From an uncultured Ignavibacteria bacterium (GTDB lineage: Bacteria; Bacteroidota; Ignavibacteria; Ignavibacteriales; Ignavibacteriaceae), in contig CALKUG010000006.1 in assembly GCA_937996765.1 (NCBI GenBank), positions 1 through 42,193 of the forward strand: a stretch of DNA of 42,193 nucleotides, read 5' to 3'. A model generated the notes under the pieces. The model was not told the origin of the DNA, made no database searches, and saw only the letters and a list, made by a program, of their open reading frames with translations. Positions 1 to 42,193 of this stretch are shown here, one piece after another (positions within the stretch are counted from its first letter, which is position 1; every line of letters starts with the position of its first letter). A program made the position numbers and the translations under genes.

Positions 1-3000
1 GGTTCACTCTATCGATTCACCGGCTACTCTACGCTCGATGGCCTTTCGCAAAGTTCGGTACTTTCTCTTATTCAAGATAAAACGGGGTATATGTGGTTTG
101 GAACCGGTGATGGACTTAACCGCTTCGATGGCTATTCGTTCAAGGTTTTCACCAATAATAATTCCGTAGAAACATCGATTTCCGATAACGGGATTTCTTC
201 GTTGGCTCTTTCCTCTTCGGGGCGATTATTAATTGGAACTGTTAACGGCTCAGTGAATATATATAACGAACGGACACGTGAATTTAAGGATATTACTTTC
301 CCAACCTTAGAAGATACCATTACTTTTACCACAATGGATTTGGAACAACTTCCGGTCATCTTTACACGTCTTCGTGCTAAATCAATTATTTCTTTAGTTG
401 AAGATAATTTTGGGTTCTATTGGGCAGGTACTCTTAACCAGGGCTTAATTCGTGTAGATCCACGAACCGGAGAAAGCATTCGCTTTTTGGCTTACGGAAC
501 GCAGGGGAAAAACCTGCGGTCAAACAGAATTAAAAAATTACATTTTGATAGACATGGCAATCTATGGATTGGAACCATTATGGGCGGGCTTTCTCTTATT
601 CCTAATTTTGAGCTCTACGCACTTTCTCAGAATTCGGGGCATCAATTCACATTCAAAACATTTGGTGTGCGTGAGGGTTTGCCCATACCTTCTGAAACAA
701 TTATGGATATTGCTTCTGTTGAGAACGAATTGTTATTGGCGAGTTATGGCTCGGGTTTAATTAGATTAAAATACTCTATTGATTTTAAAAATACATCCCT
801 CAGCCAAGTTTTGTTTTCTAACAAACTGCGGCCATTACCATCTGATAATCTACTTACCACAATTCAGCTTGTTCAAAGCGGTGAGTTATGGGTGGGAACC
901 TTTGGTTCCGGTATGATAGCTTACACTCTTTCCGATTCAGAGTATCGCTTTTTTGTGAATGAACCCAACAGTACAAATTCGCTTATCGATAATTATGTCC
1001 TTTCTTCTTACCTGGATAGATCAGGTTTGCTTTGGGTGGGAACACATTTAGGTGCGGGTATTTCAAAAATTGAAAAGACGAAACCAAAATTTAGTGTACT
1101 AAGAGCAGCACCAGGTGGCGAAGGCTCTTTGAACAATAGTATGGTGTGGTCAATTTCTGCAAACGAAACAGAACTTTGGGTGGGAACTTCATCCGGTGGT
1201 TTGAATTTTTTAAATCGCAAAACGGGTGCGTTTTCTTATTTCAAACACAACCCTTCTGATCCCAATTCGCTTAGCGATAACCATATACGTTCTATTAGAA
1301 GAATGAGCAATGGCGCTTTTTGGATAGGCACATTCGGTAAAGGGCTGAACTATTTTAACCCGACAACAAATTCTGTTATTCGCTATACTCATAACCCAGC
1401 TGATTCACTCAGCATATCAGGGCAGCAAGTATTAACGATGGTTCTCGAGGGAGATTCCTTATTATACATAGGTACGTTTGGTGGTGGTTTAGATGTTGCA
1501 CGTATTGATCGGAGGACAGGCAGTCTCCAAATTATCGCGAAATATAAGCATAACCCTAATGACGCTTTCTCACTGAGTGATAACCGCGTGTATGCAATGA
1601 TACGTGATTCTCATGGGTATATGTGGGTAGGAACATTAGGAGGGGGTTTAAACAAGTTCGACCCTGTAAAAAAAACCTTTACTCGCTTTAGGGCAAACAA
1701 TGCAAAAAATTCACTTTCAGATGACAGAATTATTTCATTACATATTGATAGATCGGGTTTTTTGCTTATTGGCACCTTTGGTGGGGGGTTAAATAGGTTC
1801 GATGTACAGAAAAATACCTTCTGGGCTTTTAACGAATCGAATGGCTTTATATGTGATGTAGTTTATGGTGTATTTGATGATAAAAAAGGGAACCTCTGGC
1901 TGAGTACAAATACCGGCATACTTAAAATAAACCCTGACTTAACAACCGTCACTCAGTTTAATGAGCAAGATGGTGTGCAGAGTTTGGAGTTTAGCGGTGG
2001 CGCTTCGTTTGAGGCAGAAAGCGGAGAGTTGTTTTTTGGTGGTATTAATGGACTTAACTTTTTCTACCCTGATAGTGTTATTGAAAACTCATTTATTCCC
2101 CCGGTCGTAATTTCGAATATATCGATTTTTGATAGGGATATTTCGGGCGAAATAGACAGCTTAGTTTTGGATTATGATAAGAATTTTATCAGTTTCGAAA
2201 TAGCTGCTTTGGATTTCTCTCACCCGGAAGAGAACCGATATATCTATACTCTTGAGGGATTAGACAATCGCTGGCTGGAAGTAAATGCTGAGCAGCGCGT
2301 TATTAGTTATACTAACCTGGATCCTGGCACATATACCTTCAGAGTTCGTGGAAGCAATAACGACGGAATATGGAATAATACCGGTAAAGCAATAGTAGTT
2401 ATTATTAATCCGCCTTTTTGGAGAGAGTGGTGGTTTATTCTTTTTGCAACCATTCTGTTTTTGGCCGTCCTCTTTTTGTTATATCGATTCCGAAAATCGA
2501 ATTTTGAACGTCTTGAAGCTTTAAAAACTAAATTAGCAGCAGACCTCCACGATAACGTTGGTGCAGGGCTTACTGAAATTTCTATTCTCAGTGAGTTGGC
2601 AGCCACAAAGCAAGATGACAAAGAGAAACAAAATGAATATCTGCAAACCATTTCACAAAATGCCCGTCACTTAATTGACGGTATGAGTGATATTGTTTTT
2701 GTGGTTAACCCGAGTAGAGATACATTATTCGATCTTATTTCTAAACTAAAAGACTCCTATAGCGATTTTTTAAGTAATGTTGGTATTTCGTTTAAATCAA
2801 CCTCGGTTGAAGAACTACAATCTGTACGTCTGCCAATGGAGGTAAAGCAAAATATCTATCTTATATTCAAAGAGGGATTAAATAATGCTATCAAGCATAG
2901 TGAATGCCAACGGATCACTTTAAATGTTGAAAGAGAAGGGGGATATCTGATTTTACGACTTACAGATGATGGTAAAGGTTTCTCTTCCAAAAAGGAAATC

Positions 3001-3180
3001 AGTGGCAACGGTCTTAAAAATATGGAAACCCGTGCCCGACAAATTGATGCAAAAATTGAAATAAATACTTCACCCTATGGCACTAACATTGTGTTAACGG
3101 CTCCAATAGAACCAAATTCTTTTTTTGTTACTTTAAAGAAGAAGATTAACGAATTGAAAAAAAAGCTCATAAATGATTAA
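1..3180 (+). CDS. Sensor histidine kinase, 5'-truncated by the window edge: tandem two-component-regulator beta-propeller repeats + Y_Y_Y-like region + 1 TM + HisKA_3 + HATPase_c
   Basis: Frame 1 is open from nt 1 (GSLYRFTGYSTLDGLSQSSVLSLIQDKTGYMWFGT), so the ATG at 91 is internal. Many repeats of the ...LW[VI]GT.GGGLN.F motif. TM WWFILFATILFLAVLFLLY. H-box LAADLHDNVGAGLTEI. ATPase boxes EGLNNAIKHS, DDGKGF, GNGLKNM. Confidence 0.9.
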   Translation, partial: GSLYRFTGYSTLDGLSQSSVLSLIQDKTGYMWFGTGDGLNRFDGYSFKVFTNNNSVETSISDNGISSLALSSSGRLLIGTVNGSVNIYNERTREFKDITFPTLEDTITFTTMDLEQLPVIFTRLRAKSIISLVEDNFGFYWAGTLNQGLIRVDPRTGESIRFLAYGTQGKNLRSNRIKKLHFDRHGNLWIGTIMGGLSLIPNFELYALSQNSGHQFTFKTFGVREGLPIPSETIMDIASVENELLLASYGSGLIRLKYSIDFKNTSLSQVLFSNKLRPLPSDNLLTTIQLVQSGELWVGTFGSGMIAYTLSDSEYRFFVNEPNSTNSLIDNYVLSSYLDRSGLLWVGTHLGAGISKIEKTKPKFSVLRAAPGGEGSLNNSMVWSISANETELWVGTSSGGLNFLNRKTGAFSYFKHNPSDPNSLSDNHIRSIRRMSNGAFWIGTFGKGLNYFNPTTNSVIRYTHNPADSLSISGQQVLTMVLEGDSLLYIGTFGGGLDVARIDRRTGSLQIIAKYKHNPNDAFSLSDNRVYAMIRDSHGYMWVGTLGGGLNKFDPVKKTFTRFRANNAKNSLSDDRIISLHIDRSGFLLIGTFGGGLNRFDVQKNTFWAFNESNGFICDVVYGVFDDKKGNLWLSTNTGILKINPDLTTVTQFNEQDGVQSLEFSGGASFEAESGELFFGGINGLNFFYPDSVIENSFIPPVVISNISIFDRDISGEIDSLVLDYDKNFISFEIAALDFSHPEENRYIYTLEGLDNRWLEVNAEQRVISYTNLDPGTYTFRVRGSNNDGIWNNTGKAIVVIINPPFWREWWFILFATILFLAVLFLLYRFRKSNFERLEALKTKLAADLHDNVGAGLTEISILSELAATKQDDKEKQNEYLQTISQNARHLIDGMSDIVFVVNPSRDTLFDLISKLKDSYSDFLSNVGISFKSTSVEELQSVRLPMEVKQNIYLIFKEGLNNAIKHSECQRITLNVEREGGYLILRLTDDGKGFSSKKEISGNGLKNMETRARQIDAKIEINTSPYGTNIVLTAPIEPNSFFVTLKKKINELKKKLIND

Positions 3181-3808
3181 CGTTGTAATTGTTGAAGATA
3201 ATCGCATTATACGCGAAGGGTTAGCAACTCTCATAGATTCTACCGAAGGTTATGCCTGTATAGGTAACTTTGGTTCGGGTGAAGACTTCCTCGCTCAATT
3301 ACCAGGCCTTTCTGCGGATGTAGTTTTAATGGATGTTGGGCTGCCCGGGAAAAACGGAATTGATACTCTAAAAGAAGCTAAGGCAGATACCTCCGCCAAT
3401 TTTTTAATGCTTACTGTTTATGAGGACAATGAAGTAATTTTTGATGCACTCTGTGCAGGAGCTTGTGGGTATTTAGTAAAAAAAACTCCTCCCTCCCGTT
3501 TACTTGAAGCTATAAAAGAGGTGTTTGAAGGTGGCTCACCGATGAGCTCTCATATTGCTCGTAAGGTAATAACTGTTTTTCAAAAAAGCCCGGTTGCTGA
3601 AACTGAGTCAACTGATAGCGCCCTCACTACTCGCGAAAGAGATGTACTTGCTCTTTTGGGACAAGGTAATAACTACCAAGAAATTGCTAACTCGCTGTTT
3701 ATTAGCATTGACACCGTGCGACACCACATCCGAAACATCTACAAAAAGCTTCATGTGCACACACAGTCAGAAGCTGTGGCTAAAGCAATACGCAAAGGGC
3801 TCATATAA
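3173..3808 (+). CDS. Response regulator, NarL/LuxR family (REC + LuxR-type HTH)
   Basis: VVIVEDN...DVVLMDVGLPGKNGID receiver motifs. C-terminal LTTRERDVLALLGQGNNYQEIANSLFISIDTVRHHIRNIYKKL HTH. Its start overlaps the kinase stop by 8 nt. Confidence 0.92.
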   Translation: MINVVIVEDNRIIREGLATLIDSTEGYACIGNFGSGEDFLAQLPGLSADVVLMDVGLPGKNGIDTLKEAKADTSANFLMLTVYEDNEVIFDALCAGACGYLVKKTPPSRLLEAIKEVFEGGSPMSSHIARKVITVFQKSPVAETESTDSALTTRERDVLALLGQGNNYQEIANSLFISIDTVRHHIRNIYKKLHVHTQSEAVAKAIRKGLI

Positions 3809-3810
3809 GT

Positions 3811-3834
3811 AAAAAACCGCATAAGTATGCGGTT
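3811..3834 (-). terminator. Intrinsic terminator for minus-strand transcripts (end of the yeeE-side gene train)
   Basis: 8-bp stem aaccgcat/atgcggtt (3815-3822 / 3827-3834) with a 4-nt loop. On the minus strand it is followed by TTTTTT; on the plus strand no T-tract follows. It lies 3 nt beyond the plus-strand regulator stop codon. Confidence 0.55.
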
Positions 3835-3864
3835 GCGTGTTACGATTGTAATGGGTAAATAGCG

Positions 3865-4035
3865 GTTGACACTGAAGGTTTTAAGTGGTGCCCACTTAAC
3901 ACTTGGATAGGACCTGAGAGATTAGCCCCGGAATCATGATTCGCGGCTACTAATTCAAGGGATGAAGAGGTCCTAAACCATAACCAAGAAGATTCAGTGA
4001 TCTGACCAACGGAAACTCCAACCGTTGGTCTTTTT
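3865..4035 (+). ncRNA. Candidate structured small RNA (family not recognised) ending in an intrinsic terminator
   Basis: Nested helices read directly: cactgaa 3870-3876 / ttcagtg 3993-3999; hairpin ttaagtgg 3881-3888 / ccacttaa 3892-3899; cttgg 3902-3906 / ccaag 3984-3988; ggacct 3910-3915 / aggtcc 3968-3973; gattag 3920-3925 / ctaatt 3950-3955 (one G-U valid only on plus strand); apical hairpin 3926-3949. No protein-coding potential. The 5' end is not defined. Confidence 0.35.
4004..4035 (+). terminator. Rho-independent terminator, plus strand
   Basis: 9-bp stem gaccaacgg 4004-4012 / ccgttggtc 4022-4030, 9-nt loop, then TTTTT 4031-4035. On the minus strand no T-tract follows. Confidence 0.7.
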
Positions 4036-4036
4036 A

Positions 4037-4456
4037 TTAATGGGGCAGTTTTTCTTTAAAATAGCTATAAATGTAAGCGCCAACTATTCCTCCTATCAAA
4101 GTGAAAAGAGTTGGCCAAACGCCTCCGCCAATTTGCACATAAATTGGTCCGGGGCAGGTTCCTGTTAATGCCCAACCTATTCCAAAAACTACTCCACCAA
4201 AAACTAAGCCCCAGGAGAAAGTCCTTTTGGGAATCTCAATGGTTTCGTTGTCTAATATAGTTTTAGGCTTAAATTTTTTAATCAACCAAACACCTAACAT
4301 TCCGGTTACGATTGCAGAAAGGAATACTAAGAATATGTGTGATTCTTCGAGTGCGAGCATTTTTTCAATACGTTCGTAATTTGCCAAATCACCCAATACT
4401 ATTGCAGCTCCGGTATAAACACCTAATGCCACGTATGCAATTTGCTTTAGTATCAT
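4037..4456 (-). CDS. YeeE/YedE (Sulf_transp/DUF395) family membrane protein, second half of a split pair
   Basis: Polytopic membrane protein with the GWALTGTCPGPIYVQIG motif. Preferred start is the ATG at 4456 (MILKQIAYVALG), overlapping the upstream stop as ATGA. The track's longer 177-aa form would overlap the upstream gene by 118 nt. Confidence 0.75.
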   Translation of the reverse strand: MILKQIAYVALGVYTGAAIVLGDLANYERIEKMLALEESHIFLVFLSAIVTGMLGVWLIKKFKPKTILDNETIEIPKRTFSWGLVFGGVVFGIGWALTGTCPGPIYVQIGGGVWPTLFTLIGGIVGAYIYSYFKEKLPH

Positions 4457-4920
4457 AGCAAGCCCATTAAAAAGCGTGTTATAATTGCACTGGTGAAGAA
4501 TGAGGCTATTCCGTAAAATGTAACAAACTGAAATGTTGAAAGCCCTGTAATAGCTGTACCTGCAGTACACCCTCCTGCGTATCTTGCACCAAAACCAATT
4601 AATACTCCCCCTCCAAACAAAAGAGCTACACCTTCAATCGAATAAAATGATTCAGGCAAAAAAAAGAAATTTTGATTGGGAAGTAATAATTGAACTATTG
4701 GTGTTGCAAAAACCAATCCGAGCACAAAAGAGAAATTCCAGAGTTGGGGTTTCCAATCATACTGTAAAAATGGGATATTTTTGGTTGGAAATACTGCAGC
4801 GCAAAAGTGTTGGAACGTTGTAGTAATACGAAACATTTTATTGCCAAAAAGTAACAACAATGGAACGATGAGTCCCAGCATTGGTCCCACAATATACCAA
4901 GGCAAAAAAGGTTCGGGCAT
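4453..4920 (-). CDS. YeeE/YedE (Sulf_transp/DUF395) family membrane protein, first half of a split pair
   Basis: Hydrophobic 155-aa protein with the family motif FGARYAGGCTAGTAITG. Starts 2 nt after the upstream NlpC/P60 stop. Confidence 0.8.
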   Translation of the reverse strand: MPEPFLPWYIVGPMLGLIVPLLLLFGNKMFRITTTFQHFCAAVFPTKNIPFLQYDWKPQLWNFSFVLGLVFATPIVQLLLPNQNFFFLPESFYSIEGVALLFGGGVLIGFGARYAGGCTAGTAITGLSTFQFVTFYGIASFFTSAIITRFLMGLL

Positions 4921-4922
4921 AG

Positions 4923-5624
4923 CTACTCGGCTTTATTTGTTAAATAATCATACATTTCAGGTATTCTGCGTCCCCCAATATAACGAGAATCGTAATAGCT
5001 CTCGTTTAATGAGGAAACAATAACACCTTTTTTTGTACTTGCATGTACAAAGTAGTTCCCGTAGAGGTAAATGCCAACATGCCCCGGGTAAGCCCCACGG
5101 CGTGTATTAAAAAACACTAAATCACCAAAACCAAGTTCTTCACGAGAAGTAATAACTTCGCCCTGTGTAAACTGTTCACGTGCGGAGCGGAGCAATTTAC
5201 CACCCATACTCTCTCCATACACACTTAGTGTAAATGCAGAGCAGTCAATGCCTTTAAGCGAATTACCACCGTAACGATATGGGGTATCGAGGTATTTGAT
5301 GATGGTCATTATAAACTTTTCGCGCTTGGTAGCTCTATCCGCATCCATAGTGCTTTCATCTGAGAGAAGCGGTTCAAAAACCATACCTTTTTCGTATGCT
5401 TTTTCTTCGTAACCCTCTGGGTAATCATAGGCCTCTTCTTCTTCTAACAAACTTTCGTCGTTAATAGAAGATGAATCCTCTTGTGTATCAATTACCAAAT
5501 CGTAGCGGGTTTTGATTTCTTCTTCTTCGATGCGAGATGTGCCCGAAAAGCGGTCGGCTGTAGGAGTGCAGCCGGCAAAAAATGCTCCGGCTGCAACTAA
5601 CAATAATAAAAGGATATTCCTCAT
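4923..5624 (-). CDS. NlpC/P60 (C40) cell-wall peptidase lipoprotein
   Basis: Lipobox LLLLLVAAGAFFAGC. Acidic linker. Catalytic core YRYGGNSLKGIDCSAFT...GHVGIYLYGNYFVHAS. Confidence 0.88.
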   Translation of the reverse strand: MRNILLLLLVAAGAFFAGCTPTADRFSGTSRIEEEEIKTRYDLVIDTQEDSSSINDESLLEEEEAYDYPEGYEEKAYEKGMVFEPLLSDESTMDADRATKREKFIMTIIKYLDTPYRYGGNSLKGIDCSAFTLSVYGESMGGKLLRSAREQFTQGEVITSREELGFGDLVFFNTRRGAYPGHVGIYLYGNYFVHASTKKGVIVSSLNESYYDSRYIGGRRIPEMYDYLTNKAE

Positions 5625-5628
5625 GGCA

Positions 5629-6483
5629 CTATCCGAGATAAGCTTTGAGGTTCTTACTCCTTGATGCGTGTCTTAATCTGCGAATTGCTTTTTCTTTAAT
5701 TTGGCGAACACGCTCACGAGTCAAGTTGAATTTATCCCCAATCTCCTCTAAAGTAAGCGAATGCTCGTTGTTTAATCCAAAATAGAGCCTAATAACCTCT
5801 GCCTCACGCTCGGTTAAAGTAGAGAGAGCTCTCTCTATCTCAAGCTTAAGCGATTCGGACATCAAAATAGAATCGGGTGAAGGTTGCTGATCGTTAACAA
5901 GCACGTCAAGCAGTCTGTTATCTTCACCTTGAGCAAATGGAGCATCCATAGAAACGTGTCTGCCGGATATTTTAAGTGTATCGGCAACTTCGTTAACATC
6001 CATTTCCAATTCTGTTGCCAATTCGGCAGCAGAAGGTTCGCGCTCATACTCTTGCTCGAGTGCGCTATAAGCTTTACCAATTTTATTAAGAGCACCCACC
6101 CTGTTTAAAGGGAGGCGTACTATTCTGGATTGCTCAGCTAATGCTTGCAAAATAGACTGACGAATCCACCACACTGCGTACGATATAAATTTAAAACCAC
6201 GAGTCTCATCAAAGCGTTTTGCTGCTTTAATTAAGCCCAAATTTCCTTCGTTGATAAGGTCACCAAGTGAAAGACCCTGATTTTGGTACTGTTTAGCAAC
6301 ACTTACTACAAAGCGTAAATTAGCTTTAGTTAGCGCCTCGAGAGCACGCTGATCACCGGCTTTAATTTTAATAGCCAAATCAATTTCTTGTTCTGTGTTT
6401 AATAAGCTTACTTTGCCTATCTCTTGCAGATACTTATCGAGTGATTGGCTTTCGCGATTAGTGTATTGTTTTGTAATTCTCAC
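5629..6483 (-). CDS. rpoD: RNA polymerase primary sigma factor, short FCB-type sigma-70 (284 aa)
   Basis: [24 protein letters not shown]-terminus. Region 2 [13 protein letters not shown]. Region 4 [32 protein letters not shown] start with GAGG 8-9 nt upstream. Confidence 0.9.
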
Positions 6484-6513
6484 TTATTCTACCTCACTTT
6501 CTATGAGTTTCAG

Positions 6514-6783
6514 TTATAAACGTGAATGCACGGAATCTACTATACCCACAATTGAAGCATCAACTGGGGCTGAGGAGACCGGCAATGGTATTACCGCTTC
6601 TGTTGCAGTTACATAAAGGACTATTTCACCTGCACCCGCACCAACGGTATCTACTGCAATAATTGGATCGCCAATTTTTTGCAACTCTGCGTTTAATGGT
6701 TCAACTATTAGAAACACGAAACTCTCTAAAGATTCGTATTTTTTCGTTGACCATATATTTCCGATTACTTTTCCTAAATACAT
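6514..6783 (-). CDS. EutN/CcmL-family bacterial microcompartment vertex (BMC-P) protein, 89 aa
   Basis: MYLGKVIGNIWSTKK...IIAVDTVGAGAGEIVLYV...PVDASIVGIVD aligns along its full length with EutN/CcmL proteins. Confidence 0.85.
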   Translation of the reverse strand: MYLGKVIGNIWSTKKYESLESFVFLIVEPLNAELQKIGDPIIAVDTVGAGAGEIVLYVTATEAVIPLPVSSAPVDASIVGIVDSVHSRL

Positions 6784-6837
6784 AGGTAATCATCCTAAGG
6801 ATTAAACCTTCGGTTAAAACCGAAGTCATTCGATATG

Positions 6838-7140
6838 TTAAAAATGTTCCGCTCTATCAGTTGTAATTTGCAACGCAGAAACATCAAGTTTATCTACTAT
6901 GCCCATAACAACCGCATCTATGGGTTTATTGTTAGTGAGTGAGGTTTGCCGTGCAGAACTTCCGGTTGCAACCATTACTATCTCACCTTCTCCTGCCCCA
7001 ACGCTATCTACTGCAATAACAAAATTTTCTTTTTGTTTAAGTTGCAAATCAAGCTGCCTTACTATCAGAAACTTTGCTCCTGTGAGGTTTTCATCTTTTT
7101 TTGTTGACCATACAGTTCCAACAACTTTTCCTAAGATCAT
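6838..7140 (-). CDS. EutN/CcmL-family bacterial microcompartment vertex (BMC-P) protein, 100 aa
   Basis: MILGKVVGTVWSTKKDENLTGAKFLIV...VIAVDSVGAGEGEIVMVATGSSARQ...KPIDAVVMGIVD closely resembles CcmL/EutN. GAGG lies 6 nt upstream of the ATG. Confidence 0.9.
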   Translation of the reverse strand: MILGKVVGTVWSTKKDENLTGAKFLIVRQLDLQLKQKENFVIAVDSVGAGEGEIVMVATGSSARQTSLTNNKPIDAVVMGIVDKLDVSALQITTDRAEHF

Positions 7141-7150
7141 TCATTACCTC

Positions 7151-7528
7151 TTATTTAAACTTTTGAATAGCTATATCAGTTCCTTCATATCGAAGGGGAT
7201 GCTGCGTTATTAATACTAAAGAATTCATTCTTGCCAACACAACCATCAGTTCCTCGCGTAACGCGAGTATTTTGCCCGTTTTGCCTACTTCTAAAGCATA
7301 CCTTCCGGGAATGCCAAGTACTTTGAGTGCGGAAAGTAATTGTTTAATCTTTAACTTCTCTGATTTACTTTCAGTAGAGAGCATCAACTCTGTGGCATTA
7401 AGTACAGAAGTGTAACAAACTCCTGAACTCAGTAATTCAACAAATAGCTCGGCCGAATAACTTCCGGTGAGAAATCCGGATAAAACATCTGTTTCAATGA
7501 GGTATTCCGGCACTATTTTCTTTTGCAC
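7151..7528 (-). CDS. PIN-like domain protein (VapC-like, partly degenerate acidic residues)
   Basis: YLIETDVL N-terminal strand, TELM, EELMVVLARMNSLVLIT, C-terminal TDIAIQKF layout typical of PIN. GTG start 2 nt after the upstream stop. Assignment is from motif pattern only. Confidence 0.45.
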   Translation of the reverse strand: MQKKIVPEYLIETDVLSGFLTGSYSAELFVELLSSGVCYTSVLNATELMLSTESKSEKLKIKQLLSALKVLGIPGRYALEVGKTGKILALREELMVVLARMNSLVLITQHPLRYEGTDIAIQKFK

Positions 7529-7530
7529 TA

Positions 7531-7779
7531 TTAAAGCTCTTTATCGGAAATATTAAGCAAGCACGTTCCATATGAGGATACCGCATCCAAAGCGATTTCA
7601 AACGGAATCCCTTGCACTTCGCTGATTTTTTCAGCTACTTGTCGGGTCTTGCTATCTAATACCGGTACTATTTCTATTGAAACATCAACCAATTTTTCTG
7701 CAAGCAATTCGGGATTAAAGTTTTCCTCGCCTTCGGCTATAAACGCGCCATCGGCCTTAAACTTTCCTCGAAATTTCAT
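7531..7779 (-). CDS. Small hypothetical protein, possible VapB-like antitoxin or adaptor (82 aa)
   Basis: The ATG overlaps the deoB stop (ATGA at 7776-7779). The N-terminal KFRGKFKADGAFIAEGEE...VDVSIEIVP pattern resembles small beta-rich PIN-associated antitoxins. No firm family call. Confidence 0.4.
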   Translation of the reverse strand: MKFRGKFKADGAFIAEGEENFNPELLAEKLVDVSIEIVPVLDSKTRQVAEKISEVQGIPFEIALDAVSSYGTCLLNISDKEL

Positions 7780-8945
7780 CGGCCAATCTCATTTAAAAAC
7801 GATGTGCCTTTTAATTTCGTTTCCAGACCAAAAAAATCAGCAACCGTTGAAGCAACGTCTGAGAATGTACTCCTTATTCCTAAATTTTTCCCTAAGTGGG
7901 ATTTTGTATAAGCGAGTATTGGAACATATTCTCTGCTATGGTCGGTACCTGATGTTGTAGGGTCGTTACCATGGTCGGCTGTCAGCAATAACATGTCACC
8001 TTCATCCAACAAAGTTAAAATCTCAGGCAAACGTGAATCAAAATATTCCAAAGCTTTGGCAAACCCAATCGGATCGTTTCTATGGCCATAATAAACGTCG
8101 AAATCAACTAAATTGGCAAATATCAGAGAATTATTGCAATCTTGCATCTGTTGAATAATTGCTTCAATTCCCTCTTCATTAGACTTAGTAAACAGCGGTT
8201 TTGTTATGCCTCGGTGGTTAAATAAATCATTTATTTTTCCGATAGCAACTGTTTCTCTACCACTCTTCTTTACTTCGTCTAAAATGGTTGGATATGGTGC
8301 ATCCAACGAAAAATCTTTTCTGTTTTTAGTACGGGTATAATTGCCATTCCCTCCTAAAAATGGGCGAGCAATTACTCTTCCAATTTTCAGAGGTTCTGTT
8401 AAAACTTGGTTTCTTGTAATTTCACAGATTTGATATAACTCCTCAAGCTTAATAACTTCTTCGTGTGCAGCAATTTGAAATACTGAGTCTGCGGAAGTAT
8501 AAACAATGGGGAACCCTGTTCGTAAGTGCTCATCACCTAACTCTTGAATAATCTCAGTGCCTGAGGCTGCCTTATTACCCAGAAAACCTTTGCATCCGGT
8601 CTTTTCTAAAAAAAGATCCATTATCTCTTTGGTAAAGCCCTGAGGGAAATAACTAAAATCAAAGTCTAAATGTATGCCGCCTAACTCCCAATGCCCTGTT
8701 GTAGAATCTTTACCGGGAGATACTTCGGTCATTTTTCCATAGGAGCCCAATGGTTGGATTACTGCATTTACTCCAATTATGGACTCAATATTACCTAAAC
8801 CTAATTGTGTTAAATTAGGCAAAGAAATATTTACTTGTTTGCAAATATTTTGTAATGTAGCACTACCTTGGTCACCCCAAAGATGAGCATCCGGCAACTC
8901 GCCTATTCCTACTCCGTCTAACACTATAATAATTGCATTATTCAT
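7776..8945 (-). CDS. deoB: Phosphopentomutase
   Basis: Full-length similarity to Drm/DeoB: IIVLDGVGIGELPDA, GKDSTTGHWE, IVYTSADSVFQIAAHEE, FANLVDFD, LLLTADHGNDPT..GTDHSREYVPILAY. Confidence 0.93.
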   Translation of the reverse strand: MNNAIIIVLDGVGIGELPDAHLWGDQGSATLQNICKQVNISLPNLTQLGLGNIESIIGVNAVIQPLGSYGKMTEVSPGKDSTTGHWELGGIHLDFDFSYFPQGFTKEIMDLFLEKTGCKGFLGNKAASGTEIIQELGDEHLRTGFPIVYTSADSVFQIAAHEEVIKLEELYQICEITRNQVLTEPLKIGRVIARPFLGGNGNYTRTKNRKDFSLDAPYPTILDEVKKSGRETVAIGKINDLFNHRGITKPLFTKSNEEGIEAIIQQMQDCNNSLIFANLVDFDVYYGHRNDPIGFAKALEYFDSRLPEILTLLDEGDMLLLTADHGNDPTTSGTDHSREYVPILAYTKSHLGKNLGIRSTFSDVASTVADFFGLETKLKGTSFLNEIGR

Positions 8946-8954
8946 TGTTAAATA

Positions 8955-10865
8955 TCAATATAATACTGAATTACGTTTCTCTGCAGCTCTGCGCACAATC
9001 ATCAAGGTATTCTCATATACAAACCGAGCATCTGTTTGTACTGCGTCTTGAGCGTAAGGAATATAAATTCCTATAGAAACCGTGATATTCACGTTTTGTT
9101 CACCAATTGGCAGAACACTTCTTGCAACACTTTTTCTTAATTTTTCAGCCCAAACAAAACGAGATGTGGGCTCGGTGTTAAACGAATAGATAGCAAAAGT
9201 TTTTTCATCAACTTTTCCAACTATATCATTGTAGCTAATCTCTTTATCAATGGTAGAACTAACAACTTCTATTGCTTTGTCTAAAATCTCATTCCCAAAA
9301 AATGATTCTTGTTCGCTTAAATCATCAATCTGTACCATCGAAAGAGCCCCGGGTTTACCAAGGTCTCTTGATTTTAAAAGCTCAATTGATAACCTTCTTA
9401 AAAACTCTTCGGTCTTTAAAAACTTTGTTTGAATATCAACCGTAATATTGTTTTTAAGTGATGTTATACTTTCAAATGTGTTCATAACAAACGATGTAAG
9501 AGATGCAATACCTTTGAGATATTGAATATCGTCTTTCTTAAAATTCTTTTTCATCAAGGATTCAAAACACAAAACACCATATACCGTGTCTTTGTAAACT
9601 ATGGGTATTGCTATAAATGAGCCCTCAAATCCTAATTCTTCCGATTTGCTAAACCGTAGTACTTGTTTTTCTGCTGTATCATCTATGATAACCAAGGTGT
9701 TTTCTAAAATTGCTTTACCCACAAGAGTGCCACGCAATTCAACACTGTATCCTTCACCGATATACTTGAGTGCAACTTTGTTAATAACCCGATGTGTAAA
9801 ATACTCATGTGCATCATCATCATATCCTACAAAAATATAGGCATCCCAAGGCACATTGGTGAAAATAGACTTTTCACTAAAAGAAAGGAATTCATCGAAG
9901 GAGGCAAACTTTGTCATTGGTTCGAGAACTCTCATCAAACTATCGTACTTGATTTTGTATCCCTCTGGGCCGCTTTTCCTCAGGAATAATTCAAGTGCTG
10001 CGCTAAGACCGTTAGAGAAATGTGCTAATTGAAATATTGTTTCAATTCCAAAAACATCTTGTTCACGTGAATCTACTACAATAACACCAAATACACTTCT
10101 TTCATGAAAAACCGGAACACCTACAAAAGATCTTATTTCTTGAATTGCGGTGTAATATCTTATTGTATCGCCTTCGCCAACCGGTGTTATATTCGAAAGC
10201 AGATTAGGTTCACCTGTAATGATAATCTTACTAAGAATATCATCTTCTAAATCCATTTTTTTTATGTTGTTGATTTGAGAAGAGTTGCTTACAGATGTTA
10301 ATAGTGAAAATTGCTTTGATTCGGGGTCGGTCACAAAAAATGCACAGGTATAAGCCCCAAACAAGTCTTTAATAACACTCAACTGCGTTCTTATATGTTT
10401 TTCAAATTCATCTCTTGCAGGGCCAAATCGTTCCGGGCGTGCTATTTGTATATAACGTTCCAAAAAATCAGGTGGTTTAACAGTGGTCTTCTTTGGTGGA
10501 ATAATAGATTGAACAACTTCGTGGTTTTCTTCAAATTCAGGGGCGGGTTGAGGTACATTGGGTTCATTTGCTTTATTTTCAGTACTACCATCACCACGTC
10601 GGATAATTTCAAAGCCATCATGTGAATCTGATCCAAAGGAGCTACTTTTATAAGGGTTATCAGATTCATCGAGGGGAGAGGTACGTATGTAAGTGGCTTC
10701 ATGTACCTTTTTGTAAATACCGTAAATGAGGAAACTTAGCGAGATAAGGCCAAAAAGGAGGGCAAAATAGCCCAGCAGATCACCCCAAAAGATATACGCT
10801 ATCAAAGTGGACACTACTAAGGTGAAAGAACCAAATGTTATTATGCGCGATGCTGTTTTACTCAC
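8955..10865 (-). CDS. Membrane-anchored GAF-GAF protein with a degenerate GGDEF-like C-terminal domain
   Basis: Two N-terminal TM helices. Two GAF-like blocks (FVGVPVFHERSVFGVIVVDS; SFIAIPIVYKDTVYGVLCFES). The C-terminal cyclase fold has KVDEKTF in place of GGDEF and SYND in place of the RxxD I-site. GTG start. Confidence 0.8.
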   Translation of the reverse strand: MSKTASRIITFGSFTLVVSTLIAYIFWGDLLGYFALLFGLISLSFLIYGIYKKVHEATYIRTSPLDESDNPYKSSSFGSDSHDGFEIIRRGDGSTENKANEPNVPQPAPEFEENHEVVQSIIPPKKTTVKPPDFLERYIQIARPERFGPARDEFEKHIRTQLSVIKDLFGAYTCAFFVTDPESKQFSLLTSVSNSSQINNIKKMDLEDDILSKIIITGEPNLLSNITPVGEGDTIRYYTAIQEIRSFVGVPVFHERSVFGVIVVDSREQDVFGIETIFQLAHFSNGLSAALELFLRKSGPEGYKIKYDSLMRVLEPMTKFASFDEFLSFSEKSIFTNVPWDAYIFVGYDDDAHEYFTHRVINKVALKYIGEGYSVELRGTLVGKAILENTLVIIDDTAEKQVLRFSKSEELGFEGSFIAIPIVYKDTVYGVLCFESLMKKNFKKDDIQYLKGIASLTSFVMNTFESITSLKNNITVDIQTKFLKTEEFLRRLSIELLKSRDLGKPGALSMVQIDDLSEQESFFGNEILDKAIEVVSSTIDKEISYNDIVGKVDEKTFAIYSFNTEPTSRFVWAEKLRKSVARSVLPIGEQNVNITVSIGIYIPYAQDAVQTDARFVYENTLMIVRRAAEKRNSVLY

Positions 10866-10895
10866 CGTTTTTCGTTTGTTTTAATTTAAACTTTA

Positions 10896-10924
10896 AAAAT
10901 ATGTAGCTGTTCACTCTAATTCAA
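10896..10924 (-). promoter_or_regulatory. Candidate sigma-70 promoter upstream of the GAF/GGDEF-like gene
   Basis: Minus strand TTGAAT (10919-10924), 17-nt spacer, TATTTT (10896-10901), in the 78-nt gap after engB. Confidence 0.3.
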
Positions 10925-10943
10925 TAGAGCAAGAGCTAATTCG

Positions 10944-11528
10944 CTAATAATTCAGTAATTCTTTAAGAGTTCTCACTATTTCTTTTTTACCCGTACCCTT
11001 AATTGACGAATAGGTGAATAAATTTTTTTTATACACCAATTCGGGGAAGTCATTACAAACCGAGCGAATACTTTCGCTAATTTCCGTTTGTTTAGCTTTA
11101 TCGGCCTTTGTAAGAATAGTTATTGAGGGAATGCCAAGCTGATTGATAAATTTGTGAAAAAGCTTATCGTTTTCTTGTACTTCGTGACGAGCATCAATAA
11201 AATGTACCGCTAAATGCAATTTATCAGTAAAAGCGATGTATTCATCGATAAGTTTCGACCACTTTTCCCGCTCTTTTTTGCTAACACTTGCATATCCATA
11301 GCCGGGTAAATCAATAAGATATATTTTGTTATCTACTAAATAGTAGTTAAGTGTGCGTGTTTTGCCCGGATGTGAGCTAATTTTCGCAACTTCTTTTGAA
11401 AACACTGAATTGATAAAAGAGGATTTACCTACATTAGACCTACCACAGAGAATAACTTCAGGGTAGCGAAGTTTGGGGATGTCTTTAATAAATCCGACTG
11501 AGCTTATAAATTCTATGGTTTTAAACAT
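10944..11528 (-). CDS. engB: Ribosome-biogenesis GTPase EngB/YihA/YsxC
   Basis: P-loop GRSNVGKSSFIN, DLPGYGYA, TKADK G4 motif, about 194 aa. Confidence 0.9.
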   Translation of the reverse strand: MFKTIEFISSVGFIKDIPKLRYPEVILCGRSNVGKSSFINSVFSKEVAKISSHPGKTRTLNYYLVDNKIYLIDLPGYGYASVSKKEREKWSKLIDEYIAFTDKLHLAVHFIDARHEVQENDKLFHKFINQLGIPSITILTKADKAKQTEISESIRSVCNDFPELVYKKNLFTYSSIKGTGKKEIVRTLKELLNY

Positions 11529-11530
11529 AA

Positions 11531-11562
11531 GAAAAAAGAGTAACCGGTTTCCCGATTACTCT
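11531..11562 (-). terminator. Intrinsic terminator after rplQ (end of the alpha operon)
   Basis: Minus strand agagtaatcgg-gaaa-ccggttactct (one mismatch) followed by TTTTT. The stem ends 8 nt before the engB ATG. Confidence 0.6.
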
Positions 11563-11588
11563 TCTCCAAAATATAGGATGTAAAAAAA

Positions 11589-12068
11589 TTACTTCTTATC
11601 GGAAGCTTTTTCTTCTACAACTTTGGCATCTTCAACTTCGCTGGCCTCTTTAGCCGCTTTGCGAACTTGCTTTGCCTCTTCACGAGTAGTAGCTTTGGTG
11701 TTAGCAACTTCGTTTAGGTCAACAAATTCAATGATAGCCATTTCAGCTGCATCACCTAAACGTTTTCCGGCTTTGATAACACGTGTATAACCACCGGGGC
11801 GTTCGCCAACAGCGGGAATAACAACGCTCAACAATTCTTTAACAGCATCTTTATGCTTCAAAGTATCCATAACCAAACGCAGTCTGTGCAAATCGCCTAC
11901 GCGAGCTTTTGAAATCATTGGTTCAATAAAGCCACGCAGTTCTTTTGCCTTTGCCACCGTTGTTCTGATTCTCTTATACAAAATCAAAGAAATTGATAAG
12001 TTAATCAGAAGCGCACGACGATGCGATGCGGTTCTCTTTAATTTTCTGTTTTTAACATTATGTCTCAT
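11589..12068 (-). CDS. rplQ: 50S ribosomal protein L17 (with charged C-terminal extension)
   Basis: MRHNVKNRKLKRTASHRRALLINL...TTVAKAKELR. Follows rpoA. Confidence 0.97.
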   Translation of the reverse strand: MRHNVKNRKLKRTASHRRALLINLSISLILYKRIRTTVAKAKELRGFIEPMISKARVGDLHRLRLVMDTLKHKDAVKELLSVVIPAVGERPGGYTRVIKAGKRLGDAAEMAIIEFVDLNEVANTKATTREEAKQVRKAAKEASEVEDAKVVEEKASDKK

Positions 12069-12087
12069 TAATAAACCTGCTTACCGC

Positions 12088-13083
12088 TTATTTGTTTTCA
12101 GTATCTTCTTTTAAGTATTTATCTACATCCATACCGAACTCAAGACCTAAAGTCTCTACGTATTCCATAAGCTCTGAAAGTGATTTACGACCAAAGTTTC
12201 TGAATTTTAACATCTCAGCTTCATCTTTTGAAACCAAGTCTGCTACGGTACGAATGTTAGCTGCTTTTAAGCAGTTATGGGAACGAACGCTTAACTCTAT
12301 ATCATCAACACTGGTAGTAAGAAGTTTTTTAACTCTCTCACGCTCAGCATCTTTTTCGTTATCTTCAGATTTTGAATCCTGTTCCAAATCAAGGTTAACA
12401 AAGAGTTGCAAATGTTCTTTTAACAGTTTTGCTGACTGTGTAACTGCATCATCCGGGGTTATGGAACCATCGGTTTTAACTTCGAGAATAAGTTTCTCGT
12501 AATCATTTCTATCGCCAATACGAACGTTTTCTATTTCATACATTACGTTCATTATCGGAGTGTAAATTGCGTCTATTGCAATAGTACCCAAAGTAAAGTC
12601 TGGCGATTTGTTCTCATGTGAAGGAACATATCCTTTACCTCTACCGATTCTCAATTCAACATTTAACACGGTTCCTGGATTTAACGAAGCAATGTGTAAA
12701 TCCGGGTTAAGTATTTCGATTTCCGAGGTATATTTTTGGATATCACCGGCTTTGAAAGAATCAGATCCGGAGAACTGAATATCTATTTTACCCGGCTTTT
12801 TGCTAATCGATTTTAAACGAACCTGTTTAAGATTGAGAATTATTTCAGTTACATCCTCTACAACACCATCTATAGTGTTAAACTCATGCAAAACATCTGT
12901 AAATTTTACAGCTACAATAGCAGAGCCCGGCAATGAGGAAATAAGCACTCTGCGGAGTGCATTTCCAAGTGTTACCCCATAGCCTCTTTCGAGGGGTTGG
13001 AGATAAAACCGACCGAATGTATTGGAATAGCTGGAATCATCTAAGACAACCGCTTCTGGTATCTTTATGAAAGTTCCACTCAT
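12088..13083 (-). CDS. rpoA: DNA-directed RNA polymerase subunit alpha
   Basis: GRFYLQPLERGYGVTLGNALRRVLISSLPG, C-terminal domain LSVRSHNCLKAANI. ATG at 13083 is preferred over the in-frame GTG at 13089 used by the ORF track. Confidence 0.96.
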   Translation of the reverse strand: MSGTFIKIPEAVVLDDSSYSNTFGRFYLQPLERGYGVTLGNALRRVLISSLPGSAIVAVKFTDVLHEFNTIDGVVEDVTEIILNLKQVRLKSISKKPGKIDIQFSGSDSFKAGDIQKYTSEIEILNPDLHIASLNPGTVLNVELRIGRGKGYVPSHENKSPDFTLGTIAIDAIYTPIMNVMYEIENVRIGDRNDYEKLILEVKTDGSITPDDAVTQSAKLLKEHLQLFVNLDLEQDSKSEDNEKDAERERVKKLLTTSVDDIELSVRSHNCLKAANIRTVADLVSKDEAEMLKFRNFGRKSLSELMEYVETLGLEFGMDVDKYLKEDTENK

Positions 13084-13114
13084 ATACACACAACCTTATT
13101 CTTAATTTTAAAAA

Positions 13115-13753
13115 TTATTTTGAGTAAAGCTCTACAACTAACTGTTCGTTAGCGTGCAGAGGAACATCAACTCTTTCCGGAATCTGTAAAAATTGGCCGG
13201 AAAGCTGAGCTTTATCGACGCGTAACCAATTGTAAACACCTTCTTCTGGTACGTTTTTCAATGAGTTATGTATGGCATCTAAAGTCTTACTTTTATCCTT
13301 AACCTTTATTACATCTCCGGGTTGGAGCAAATATGAGGGTATATCAACCAAATGTCCATTAACCAAAATGTGGCGGTGACCAACTAACTGGCGAGCCGAC
13401 TTTCTTGAAGGAGCAAAACCAAGGCGATGAACTACTGTGTCAAGTCTTCTTTCGAGGAGCTTAATCAAGTTTTCGCCGGTTATACCTTTTTGGCGTGAAG
13501 CTTTGTCAAAATACGCACGGAACTGAGTTTCCAAAACTCCATACGATCTTTTAATTTTTTGCTTTTCGCGTAATTGAATACCGTATTCAGATGTTTTTGT
13601 TTTACGGCTTTGTCCGTGTTGGCCTGGAGGGTAATTACGACCCTGCTTGCCATCTATTGGGCATTTATCCGAGAAACATCTTTTACCTTTTAGAAACAAC
13701 TTTTCGCGCTCTCTGCGGCACAATGCGCATACCGAACCGGTGTATCTTGCCAT
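13115..13753 (-). CDS. rpsD: 30S ribosomal protein S4
   Basis: [26 protein letters not shown] zinc-ribbon N-terminus and S4 domain. Confidence 0.97.
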
Positions 13754-13775
13754 TATCTATTTTTCTCCGTTTTCT

Positions 13776-14162
13776 TTATACTCTTCTGCGTTTCGGAGGC
13801 CTGCAACCGTTGTGAGGAAGTGGGGTTACATCCTTTATTTGGGATATATCCAATCCTGCAACAGTTAGTGCACGGATAGCTGATTCGCGACCCGATCCTG
13901 GACCCTTAACTCGTACTTCCACTTTGCGAAGCCCTAAGTCGTACGCCTCTTTTGCAGCCGCTTCGGCTGTAACTTGAGCAGCATGCGGAGTATTCTTTCG
14001 TGAACCTTTGAAGCTGTTTCTGCCTGCAGTTGACCACGAAATAGTATTTCCGTAAACATCAGTGAGAGTTACTAATACATTATTAAATGTAGCTTTTACG
14101 TGTGCGATTCCATTGGAATCTACCACATTTTTTTTCTTAACTTTTTTGACTGCCTTTGCCAA
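13776..14162 (-). CDS. rpsK: 30S ribosomal protein S11
   Basis: [18 protein letters not shown]...[16 protein letters not shown]. Confidence 0.97.
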
Positions 14163-14184
14163 ACGACAAATCTCCTAATCTTGC

Positions 14185-14568
14185 TTATTTCTTAGAAACG
14201 GCCTTTTTCTTACCGGCTACTGTTCTTCTCTTACCTTTTCTGGTACGCGAATTTGTTCTGGTTCTCTGACCTCTGGCCGGAAGACCTTTTCTATGACGTA
14301 ATCCTCTGTACGATCCAATGTCCATCAATCTCTTGATGTTTAAGGTAACTTCTGAACGAAGCGCACCTTCCACTTTATAATCCGTTTGGATTACTGACCG
14401 TATTGTACCTACTTCAGATTCTGATAAATCGTGTACTCGTTTATCCGGATTAACGTTTGATTTCTCTAAGATCTCTAATGCTGTTGCATTTCCGATACCA
14501 AAGATGTATTGCAATCCGTATAAAACTTTTTTGTTTTTTGGTAAGTCTACACCTGCTATACGTGCCAA
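14185..14568 (-). CDS. rpsM: 30S ribosomal protein S13
   Basis: [15 protein letters not shown]...[20 protein letters not shown]. Confidence 0.97.
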
Positions 14569-14592
14569 AAATAGTACTCCTTTTTTATACTA

Positions 14593-14706
14593 TTAGCCTT
14601 GACGTTGTTTATGTTTAGGGTTTTTACATATTACCCTAACCACGCCTTTACGCTTAATTATTTTACAATGTTCGCAAATTTTCTTAACGGATGACCGTAC
14701 TTTCAT
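14593..14706 (-). CDS. rpmJ: 50S ribosomal protein L36 (37 aa, absent from the ORF track)
   Basis: Hand translation of the minus strand gives [37 protein letters not shown] then stop. Located between infA and rpsM as expected. Confidence 0.95.
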
Positions 14707-14721
14707 TTTCGCTCCACTACT

Positions 14722-14940
14722 TTACTTGTATCTGTACGTTATACGACCCTTTGTTAGGTCGTACGGAGATAACTCAATCGAGACCTTATCTCCAGTCAGA
14801 ATCTTAATAAAATGCATGCGCATCTTGCCGGATATATGTGCAAGGATTTCATGGCCATTTTCAAGTTTTACCTTGAAATGAGCATTTGGCAATGTGTCGG
14901 TAATTATACCATCAACTTTAATTGCGTCTGTTTTAGCCAT
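14722..14940 (-). CDS. infA: Translation initiation factor IF-1
   Basis: [41 protein letters not shown], 72 aa. Confidence 0.97.
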
Positions 14941-15702
14941 TTAACCTATTGTCAATATTTCCGGTTTGTTATCTATAATTGCTATGGTGTGTTCAAAATG
15001 GGCTGAGGGCTTTTTATCTGCCGTTACTACAGTCCATCCGTCTTTTAACACCTTTACTTCATGCCGTCCTAAGTTAATCATTGGCTCGATAGCTATCGTC
15101 ATTCCGTTTTTTAACTTATTTCCGCGATTTCGAACTCCAAAGTTAGGAACATTTGGCTCTTCATGCAAATGTTTCCCGACACCGTGTCCGCATAACTCTC
15201 GAACCACCGAGTATCCCAGGGGTTCAACATAACCTTGAACTGCATATCCGATGTCGCCAATTCTGTTGCCAACAACTGCCTGTTCAATGGCCAAGTACAA
15301 TGATTTCTCTGTAGCCTCCATTAACCGCTTTTTCTCAGGGCTTATTTCGCCCACGGCTACTGTTATGGCTGAGTCTCCATAGAATCCGTTTTTTATAACG
15401 CCTGTATCTATCGAAACTATCTCTCCTGCTTTCAGAACTCTCTCACCGGGTATCCCGTGTACTACTTCTTCGTCAATCGAAATACAAAGTGTTCCGGGAA
15501 ACGAATAAGCATCATTGGAGGGGTATCCTTTGAATGCAGGTTTTGCATCATTGCTTCTAATAAAATCTTCGGCAATTGTATCCAATTCCTTGGTAGTAAT
15601 TCCTTCTCGAACGTATTGCCGTACATGCTCAAGAACTCTTGCGGTTAATTTTCCGCTAATTCGTATCTGATCAATTTCTTTTTGTGTTTTAATCAGAATC
15701 AC
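14941..15702 (-). CDS. map: Type I methionine aminopeptidase
   Basis: IKTQKEIDQIRISGKL, metal ligands in DTGV/HGVG/EPMI blocks. GTG start. The stop abuts the infA ATG. Confidence 0.95.
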   Translation of the reverse strand: MILIKTQKEIDQIRISGKLTARVLEHVRQYVREGITTKELDTIAEDFIRSNDAKPAFKGYPSNDAYSFPGTLCISIDEEVVHGIPGERVLKAGEIVSIDTGVIKNGFYGDSAITVAVGEISPEKKRLMEATEKSLYLAIEQAVVGNRIGDIGYAVQGYVEPLGYSVVRELCGHGVGKHLHEEPNVPNFGVRNRGNKLKNGMTIAIEPMINLGRHEVKVLKDGWTVVTADKKPSAHFEHTIAIIDNKPEILTIG

Positions 15703-15708
15703 TAAAAA

Positions 15709-17043
15709 CTATCTTCTTCCCTTTATCTTACCGCTTTTCATAAAGCCGTCATAGTGTCTCATTAACAAGTAGCTTTCGATTTGCTGTAAGGTATCTAACA
15801 TTACACCAACAACGATAAGTAAGCTTGTTCCTCCAAAGAACATAGACATTTTGGGGGATACGCCTAAGTTACCTGCAAATGCCGGAAGTATAGCAATTAA
15901 TGCTAAGAATACTGATCCGGGAAGTGTGATTTTAGTAAGAATATTATCAATAAACTCTGATGTAGGTTTACCCGGACGAACACCCGGAATAAAACCACCT
16001 TGCTTCTTCATGTTGTCAGCTACATCTTTTGGGTTAAAAGCAATTGCTGTGTAGAAGTAAGTAAAGAATATAATTATCAAAGCGTACATCACTGAATACA
16101 CCACGGAGGTATAATTAAAGTGCGAAGCGATTGATTGTAAAAATTCGTTTTCCGGAAAGAATCCTAAAATGGTGTTAGGAATAAACATTATTGATTGTGC
16201 AAAGATAATCGGCATAACACCTGCGGTATTTACACGCAAAGGTATATACTGCGTAACGCCGCCGAACACTTTTCTGCCAACAACACGTTTAGCATATTGA
16301 ACAGGTATTCTGCGAGTTCCTTGCGTAACAAGAACTACTCCTGCAACAATAAAGAACAAAGCAACCAAAATAAGAATTTCGATAATGATGGAACGTTGGC
16401 CAGAGCCCATTAACTGAAATTCATCCATAAATGCATACGGTAACTGGTTGATTATACCTATAAAGATAATCAAAGAAATACCATTACCAATACCTTTTTC
16501 AGTAATTTGCTCTCCAAGCCACATCATAAACACTGTGCCCGAAGTTAATATGGTAATTGCTGAAAATGTCCAAAAGAAACCCATTACATCCGGAGGAATA
16601 ATCGGCACGCCGCCAACTTGTAAGTTGTTTAAGCGAATTGTAACACCCCATGCTTGCATGGCTGCAATTACAACAGTGCTTCTACGGGTAAGCTCGTTTA
16701 TTTTCTTACGTCCCTCTTCACCCTCTTGTTGTAACTTCTGGAAATACGGAACTACCGCACCAAGAAGCTGGATGATGATTGACGCACTAATATAAGGCAT
16801 TATGCCCAGTGCAAAAATCGCTGCGTTAGAAAAAGCACCACCTACAAACAGATCATATAAACCAAACAACGTATTGGATGATTGATTTTCAATCGATTGC
16901 GCAAGCAGCGTCGAATTTACACCGGGAAGTGTAATATGAGTACCAACTCGAACTATTAATAATAAAAGAAGAGTAAAGAGAACTCTCTCCCTTAACTCTT
17001 CAATTTTAAAAATATTTCGTAAAGATTCTAAGAATTTTAGCAT
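15709..17043 (-). CDS. secY: Preprotein translocase subunit SecY
   Basis: 10-TM protein, GIMPYISASIIIQLL, follows rplO. Confidence 0.97.
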   Translation of the reverse strand: MLKFLESLRNIFKIEELRERVLFTLLLLLIVRVGTHITLPGVNSTLLAQSIENQSSNTLFGLYDLFVGGAFSNAAIFALGIMPYISASIIIQLLGAVVPYFQKLQQEGEEGRKKINELTRRSTVVIAAMQAWGVTIRLNNLQVGGVPIIPPDVMGFFWTFSAITILTSGTVFMMWLGEQITEKGIGNGISLIIFIGIINQLPYAFMDEFQLMGSGQRSIIIEILILVALFFIVAGVVLVTQGTRRIPVQYAKRVVGRKVFGGVTQYIPLRVNTAGVMPIIFAQSIMFIPNTILGFFPENEFLQSIASHFNYTSVVYSVMYALIIIFFTYFYTAIAFNPKDVADNMKKQGGFIPGVRPGKPTSEFIDNILTKITLPGSVFLALIAILPAFAGNLGVSPKMSMFFGGTSLLIVVGVMLDTLQQIESYLLMRHYDGFMKSGKIKGRR

Positions 17044-17051
17044 TACTTCTA

Positions 17052-17507
17052 CTATAATTTTACTGCTTTACCACCGGCGGCTGTAATCTTTTCCTCAGCA
17101 CTATCACTAAAAGCATGAGCTTCTATGGTAACAGAGGATTTCAACTCGCCTTGTCCCAAAACTTTTATCGGTTTGTTTACATCCGATATCAGACCTAACT
17201 TGTACAAATCCTGAACTTTTAAATCCAAATTTGTAACGCCATGATCATCAAGAGCATTTTGTAATTGATACAAATTAATAACTTGATTCACTTGTTTGAA
17301 CGGACTGGTAAATCCGTATTTTGGAATTCTTCTTTGAATTGGCATTTGACCGCCTTCAAAAGCACGCTTATGTGAAGCACCGGAACGTGACATCTGACCA
17401 TTACTACCGCGTGTTGCTGTTTTACCATGGCCGGAACCCGAACCACGACCAACTCTTTTTCTTTTATGTCTTGAGCCGTCAGCATATTTTAAGTTACTTA
17501 AATTCAT
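17052..17507 (-). CDS. rplO: 50S ribosomal protein L15
   Basis: [20 protein letters not shown]. Confidence 0.97.
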
Positions 17508-17519
17508 GGTTAACCTACC

Positions 17520-17708
17520 TTATTCCGAAACTTCTTCTACTTTTACTAAATGAGCCACTTTTCTGATCATTCCTCTCATTTGAGGGTTATCCTGTTTCAC
17601 TACGAAGTAGTTAGGACGACCAAGACCAAGAGCCTCGATAGTTTTTTTCTGATCAACAGGGCGATCAATTATGCTTTTAACTTGTGTAATTTTTAATTTC
17701 TTCGACAT
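17520..17708 (-). CDS. rpmD: 50S ribosomal protein L30
   Basis: [26 protein letters not shown], 62 aa. Confidence 0.95.
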
Positions 17709-17719
17709 TGTCGCAATCC

Positions 17720-18235
17720 TTACGCGTTAAAAAGTTCTTTTACGGTCATACTGCGCTTGTTAGCCATAGCTCTTGCATCTATAAGTGATGTAAGTGCTTC
17801 TAACGTAGCCTTAACCTGATTGTGAGGGTTACTTGAACCTAAAGATTTAGTAAGAACATCCTGAACGCCAGCCATTTCAAGTACTGCACGAACTCCGCCG
17901 CCGGCAATTAAACCGGTACCAGGAGAAGCAGGTTTTAATAAAACCTTGCCGGCACCAAACTTACCAATGATGGTATGAGGAATTGTATGCTTGTGCAAAC
18001 CAATTTTAACAAGATTCTTTTTAGCATCATCTATGCCTTTTTGAATCGCATCGGTAACTTCGTTTGCTTTACCAAGGCCTATTCCCACAACACCTGCACC
18101 GTTGCCTACAACAACAATTGCGTTGAAACCAAATCTTCTACCGCCTTTAACAACTTTTGCTACACGGTTGATGTGGACAACTTTTTCTTTTAAACCTTCA
18201 GGTTCGTTTACTCTTACTATTTTCCTATTTTTCAA
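17720..18235 (-). CDS. rpsE: 30S ribosomal protein S5
   Basis: [30 protein letters not shown] start with GGAG 5-6 nt upstream. There is no in-frame ATG before the upstream stop. Confidence 0.96.
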
Positions 18236-18272
18236 TGTTTCTCCAATGAAAAAAATATAATTTGTTTATTTG

Positions 18273-18343
18273 CTGCCCGAGGAAGATTCGAACTTCCACA
18301 TACGGCTCCAAAGGCCGCTGTCCTACCGTTAGACGATCGGGCA
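18273..18343 (-). tRNA. tRNA-Gln (anticodon UUG), CCA not encoded, embedded in the spc operon
   Basis: Hand-folded cloverleaf: acceptor UGCCCGA/UCGGGCA (U1-A72), D arm GUCU-AACGGUA-GGAC, anticodon arm GCGGC-CUUUGGA-GCCGU, 4-nt variable loop, T arm GGAAG-UUCGAAU-CUUCC, discriminator G. Confidence 0.88.
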
Positions 18344-18348
18344 ACTAA

Positions 18349-18702
18349 TTAAATTACTAAGCCGGCAGCTCTTGCTGCTTCAGCTACTGCTTTTACTCTA
18401 CCGTGATATCTGTAGCCATTTCTGTCGAACACCACAGTGGTAATATTTTTTTCCAACGCACGTTTGGCCAATAAAGTACCAACGATAGTTGAAATTGCAA
18501 TTTTACCTTTTGCGCTCTTTACTTCTTCAACTACTTCCGCAGAGATAGATGAAGCCGAAACTAAGGTAACACCTTTTGAATCGTCTATTACTTGAGCGTA
18601 AATTTTACTATTACTTCTATATACTGTTAGACGTGGCTTCTCGGGTGTACCTGAAAGCTTTTTTCTAACTTTAATTTTTGCACGTTCGCGTGTTGCACTC
18701 AT
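18349..18702 (-). CDS. rplR: 50S ribosomal protein L18
   Basis: RLTVYRSNSKIYAQVIDD...FDRNGYRYHGRVKA. Confidence 0.97.
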   Translation of the reverse strand: MSATRERAKIKVRKKLSGTPEKPRLTVYRSNSKIYAQVIDDSKGVTLVSASSISAEVVEEVKSAKGKIAISTIVGTLLAKRALEKNITTVVFDRNGYRYHGRVKAVAEAARAAGLVI

Positions 18703-18717
18703 CCTAATCTCCTTTGC

Positions 18718-19257
18718 TTACTTACCGGCAGTTTTTCCGGCTTTTCTTCTGATTGTTTCAGTAGAATATTTAATACCTTTTCCTTTGTATGGCTCAGGTT
18801 CCTTAAACGAACGCAGTTTAGCAGATACAAGACCAACTAATTGCTTGTCTATTCCGGAAATCTTAATAGTATTAGGATTCGGAACTTCGAAGGAAATACC
18901 TGTCGGAGGCATAAAATAGATAGGGTGAGAAAATCCTAAATTGAGCAACAAGTTTGCGCCTTTTAACTCAACCTTATAACCTACACCAATAATCTCTAAT
19001 GTTTTTGAATAACCTGTGGTAACACCGATTATCATATTTGCGATCAAAGTGCGGGTAAGACCGTGTAAAGATTTACTTTCACGCTGATCATCAGGTCTTT
19101 TAACCGTAATTTCATTTCCTTCTTGAACAACGGAAAGAATCGGGCTATAATTTTCTGACAACTCACCGTTTGGTCCCTTTACGGTAACAGAATCTTTTTC
19201 AATCTTTACTGTTACTTTTTCAGGAACAACAATCGTCTTTTTTCCAATACGAGACAA
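18718..19257 (-). CDS. rplF: 50S ribosomal protein L6
   Basis: MSRIGKKTIVVPEKVTV...GVGYK. Confidence 0.97.
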   Translation of the reverse strand: MSRIGKKTIVVPEKVTVKIEKDSVTVKGPNGELSENYSPILSVVQEGNEITVKRPDDQRESKSLHGLTRTLIANMIIGVTTGYSKTLEIIGVGYKVELKGANLLLNLGFSHPIYFMPPTGISFEVPNPNTIKISGIDKQLVGLVSAKLRSFKEPEPYKGKGIKYSTETIRRKAGKTAGK

Positions 19258-19276
19258 GGTTTAACTCCGTTAAAAA

Positions 19277-19672
19277 TTACCAAATGCGGCAGACAATTTC
19301 TCCACCCACATTTTCTCTGCGAGCTTGTTTGTCTGTCAATAAACCCTTAGGGGTCGAAATTATTGCAATACCATAACCATTAAGAACACGCGGTAGTTTT
19401 TCAACAGGCGCATAGTTTCTTAAACCCGGAGAGCTAACTCTTTCGATTCCGGAAATTGCTGATTCACCATTGGTATATTTGAGAGCTACTCTCAAAATAC
19501 CTTGTTTACCATCTTCAATTAATTCAAAATCCGTAATAAAATTCTGCTCTTTTAATATCTGAGCAAGTCCGTTTTTGAAATTTGAAGCAGGTATATCTAC
19601 TTTTTTTCTTTTCGCCTTTACGGCATTTCTTATTCTTGTTAAGAAATCTGCTATTGGATCTGTTACAGGCAT
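19277..19672 (-). CDS. rpsH: 30S ribosomal protein S8
   Basis: [13 protein letters not shown]...GGEIVCRIW. Confidence 0.97.
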
Positions 19673-19682
19673 ATTACTCTCC

Positions 19683-19952
19683 TTACCAGCTTGCCTTCTT
19701 TACACCGGGTATTTCACCTCTGAGGGCTTTTTCTCTAAAGACCAGACGTGATACGCCGAACTTTCTATAATACCCTCTAGCTCTGCCGGTAACCTGGCAG
19801 CGGTTGTGTAAACGTACGGGTGATGCATTTTTAGGAAGGGTCTGAAGTTCTTCCCATCTTCCTTCTTTTTTCATTTCCGCACGAATTTTTGCGTATTTAT
19901 CAACTAATTTTTTTCTTTTCTCTTCACGAGCAATTAAACTTTTTCTTGCCAT
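19683..19952 (-). CDS. rpsN: 30S ribosomal protein S14 (89-aa form)
   Basis: [17 protein letters not shown]...[23 protein letters not shown]. Confidence 0.96.
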
Positions 19953-19967
19953 AACCGATAACCTTTA

Positions 19968-20612
19968 TTAATTACTTCCTTTTTTCCTAAACGGAAAACC
20001 AAATGCTGTTAGTAACTCAAATGCTTCGTTATCAGTTTTTGCACTGGTAACAAAAGTGATATCCATACCGTTTACACGGGTCACTTTATCAACATTTATT
20101 TCAGGAAATATAATTTGTTCTTTTACACCAAATGTATAGTTACCGCGGCCATCGAATGATTTATCCGAAAGACCCTTAAAGTCGCGCACGCGCGGCAATG
20201 AAACATTGATAATACGATCGAGAAATTCGTACATACGGTCTTTGCGAAGTGTAACCATTGCTCCTATTGCCATGCCTTCACGTAACTTAAAGTTAGAGAT
20301 TGCTTTTTTGGCTTTACGCAGCGATGCTTTTTGTCCGGTTATTGCTTCTAAATCGCGAACAGCTTCGTCTAATGCTTTTTGCTCGGTAACTGCGGCACCT
20401 ACACCCATGTTAACAACAATTTTCTCGAGTTTAGGAACCTGCATTACAGAAGAATAATTAAACTTCTTCATCAATACAGGAACAACATCCTTTTTGTAAA
20501 TCGCTAAAAGACGACTTGGAACTCTTTCATCGAGAGTCATGGTCTCTTTTACTGTTTCCGCTTTACTACCTGCTTTAGCAGATTTTTCTTTTCTTGTTAC
20601 TTTCTCAGCCAT
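19968..20612 (-). CDS. rplE: 50S ribosomal protein L5 (possible Lys-rich N-terminal extension; alternative start at Met25)
   Basis: [21 protein letters not shown] core. The ATG at 20612 gives a 23-nt gap to rplX. The internal ATG at about 20540 would give a conventional N-terminus. Confidence 0.93.
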
Positions 20613-20635
20613 ATATCTAATAAAACCTTATGAGA

Positions 20636-20965
20636 TTAATTTTTAATCATTTCGCCGCTTTTTTTGGTAATGCGGGCTGATTCTTTTTTACCGGTCTGAG
20701 GGTCGATAATTACTTTTTTACCTACTCTTGAGGGCTTGCCGGTTTTTTGATCAATTACCATTACGTTAGAGGCATCAATTGGCAATTCTTTTTCGATGAT
20801 ACCACCTTGTGGATTCTTTTGTGATGGTTTTGAATGTCTTTTACGGATATTCACACCTTCAACAATCACTCTGTTGGTTTCCGGAAATACTTTAAGCACT
20901 TTACCGGTCTTGCCGTTATTGTTACCTGCTATTACTTGAACGTTGTCGTTCTTCTTTATTTTCAT
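20636..20965 (-). CDS. rplX: 50S ribosomal protein L24
   Basis: [29 protein letters not shown] motif. Confidence 0.96.
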
Positions 20966-20978
20966 AACTTCTGTTACC

Positions 20979-21347
20979 TTATAATACTTCAGGTGCTAAT
21001 GAAACAATTTTCATAAACTGTTTCTCACGAAGCTCGCGAGCTACGGGACCAAAGATACGAGTACCTTTTGGTTCATTTTGGTTATTAATAAGAACTGCGG
21101 CATTTTCGTCGAAACGTATATATGAACCGTCTTTTCTTCTTACTTCTTTTTTGGTGCGAACAACAACTGCACGTGAAACTTCACCTTTTTTAACGGTTCC
21201 GTTTGGCATTGCTGTTTTAACTGCAACGATAATTGTGTCACCTACGCTTGCATAACGGCGATTGCTTCCGCCAAGTACACGTATGCAGGCAACTCTTTTT
21301 GCACCGGAATTATCTGCTACAACTAAATTTGTTTCTTCTTGTATCAT
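20979..21347 (-). CDS. rplN: 50S ribosomal protein L14
   Basis: [17 protein letters not shown]...[10 protein letters not shown]. Confidence 0.98.
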
Positions 21348-21370
21348 TTTTCACACTCCGCCGATTGAAG

Positions 21371-21631
21371 CTATTTAGCTTTCTCGAGAATTTGTACCAA
21401 GCGCCATCTCTTAGTTTTGCTGAGAGGACGGGTTTCCATAATCTTAACTACATCGCCAACATGAGCTTCTTCTTTAGCATCATGGACATGAAACTTCTTT
21501 GTTTTTTTGAAGTACTTCTTATATATCGCATGTTGTATTCTTCTTTCGATAGCTACTGTAATGGTTTTATCCATTTTATCGCTAACTACAACTCCGATTC
21601 TGGTTTTACGAAGAGCACGCACAGCTGCCAT
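21371..21631 (-). CDS. rpsQ: 30S ribosomal protein S17
   Basis: [21 protein letters not shown]...KFHVHD. Confidence 0.96.
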
Positions 21632-21858
21632 TATGCACCTTCACCTTTCTGCTTAGCAGCTTTTTCAGCCGCAATTTTTCTTTCACTCAAAATGGTGTAC
21701 ATACGAGCTATATCTTTTTTAGATTGATCAAGCTTCGCTGTATTTGTAAGCTGCTTTAATGCATGCTGAAAAGTATTCTCTTGAAGTGTCGCAGACTCTT
21801 CTTCGATTCTTTTTACCAATTCTTGGTCAGTTAATTCTCTTAATTCTTTTGCTTTCAT
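21631..21858 (-). CDS. rpmC: 50S ribosomal protein L29
   Basis: [20 protein letters not shown]. Positioned between rplP and rpsQ. Confidence 0.93.
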
Positions 21859-21869
21859 CTTCTTTCCCG

Positions 21870-22289
21870 TTACTGTTCAATGTCGGGTCTTGAAACAACT
21901 TTTGTCTTAATTGGCAATTTGTAAGAGCACGTTGATAGTGCTTCTTTAGCCATTTCCTTCGATACACCGGCTACTTCAAACATTATGCGACCAGGTTTAA
22001 CAACTGCAACCCAAAATTCGGGAGCACCTTTACCCTTACCCATACGTGTTTCAAGCGGCTTTTTAGTTACTGGTTTGTCAGGAAATATACGAATCCAAAC
22101 TTTACCATCTCTTTTCATTTTACGGGAAAGAGCAACACGGCATGCTTCGATTTGACGAGAAGTTATCCAAGCCGGTTCAAGGGCTTTTAATCCGTATTCT
22201 CCGAAATCTACTCTGCTTCCGCGAATAGCTACACCTTTTCTTCTCCCGCGATGCGCCTTTCTGAACTTGACTCTTTTAGGCATTAACAT
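21870..22289 (-). CDS. rplP: 50S ribosomal protein L16
   Basis: [19 protein letters not shown]. Confidence 0.98.
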
Positions 22290-22312
22290 GGTGAAAAACT
22301 CCTACTGCTCTA

Positions 22313-22954
22313 TTATTCCGAAACTCGTTTACCAAGGATTTCGCCGCGGCAAATCCACACTTTAATACCAATGGAACCGTAAATGGTCTCTGCTCTTCCA
22401 TTAGCGTAATCTATATCCGCTCTTATTGTATGAAGAGGAGTTCTTCCTTCTTTATACTGCTCGGATCTTGCTATTTCCGCACCGCCTAAACGACCGGCTA
22501 ACATAATCTTAATTCCTTCTGCACCTTGTCTCATTGCTGCTGCAATTGCTTGTTTCATGGTTCTTCTGAAAGAAACTCTACCTTCAAGCTGGCGTGCAAT
22601 AGTATCTGCTACAAGATTAGCATCTAACTCAGGTCTTTTGATTTCTGAAATCTGAACTTTTACATCTTTAGCTGTAAAGCTTTTCAACTCTTGTTCAAGT
22701 TTCGAAATTTCCTGACCGCCCTTACCAATTACTACACCGGGTCTCGATGTGTGTATGGTAACGGTAATGTTTTTGCTTGTTCTATCGATAACAATGCGTG
22801 CAATACCGGAATTTTTTAAACGTTCACGAACATATTTTCTTAATCTGTCGTCTTCTTTTAACTTACTTGCGTAACTTTTTGATTCAAACCAATTTGATTC
22901 CCAGTTACGAATTACTCCTACACGAAAACCAATTGGGTGTGTCTTTTGTCCCAA
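22313..22954 (-). CDS. rpsC: 30S ribosomal protein S3
   Basis: [12 protein letters not shown]...KH domain. TTG start 1 nt after the rplV stop. Confidence 0.97.
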
Positions 22955-22955
22955 G

Positions 22956-23321
22956 TTATGCTCCTACTTTAGAATCTGAATTCACGGTTGAAACCACAAT
23001 TGTAAGGTGGCATGAGCGTTTACGTATTCTGTATGCTCTACCCATAGGTGCCGGGCTAATTCTTTTAACCGTAGGTCCTTGGTTAACGAATGCTGCTTTA
23101 ACAATCATATCAACCGGCTCTAAACGTTCTCCTTCAGCTTTCTGAACGAGATTAGCCATAGCCGAACGAAGGGTCTTATAAGCATCGGCTGAAGCATGTT
23201 TAGTGTGAAATAATAATTCGTTCATTGCTAAGTCTGCTCTTTTACCGCGAATAAGATCTATAACGAGTCTCATTTTACGAGGCGACGACGGAATGAATCT
23301 GTTTACTGCTTTTGCTTCCAT
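22956..23321 (-). CDS. rplV: 50S ribosomal protein L22
   Basis: [15 protein letters not shown]...[23 protein letters not shown]. Confidence 0.96.
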
Positions 23322-23334
23322 TCTTCTTTACACC

Positions 23335-23622
23335 TTATCTTGCTTTAGATTGCTTTTCGGCTTTTGTACCGGGGTGGCCTCTGAAAATTCTCGTGGGAGC
23401 AAATTCACCTAATTTATGACCAACCATGTTTTCGCTTACATACACAGGTATTGTTTTGTTACCGTTATGTACAGCTATTGTATGGCCTATAAAATCAGGA
23501 GATATTGTTGATGACCGTGCCCAAGTTTTGATAATCTTTTTTGTACTTGTTTCGTTTAACTTCTGAACTTTAGCAAGAAGCTTCAAATCAATGTATGGAC
23601 CTTTTTTAACGGATCTTGGCAT
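23335..23622 (-). CDS. rpsS: 30S ribosomal protein S19
   Basis: [12 protein letters not shown]...[11 protein letters not shown]...[11 protein letters not shown]. Confidence 0.98.
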
Positions 23623-23629
23623 ACTTAAA

Positions 23630-24454
23630 CTACTTCCGTCTCTTAATTATAAACTTATTTGACTCTTTTTTATGCTTACGGGTCTTAAGACCTTTAGCTT
23701 TTTGACCCCATGGCGATACTGGATGTCCGCCACCGGAGGTTTTACCTTCACCACCACCCATTGGATGGTCAACAGGGTTCATTGCAACACCGCGTACGTG
23801 TGGTCTGCGGCCTTTCCAACGTGTTCTTCCTGCTTTACCAAGTGAAAGGTTCTCATGCTCAGAATTACCAACAACTCCGTAAGTAGCGCGACAATCCGAA
23901 CGTACTGCGCGAACTTCACCGGAAGGTAATTTTATCTGAACCATATCTCCGTCTTTAGCCATAAGCTGAATTGCTGTTCCTGCTGAACGACCTAATTGAC
24001 CGCCTTTACCAGGTTTTAATTCCACGTTATGAATAAAAGAACCTAATGGTAATTCTTTTAATGGAAGTGTATTACCAACTTTAATATCTATTCCGGTTCC
24101 TGATATTACGCTATCGCCTACTTTAAGACCGTTTGGAGCAAGAATATAACTCTTCTCACCATCGGCATATTGTAGTAAAGCAATTCTACAGGTTCTGTTT
24201 GGATCGTATTCTATAGCCGACACTTTAGCAGGAATACCGTCTTTGATTCTCTTAAAATCAATTATACGATACATTCTCTTGTGTCCGCCACCACGAAAAC
24301 GAGTGGTAATGCGACCATGATTGTTTCTGCCACCGGACTTTGGGACAGGCACTAACAAACTTTTTTCCGGTTTGTTTTTGCTTACCTCCTCAAAGGTTGA
24401 CACCGACATAAAGCGGGTACCGGGGGTATTTGGTTTCAATTTTCTAATTGCCAT
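23630..24454 (-). CDS. rplB: 50S ribosomal protein L2
   Basis: [14 protein letters not shown]...[18 protein letters not shown]. Confidence 0.98.
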
Positions 24455-24482
24455 GTTTAAAAACTCCGTACTTTCCTAATCT

Positions 24483-24776
24483 CTATGCCTGTTCAAATAA
24501 ATCTATTTTGTCGCCCTGTTTCAAGGTAACAAAAGCTTTTTTGAAGGCCGCGGTTTTACCGGTAAAGCGTCCGCTTTTTCTAAACATTGTTTTTGTTTTG
24601 CCATGTACCGATACTGTGTGAACATTAGTAACAGTAACATTAAATTTCTTTGTGATTTCTTGTGAAATCTGAATTTTATTGGCTGCTTTGGTTACAACAA
24701 AAGCATATTTATTTTGAAGCGAAAGTATATTATTGGTCTTTTCGGTAAATAACGGCTTTACGATAACGCTTTTCAT
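24483..24776 (-). CDS. rplW: 50S ribosomal protein L23
   Basis: About 97 aa, KPLFTEKT...KYAFVV. Positioned between rplD and rplB. Confidence 0.94.
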   Translation of the reverse strand: MKSVIVKPLFTEKTNNILSLQNKYAFVVTKAANKIQISQEITKKFNVTVTNVHTVSVHGKTKTMFRKSGRFTGKTAAFKKAFVTLKQGDKIDLFEQA

Positions 24777-25423
24777 TATTGAGCCACCTCTTGTTTTGGA
24801 GCAAGCGTAGTATTAAAATACTCTGCTGCACCTTTTTGTAATAAAAGGACCTGGCAATTCAGAATGTCGTAGGTTGATACTTTAGACGCTTCGAGAATCG
24901 ATACCTTTTCTACATTTCGCCCGGATTTATACACAACTTCGTTATGTTCACCGGTAACAACTAAAACTTTTTTACCTTCGAGCTTTAACTTAGACATCAC
25001 TTCTGTGAATGCCTGAGTTTTTGGAGCATCAAACGAAAAATCTTCAACGAGTACAATCTGATTATCTTTAACTTTATAACTCAAAGCAGATTTACGAGCC
25101 AAAGCTCTAACCTTTTTAGGGAGCGCCTGTCTGTAATCGCGAGGACGTGGACCAAAAATAGATCCGCCACCAATCCAGAGAGGTGAACGCGATGTACCCG
25201 CACGGGCACCGCCTTTGCCTTTTTGGCTCCATGGTTTTTTACCACCACCGCGAACTTCGCCGCGTTCTTTTGCTTTATGAGTACCTTGTCTTTGATTAGC
25301 AAGAAATGCTTTTACCGCCAAGTAAATCACATGATCATTTGGCTCTATCTCAAAGACTTCCTTGGCTAAGTCGAACTTTTCGCCGGAGAAAGTACCGTCT
25401 TTTTTATAAACATCTAATGTCAT
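24776..25423 (-). CDS. rplD: 50S ribosomal protein L4
   Basis: RQGTHKAKERGEVRGGGKKPWSQKGKGGARAGT. Confidence 0.97.
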   Translation of the reverse strand: MTLDVYKKDGTFSGEKFDLAKEVFEIEPNDHVIYLAVKAFLANQRQGTHKAKERGEVRGGGKKPWSQKGKGGARAGTSRSPLWIGGGSIFGPRPRDYRQALPKKVRALARKSALSYKVKDNQIVLVEDFSFDAPKTQAFTEVMSKLKLEGKKVLVVTGEHNEVVYKSGRNVEKVSILEASKVSTYDILNCQVLLLQKGAAEYFNTTLAPKQEVAQ

Positions 25424-25437
25424 TTCTTTTCCAAACT

Positions 25438-26055
25438 CTATTTGTGTAATTCAACTATTGAATTAACAGCTCCCGGAACGCCACCTTTAACAAGGATAAT
25501 GTTTTTCTCCGGAATAATCTTTACAACCTTTAAGTTACGTACGGTTACCTGTTCAAAACCCATACGTCCGGCCATCTTCATACCCTTAAATACTCTTGAA
25601 GGATAGGACGATGAACCGATAGAACCTGGGGCTCTTAATCTGTCGCTCTGTCCGTGTGTTGTTCCACCGACACCACCGAAGTTGTGACGTTTCATAACAC
25701 CCTGAAAGCCTTTACCTTTGCTTTTACCTGTAACTTTAATAAGTTCACCTTCTTTGAAAAACTCAACTGTTATATCGTCACCGATATTGTATGAGCCATC
25801 AAATCCTTTGAACTCTTTCATCACAGCAACAAAAGGCAAATTATGCTTTGCTAAATAACCCTTTACAGGTTTATTTATTCTGGATTCTTTTTTAACGCCG
25901 AACCCAAGCTGTAAAGCCGAGTATCCGTCGCGTTCAATTGTTCTAACATTTGTAACTTTGCAAGGTCCGGCCTCGATTACGGTTACAGAGATGCGAACAC
26001 CATCTTTACCGTACACATTCGACATTCCAAGCTTTTTACCTAATAAACCAGCCAT
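25438..26055 (-). CDS. rplC: 50S ribosomal protein L3
   Basis: GLLGKKLGMSNVY...GKGFQGVMKRHNF. Confidence 0.97.
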   Translation of the reverse strand: MAGLLGKKLGMSNVYGKDGVRISVTVIEAGPCKVTNVRTIERDGYSALQLGFGVKKESRINKPVKGYLAKHNLPFVAVMKEFKGFDGSYNIGDDITVEFFKEGELIKVTGKSKGKGFQGVMKRHNFGGVGGTTHGQSDRLRAPGSIGSSSYPSRVFKGMKMAGRMGFEQVTVRNLKVVKIIPEKNIILVKGGVPGAVNSIVELHK

Positions 26056-26073
26056 TTTAAAACTCCAAAGTCC

Positions 26074-26382
26074 TTATAACTTTATTTCTATATCTACACC
26101 GGCAGGGATGTCCAGCTTACTCAATGAATCGATAGTCTTCGGATTCGAATTGTGAATATCGATTATTCTTTTATGAGTTCTGGTCTCAAACTGCTCACGC
26201 GATTTCTTATCTACGTGTGGTGAGCGAAGCACGGTGAAGATTGTTTTCTTTGTTGGTAAAGGTATAGGACCTGATACCACCGCACCGGTACTGCGTACTG
26301 TTTTAATAATCTTCTCAGTCGATTTATCAATTAAGATATGATCGTACGACTTTAATCTGATTCTAATTTTTTGTCCGGCCAC
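26074..26382 (-). CDS. rpsJ: 30S ribosomal protein S10
   Basis: [12 protein letters not shown]...SGPIPLPTK...[14 protein letters not shown]. Confidence 0.98.
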
Positions 26383-26412
26383 GAAACGACTCCTAAAGTC
26401 TAATTTTTAGAT

Positions 26413-26441
26413 AGAAAAAGGGAGATTTACTCCCTTTTCCA
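26413..26441 (-). terminator. Weak intrinsic terminator/attenuator between tuf and rpsJ
   Basis: Minus strand aaaagggag-taaat-ctccctttt, with the U-run continuing as tttttc. The GC core is only 5 bp. Confidence 0.45.
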
Positions 26442-26460
26442 TCTAAGGTTAACAATTCAA

Positions 26461-27666
26461 CTATTCGATAATTTTGGTAACTACACCGGCACCAACGGTT
26501 CTTCCGCCTTCGCGGATAGCGAAACGCAATCCTTCATCCATAGCGATAGGAGCAATTAACTCTACAGTTAAATTCACTCTATCTCCAGGAGCAACCATTT
26601 CGGTTCCTTCAGGAAGTGATGCTATACCGGTAACGTCGGTAGTTCTGAAATAGAACTGAGGTCTGTAGTTAGTGAAGAATGGAGTATGACGTCCACCTTC
26701 AGCTTTGGTGAGAATATACACTTCACCAACAAATTTCTTATGAGGGGTGATGGAACCAATTTTTGCAAGAACCATTCCTCTTTCGATTTCTTTTTTATCA
26801 ACACCGCGAAGGAGAATACCTGCGTTGTCGCCTGCCATTGCAGAATCTAATTCTTTACGGAACATTTCTACACCGGTTACTACTGTCTTTTTGTGAGCAC
26901 CTAAACCGATGAGTTCAACTTCCTCTTGAATTCTTACTGAGCCGCGCTCAACTCTACCGGTAGCTACTGTACCACGACCGGTGATTGAGAATACGTCCTC
27001 AACAGGCATTAAGAATGGTTTGTCAACTTGACGTTCCGGAATCGGAACATAGCTGTCAACAGCATCCATTAAGTCCCAAATGCACTGATAACGTTCGTCT
27101 GAAGGATCAGCATCAGCAGCACCAGCATCTAAAGCATGAAGAGCAGAACCACGGATAACAGGAATGTCATCTCCGGGGAATTCATATTTGCTGAGGAGTT
27201 CGCGAATTTCCATTTCAACGAGGTCAACAAGCTCTGCATCTTCCATCGCATCTACTTTATTCAAAAATACAACGATACGAGGTACACCTACTTGGCGAGC
27301 TAAAAGGATGTGCTCTTTTGTTTGAGGCATAGGACCGTCAGTAGCAGCAACTACGAGAATAGCACCGTCCATTTGCGCAGCACCGGTGATCATGTTTTTT
27401 ACATAATCCGCGTGGCCTGGGCAGTCAACGTGAGCATAATGTCTTTTTGCTGTTTCATATTCTACGTGAGCGGTAGCAATTGTGATACCTCTCTCTCTTT
27501 CTTCAGGAGCATTATCGATAGAATCGAATGATCTCTTTGCAGAAAGTCCTTTTTTGGATAGCGCCATGGTGATAGCAGCTGTTAATGTTGTTTTACCGTG
27601 ATCTACGTGTCCAATGGTACCAATATTTACGTGTTCCTTGGAACGATCAAATTTTTCTTTAGCCAT
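26461..27666 (-). CDS. tuf: Elongation factor Tu
   Basis: [34 protein letters not shown]. Confidence 0.99.
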
Positions 27667-27698
27667 CTAAGATAGTCTCCTGTGAATTACTTAGTTTA

Positions 27699-29801
27699 TT
27701 AATATTCGTCTAAAGCTGATTTTTTACCTGATGACTTCTCAGCTATTTCTTCAGCAAGAGCTTTAGGCACTTCCTGGTAGTGTGAGAATTGCATTGAATA
27801 GATTGCTCTACCCTGCGACATCGAGCGCATTGTTGTTGCATAACCAAACATCTCCGAAAGCGGAACTTGTGCTTTAATAACCTGCGCATCTTTACGTGCG
27901 TTAAAGCCTTCAATTCTGCCACGACGTGAATTCATGTCACCCATGATTTCGCCGAGATAATCTTCCGGTGTTACGATCTCAACCGCCATTATCGGCTCTA
28001 AGAGCACCGGCTTAGCTTTGCGGCATCCGTTTTTGAACGCCATGGAACCTGCAACCTTAAATGATAATTCGTCTGAATCAACATCATGATACGAACCATC
28101 TATTAATCTTACTTTTATGTCAACTACTGGGAATCCTGCGAGAACACCATTTTTCATGGCCTCTTGGATACCGTGATTAACTGCCGGGATGTATTCTTTT
28201 GGAACTGTACCACCGACTATACCATTGACAAACTCATATCCTTTGCCTGTTTCATTGGGTTCCAAATCAATCCAAACGTGTCCGAATTTACCGCGACCAC
28301 CTGTTTGTTTCTGGAATTTACCTTCAACAGTAACTTTTTCACGAATGGTTTCTCTGTAGGCAACCTGTGGTTTGCCAACATTTGCTTCCACTTTAAATTC
28401 TCTTCTCATTCTATCGATAAGAATTTCTAAGTGAAGCTCACCCATTCCGGAAATAATAGTTTGACCGGTTTCATCGTCAACATGAACTCTAAAAGTAGGA
28501 TCTTCATCGCTCAATCTTGAAAGAGCATCAGATAATTTATCCTGATCAGCCTTTGTTTTCGGCTCAATAGCAATGTGAATAACAGGCTCTGGGAATACCA
28601 TACGCTCTAATAATACTGGTGTGTCTTCATCGCACAATGTATCACCGGTACGTGTGTATTTAAGCCCAACAACTGCACAAATGTCACCAGCTCTTACTTC
28701 CGAAATTTCTTGACGGGAGTTAGCATGCATTTGAAGAATACGACTAATGCGTTCTTTTTTGTTGCTTACAGTGTTATAAACATAAGAGCCAGCTTCTAAT
28801 TTTCCGGTATAAACACGGACAAAAGTTAGTTTACCTACATAAGGGTCAGTCATTATTTTGAATGCAAGAGCAGTAAATTTTTCATCCGAAGCTACACGTC
28901 TTTCAACATCTTCTTCTGTTTTGGTATTGTGAGCAATAACAAAATCAGTGTCAGTAGGAGCAGGAAGAAAATCTACAACTGCATCAAGTAATCTCTGAAC
29001 GCCTTTGTTTTTGAACGATGCACCACATATTACCGGGATAATCTTGTTACCAACAGTAGCTAATCGTAGTACACGGTTAATTTCATCAACAGAAATTTCT
29101 TGACCGTCAAGGTACTTCTCAAGCAATGTATCATCAACATCAGATACTGCTTCGAGCATTTCTGTTCTAAATTTGTTTGAAACCTCTACCAAATCATGAG
29201 GAATTTCGATATCATCGAAGGTCATACCAAGTGTATCTTCGTGGAAAACACGAGCCTTCATAGTAATAAGGTCTATATGGCCTGCATAGATATCACCTGC
29301 ACCGATTGGTAAGGTAATAGGAATCGCATTAGCTCCAAGACGTTCTCTAATCATGCCAAGAGCATTATAGAAGTCTGCACCAATACGGTCCATTTTATTA
29401 ATAAATGCTATACGGGGAACACCGTATTTATCTGCCTGACGCCAAACGGTTTCAGATTGTGGCTCTACGCCTCCAACTGCACAAAACAGTGCAACAGCTC
29501 CGTCGAGTACGCGTAATGAACGCTCTACTTCAACAGTAAAATCAACGTGACCGGGAGTATCAATGATGTTAATCTGATGATCTCTCCACTCACAAGTAGT
29601 TGCGGCCGAGGTAATAGTAATACCACGTTCTTTTTCTTGTTCCATCCAGTCCATGGTAGCCGCACCATCATGAACCTCTCCAATTCTGTGAGTTTTACCG
29701 GTATAAAAGAGAACGCGCTCAGTTGTAGTGGTTTTTCCGGCATCAATGTGTGCCATAATACCAATATTTCTTACACGCTCTATCGGGAGTCTTTTACTCA
29801 T
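27699..29801 (-). CDS. fusA: Elongation factor G
   Basis: [30 protein letters not shown], 700 aa. Confidence 0.99.
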
Positions 29802-29835
29802 TATAACTTAATCTTTTCCTATTCGTTGCTGAAGC

Positions 29836-30303
29836 TTACCACTTAAAATGTGCGAAAGCTTTGTTAGCTTCGGCCATTTTATGAGTCTCTTCTTTCTTCT
29901 TAACTGCTGAACCTTCGTTGTTCGATGCGGAAATCAATTCGCTTGCTAATTTTGCAGAGAAACTTTTTTCGCTGCGATTGCGAGCATAATTTTTTAACCA
30001 ACGGAATGCAAGTGCTTGCTTACGCTCTGCTCTAACTTCCATAGGCACCTGGTAAGTAGCACCGCCAACACGGCGGCTTCTCACCTCTATAAGAGGGGAA
30101 ACATTACTAATTGCTTTTTTGAATACATCTATTCCGGGCTTCTTAGTTTTTTCTTCGATGATTTCGAACGCTTCGTAAACAACTTTACGAGCTACCGATT
30201 TTTTACCATCGTACATAATCACGTTTACAAATTTGGCTAATGTCAAATCGTTAAACTTAGGATCCGGATTTATATAACGCTTCGGGGCTCTTTTCTTTCT
30301 CAT
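29836..30303 (-). CDS. rpsG: 30S ribosomal protein S7
   Basis: [21 protein letters not shown]...[16 protein letters not shown]. Confidence 0.98.
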
Positions 30304-30309
30304 AATATC

Positions 30310-30687
30310 TTATTTACCCTTTGGTTTCTTAGCACCATACTTAGAACGGCTTTGTTTTCTATCCTGAACTCCGTTGGAGTCTAAAGTTCCACGGATAATA
30401 TGATAACGCACACCCGGAAGATCTTTCACTCTACCGCCTCTTATGAGTACTATCGAGTGTTCTTGAAGGTTGTGACCTTCGCCCGGAATGTATGCAGTTA
30501 CTTCAATGTGGTTTGTTAAGCGAACTCTCGCAACCTTACGCAAAGCTGAATTAGGCTTCTTTGGCGTAGTGGTATAAACCCTGGTGCACACGCCTCTTTT
30601 TTGCGGGCAGGCATCAAGAGCCGGAGCTTTGTTCTTGGACTTAATTACCTGTCGGCCTTTTCGAACCAATTGGTTGATTGTAGGCAA
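30310..30687 (-). CDS. rpsL: 30S ribosomal protein S12
   Basis: [11 protein letters not shown]...[28 protein letters not shown] start with AGGAG 6 nt upstream. An in-frame TGA lies 5 codons upstream and there is no ATG. Confidence 0.98.
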
Positions 30688-30730
30688 CGTTGACTCCTGT
30701 CAAAAAATCAAAAATTTGTACTTAATAAAA

Positions 30731-30776
30731 TTGAGCCTTGCAATGTACGGAAAAGAATAAACTTTGTCAAGTTTAT
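30731..30776. repeat. Copy A of a duplicated about 46-bp promoter module containing the inverted repeat ATAAACTT-N4-AAGTTTAT
   Basis: ttgagccttgcaatgtacggaaaagaATAAACTTTGTCAAGTTTAT. The 20-mer at 30757-30776 is identical to 30973-30992. Confidence 0.85.
30742..30770 (-). promoter_or_regulatory. Proximal sigma-70 promoter (P1) of the rpsL-rpsG-fusA-tuf operon
   Basis: Minus strand TTGACA (30765-30770), exactly 17 nt, TACATT (30742-30747), about 55 nt upstream of the rpsL start. Confidence 0.65.
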
Positions 30777-30947
30777 CAGTCCTTTGATTTACTTTTACAT
30801 TGTGTTCTTCATAGCTCTGATATAGGCGCTGCTTCGGCGAAATGTCTCGCCCGGAGGGATCAGCGATGTCATCAAAGTTTTAGGCGTTAGAACATATTGG
30901 CTGCTTTTTTTCCAGCAGCTAAATCATCAAATTCTAAATTAAAAAAT

Positions 30948-30992
30948 TTGAGCCTTCAATATAGTGAGAAGTATAAACTTTGTCAAGTTTAT
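30948..30992. repeat. Copy B of the duplicated promoter module
   Basis: ttgagccttcaatatagtgagaagtATAAACTTTGTCAAGTTTAT. Shares the ttgagcctt(g)caat block and the identical 20-mer with copy A. Confidence 0.85.
30958..30986 (-). promoter_or_regulatory. Distal sigma-70 promoter (P2), a duplicate of P1 216 bp upstream
   Basis: Minus strand TTGACA (30981-30986), exactly 17 nt, TATATT (30958-30963). Begins about 30 nt after the rpoC stop. Confidence 0.6.
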
Positions 30993-31014
30993 ACTTCCCT
31001 AAATCGCTATTTTT

Positions 31015-34000
31015 TTATCGATTTCTTATTCCGGCAGCAATTTGTGCTGCTTCTGCACCATTATCTTCAAGAATTGGCTGTGCAACTGGCTCATCTGTCT
31101 TTATTGCAATCGAGCGATACTTACGTAATCCTGTACCTGCCGGTATTAAACGACCCATAATTACGTTTTCTTTCAAGCCGCGTAAAGAATCAACTTTTGC
31201 CGCTACTGCTGCGTTTGCCAGTACTTTTGTTGTTTCCTGGAACGAAGCTGCAGAAAGGAAACTCTCGGTTGAGAGCGATGCACTGGTTATACCTAATAAG
31301 ATATGACCAAATGTAGCACCTTTAGCCTCGCGAGCTTCAATTTCTTTACGAGATTTTCTCGTTAAATCGTTATTGAACTCTCTGAGCATATTTCTTGAAA
31401 TTTGTGTGCCTTTTGCAATTTTTGAATCGCCCGAATCTTCAACCAATATGGTGTTTTGAAGACGTTCGTTCTCTTCAATTAAATCGAACTTATCCACATG
31501 ATCATCTTCAAGGAAGCGTGAATCACCCGGATTAATAATCCGTTGTTTCTGTAACATCTGGCGTACAATTACCTCAATGTGTTTATCATTGATTTTAACA
31601 CCTTGCACACGGTAAACTTCCTGAATCTCATTCACGAGATACTCTTGAACTGCATTGGGGCCTTTAATCTGCAAAATATCATGCGGATTCAAAGGTCCGT
31701 CTGTCAAACGCTCGCCTGCCGGAATTTCTTCACCTTCTTGTACAAGAATGTGACGTGAGAGAGGCACGCTGTAACGTTTTTCAACAGAACCATCTACTGC
31801 AGTAACAATAATCTCTCTGGAACCTTTTTTACGAGCACCAAATTTAACCACACCTTCAATTTCCGAAATCCAAGCGGGATCCTGAGGGGCACGCGCTTCG
31901 AATAACTCAGTTACTCGAGGCAAACCGCCTGTAATATCTCTGGATTTACCAGCCTGACGTGAAATTTTTGCAAGAACTTCACCCGCTTCAACAATTTTTC
32001 CTTCTTCAACTGAAAGAATTGCCTTCGAAGGTAAGCTTATTACTTTTGTTCTGCCGTCATCAAGTGTGATAATAATACTTGGCGAAAGACTCTTGTCTTT
32101 TGGCTCAATAATTTGCTTGATAGAGTTACCGGTTAGATCGTCCGTAAGAACGTTCATGGTAACACCTTCAATAATATCTGAGAAAGTAACTTTACCTGGT
32201 ATGTCGGTAAGGATTACCGCATTGTACTGATCATGTGAGTAAAGGATAGATTTAGCATTAACTAATTTTCCTTCTTTCACAATCAAGGAAGCACCATAAG
32301 GTACATCAACTTTTTTAACCAAAACGTTATTGTCGTCGTATATTTCTATTACGCCACGTCTTCCGGTTACAACCAATACCTCACCAAGCAATGGATCGCG
32401 TTTTTCAACACCAACAATTCTGGAGAATTGTACATGGCCGTTGATTTTTGCTTCCACCATGCTTTGGCTCGCAATACGCGATGCAGTACCACCCAAGTGG
32501 AACGTGCGAAGTGTAAGCTGTGTACCGGGCTCACCGATTGACTGAGCAGCTATAACACCTACAGCTTCACCAACTTCAACTAATTTTCCGTTGGTTAAGT
32601 TACGTCCGTAACACTTAGCGCAAACACCTTGACGCGATTCGCAAGTTAATACTGTTCTAATTAACACCGATTCAATACTTGCATTCTCAATTTTGGTTGC
32701 AAGTTCTTCGTTAATGAGAGTACCAGCTTCTGCAATTAACTCGTGTGTACGAATATCATAAACATCTTCGTTGAGAACGCGTCCAATGATACGCTCAGAA
32801 AGTGATTCGCGTTCTTCGGAGGCATCTTTAAGAGCTGAAACTCTCATGCCAAGAATAGTGCCGCAATCATCTTGTGAGATAATAACATCCTGAGCTACGT
32901 CAACTAAACGACGGGTAAGATAACCTGCATCCGCTGTTTTAAGAGCTGTATCTGCCAAACCTTTACGAGCACCGTGTGTAGAGATAAAGTACTCTAATAC
33001 GGTAAGACCTTCTTTAAAGCTTGCGATAATCGGATTTTCGATAATTTCGCCGGCCTGTCCGGAAAGTGATTTTTGAGGTTTCTGCATCAATCCGCGCATA
33101 CCGCCTAACTGACGAACCTGCTCTTGCGATCCTCTCGCACCTGAGTCAACCATCATATGAATCGGGTTAAAACCTAAGTTGTTCACCTTTAAGCGATCCA
33201 TAAGTGCTTTTGTTACGTCGTTGGTTGTATGTGTCCAGATATCGATAATTTTATTATAACGTTCACCTTCAGTGATAAGACCGTTATCATACTCATTGAA
33301 TACAACTTTAACACGTTGTTCGGCTTGTTTAATCATTTCAACTTTTTCGTTTGGTATAACCACGTCGCTAAAGCTGATAGAAATTCCGCCCATCATAGCG
33401 TGTTTGAAGCCAAGTTCTTTTAAATCGTCGAGGAATTTAGCGGTTACTTTATTGCCGAGTTTCATAAACATCTTACCAATAAAGCTACCAAATGCCTTTT
33501 TCACGAGCAGCGAGTTAAAATAACCCATATCTTTGGGTATAATTTGATTGAGTATTACACGGCCAACCGTGGTTTCAATCATTTCACCGTCTATTCTCAC
33601 CTTAATACCGGCATGAAGTCCAACAACTTTAGAGTTGTGAGCAACAATTACCTCTTCAGGTGCACTAAAGGTCATTCCTTCGCCTAAGTCGCCTTCTTTT
33701 TTCTTGGTGAGATAATACACACCAAGTACGATATCCTGTGTAGGAACCGTAATAGGACTTCCGTTCTGAGGTGAAAGAATGTTGTGAGCACTAAGCATCA
33801 ATAATTGAGCTTCGAGCTGTGCTTCATGACTCAGTGGAACGTGAACCGCCATCTGGTCACCGTCAAAATCCGCGTTAAACGCTGTACACACCATTGGGTG
33901 TAAACGAATAGCCTTTTCATCGATAAGCATCGGCTGGAATGCCTGAATACCTAAACGGTGAAGCGTAGGAGCACGGTTTAACAATACTGGATGTCCGGAA

Positions 34001-35289
34001 ATAATTTTCTCAAGAATTTCCCAAATAATCGGGTCTTTTCTTTCGACAACTTTTTTCGCACTTTTTACAGTTTTATTATGTCCGCGTTCAATTAATTTTC
34101 TAATAATGAATGGTTTGAATAACTCTACTGCCATATCTTTAGGAAGACCGCACTGGTGGAGTTTCAACTCAGGGCCTACCACAATAACGCTACGGCCTGA
34201 ATAATCCACACGTTTACCAAGCAAATTCTGACGGAAACGACCTTGTTTACCTTTTAGCATATCACTGAGTGATTTCAAAGGTCTATTGTTATCGCTTCTT
34301 ACCGCAGAACCACGGCGTGAATTGTCAAATAATGCATCAACTGCTTCCTGAAGCATACGTTTCTCGTTACGTAAAATAACTTCAGGTGCTTTGATGTCAA
34401 TTAATCTCTTTAAACGATTGTTACGAATAATTACTCTTCTGTACAAATCATTTAAGTCTGATGTAGCAAATCTACCGCCTTCGAGGGGAACTAAAGGACG
34501 TAATTCAGGTGGAATTACGGGTATATAGCTAAGAACCATCCATTCAGGTTTGTTCTCAACTTTATCTTCTCTTTCATCTTTTCTGCGGAATGCTTCTAAA
34601 ACACGAAGACGTTTAAGTACATCCTCACGTTTTTGAGCACTTGTTTCATTTGCTAAGCGTTCCTTCAATTCAACAAAAAGTTGCTCAGGATCGAGCTTTT
34701 TAAGCAGCTCGCGTATAGCATCGCCACCAATTTTTGCATAGAATTTTCTTGGATCGCTATCAGGAAGTTTATCATTTCCAATTGCTAACGAATTAAGAAT
34801 CTCAAAGTATTGCTCCTCGGTAATCAAATCGTTAACATTTAAACCTGTCGGACCCGGGTTAAGAACCACATACGATTCGTAATAAACTATTCTTTCAAGT
34901 TCTTTTAACGAAAATCCGAGAAGGTTACCAATTTTTGAGGGCTGCGAACGGAAAAACCAAATGTGAACAACCGGTACTGCAAGTGCAATATGACCCATTC
35001 TCTCACGGCGTACACTCTTCTGTGTAACTTCAACACCGCAACGGTCGCACACAATACCTTTATATCTTATTCTTTTGTATTTTCCGCAATAACATTCCCA
35101 ATCTCTGGTTGGTCCAAATATCTTTTCACAGAAAAGTCCGTCTTTTTCAGGACGGTAGGAACGATAATTAATCGTTTCCGGCTTTGTCACCTCACCACGC
35201 GAGCGTGATAGTATATCATCCGGGCTCGCCAATGTTATAGTAATGCTCACTACATCTTTTGGAGCAGTATCTTGACTTCTTGAAGACAT
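31015..35289 (-). CDS. rpoC: DNA-directed RNA polymerase subunit beta'
   Basis: 1424 aa, zinc motif [23 protein letters not shown], catalytic [12 protein letters not shown]. Confidence 0.99.
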
Positions 35290-35323
35290 ATTTTCTCCTT
35301 ATTCGCCTTTCTCTCTTCTGTTA

Positions 35324-38300
35324 TTACCGTTCGGTTTTCTTTATATCAAGACCGAGACCTTGTAGCTCTTTAATAAGTACGTTAAACGATTCAGGCACAT
35401 TCAGTTCGCTGATGTTTTCGCCTTTAACAATCGCTTCATATACTTTAGCGCGTCCCGATACGTCATCACTTTTAACGGTGAGAATTTCCTGAAGAATATG
35501 TGAAGCACCGTAGGCCTCAAGAGCCCACACTTCCATTTCTCCAAATCTCTGTCCGCCAAATTGCGCTTTGCCACCAAGGGGCTGCTGAGTGATTAGTGAG
35601 TATGGTCCGATAGCCCTTGCATGGATTTTATCATCCACCATGTGGCTAAGTTTGAGCATATAAATATACCCTACGGTAACCGGTTGATGGAAAAACTCAC
35701 CGGTTCTTCCGTCAATCATTTGTGTTTTACAACCTGCAGGCAGTTCTGCTTGTTCCAACCAACCTTCAACGTCGCTCACTTTAGCACCGTCGAATACAGG
35801 GGTTGCGAACTTAACGCCGAGTTTTTTACCAACCCAACCCAAGGCAGTTTCATACAACTGACCAATGTTCATACGCGAAGGTACGCCAAGTGGGTTAAGT
35901 ATCATTTCAATCGGGGTTCCATCAGGTAAAAATGGCATATCTTCCATAGGTACAACCTTAGAAACTACACCTTTATTACCGTGGCGTCCTGCCATCTTAT
36001 CACCTACTGAGATTTTTCTCTTTTTGGCGATATAAACTTTTGCGAGCTGAACAATTCCCGGAGGCAATTCATCGCCACCTTGAATTTTTGCTTTAGCTCT
36101 TTTGTAAAGCTCGTCAATTTCAATCTGCTTAATGTAGAAGTTTTTGTAGAGCTTTGTTACAAAATTGTTTAATTCTTCGCTATCGAACCACTTTGAGTGG
36201 AAGTCTAAACGAGCAATTACTTCATGGTCTGCGAAGTTGGAGTCTTTAACTTCAACGCCGGATTTTACCACTATCGAGCCGTCTTGGTCACGAATACCAA
36301 GAGTCTTTTTCCCTGAGCAAAGCAAGGCTAATTTCTTGCCTAACAGGTCAAATAGGTGAGAAAGCTCGCGTTTATGCTTTTCCTCAAGTTCAGCTAAAAG
36401 CTTTTGCTCATGCTTCTTGTGGTCGCTTCCTTCTTTTTTACGGCGTGAAAAAATTCTCGTTTTAACAATAGTACCACGTAATCCGGGTGATGCCTTTAAT
36501 GATGCATCTTTAACATCACCGGCTTTATCACCAAAAATAGCACGGAGCAATTTTTCTTCAGGTGTTGGGTCACTTTCACCTTTTGGGGTGATTTTACCAA
36601 TAAGAATGTCGCCTTCTTTAACTTCAGCGCCTTCACGGATGACACCATGTTCGTCAAGATTTTTAATCATCTCTTCGTTAACATTAGGGATATCGCGTGT
36701 TAATTCTTCTTCACCGCGTTTGGTTTCGCGCACCTGAAGTTCAACTTCTTCGATATGAATTGATGTGAATACATCGTTAGCTACTAATTTTTCACTCACG
36801 ATAATAGCATCCTCGAAGTTGTAACCTCTCCATGGCATAAACGCTACTAAAACGTTACGTCCAAGTGCAAGTTCACCGCCATCAGTTGCAAATCCATCAG
36901 CCAATACATCGCCTTTTTTAACCTTTTGGCCCGGTTTTACAATCGGCTTTTGGTTAATACAGGTTTCTTGGTTGGTTCCGCTGAACTTGATAAGTCGGTA
37001 TTCAATTTTCTTGGAATCCGCAAACTGTACAACATACTGTGGTTCGTTGGGGTCGATATCGTAGTTAACAATAATTTTATCACTATCTACATATTCAACA
37101 AATCCTGAGTTTTCTGCCAATATCACCGCACGGGTATCTTCGGCAACGGTTTTCTCAAGACCGGTTCCAACAACTGGAGCTTCCGGACGAATAAGTGGAA
37201 CTGCTTGGCGTTGCATATTCGAGCCCATGAGTGCACGGTTAGCATCATCATGTTCAAGAAATGGAATCAATGCCGCTGCCGCACTTACTATCTGAGCCGG
37301 CGAAACGTCCATATATTGTATGTTTTCAGGTAATGAAAGCGGGAAATCACCTTTGAAACGTGATTTTACACGCTCGTTGGAGAATTTACCCTCTTCAAAG
37401 GCCTCGTTTGCCTGTGCAATCGTAAAATGATCTTCTTGCTCTGCTGTCAAATACTCAACTTGGTCAGAAACTGCTCCACTATCAACTTTGCGATAAGGGG
37501 TTTCTAAGAAGCCGTACTTGTTTACGCGTGCGTAAATGGTAAGCGAAGAAATAAGACCAATGTTCGGTCCTTCAGGGGTTTCAATGGGGCACAAACGACC
37601 GTAGTGGGTGTAATGTACGTCACGAACCTCAAATCCTGCTCTTTCACGTGTAAGACCGCCTGGTCCTAATGCTGACATTCTTCTTTTGTGAGTTAATTCA
37701 CTCAGAGGATTTGTCTGATCCATAAACTGTGAAAGTTGGTTTGTGCCAAAAAATCCGTTAATAACACTGCTGATTGTGCGTGCGTTCACCAAATCTTGAG
37801 GTGTAAAACCTTCGGTGTCTCTCATATTCATACGTTCTTTAATTGTACGAATCATACGAGCTACGCCGGTATTAAATTGTTGTTGAAGCTGTTCACCAAC
37901 TGTTCTAACACGTCTGTTTCCAAGATGGTCAATATCATCAAAAGATTCTTTGCCGTCTTTCATGCGAATCATGTATTTCATGATTGCTACAATATCTTCA
38001 GGGGTTAAAACTGTGGTAGATTCAGGAATTCCCAAATTTAATTTGTCGTTCATACGATGTCTGCCCACCTCACCAAGGTCGTAGCGTTTATCGTTGAAGA
38101 ACAATTTTTCAATTAGTCCGGCTGCAGTATCCAAATCAGGGGCTTCACCGGTTCTTAATTGTCTGTAAATTGAGAATAGTGCTTCTTCGCGTGTATGCGA
38201 AGAATCTTTTTTAAGAGTATTAAGTATTAAATCTTGTTCGGTATTGAGGTCATTGCGAATAAGTTTTATAACATCAACTTCAGCTTCGCGAATACGTTCA

Positions 38301-39088
38301 ATGGTCTCTTCGTTGATAATGCTTTCGCGAGTGAGGAAAATCTCACCGGTATTCATATCAAAAACATCTGCGGCAACAACACGGCCAATCAGAGTTTCGA
38401 GCTCTGTTGCATTAACATCAACATCTTCAAACATATCAAACAATCCGAGTATTTCATCATCGGCAACATAGTTTAATGCGCGGAGAAGTGTTGTAGAGGG
38501 GAATTTCTTTTTACGATCTATATAAACATAGAGAACGTGGTTAATATCGGTTGCAAACTCAACCCATGAACCTTTAAGAGGAATAATACGGGCAGAATAA
38601 AGGGGAGTACCGTTAGCGTGATGGGTAAGAGAGAACGCCACACCAGGCGATCTGTGCAATTGCGAAACTACAACACGTTCAGCGCCATTAATTATAAATG
38701 TGGCACTTTCGGTCATAAAAGGCAGGTTTCCAAGATAGACTTCCTGCTGTACGGTGTTTACAAATTCTTGGGTTTCTTCATCTTTACGCGAAAGACGTAA
38801 TTTTGCTTTAAGCGGAGCCGCGTAAGTTAAACCTTTTTCTTTGCACTCTTGAATCGAATAACGGGGGGCATCTATATGATACTCAATAAAATCTAAACGG
38901 AAAAACTCTTTGGTGTCAAGAACCGGGAAGTTGGCCAGAAACACATTCTGCAACCCCTTATTTTCACGCTCTGCCGGTGGTATATTAAGTTGTAAAAAAT
39001 CCTCAAACGATTCCTTCTGCACGGCCAATAAATCAGGTATATCTATTATTGGTTTTATTTTGCTAAAGGATATTCTTTGGCTATCCAC
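35324..39088 (-). CDS. rpoB: DNA-directed RNA polymerase subunit beta
   Basis: 1254 aa, GDKMAGRHGNKGVVSK, FGEMEVWALEAYGA. GTG start. Confidence 0.99.
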   Translation of the reverse strand: MDSQRISFSKIKPIIDIPDLLAVQKESFEDFLQLNIPPAERENKGLQNVFLANFPVLDTKEFFRLDFIEYHIDAPRYSIQECKEKGLTYAAPLKAKLRLSRKDEETQEFVNTVQQEVYLGNLPFMTESATFIINGAERVVVSQLHRSPGVAFSLTHHANGTPLYSARIIPLKGSWVEFATDINHVLYVYIDRKKKFPSTTLLRALNYVADDEILGLFDMFEDVDVNATELETLIGRVVAADVFDMNTGEIFLTRESIINEETIERIREAEVDVIKLIRNDLNTEQDLILNTLKKDSSHTREEALFSIYRQLRTGEAPDLDTAAGLIEKLFFNDKRYDLGEVGRHRMNDKLNLGIPESTTVLTPEDIVAIMKYMIRMKDGKESFDDIDHLGNRRVRTVGEQLQQQFNTGVARMIRTIKERMNMRDTEGFTPQDLVNARTISSVINGFFGTNQLSQFMDQTNPLSELTHKRRMSALGPGGLTRERAGFEVRDVHYTHYGRLCPIETPEGPNIGLISSLTIYARVNKYGFLETPYRKVDSGAVSDQVEYLTAEQEDHFTIAQANEAFEEGKFSNERVKSRFKGDFPLSLPENIQYMDVSPAQIVSAAAALIPFLEHDDANRALMGSNMQRQAVPLIRPEAPVVGTGLEKTVAEDTRAVILAENSGFVEYVDSDKIIVNYDIDPNEPQYVVQFADSKKIEYRLIKFSGTNQETCINQKPIVKPGQKVKKGDVLADGFATDGGELALGRNVLVAFMPWRGYNFEDAIIVSEKLVANDVFTSIHIEEVELQVRETKRGEEELTRDIPNVNEEMIKNLDEHGVIREGAEVKEGDILIGKITPKGESDPTPEEKLLRAIFGDKAGDVKDASLKASPGLRGTIVKTRIFSRRKKEGSDHKKHEQKLLAELEEKHKRELSHLFDLLGKKLALLCSGKKTLGIRDQDGSIVVKSGVEVKDSNFADHEVIARLDFHSKWFDSEELNNFVTKLYKNFYIKQIEIDELYKRAKAKIQGGDELPPGIVQLAKVYIAKKRKISVGDKMAGRHGNKGVVSKVVPMEDMPFLPDGTPIEMILNPLGVPSRMNIGQLYETALGWVGKKLGVKFATPVFDGAKVSDVEGWLEQAELPAGCKTQMIDGRTGEFFHQPVTVGYIYMLKLSHMVDDKIHARAIGPYSLITQQPLGGKAQFGGQRFGEMEVWALEAYGASHILQEILTVKSDDVSGRAKVYEAIVKGENISELNVPESFNVLIKELQGLGLDIKKTER

Positions 39089-39150
39089 ATGTACCTCGGT
39101 GTTAAAATGGTTTGCCTGAACATTTCAGGACAAAAAAACGGCTATATACA

Positions 39151-39187
39151 AATAAAAAGCGATGAGGGGCGTACTACGCCACTCATC
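39151..39187 (-). terminator. rplL-rpoB intergenic attenuator/terminator
   Basis: Minus strand gatgagtggcg-tagta-cgcccctcatc (one mismatch) followed by gcTTTTTaTTT. Confidence 0.7.
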
Positions 39188-39229
39188 ACTTTAGAAAAAT
39201 AATGCTAATGAAAGTAAAGTATTCAGTTA

Positions 39230-39607
39230 TTACTTAATGCTTACTTTTGCACCGGCTTCAACGAGCTCTTTCATAATTTTCTCAGCTTCGTCTTTAGAAA
39301 TAGCTTCTTTAACAGGCTTTGGAGCACCGTCAACTAAGTCTTTTGCTTCTTTCAAACCGAGACCGGTATGAGCACGAACTGCTTTGATTACGTTAAGTTT
39401 GCTATCGCCGGCTGCTTCGAGGATAACATCGAATTCGGTTTTCTCTTCAACCGGAGCTGCTGCTGCTGCTGCAACCGGGCCACCCATCATCATTGGGGCT
39501 GCTGCGGTTACACCAAATTCATCTTCTAATGCTTTTTTTAATTCAGCTGCTTCAACTAAGGTTAAAGCTTTGATTTTTTCTACTAATTCTGCGATTTTCT
39601 CAGACAT
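39230..39607 (-). CDS. rplL: 50S ribosomal protein L7/L12
   Basis: Ala-rich hinge [19 protein letters not shown]-terminal domain [27 protein letters not shown]. Confidence 0.98.
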
Positions 39608-39649
39608 TATATTTTTACTCCTGTAAAACTTCTATTTCTAAACTATTTG

Positions 39650-40171
39650 TTATGCTGTCTCTTTTTTAGAGATCTGGTCAATTACGCTTACTAAGTCTCT
39701 CATCACTGCATTCACAGCGCCAACGATTCCGGATGCCGGAGCGTTTAAGCTGCCAAGAATACTTGCGATGATCTCTGACTTCGTAGGCAACGAGGCCAAT
39801 TCCTTCAACTTCGAGCCATCGTAGAACGCGGTGTCTATATAGCACGCTTTTAAAGCGAATTTTTGAGTGTCGTCGTTAAATTTTTTCATTATTTTAGCCG
39901 GCGCTACTACATTATCCGAAGCAAACGCGAACCCGGTCATTCCTACCAAGTACTCGCCTAATTGCGGATATTTGCCGGTTTCATCAAGTGCGCGTTTCAT
40001 TAAAGTGTTTTTGATAACCTTGTAGGTTACTCCTTCTTTACGAAACTCGTTACGCAAATTATTAATTTGCTCAACGGTTACACCTTTGTAGTCGGCTACA
40101 TAGAGTGCTGAACTATTATTTAACAACTCCACAACCTCTGACACAATCTCAACTTTTTCTTCTTTTTTCAT
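39650..40171 (-). CDS. rplJ: 50S ribosomal protein L10
   Basis: 173 aa, GVTVEQINNLRNEFRKEGVTYKVIKNTL. Precedes rplL. Confidence 0.96.
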   Translation of the reverse strand: MKKEEKVEIVSEVVELLNNSSALYVADYKGVTVEQINNLRNEFRKEGVTYKVIKNTLMKRALDETGKYPQLGEYLVGMTGFAFASDNVVAPAKIMKKFNDDTQKFALKACYIDTAFYDGSKLKELASLPTKSEIIASILGSLNAPASGIVGAVNAVMRDLVSVIDQISKKETA

Positions 40172-40234
40172 TGTTTTCCTATGTCAGTTCTGTGTTATTG
40201 TTATTGGATTAGAAGCGTTTGTGCGTAATAAAAT

Positions 40235-40927
40235 TTATGCGCCTACTTCGTCTTTGCTTATCTGTAATCCGGGTCCCATGGTGCTGGTTAAAAACAAGCT
40301 TTTAACATAGGTACCTTTTGCCGAAGAAGGCTTTAACTTAACAATTGTTGAAAGGAATGCGCGAGCATTTTCAGCTAATTGTTTTGTTTCAAAACTTAAT
40401 TTTCCTAACGAAGTGTGTACGATACCGGTCTTGTCAACGCGGAATTCAATTTTTCCTGCTTTAACTTCGCGTACTGCATTTGCAACATCAGGGGTTACGG
40501 TTCCACTTTTTGGGTTAGGCATTAAACCTTTAGGACCCAAAATTTTACCTAATTTACCTAACTGAGCCATTGCATCGGGGCTTGCGATAATTACATCTAC
40601 TTCAGCCCATCCTTCTTGGATTTTCTGAAGATAATCATCAAAACCTGCATGGTCAGCACCTGCATCCAAAGCTTCTTGAATACGAGGACCTTGGGTTACT
40701 ACAAGCACACGAACTGATTTACCGGTTCCATGTGGGAGGGTTACGGTTCCGCGAATCATTTGATCTGCATGACGTGGATCTACACCTAAGCGGATATCAC
40801 AATCAAGAGACTCAACGAATTTTACTTTAGTATTTTCCTTCAAAAAAGCTATTGCTTCTTCGAGAGAGAATACCTTATCCTTCGGCAGTTTTGCGGAAAC
40901 TGCCTTCTGGCGTTTGGTCTGTTTCAT
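40235..40927 (-). CDS. rplA: 50S ribosomal protein L1
   Basis: [33 protein letters not shown]. Confidence 0.98.
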
Positions 40928-40939
40928 TATTTACCTTTA

Positions 40940-41362
40940 TTATTCTACAGTTATGCCCATACTGCGCGCTGTACCCTTAACCATGCTAATAGCAGAGTTT
41001 AGGTCTGTAGTGTTGAGGTCAGGCATTTTTAATTTTGCTATTTCCTCAACTTGCGCGCTGGTTACCTTGCCAACTTTAGTTCTGTTGGGTTCAGCCGATC
41101 CTTTAGGCAATTTAGCTGCCTTAATAAGGAGTACGGGCGCCGGCGGCGTTTTAGTTATAAACGTGAATGACTTATCTGAGTAAACAGTTATTACTACCGG
41201 AGTAATCATGCCATCTTTGTCGGCAGTTCTTGCATTAAACTGCTTACAGAATTCCATGATGTTAACACCTTTTTGACCTAATGCAGGTCCTACCGGTGGT
41301 GAAGGGTTTGCTTTTCCGCCTGGAATCTGTAATTTAATATATCCGGTGATTTTCTTAGCCAT
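40940..41362 (-). CDS. rplK: 50S ribosomal protein L11
   Basis: [35 protein letters not shown]. Confidence 0.98.
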
Positions 41363-41389
41363 AACTATTACCTGTAAATTTTATCTTTT

Positions 41390-41926
41390 TTAATTCTCTA
41401 ATTCTGCCTGAACAAAATCAATTTCAACGGGTGTTTTTCTACCGAAGATAGAAACAAGAACTTTGATTTTCATTTTGTCTTCGTTTACTTCTTCAACTAC
41501 ACCATTAAAATTGTTAAATGGACCATCAATAATTTTAACTGTATCTCCTGCACGGAAGATAGTTTCCATACGCTCGCCTGTTTCATCCTGCTTAATTCTG
41601 CCGATAATACGTTTAACTTCATCGGGTTGTAACGGATTTGGGTTGTTTCTTGGTCCAAGAAATCCCATTACAGAGGGGGTATTTTGTACAAAATCTTTAA
41701 CGTAAGCGTCTAAATCTGCCTGAATTAAAATGTATCCGGGGAAGAAGTTTCGGGTTTTGGTTCTTTTTTTACCATCCTTAACTTCAAAAACTTTTTCCAT
41801 AGGCACCAAAACTTCGGTAACTTTGGCTTGTAAAGCTTCGCTCTCTTTAAGCCCTTGCTCTATAAAGCCTTTAACTTTGTTTTCGTGTCCTGAAAATGTT
41901 TTAACTACATACCATCTTTGTTCCAT
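41390..41926 (-). CDS. nusG: Transcription termination/antitermination factor NusG
   Basis: WYVVKTFSGHENKVK, FPGYILIQ, KOW GDTVKIIDGPFNNFNGVVEEV. Confidence 0.97.
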   Translation of the reverse strand: MEQRWYVVKTFSGHENKVKGFIEQGLKESEALQAKVTEVLVPMEKVFEVKDGKKRTKTRNFFPGYILIQADLDAYVKDFVQNTPSVMGFLGPRNNPNPLQPDEVKRIIGRIKQDETGERMETIFRAGDTVKIIDGPFNNFNGVVEEVNEDKMKIKVLVSIFGRKTPVEIDFVQAELEN

Positions 41927-41935
41927 TAGTTATCC

Positions 41936-42118
41936 TTAGAACACAGACTTAAATGCGAAAGAAATGGCAACATCAAGCCCCCATGAAACTACAGCAATCA
42001 CTAACGATGCTACAATTACCACGGTGGTGGATTCCTTTAACTCTTCTTTGCTCGGCCAGGTAACCTTTTTCATTTCCTTGGCAACATCATTGAAGAAGTC
42101 TATTATTTTTTGCTTCAT
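41936..42118 (-). CDS. secE: Preprotein translocase subunit SecE (single-TM form)
   Basis: 60 aa, EMKKVTWPSKEELKESTTVVIVASLVIA. Lies immediately upstream of nusG. Confidence 0.93.
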   Translation of the reverse strand: MKQKIIDFFNDVAKEMKKVTWPSKEELKESTTVVIVASLVIAVVSWGLDVAISFAFKSVF

Positions 42119-42140
42119 ATCAGATATATCCTTAAAAGTG

Positions 42141-42193
42141 CACGGCAGGAGGGACTCGAACCCCCAACCTGCGGTTTTGGAGACCGCTGCTCT
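42141..42193 (-). tRNA. tRNA-Trp (anticodon CCA), 5' part cut by the window edge
   Basis: Reverse complement gives anticodon arm GCGGT-CTCCAAA-ACCGC, T arm GGGGG-TTCGAGT-CCCTC, acceptor 3' strand CTGCCGT + G. This is the classical position upstream of secE-nusG. Confidence 0.85.

Follow-up and report, generated by a model that had tools for sequence, protein, structure and literature searches.

A tandem BMC-P gene pair between deoB and rpoD in Ignavibacteria, a probable part of a dispersed FRAG1-type microcompartment

Introduction

Two genes resembling those for the vertex proteins (BMC-P) of bacterial microcompartments (BMC) lie in tandem in a 42-kb stretch of DNA from an Ignavibacteria genome, between a deoB gene and a gene for a primary sigma factor. 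That stretch, which is the whole of the DNA analyzed here and is referred to below as the window, had appeared in a preliminary description to hold neither the remaining shell genes nor any cargo. Which microcompartment, if any, would such a pair serve, and does its position beside deoB say anything of what that microcompartment does?

A catalogue of microcompartment loci (Sutter et al. 2021, Nat Commun 12:3809, PMC8217296) describes a fragmented type, FRAG1, that consists of shell proteins only and is most prominent in Ignavibacteria, its full range comprising Ignavibacteria, Kryptonia, Bacteroidetes, Chlorobi, and Rhodothermaeota. [quoted passage not shown] Neither were encapsulation-peptide matches reported for FRAG genomes, nor were enzymes found for FRAG1; DeoC adjoins BMC-P in FRAG3, and DeoC with RpiB in FRAG5 (PMC8217296). 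Among the representatives in the catalogue trees, Ignavibacteria BMC-P of 98 aa and 90 aa, a 229-aa BMC-H, and a 181-aa PduT carry the label 'FRAG1 (sat)', and the 98-aa BMC-P is placed in clade viridian3 (PMC8217296).

Results

Examination of the window placed all of the genes of interest on the minus strand, and the ORFs and spacings agreed with those first described. The phosphopentomutase gene deoB (7776-8945; NF003766, 531.8 bits with a cut-off of 256; TIGR01696, 478 bits) is the first gene of a conserved unit of deoB and two BMC-P genes. It overlaps by the 4 nt ATGA with orf82 (7531-7779), encoding a small protein of an uncharacterized family, which is followed after 2 nt by a PIN-domain (VapC-like) gene (7151-7528). 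The first BMC-P paralogue, EutN-A (6838-7140, 100 aa), begins 10 nt beyond the PIN gene, and the second, EutN-B (6514-6783, 89 aa, of the 'EAVIP' motif type), another 54 nt further on. After a gap of 30 nt comes the primary sigma-factor gene, of the RpoD type in its short FCB form (5629-6483), whose product matched the Pfam Sigma70 regions r1.2, r2, r3, and r4 and whose orthologues bear the JGI name 'RNA polymerase primary sigma factor'. Upstream of deoB, at a distance of 9 nt, the co-directional block continues with a gene for a GAF-GGDEF protein (8955-10865; Pfam GAF_2, GAF, and GGDEF). A strong terminator-like hairpin following rplQ on the same strand (11532-11567, a 16-bp stem and then a T-run) is likely the upstream limit of a transcription block that extends from EngB to rpoD.

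The EutN/CcmL identity proposed for the two ORFs, for which scoring against PF03319 (EutN/CcmL, BMC-P) had been named as the test, was borne out by matches over the full length of that model (1-83/83) at 109.7 bits for EutN-A and 94.4 bits for EutN-B, the cut-off being 25. The two products are 45% identical to one another. The best solved relative of EutN-A is the Haliangium ochraceum (HO) shell pentamer 5V74 (E = 5e-22, with a gap-free alignment of 87 residues), which is seen at the vertices in the shell structure solved for H. ochraceum; EutN-B matched the HO shell pentamer structures 5V74 / 6MZX with E = 4e-12. Further structural matches of the pair were to GrpN (4I7A) and to CcmL structures, and the motifs common to shell-forming pentamers are intact. 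At the level of sequence, EutN-A and EutN-B are confirmed as genuine BMC-P vertex (pentamer) genes. EutN-A matches the 'green / viridian3' type, and EutN-B is presumably the grey or the orange member of a triplet.

No partner for these vertex proteins was found close by. In tblastn searches of the 42-kb window, PduA, EutM, and CcmK2 gave no match, and neither did BMC-H, extended BMC-H, PduS, PduT, aldehyde dehydrogenase (AldDh), PTAC, RpiB, or DERA, for which real sequences taken from other loci served as queries; BMC-T was likewise absent from the window. The earlier statement that 42 kb held no shell or cargo genes was upheld by both sets of searches, as a statement local to the window. Neither a shell protein nor another core enzyme was encoded within 10 kb on either side of the pair in 80 genome loci or in 23 metagenome loci, save a single DERA, described below. 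Contig and cluster comparisons did not find BMC-H, a third BMC-P, or PduS/T on a contig or assembly shared with the pair, and the matches obtained belonged to other phyla.

The 80 genome loci, all from species-representative Ignavibacteria MAGs, were those returned as orthologous by a search of genome contigs with EutN-A, which returned no paralogue. All 80 species genomes presented the order EngB-GGDEF-deoB-(small protein and PIN)-A-B-rpoD-NlpC, with deoB directly upstream of the pair in each (80/80), and the arrangement was identical in the 23 metagenome loci, for a total of about 100 Ignavibacteria-type loci. The close homologues all came from Ignavibacteria / Ignavibacteriaceae MAGs, some of them labelled Bacteroidetes or Chlorobiaceae. 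The synteny comparison that the preliminary description had called for thus showed the deoB-A-B-rpoD order to be kept, with orf82 and the PIN gene as optional insertions after deoB. The term "orphan" is apt for the local neighborhood, the window being without shell genes, but not in the sense of a new orphan, since the same block recurs throughout these loci.

The pair was also more conserved than deoB. Over the 80 species, median identity was 78% for EutN-A and 67% for EutN-B; deoB stood at 64%, and GGDEF, EngB, and NlpC at 36-48%; the GAF-GGDEF protein kept its position in 80 loci with a median identity of only 36%. Purifying selection is evident from these values. If the pair were what is left of a decaying microcompartment locus, the lack of shell genes nearby would be explained. 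But more than 100 loci have the ORFs intact and at full length, and these are more conserved than deoB; such data effectively refute this reading, which we regard as extremely improbable.

The breadth of occurrence bears as well on the reading that the pair provides extra vertex proteins not for a FRAG1 shell but for a compact locus elsewhere, for example one of the MIC4 / PVM-like kind known from Melioribacter roseus. Main loci of that kind are possible in Ignavibacteria, and satellite loci supplying shell paralogues are common. However, the pair occurred in every genome found, as compared with 15 MIC4 loci in total, and those parts of the catalogue that bear on the point put the Ignavibacteria 98-aa BMC-P in FRAG1 and give the M. 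roseus MIC4 a BMC-P of its own. We consider this reading unlikely.

The distance from EutN-B to rpoD had a median of 15 nt (IQR 11-18) over 98 loci, and no terminator-like site was detected between the two genes; the sigma-factor gene is probably co-transcribed with the BMC-P pair. The close spacing suggests that deoB, the pair, and rpoD may form a single transcription unit. A scan for sigma-70 promoters gave no excess over shuffled sequence and, as Bacteroidota-type promoters fall outside its coverage, is uninformative on internal promoters. An Rfam search of the window revealed no regulatory RNA. A hairpin considered in the 54-nt gap from EutN-A to EutN-B was not significant (z = -1.3) and was discarded.

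The genes orf82 and PIN are a variable element of the locus. The PIN gene was present in 32/97 loci, about one third, clustered in several clades. The window protein itself matched PF01850 only weakly (E = 0.006, below the gathering score), whereas 10/10 aligned members of its family matched it, the best with E = 3.7e-10, and a profile of the family matched the VapC structure 7by2 with E = 0.03 over nearly its full length. Among the acidic sites of the family, D14 and E47 are invariant and D92 is nearly so, being E in the window copy, while the fourth position is variable. An AlphaFold single-sequence model of the PIN protein (pLDDT 46) was too poor for use. The orf82 product had no match in Pfam, NCBIfam, PADLOC, or PHROG, nor among antitoxin families; its profile matched KH type-2 / uS3 N-terminal domains weakly (E = 4e-4 to 0.05). 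Small ORFs like orf82, of 46-104 aa, precede the PIN gene in 19/22 other PIN-bearing loci, the 46-aa example (locus L077) being doubtful. These homologues share a conserved C-terminal motif, I..VQ.[IL]P..V, and are always paired with a PIN gene, in an antitoxin-like position. We also considered a defense island and rejected it, as defense-system and phage libraries gave nothing significant for the PIN, orf82, or EutN ORFs (one marginal PHROG match, E 0.24).

From these sequence features, orf82 and PIN would be a VapBC-like accessory pair and no core part of the system. VapBC pairs are recognized by a PIN domain whose four acidic residues are conserved and by a partner antitoxin that has a DNA-binding domain. 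A small upstream gene, a 2-nt gap, and a PIN-domain gene of about 125 codons are as in VapBC, as are the PF01850 matches across the family and the weak match of the family profile to VapC. Unlike toxin-antitoxin pairs, which are usually mobile, orf82 and PIN are fixed at one chromosomal site in several clades; conservation does not extend to the fourth acidic catalytic residue, and the third is E in the window copy; and PADLOC and antitoxin-family matches are lacking.

Homologues of both paralogues were then found in the company of BMC-H in other phyla. Among 80 metagenome loci from these phyla, 44 were BMC-H-P-P-P arrays holding homologues of both, with those of EutN-B in the middle position, and in 46/80 the A and B types lay immediately beside BMC-H. 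The third paralogue type was located only in other phyla, in BMC-H(ext)-P-PduS-PduT loci of Zixibacteria and one other lineage; the window locus has two distinct paralogues. A search for homologues of the Zixibacteria PduT returned Zixibacteria, Calditrichaeota, and other lineages, with no 181-aa Ignavibacteria PduT among the best 120 matches. The protein P0214, taken as a candidate third paralogue, led to Zixibacteria and not to Ignavibacteria. In having dispersed BMC-P genes without adjacent BMC-H or enzymes, and in belonging to Ignavibacteria, the window locus fits the FRAG1 type.

These observations can be set against the second option of the preliminary description, in which the EutN fold acts without any shell and in concert with the orf82 and PIN proteins, and against a variant of it in which the shell-free role would be linked to rpoD. 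The 42 kb of this genome hold no BMC-H, that of FRAG1 coming from the catalogue, and a pair so universal and so highly conserved, lying so close to the primary sigma-factor gene, would fit such a role. Yet the catalogue gives BMC-H in FRAG1 genomes, the A and B types adjoin BMC-H in the other phyla as noted, and the motifs of shell-forming pentamers are intact, EutN-A aligning gap-free with the HO pentamer. Moreover, orf82 and PIN are missing from about two-thirds of the loci, and the rpoD adjacency is lost in three divergent loci (L117, L121, and L116). We did not retain this option, which appears improbable; a role of the pair beyond capping a shell, such as a coupling to housekeeping transcription, whether shell-independent or dual, is improbable to the same degree.

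Since the whole region is syntenic within Ignavibacteria, deoB adjacency there carries little functional weight alone. In two lineages with unrelated flanking genes, however, deoB-A-B is retained (L117 and L121), the genes overlapping or nearly abutting with 0-12 nt from deoB to A. In contrast, L116 has HtrA in the place of deoB, and L101 has no deoB beside the pair.

The one DERA found within 10 kb of the pair, among about 110 related loci, was on an Ignavibacteriales contig (L100), about 3.5 kb downstream of the pair and about 1.8 kb beyond NlpC. Upstream of its annotated start, a mis-called start codon had hidden a coding N-terminal extension of 70 aa, at whose beginning lies an amphipathic segment, MDKQTILRLIEQVLNE. 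BMC-associated DERAs are reported to be set apart by an N-terminal extension of about 70 residues, which other DERAs do not have and which annotators often overlook, and deoB is named as the substrate-supplying step for the SPU type of microcompartment (Commun Biol 2024, PMC11585597).

Discussion

The above considerations favor a FRAG1-kind microcompartment, of whose three BMC-P paralogues the pair would encode two, and we infer that this microcompartment is a dispersed SPU-like metabolosome; we put the probability of this reading at about 0.75. Family membership, the conserved synteny, and the lack of shell genes nearby are direct observations, and BMC-H in FRAG1 genomes is taken from the catalogue. 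In this scheme the shell genes of Ignavibacteria and their relatives would be scattered around the chromosome, with the A and B BMC-P genes at the window locus and the third BMC-P, a standard BMC-H, a C-terminally extended BMC-H, and often a PduS/PduT pair encoded elsewhere. The products of EutN-A and EutN-B would form pentamers closing the vertices of a shell built from the distant BMC-H and BMC-T proteins. The pair belongs to one tightly spaced, co-directional block, preceded by deoB and followed by the primary sigma-factor gene, and its expression is therefore probably shared with housekeeping genes and not driven from a substrate-induced catabolic operon. The link to metabolism would be DeoB, whose product, deoxyribose 5-phosphate, is the substrate of the encapsulated aldolase (DERA) in SPU microcompartments, and it is from this that the SPU-like character is drawn. 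The orf82 and PIN proteins would stand outside this core.

In the first of the two options of the preliminary description, the pair was a satellite locus whose link to a distal SPU-like BMC ran through deoB. That option was essentially right and is the one favored here, with the 'FRAG1 (sat)' entries of the catalogue, the L117 and L121 loci, and the L100 DERA added to it; it does not describe a new phenomenon. A competing account holds that the locus is a FRAG1-type satellite in which deoB is beside the pair through inherited gene order only, with no role in deoxyribose-phosphate metabolism. The synteny of the entire EngB-to-NlpC block across Ignavibacteria speaks for it, as do the loci where deoB is replaced or missing (L116 and L101), the occurrence of a DERA near the pair in one locus only, and the report of no enzymes or encapsulation peptides for FRAG1. 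It does not account readily for deoB-A-B being kept in L117 and L121 where all other neighbors differ, for the BMC-type extension on the L100 DERA, or for the EutN-A clade being common to SPU3 and HO main loci among the representatives in the catalogue trees (PMC8217296). We regard inherited order alone as possible, albeit doubtful.

As it stands, the window locus is another example of a catalogued type with scattered shell genes. What is new is that deoB and the two BMC-P genes are held together in two lineages whose flanking genes are unrelated, and, as a hint, that the FRAG1 organelle degrades deoxyribose phosphate. This gives FRAG1 a testable functional lead, in that the vertex pair accompanies deoB even among otherwise entirely different neighbors and that the order includes at least one member whose DERA bears the extension typical of encapsulated SPU aldolases. 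If the lead is true, a widespread group of sediment and wastewater bacteria would have in FRAG1 a dispersed metabolosome for deoxyribose phosphate, and thus for DNA scavenging, with part of its shell expressed alongside the housekeeping sigma factor.

Among known systems, the type I satellite locus of H. ochraceum likewise encodes two BMC-P paralogues apart from the main locus, and an HO pentamer is the closest solved relative of EutN-A. As HO cargo, a DeoC-type aldolase has been proposed that is encoded elsewhere and bears an EP-like extension (PMC8217296). However, the main locus of HO is clear, comprising BMC-H, BMC-T, and AldDh, and the HO satellite pair sits with an aldolase, whereas the window pair sits with deoB and rpoD.

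With catalogued FRAG1 the pair shares its taxon (Ignavibacteria and relatives), BMC-P genes remote from BMC-H and from recognized BMC enzymes, BMC-P 90-98 aa in length from the green viridian3 clade, and, presumably, a triplet scheme in which green, grey, and orange are represented by one member each. It differs in its constant deoB and rpoD neighbors and its module of small protein and PIN, on which the catalogue text is silent; the words 'pfam01676' and 'mutase' are absent from the catalogue supplement.

The SPU type is recognized by a DERA (PF01791) with the N-terminal extension together with RpiB (PF02502) in the locus. Both are missing from the window, and we therefore do not file the system as SPU, even though it may still work like one. 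SPU loci are compact and bring DERA, RpiB, AldDh, and shell genes into one place, an example being L126 (Ca. Muiribacteriota), whereas the window had none of these genes and the approximately 110 related loci had none within 10 kb of the pair other than the L100 DERA. The likeness lies in the green member of the SPU BMC-P triplet, which is in the same clade as EutN-A, in deoxyribose 5-phosphate as the substrate that DeoB supplies, and in the related Ignavibacteriales contig whose DERA, as SPU DERAs are, is extended at the N-terminus by about 70 aa.

Identity and genomic setting of the EutN pair

The tandem BMC-P genes EutN-A (6838-7140) and EutN-B (6514-6783), both on the minus strand, encode proteins that match PF03319 over its full length (109.7 and 94.4 bits, respectively) and share 45% identity. 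The closest solved relatives of both are microcompartment pentamers; EutN-A aligned gap-free over 87 residues with the Haliangium ochraceum (HO) shell pentamer 5V74 (E = 5e-22). Three classical BMC-H query proteins returned no tblastn match in the 42 kb, nor did real sequences from other loci for BMC-H, extended BMC-H, PduS, PduT, aldehyde dehydrogenase, PTAC, RpiB or the DeoC-type aldolase DERA. The orphan-like EutN/CcmL pair lacking local shell and cargo genes was thus borne out, as were the exact gene spacings given in the preliminary description (an ATGA overlap, then 2, 10, 54 and 30 nt).

The pair belongs to a co-directional minus-strand block that comes after a ribosomal-protein/rpoA/rplQ cluster, from which it is separated by a strong terminator-like hairpin (11567-11532, minus strand). 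In order, the block encodes EngB (10944-11528), a GAF-GGDEF protein (8955-10865), the phosphopentomutase DeoB (7776-8945), the small protein orf82 (7531-7779), a PIN-like protein (7151-7528), EutN-A, EutN-B, a short FCB-type primary sigma factor (rpoD, 5629-6483) and an NlpC/P60 peptidase (4923-5624). Gene callers place the deoB start differently: the product is 382 aa long in two assemblies and 389 aa long in a third, and with the longer version just 9 nt separate deoB from the GGDEF gene. After NlpC, on the same strand, are two sulphur-transport family genes (PF04143/DUF6691, 4037-4920) whose ORFs as listed overlap by about 118 nt, so that the downstream start is probably mis-set. On the other side, 11589-42193 is a core ribosomal-protein/rpoA/secY block, annotated by Pfam out to about 17.5 kb; judging from ORF sizes, it presumably continues as far as EF-Tu, EF-G and rpoBC. 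It contains a tRNA-Gln (18272-18343) and a truncated tRNA (42141-42193). These surroundings place the pair in a core part of the genome that is inherited vertically.

Conservation across Ignavibacteria

EutN-A has 3,634 database relatives; the best 120 of these are 70-97% identical, and the source-named entries among them are all Ignavibacteria-type MAGs, one being labelled Chlorobiaceae. A genome scan taking one genome per species yielded 80 loci, all from Ignavibacteria-like MAGs and three on complete or chromosome-scale records. When mapped by tblastn, the core order deoB, optional insert, EutN-A, EutN-B was found in all 80 wherever the sequence reached that far, and the longer order EngB-GGDEF-deoB-[optional insert]-A-B-rpoD-NlpC in all but L042, which had no rpoD match. 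BMC-H was absent within 10 kb on either side in every one of the 80. Median identity to the window protein was 87% for RpoD, 78% for EutN-A, 67% for EutN-B, 64% for DeoB, 48% for EngB, 45% for NlpC and 36% for GGDEF. The high values for the pair indicate strong constraint, and we rejected the idea that it is a relic.

In 98 loci, EutN-B and rpoD are separated by a median of 15 nt (IQR 11-18); in the window this gap (6484-6513) contains no terminator-like site. This short spacing across the group makes it likely that the vertex pair is co-transcribed with the housekeeping sigma-factor gene. The EutN-A/EutN-B spacer (6784-6840) contains a hairpin, CUUCGG....CCGAAG, of unremarkable energy (z = -1.3), and spacer length differs widely among relatives.

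The orf82/PIN module

The orf82 and PIN genes, present in 32/97 loci, are missing from most, L001 included. The module clusters in several clades of the rpoD tree, a distribution that fits old residence with repeated loss. In 19/22 other PIN-bearing loci a short ORF (46-104 aa) whose C-terminal motif is conserved comes before the PIN gene; L075 and L083 have none or one shorter than 40 aa, and the copy in L077 is doubtful. All ten aligned PIN proteins matched PF01850 (best E = 3.7e-10), and the family profile matched VapC 7BY2 marginally (E = 0.03). D14 and E47 are invariant and D92 is nearly so (E in the window copy), while the fourth acidic site is unconserved. Neither protein matched defence or phage libraries, except for a marginal PHROG hit for orf82 (E 0.24). 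We read the two as a VapBC-like accessory pair and not as partners of the EutN proteins. In the family alignment, the N-terminal half of orf82 gave repeated weak profile matches to the uS3 KH type-2 N-terminal domain (best E = 4e-4, many near 0.05), a possible lead towards an RNA-binding partner for PIN.

Related paralogues beside shell genes

A metagenome scan with an alignment of B-type pentamers returned 80 loci. BMC-H directly adjoined three BMC-P genes in 44, mostly in the order H, A-like, B-like, C-like, and adjoined fewer than three in 2; 23 had the Ignavibacteria-type arrangement, 2 had deoB-A-B without adjacent rpoD, and 9 were arranged otherwise. The third, C-type paralogue occurs in BMC-H(ext)-BMC-P-PduS-PduT loci of Zixibacteria (L086) and another lineage (L091), which match the published description of fragmented (FRAG) microcompartments. 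Both loci (L086 9406-13402, L091 7701-11101) have an ACT-domain protein and DUF711 as neighbours, and the extended BMC-H of L086 has a basic C-terminal tail, helical as predicted by eye. In three further lineages (L088, GC 0.62; L095; L176), PduS-PduT pairs lack any further shell gene within 10 kb, a different form of locus fragmentation.

The co-location with BMC-H in other lineages independently supports the A- and B-type paralogues as shell genes. The preliminary description had offered, as one option, that the EutN fold serves without a shell together with orf82 and the PIN protein; these shell-linked paralogues and the module's presence in only a third of loci (32/97) lead us to judge that option wrong. 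In homologue searches and retrieved contigs, no BMC-H, third BMC-P or PduS/T was tied to this organism or to any single pair-bearing genome. That a shell exists for the pair is drawn from the catalogue of Sutter et al. (2021) and the cross-phylum co-location, and for this reason shell-free use of the EutN proteins keeps a small probability.

A possible deoB link and an extended DERA

Within Ignavibacteria, deoB adjacency proves little because the whole block is syntenic there. Two metagenome loci of different composition keep deoB-A-B amid unrelated flanks. In L121 (GC 0.58), holA, an ECF sigma factor and a hypothetical gene precede deoB; the stop of deoB and the start of A overlap, and B is followed by Ham1, by a class-V aminotransferase (IscS/NifS-type) and an MnmA-type tRNA methyltransferase, and then by PanB/PanC. 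In L117 (GC 0.54), a hypothetical gene precedes deoB-A-B, PCMT, CdaA and FolP follow on the opposite strand, and rpoD is 4.5 kb away. Counter-examples are L116 (HtrA-A-B-Ham1) and L101, which is without deoB.

A DERA gene was found in L100, placed in Ignavibacteriales on the source name attached to its rpoD cluster and ordered GGDEF-deoB-A-B-rpoD-NlpC-def-fmt-DERA. The 288-aa ORF (L100 10645-11511) has a 70-residue N-terminal extension that starts MDKQTILRLIEQVLNE and opens with an amphipathic helix. The extension had an in-frame coding score of 13.4; gene windows scored 16.2 ± 5.0 in frame and -21.5 ± 7.7 off frame. At NCBI the protein is annotated with just 218 aa, which hides the extension in public annotation. 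All microcompartment-associated DERAs are reported to have an extension of this kind, about 70 residues long (an amphipathic helix and two strands), which other DERAs lack and annotation frequently overlooks; DERA activity on deoxyribose 5-phosphate has been demonstrated, and deoB supplies the presumed substrate of sugar-phosphate-utilisation (SPU) microcompartments (PMC11585597). A compact SPU locus of Ca. Muiribacteriota (L126) combines PTAC, AldDh, PduS/T, RpiB and a B-type pentamer. There, a 353-aa DUF4899 protein (L126 8202-9263) adjoins RpiB where DERA would be expected, and PF01791 had no match in the examined part of the contig.

Comparison with fragmented microcompartments

In FRAG microcompartments, shell genes occupy up to six genomic places; FRAG1 comprises 57 'shell protein only' loci, is most prominent in Ignavibacteria, and has a PduS/T pair in 24/57 (Sutter et al. 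2021, PMC8217296). Among the entries that the catalogue's trees label 'FRAG1 (sat)' are a 229-aa Ignavibacteria BMC-H, a 181-aa PduT and Ignavibacteria BMC-P with lengths of 98 aa and 90 aa; the BMC-P fall in clade viridian3, together with main-locus pentamers of HO and SPU3 (PMC8217296). The catalogue's supplement mentions neither pfam01676 nor a mutase, and the catalogue places DeoC beside BMC-P in FRAG3 and DeoC with RpiB in FRAG5 (PMC8217296).

Modest new leads come from the unit deoB-P-P, from an extended DERA hidden by annotation and from how tightly the pair is coupled to rpoD. Retention of deoB-A-B, the extended DERA of L100, the SPU study and DeoC in FRAG3 and FRAG5 lead us to favour, at about even odds, FRAG1 as a dispersed SPU-like metabolosome. 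Of the options in the preliminary description, the first, a satellite vertex locus tied through deoB to a distal SPU-like microcompartment, is the one favoured. Compared by way of the catalogue's description, whose supplement holds no sequences, the window pair agrees with FRAG1 in protein lengths, taxon, clade neighbours and isolation, and is of a kind already known, the FRAG1 satellite BMC-P genes.

Follow-up and report, generated by a model that had tools for sequence, protein, structure and literature searches.

The tRNA gene and its operon

The window, by which we mean the whole stretch of 42,193 nucleotides that was analysed, carries a contiguous str-S10-spc-alpha cluster of ribosomal protein (r-protein) genes, and a tRNA-Gln(UUG) gene lies inside this cluster, between the genes for ribosomal proteins L18 and S5. 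The features are listed below in the order in which they are read on the operon strand, each with the evidence on which it was assigned.

30687 to 11589, minus strand: contiguous str-S10-spc-alpha cluster of 34 co-oriented open reading frames (ORF lists, NCBIfam matches and spacings)
18702 to 18349, minus strand: rplR, ribosomal protein L18, the upstream neighbour (NCBIfam TIGR00060, 121.5 bits)
18348 to 18344, minus strand: spacer from the rplR stop codon to tRNA position 1, 5 nt, with U at position -1 (sequence)
18343 to 18273, minus strand: tRNA-Gln(UUG), here called J-type, 71 nt to the discriminator G73 (ARAGORN and Rfam)
18272 to 18236, minus strand: spacer from the tRNA to rpsE, 37 nt, A/U-rich, holding C74 and the Shine-Dalgarno sequence GGAG (sequence)
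18235 to 17720, minus strand: rpsE, ribosomal protein S5, the downstream neighbour, with a TTG start (NCBIfam TIGR01021, 214.3 bits)

The extent of the cluster, from rpsL to rplQ, was taken from ORF size and order, the profile checks (NCBIfam) covering only the part from L6 to SecY, S8 and S14 included; the matches to L18 and S5 are at equivalog level, and the others are to L6, S8 and S14 upstream of L18, and to L30, L15 and SecY downstream of S5. In relatives, 28 of the cluster proteins were recovered in order. The rplR-rpsE junction measures 113 nt, the other 32 junctions ranging from -1 to 34 nt except for tuf-rpsJ at 78 nt, and it is the only one of the 33 that holds a tRNA. The Shine-Dalgarno sequence of rpsE is at 18241-18244, 5 nt ahead of the TTG start. 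This start codon (18233-18235) is TTG in 61 of the 85 genomes with a junction tRNA, and a motif resembling a Shine-Dalgarno sequence is found in 57 of 85 orthologous tRNA-rpsE spacers.

ARAGORN, which the initial annotation had proposed as a check, calls one complete tRNA in the 42-kb window, on the minus strand at 18272-18343, and assigns it to glutamine with the anticodon ttg. The Rfam tRNA family RF00005 gives a full-model match at 18273-18343 on the same strand, with 63.0 bits against a gathering score of 29 (E 1.7e-11). Together with the ORFs, these two results agree with the initial description of a 71-nt cloverleaf lying 5 nt past the rplR stop codon and 37 nt ahead of the rpsE TTG. The glutamine identity features that had been read from it, U1-A72, G73 and the anticodon UUG, are all present in the sequence, and the discriminator is followed by C-A-A, so that CCA is, as had been noted, not encoded. 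Since most tRNA genes of this genome are without an encoded CCA, its absence here is normal for the genome. Of 98 orthologues of the junction tRNA, 86 have G and 12 have A at position 73, and about 28 encode CCA.

Several observations made in passing concern the window or the same cluster in relatives. The 3' part of another tRNA gene, cut by the window end, lies at 42141-42193 on the minus strand (37.4 bits to positions 20-71 of the RF00005 model). In the place of rplE (L5), at 19968-20612 on the minus strand, the ORF as listed has 214 residues; L5 proteins usually have roughly 180, and the true start may be further downstream than listed. Four loci from families f7 and f18 (L336, L337, L356 and L357) have about 1.4 kb of extra DNA between rpmD and rplO, compared with an L30-L15 gap of 12 nt in the window. 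In genome G142 (family f9) the cluster appears to be broken after L30, as a 15.6-kb stretch (L340) yielded none of L15, SecY, IF-1, S13, S11, S4, RpoA and L17 beyond rpmD.

Two types of tRNA-Gln(UUG) gene and their history

The rplR-rpsE junction was surveyed in other genomes with L18 and S5 as tblastn anchors, followed by ARAGORN. A tRNA is present there in all 67 surveyed genomes of the order to which the source genome belongs (four families), and also in nine further families of the class (f5, f7, f11, f13, f16, f18, f25, f26 and f27). All 98 copies are co-oriented with the operon, and the median spacers are 8 nt upstream and 40 nt downstream. The tRNA was not found at this junction in 14 other families of the class (1-3 genomes each), in any of 30 genomes of the neighbouring (sister) class of the phylum, or in about 70 genomes of other Bacteroidota lineages and other phyla. 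A pattern screen of 401 genomes of the phylum, combining a T-arm with an S5 motif, gave 49 matches, all in families known as carriers; it demands the exact coding motif AKVVKGG and a gap of 95-155 nt, and its sensitivity outside the class is uncalibrated. The survey of relatives suggested in the initial annotation thus gives an old placement. Far from being confined to one genome, the junction tRNA is fixed in a large, old clade of Ignavibacteria, but it is not phylum-wide. We found no published description of a tRNA at the rplR-rpsE junction in the literature on Ignavibacterium, on spc-operon tRNAs and on S10-spc insertions; the I. album genome paper merely counts 45 tRNAs.

Where do those members of the class without a junction tRNA keep their tRNA-Gln(UUG) gene? 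In all ten such genomes for which the gene was identified, it precedes prs-rplY by 40-460 nt and shares its strand. The same tRNA-Gln(UUG)-prs linkage occurs in metagenome-assembled genomes (MAGs) of Rhodothermales and Balneolales, and the prs gene of the source genome (contig C385) has no tRNA upstream. The prs-linked gene, which we call P-type, has 73 nt and shares 80.8% full-length identity with E. coli tRNA-Gln. The J-type is 72 nt long, with an acceptor stem and D-arm unlike those of the P-type and a 4-nt variable loop, and its nearest non-glutamine matches are tRNA-Glu. When models of both types were run against 150 genomes of the class, the P-type was found in 84, the J-type in 54, and both together in none; the P-type is absent from all 121 genomes of the order. 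Family by family, the two types complement each other perfectly. Of the 54 J-type genes only that of genome G246 (family f6) does not adjoin rpsE; it occupies a third site (L375:1518-1589), flanked by genes for a flavodoxin-domain protein and a PfkB kinase, and differs by 2 nt from a tRNA of a Rhodothermales MAG; f6 otherwise carries the P-type.

Three candidate explanations for the two types were rejected. The simple relocation of one gene is inconsistent with the junction and prs-linked genes within the class being different sequence types. The tRNA-Gln(CUG) gene is not the source of the J-type, as the CUG genes make up a third sequence family. Nor does the J-type go with GluRS/GatCAB and the P-type with GlnRS: GlnRS scores above cut-off in junction families (f1, f3, f4, f13 and f16) and in prs-linked families (f8, f12 and f14), and is missing from both sorts as well (junction f7 and f11; prs-linked f6, f9, f21 and f22). 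As a separate observation, GlnRS (TIGR00440) is above cut-off in 76 of 151 genomes of the class and is patchy within f17, f25, f5, f10 and f7, which points to the direct glutaminylation route having been gained or lost repeatedly in the class.

A tree of 28 cluster proteins (4285 columns, 58 genomes, rooted on two Bacteroidia genomes) places all junction-bearing families inside one clade (SH-aLRT 97), which also holds the P-type families f12, f14, f15, f17 and f22. The distribution of the junction tRNA on this tree needs at least five changes, of which well-supported branches force at least four. Constraining the junction-bearing genomes to group together costs 528 log-likelihood units (AU p 1.4e-6), this group having been named post hoc, after the tree was seen. 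A single gain without losses is rejected on both counts, the AU test being read with the same post hoc qualification.

The simplest account, and the one that fits best, is a single old gain followed by reciprocal loss. The J-type gene would have been inserted between rplR and rpsE in an ancestor of the clade that still carried the prs-linked P-type, and one or other tRNA-Gln(UUG) gene would then have been lost in each descendant lineage. Alternatively, the rplR-tRNA-rpsE segment may have spread laterally and repeatedly by homologous recombination, or the gene may have been inserted independently several times. The scattered position of the junction-bearing genomes, with the changes and the AU result just given, speaks for such a history; no sampled genome has both types, leaving the stage of coexistence unobserved, and G246, outside the clade, carries a J-type gene at a third site. 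We nevertheless consider repeated transfer or insertion unlikely. The acceptor-stem variants of the junction tRNA track the subclades of the species tree, with U3-A70 in f5, f11, f13 and f25 and C3-G70 in the order, f2 and f16, which argues for vertical descent. A tree of the flanking proteins L18 and S5, although too weak to resolve the history, fails to group the tRNA-bearing lineages. Finally, given the short backbone branches of the clade (0.02-0.04), the two genes would have had to coexist only briefly for the reciprocal losses to occur.

Transcription and processing

No promoter- or terminator-like site was found beside the tRNA on the minus strand in scans with sigma-70 and Bacteroidetes-type consensus sequences, which may not be those used by Ignavibacteria; the initial statement that neither is apparent holds in this sense. 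Promoter-like matches in the region number 16, compared with 29.1 expected from shuffled sequence. The Bacteroidetes-type -7 motif TAnnTTTG occurs 46 times in the window (49.7 expected) and nowhere near the tRNA. Across 65 genomes of the order, this motif is absent from the 70 nt upstream of every junction tRNA, and no position within 90 nt upstream exceeds 0.8 bit of conservation. The upstream spacer, at 5 nt here and a median of 8 nt in relatives, is itself too short to hold a promoter.

Signs of processing are seen at the ends of the tRNA gene. Bacterial RNase P is favoured both by U at position -1 and by C74. Of the 98 junction tRNAs, 78 have U at -1, against a T background of 35%, and 97 have C74. 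The genome encodes a type-A RNase P RNA (248.5 bits) and an enzyme of the CCA-adding family. No canonical RNase Z was found in the 98%-complete MAG, in which the only match to RNase Z, a weak one of metallo-beta-lactamase fold (C392:3466-4098), scores 28.9 bits against a cut-off of 293.

We infer from these features that the tRNA is co-transcribed with the operon and excised by RNase P. Presumably lacking a promoter of its own, it would be transcribed within the r-protein polycistron. Its 5' end, 5 nt past the rplR stop codon, would be generated by RNase P, and its 3' end by trimming and the addition of CCA by the CCA-adding enzyme. The genes from rpsE onwards would then be translated from the downstream fragment by way of the rpsE Shine-Dalgarno sequence, the retention of GGAG 5 nt ahead of the TTG making independent initiation after cleavage possible. 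A bolder version of the proposal is less likely than not: that excision is obligatory and leaves halves of different stabilities, one ending with rplR and the other led by rpsE, which would give the spc operon of this clade an internal control point based on processing, and that the ancestor for a short time carried both tRNA types as interchangeable genes, which were later sorted reciprocally among the descendant families.

Could the tRNA instead head a transcription unit of its own? A promoter towards the 3' end of rplR (for some families, one in the spacer) would then drive tRNA-Gln and the genes from rpsE onwards, dividing the cluster into two operons. tRNAs often lead mixed operons, as tRNA-Gln-prs-rplY does in the sister lineages, and rplR itself contains, at 18630-18602, a sigma-70-like sequence matching at 9 of 12 positions. 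Moreover, the tRNA of families f7 and f18 has long spacers (50-113 nt) with TAnnTTTG-like motifs on one side or the other, and a local promoter may exist in some such lineages. As a general explanation this arrangement seems to us quite improbable, given that no motif stands at a fixed distance upstream in the 65 genomes, TAnnTTTG being found in none of them, and that promoter-like matches fall below the shuffled expectation. There is also no terminator-like site after rplR, so that transcription would read through from upstream in any case.

Function and comparison with known systems

The 98%-complete assembly contains 35 tRNA genes, exactly one of them Gln(UUG) and one Gln(CUG); the count of other tRNA-Gln genes called for in the initial annotation thus yields no second Gln(UUG). 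A covariance model (R1) built from 37 orthologues of the junction tRNA was searched against eight complete genomes of the same order, and in all eight the junction copy is the single top match, at 97-102 bits, the next matches reaching at most 66 bits and being tRNA-Glu, Arg, Asn or Gln(CUG). In the 37 orthologues 99.9% of stem cells are paired and 10 of 21 pairs show compensatory double changes, a combination reached by none of 500 shuffles; three of the four stems contain such compensatory changes, and neither UUG nor U1-A72 varies. The genome encodes GlnRS (720 bits), and glutamine codons in the cluster's own genes are CAA in 100 cases and CAG in 71. On this comparative evidence the junction gene is evidently a real, selected and working tRNA-Gln(UUG), predicted to be the genome's only reader of the CAA codon and to be essential. 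That it is a pseudogene or tRNA-like element which regulates or structures the operon mRNA, as its odd position inside an mRNA operon and its lack of an encoded CCA might hint, is very improbable for a full-length gene with a high Rfam score, compensatory changes and an invariant anticodon, which is the sole tRNA-Gln(UUG) gene here and in eight complete relatives and which shares its unencoded CCA with most tRNA genes of the genome.

Since this sole copy lies on the operon strand, with no CCA and no recognisable promoter or terminator of its own, the supply of tRNA-Gln is plausibly tied to r-protein transcription. This coupling had been proposed in the initial annotation; it is plausible, but it is not new in principle, because the sister lineages keep their gene upstream of prs-rplY, in which rplY encodes the r-protein L25. 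Our overall reading, to which we give a probability of about 0.8, is that the locus holds a single functional tRNA-Gln(UUG) gene, ancestrally inherited, which has replaced the P-type and is transcribed within the r-protein polycistron and processed by RNase P.

Few bacterial gene strings are as conserved as the one that contains the rplR-rpsE junction, and no tRNA occurs there in the sampled genomes from outside the Ignavibacteria. The long fixation of an essential single-copy tRNA at this point shows that the operon tolerates an internal, predicted RNase P substrate. Cultured Ignavibacterium or Melioribacter would offer a natural system in which to relate tRNA excision to the stoichiometry of r-protein mRNAs and to their stability. 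Because the J-type and the P-type exclude each other, they provide a clean synteny marker for Ignavibacteria systematics, and the pair gives an example of one isoacceptor gene replacing another. New in the present analysis are the distinction of two mutually exclusive types, the finding that the alternative gene is linked to prs, the tree of 28 proteins and the negative GlnRS correlation.

How does this arrangement compare with known associations of tRNA and protein genes? In E. coli secG-leuU the two genes are co-transcribed, RNase P separates the tRNA, and the upstream mRNA decays within 30 s (Mohanty & Kushner 2008, PMC2241853). As in that system, the junction tRNA directly follows a protein gene on the same strand, with co-transcription and processing here deduced from sequence, and by analogy RNase P cleavage could shorten the life of the rplN-rplR half. 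Unlike leuU, which ends its operon and is followed by a terminator, the junction tRNA lies within its gene cluster, where at least 12 essential genes follow it and no terminator-like site was found. A second comparison, closer in the isoacceptor, is the tRNA-Gln-prs-rplY-pth block, which likewise has its tRNA co-oriented with an operon containing an r-protein gene; it differs in locus and, within the class, in the type of tRNA (73 nt compared with 72 nt).

The tRNAs of tufB-type operons and of rpmG-tRNA-Trp-secE are co-transcribed with protein genes. Like these tRNAs, the junction tRNA is embedded in the conserved supercluster of translation genes; unlike them, it does not sit at an operon border upstream of the coding genes, and none has been described inside spc between rplR and rpsE. 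Both the tufB-type operons (thrU-tyrU-glyT-thrT-tufB) and rpmG-tRNA-Trp-secE lie near this same gene supercluster (PMC8046335).

The junction tRNA resembles the tRNA punctuation of mitochondrial transcripts in that cleavage signalled by a tRNA lying between two coding regions would separate the mRNAs of a polycistron. Whereas mitochondrial mRNAs are leaderless or nearly so, rpsE retains 37 nt of leader, including a Shine-Dalgarno sequence (GGAG) of its own, and the tRNA and coding region do not abut in the mitochondrial manner, an arrangement reportedly described by Ojala, Montoya and Attardi in 1981. With the tRNA on the operon strand in every one of the 98 copies and with short spacers on either side (medians 8 and 40 nt), we conclude that the locus is probably an ordinary case of the mixed mRNA-tRNA operon, a known kind, in a placement that is old and apparently undescribed.
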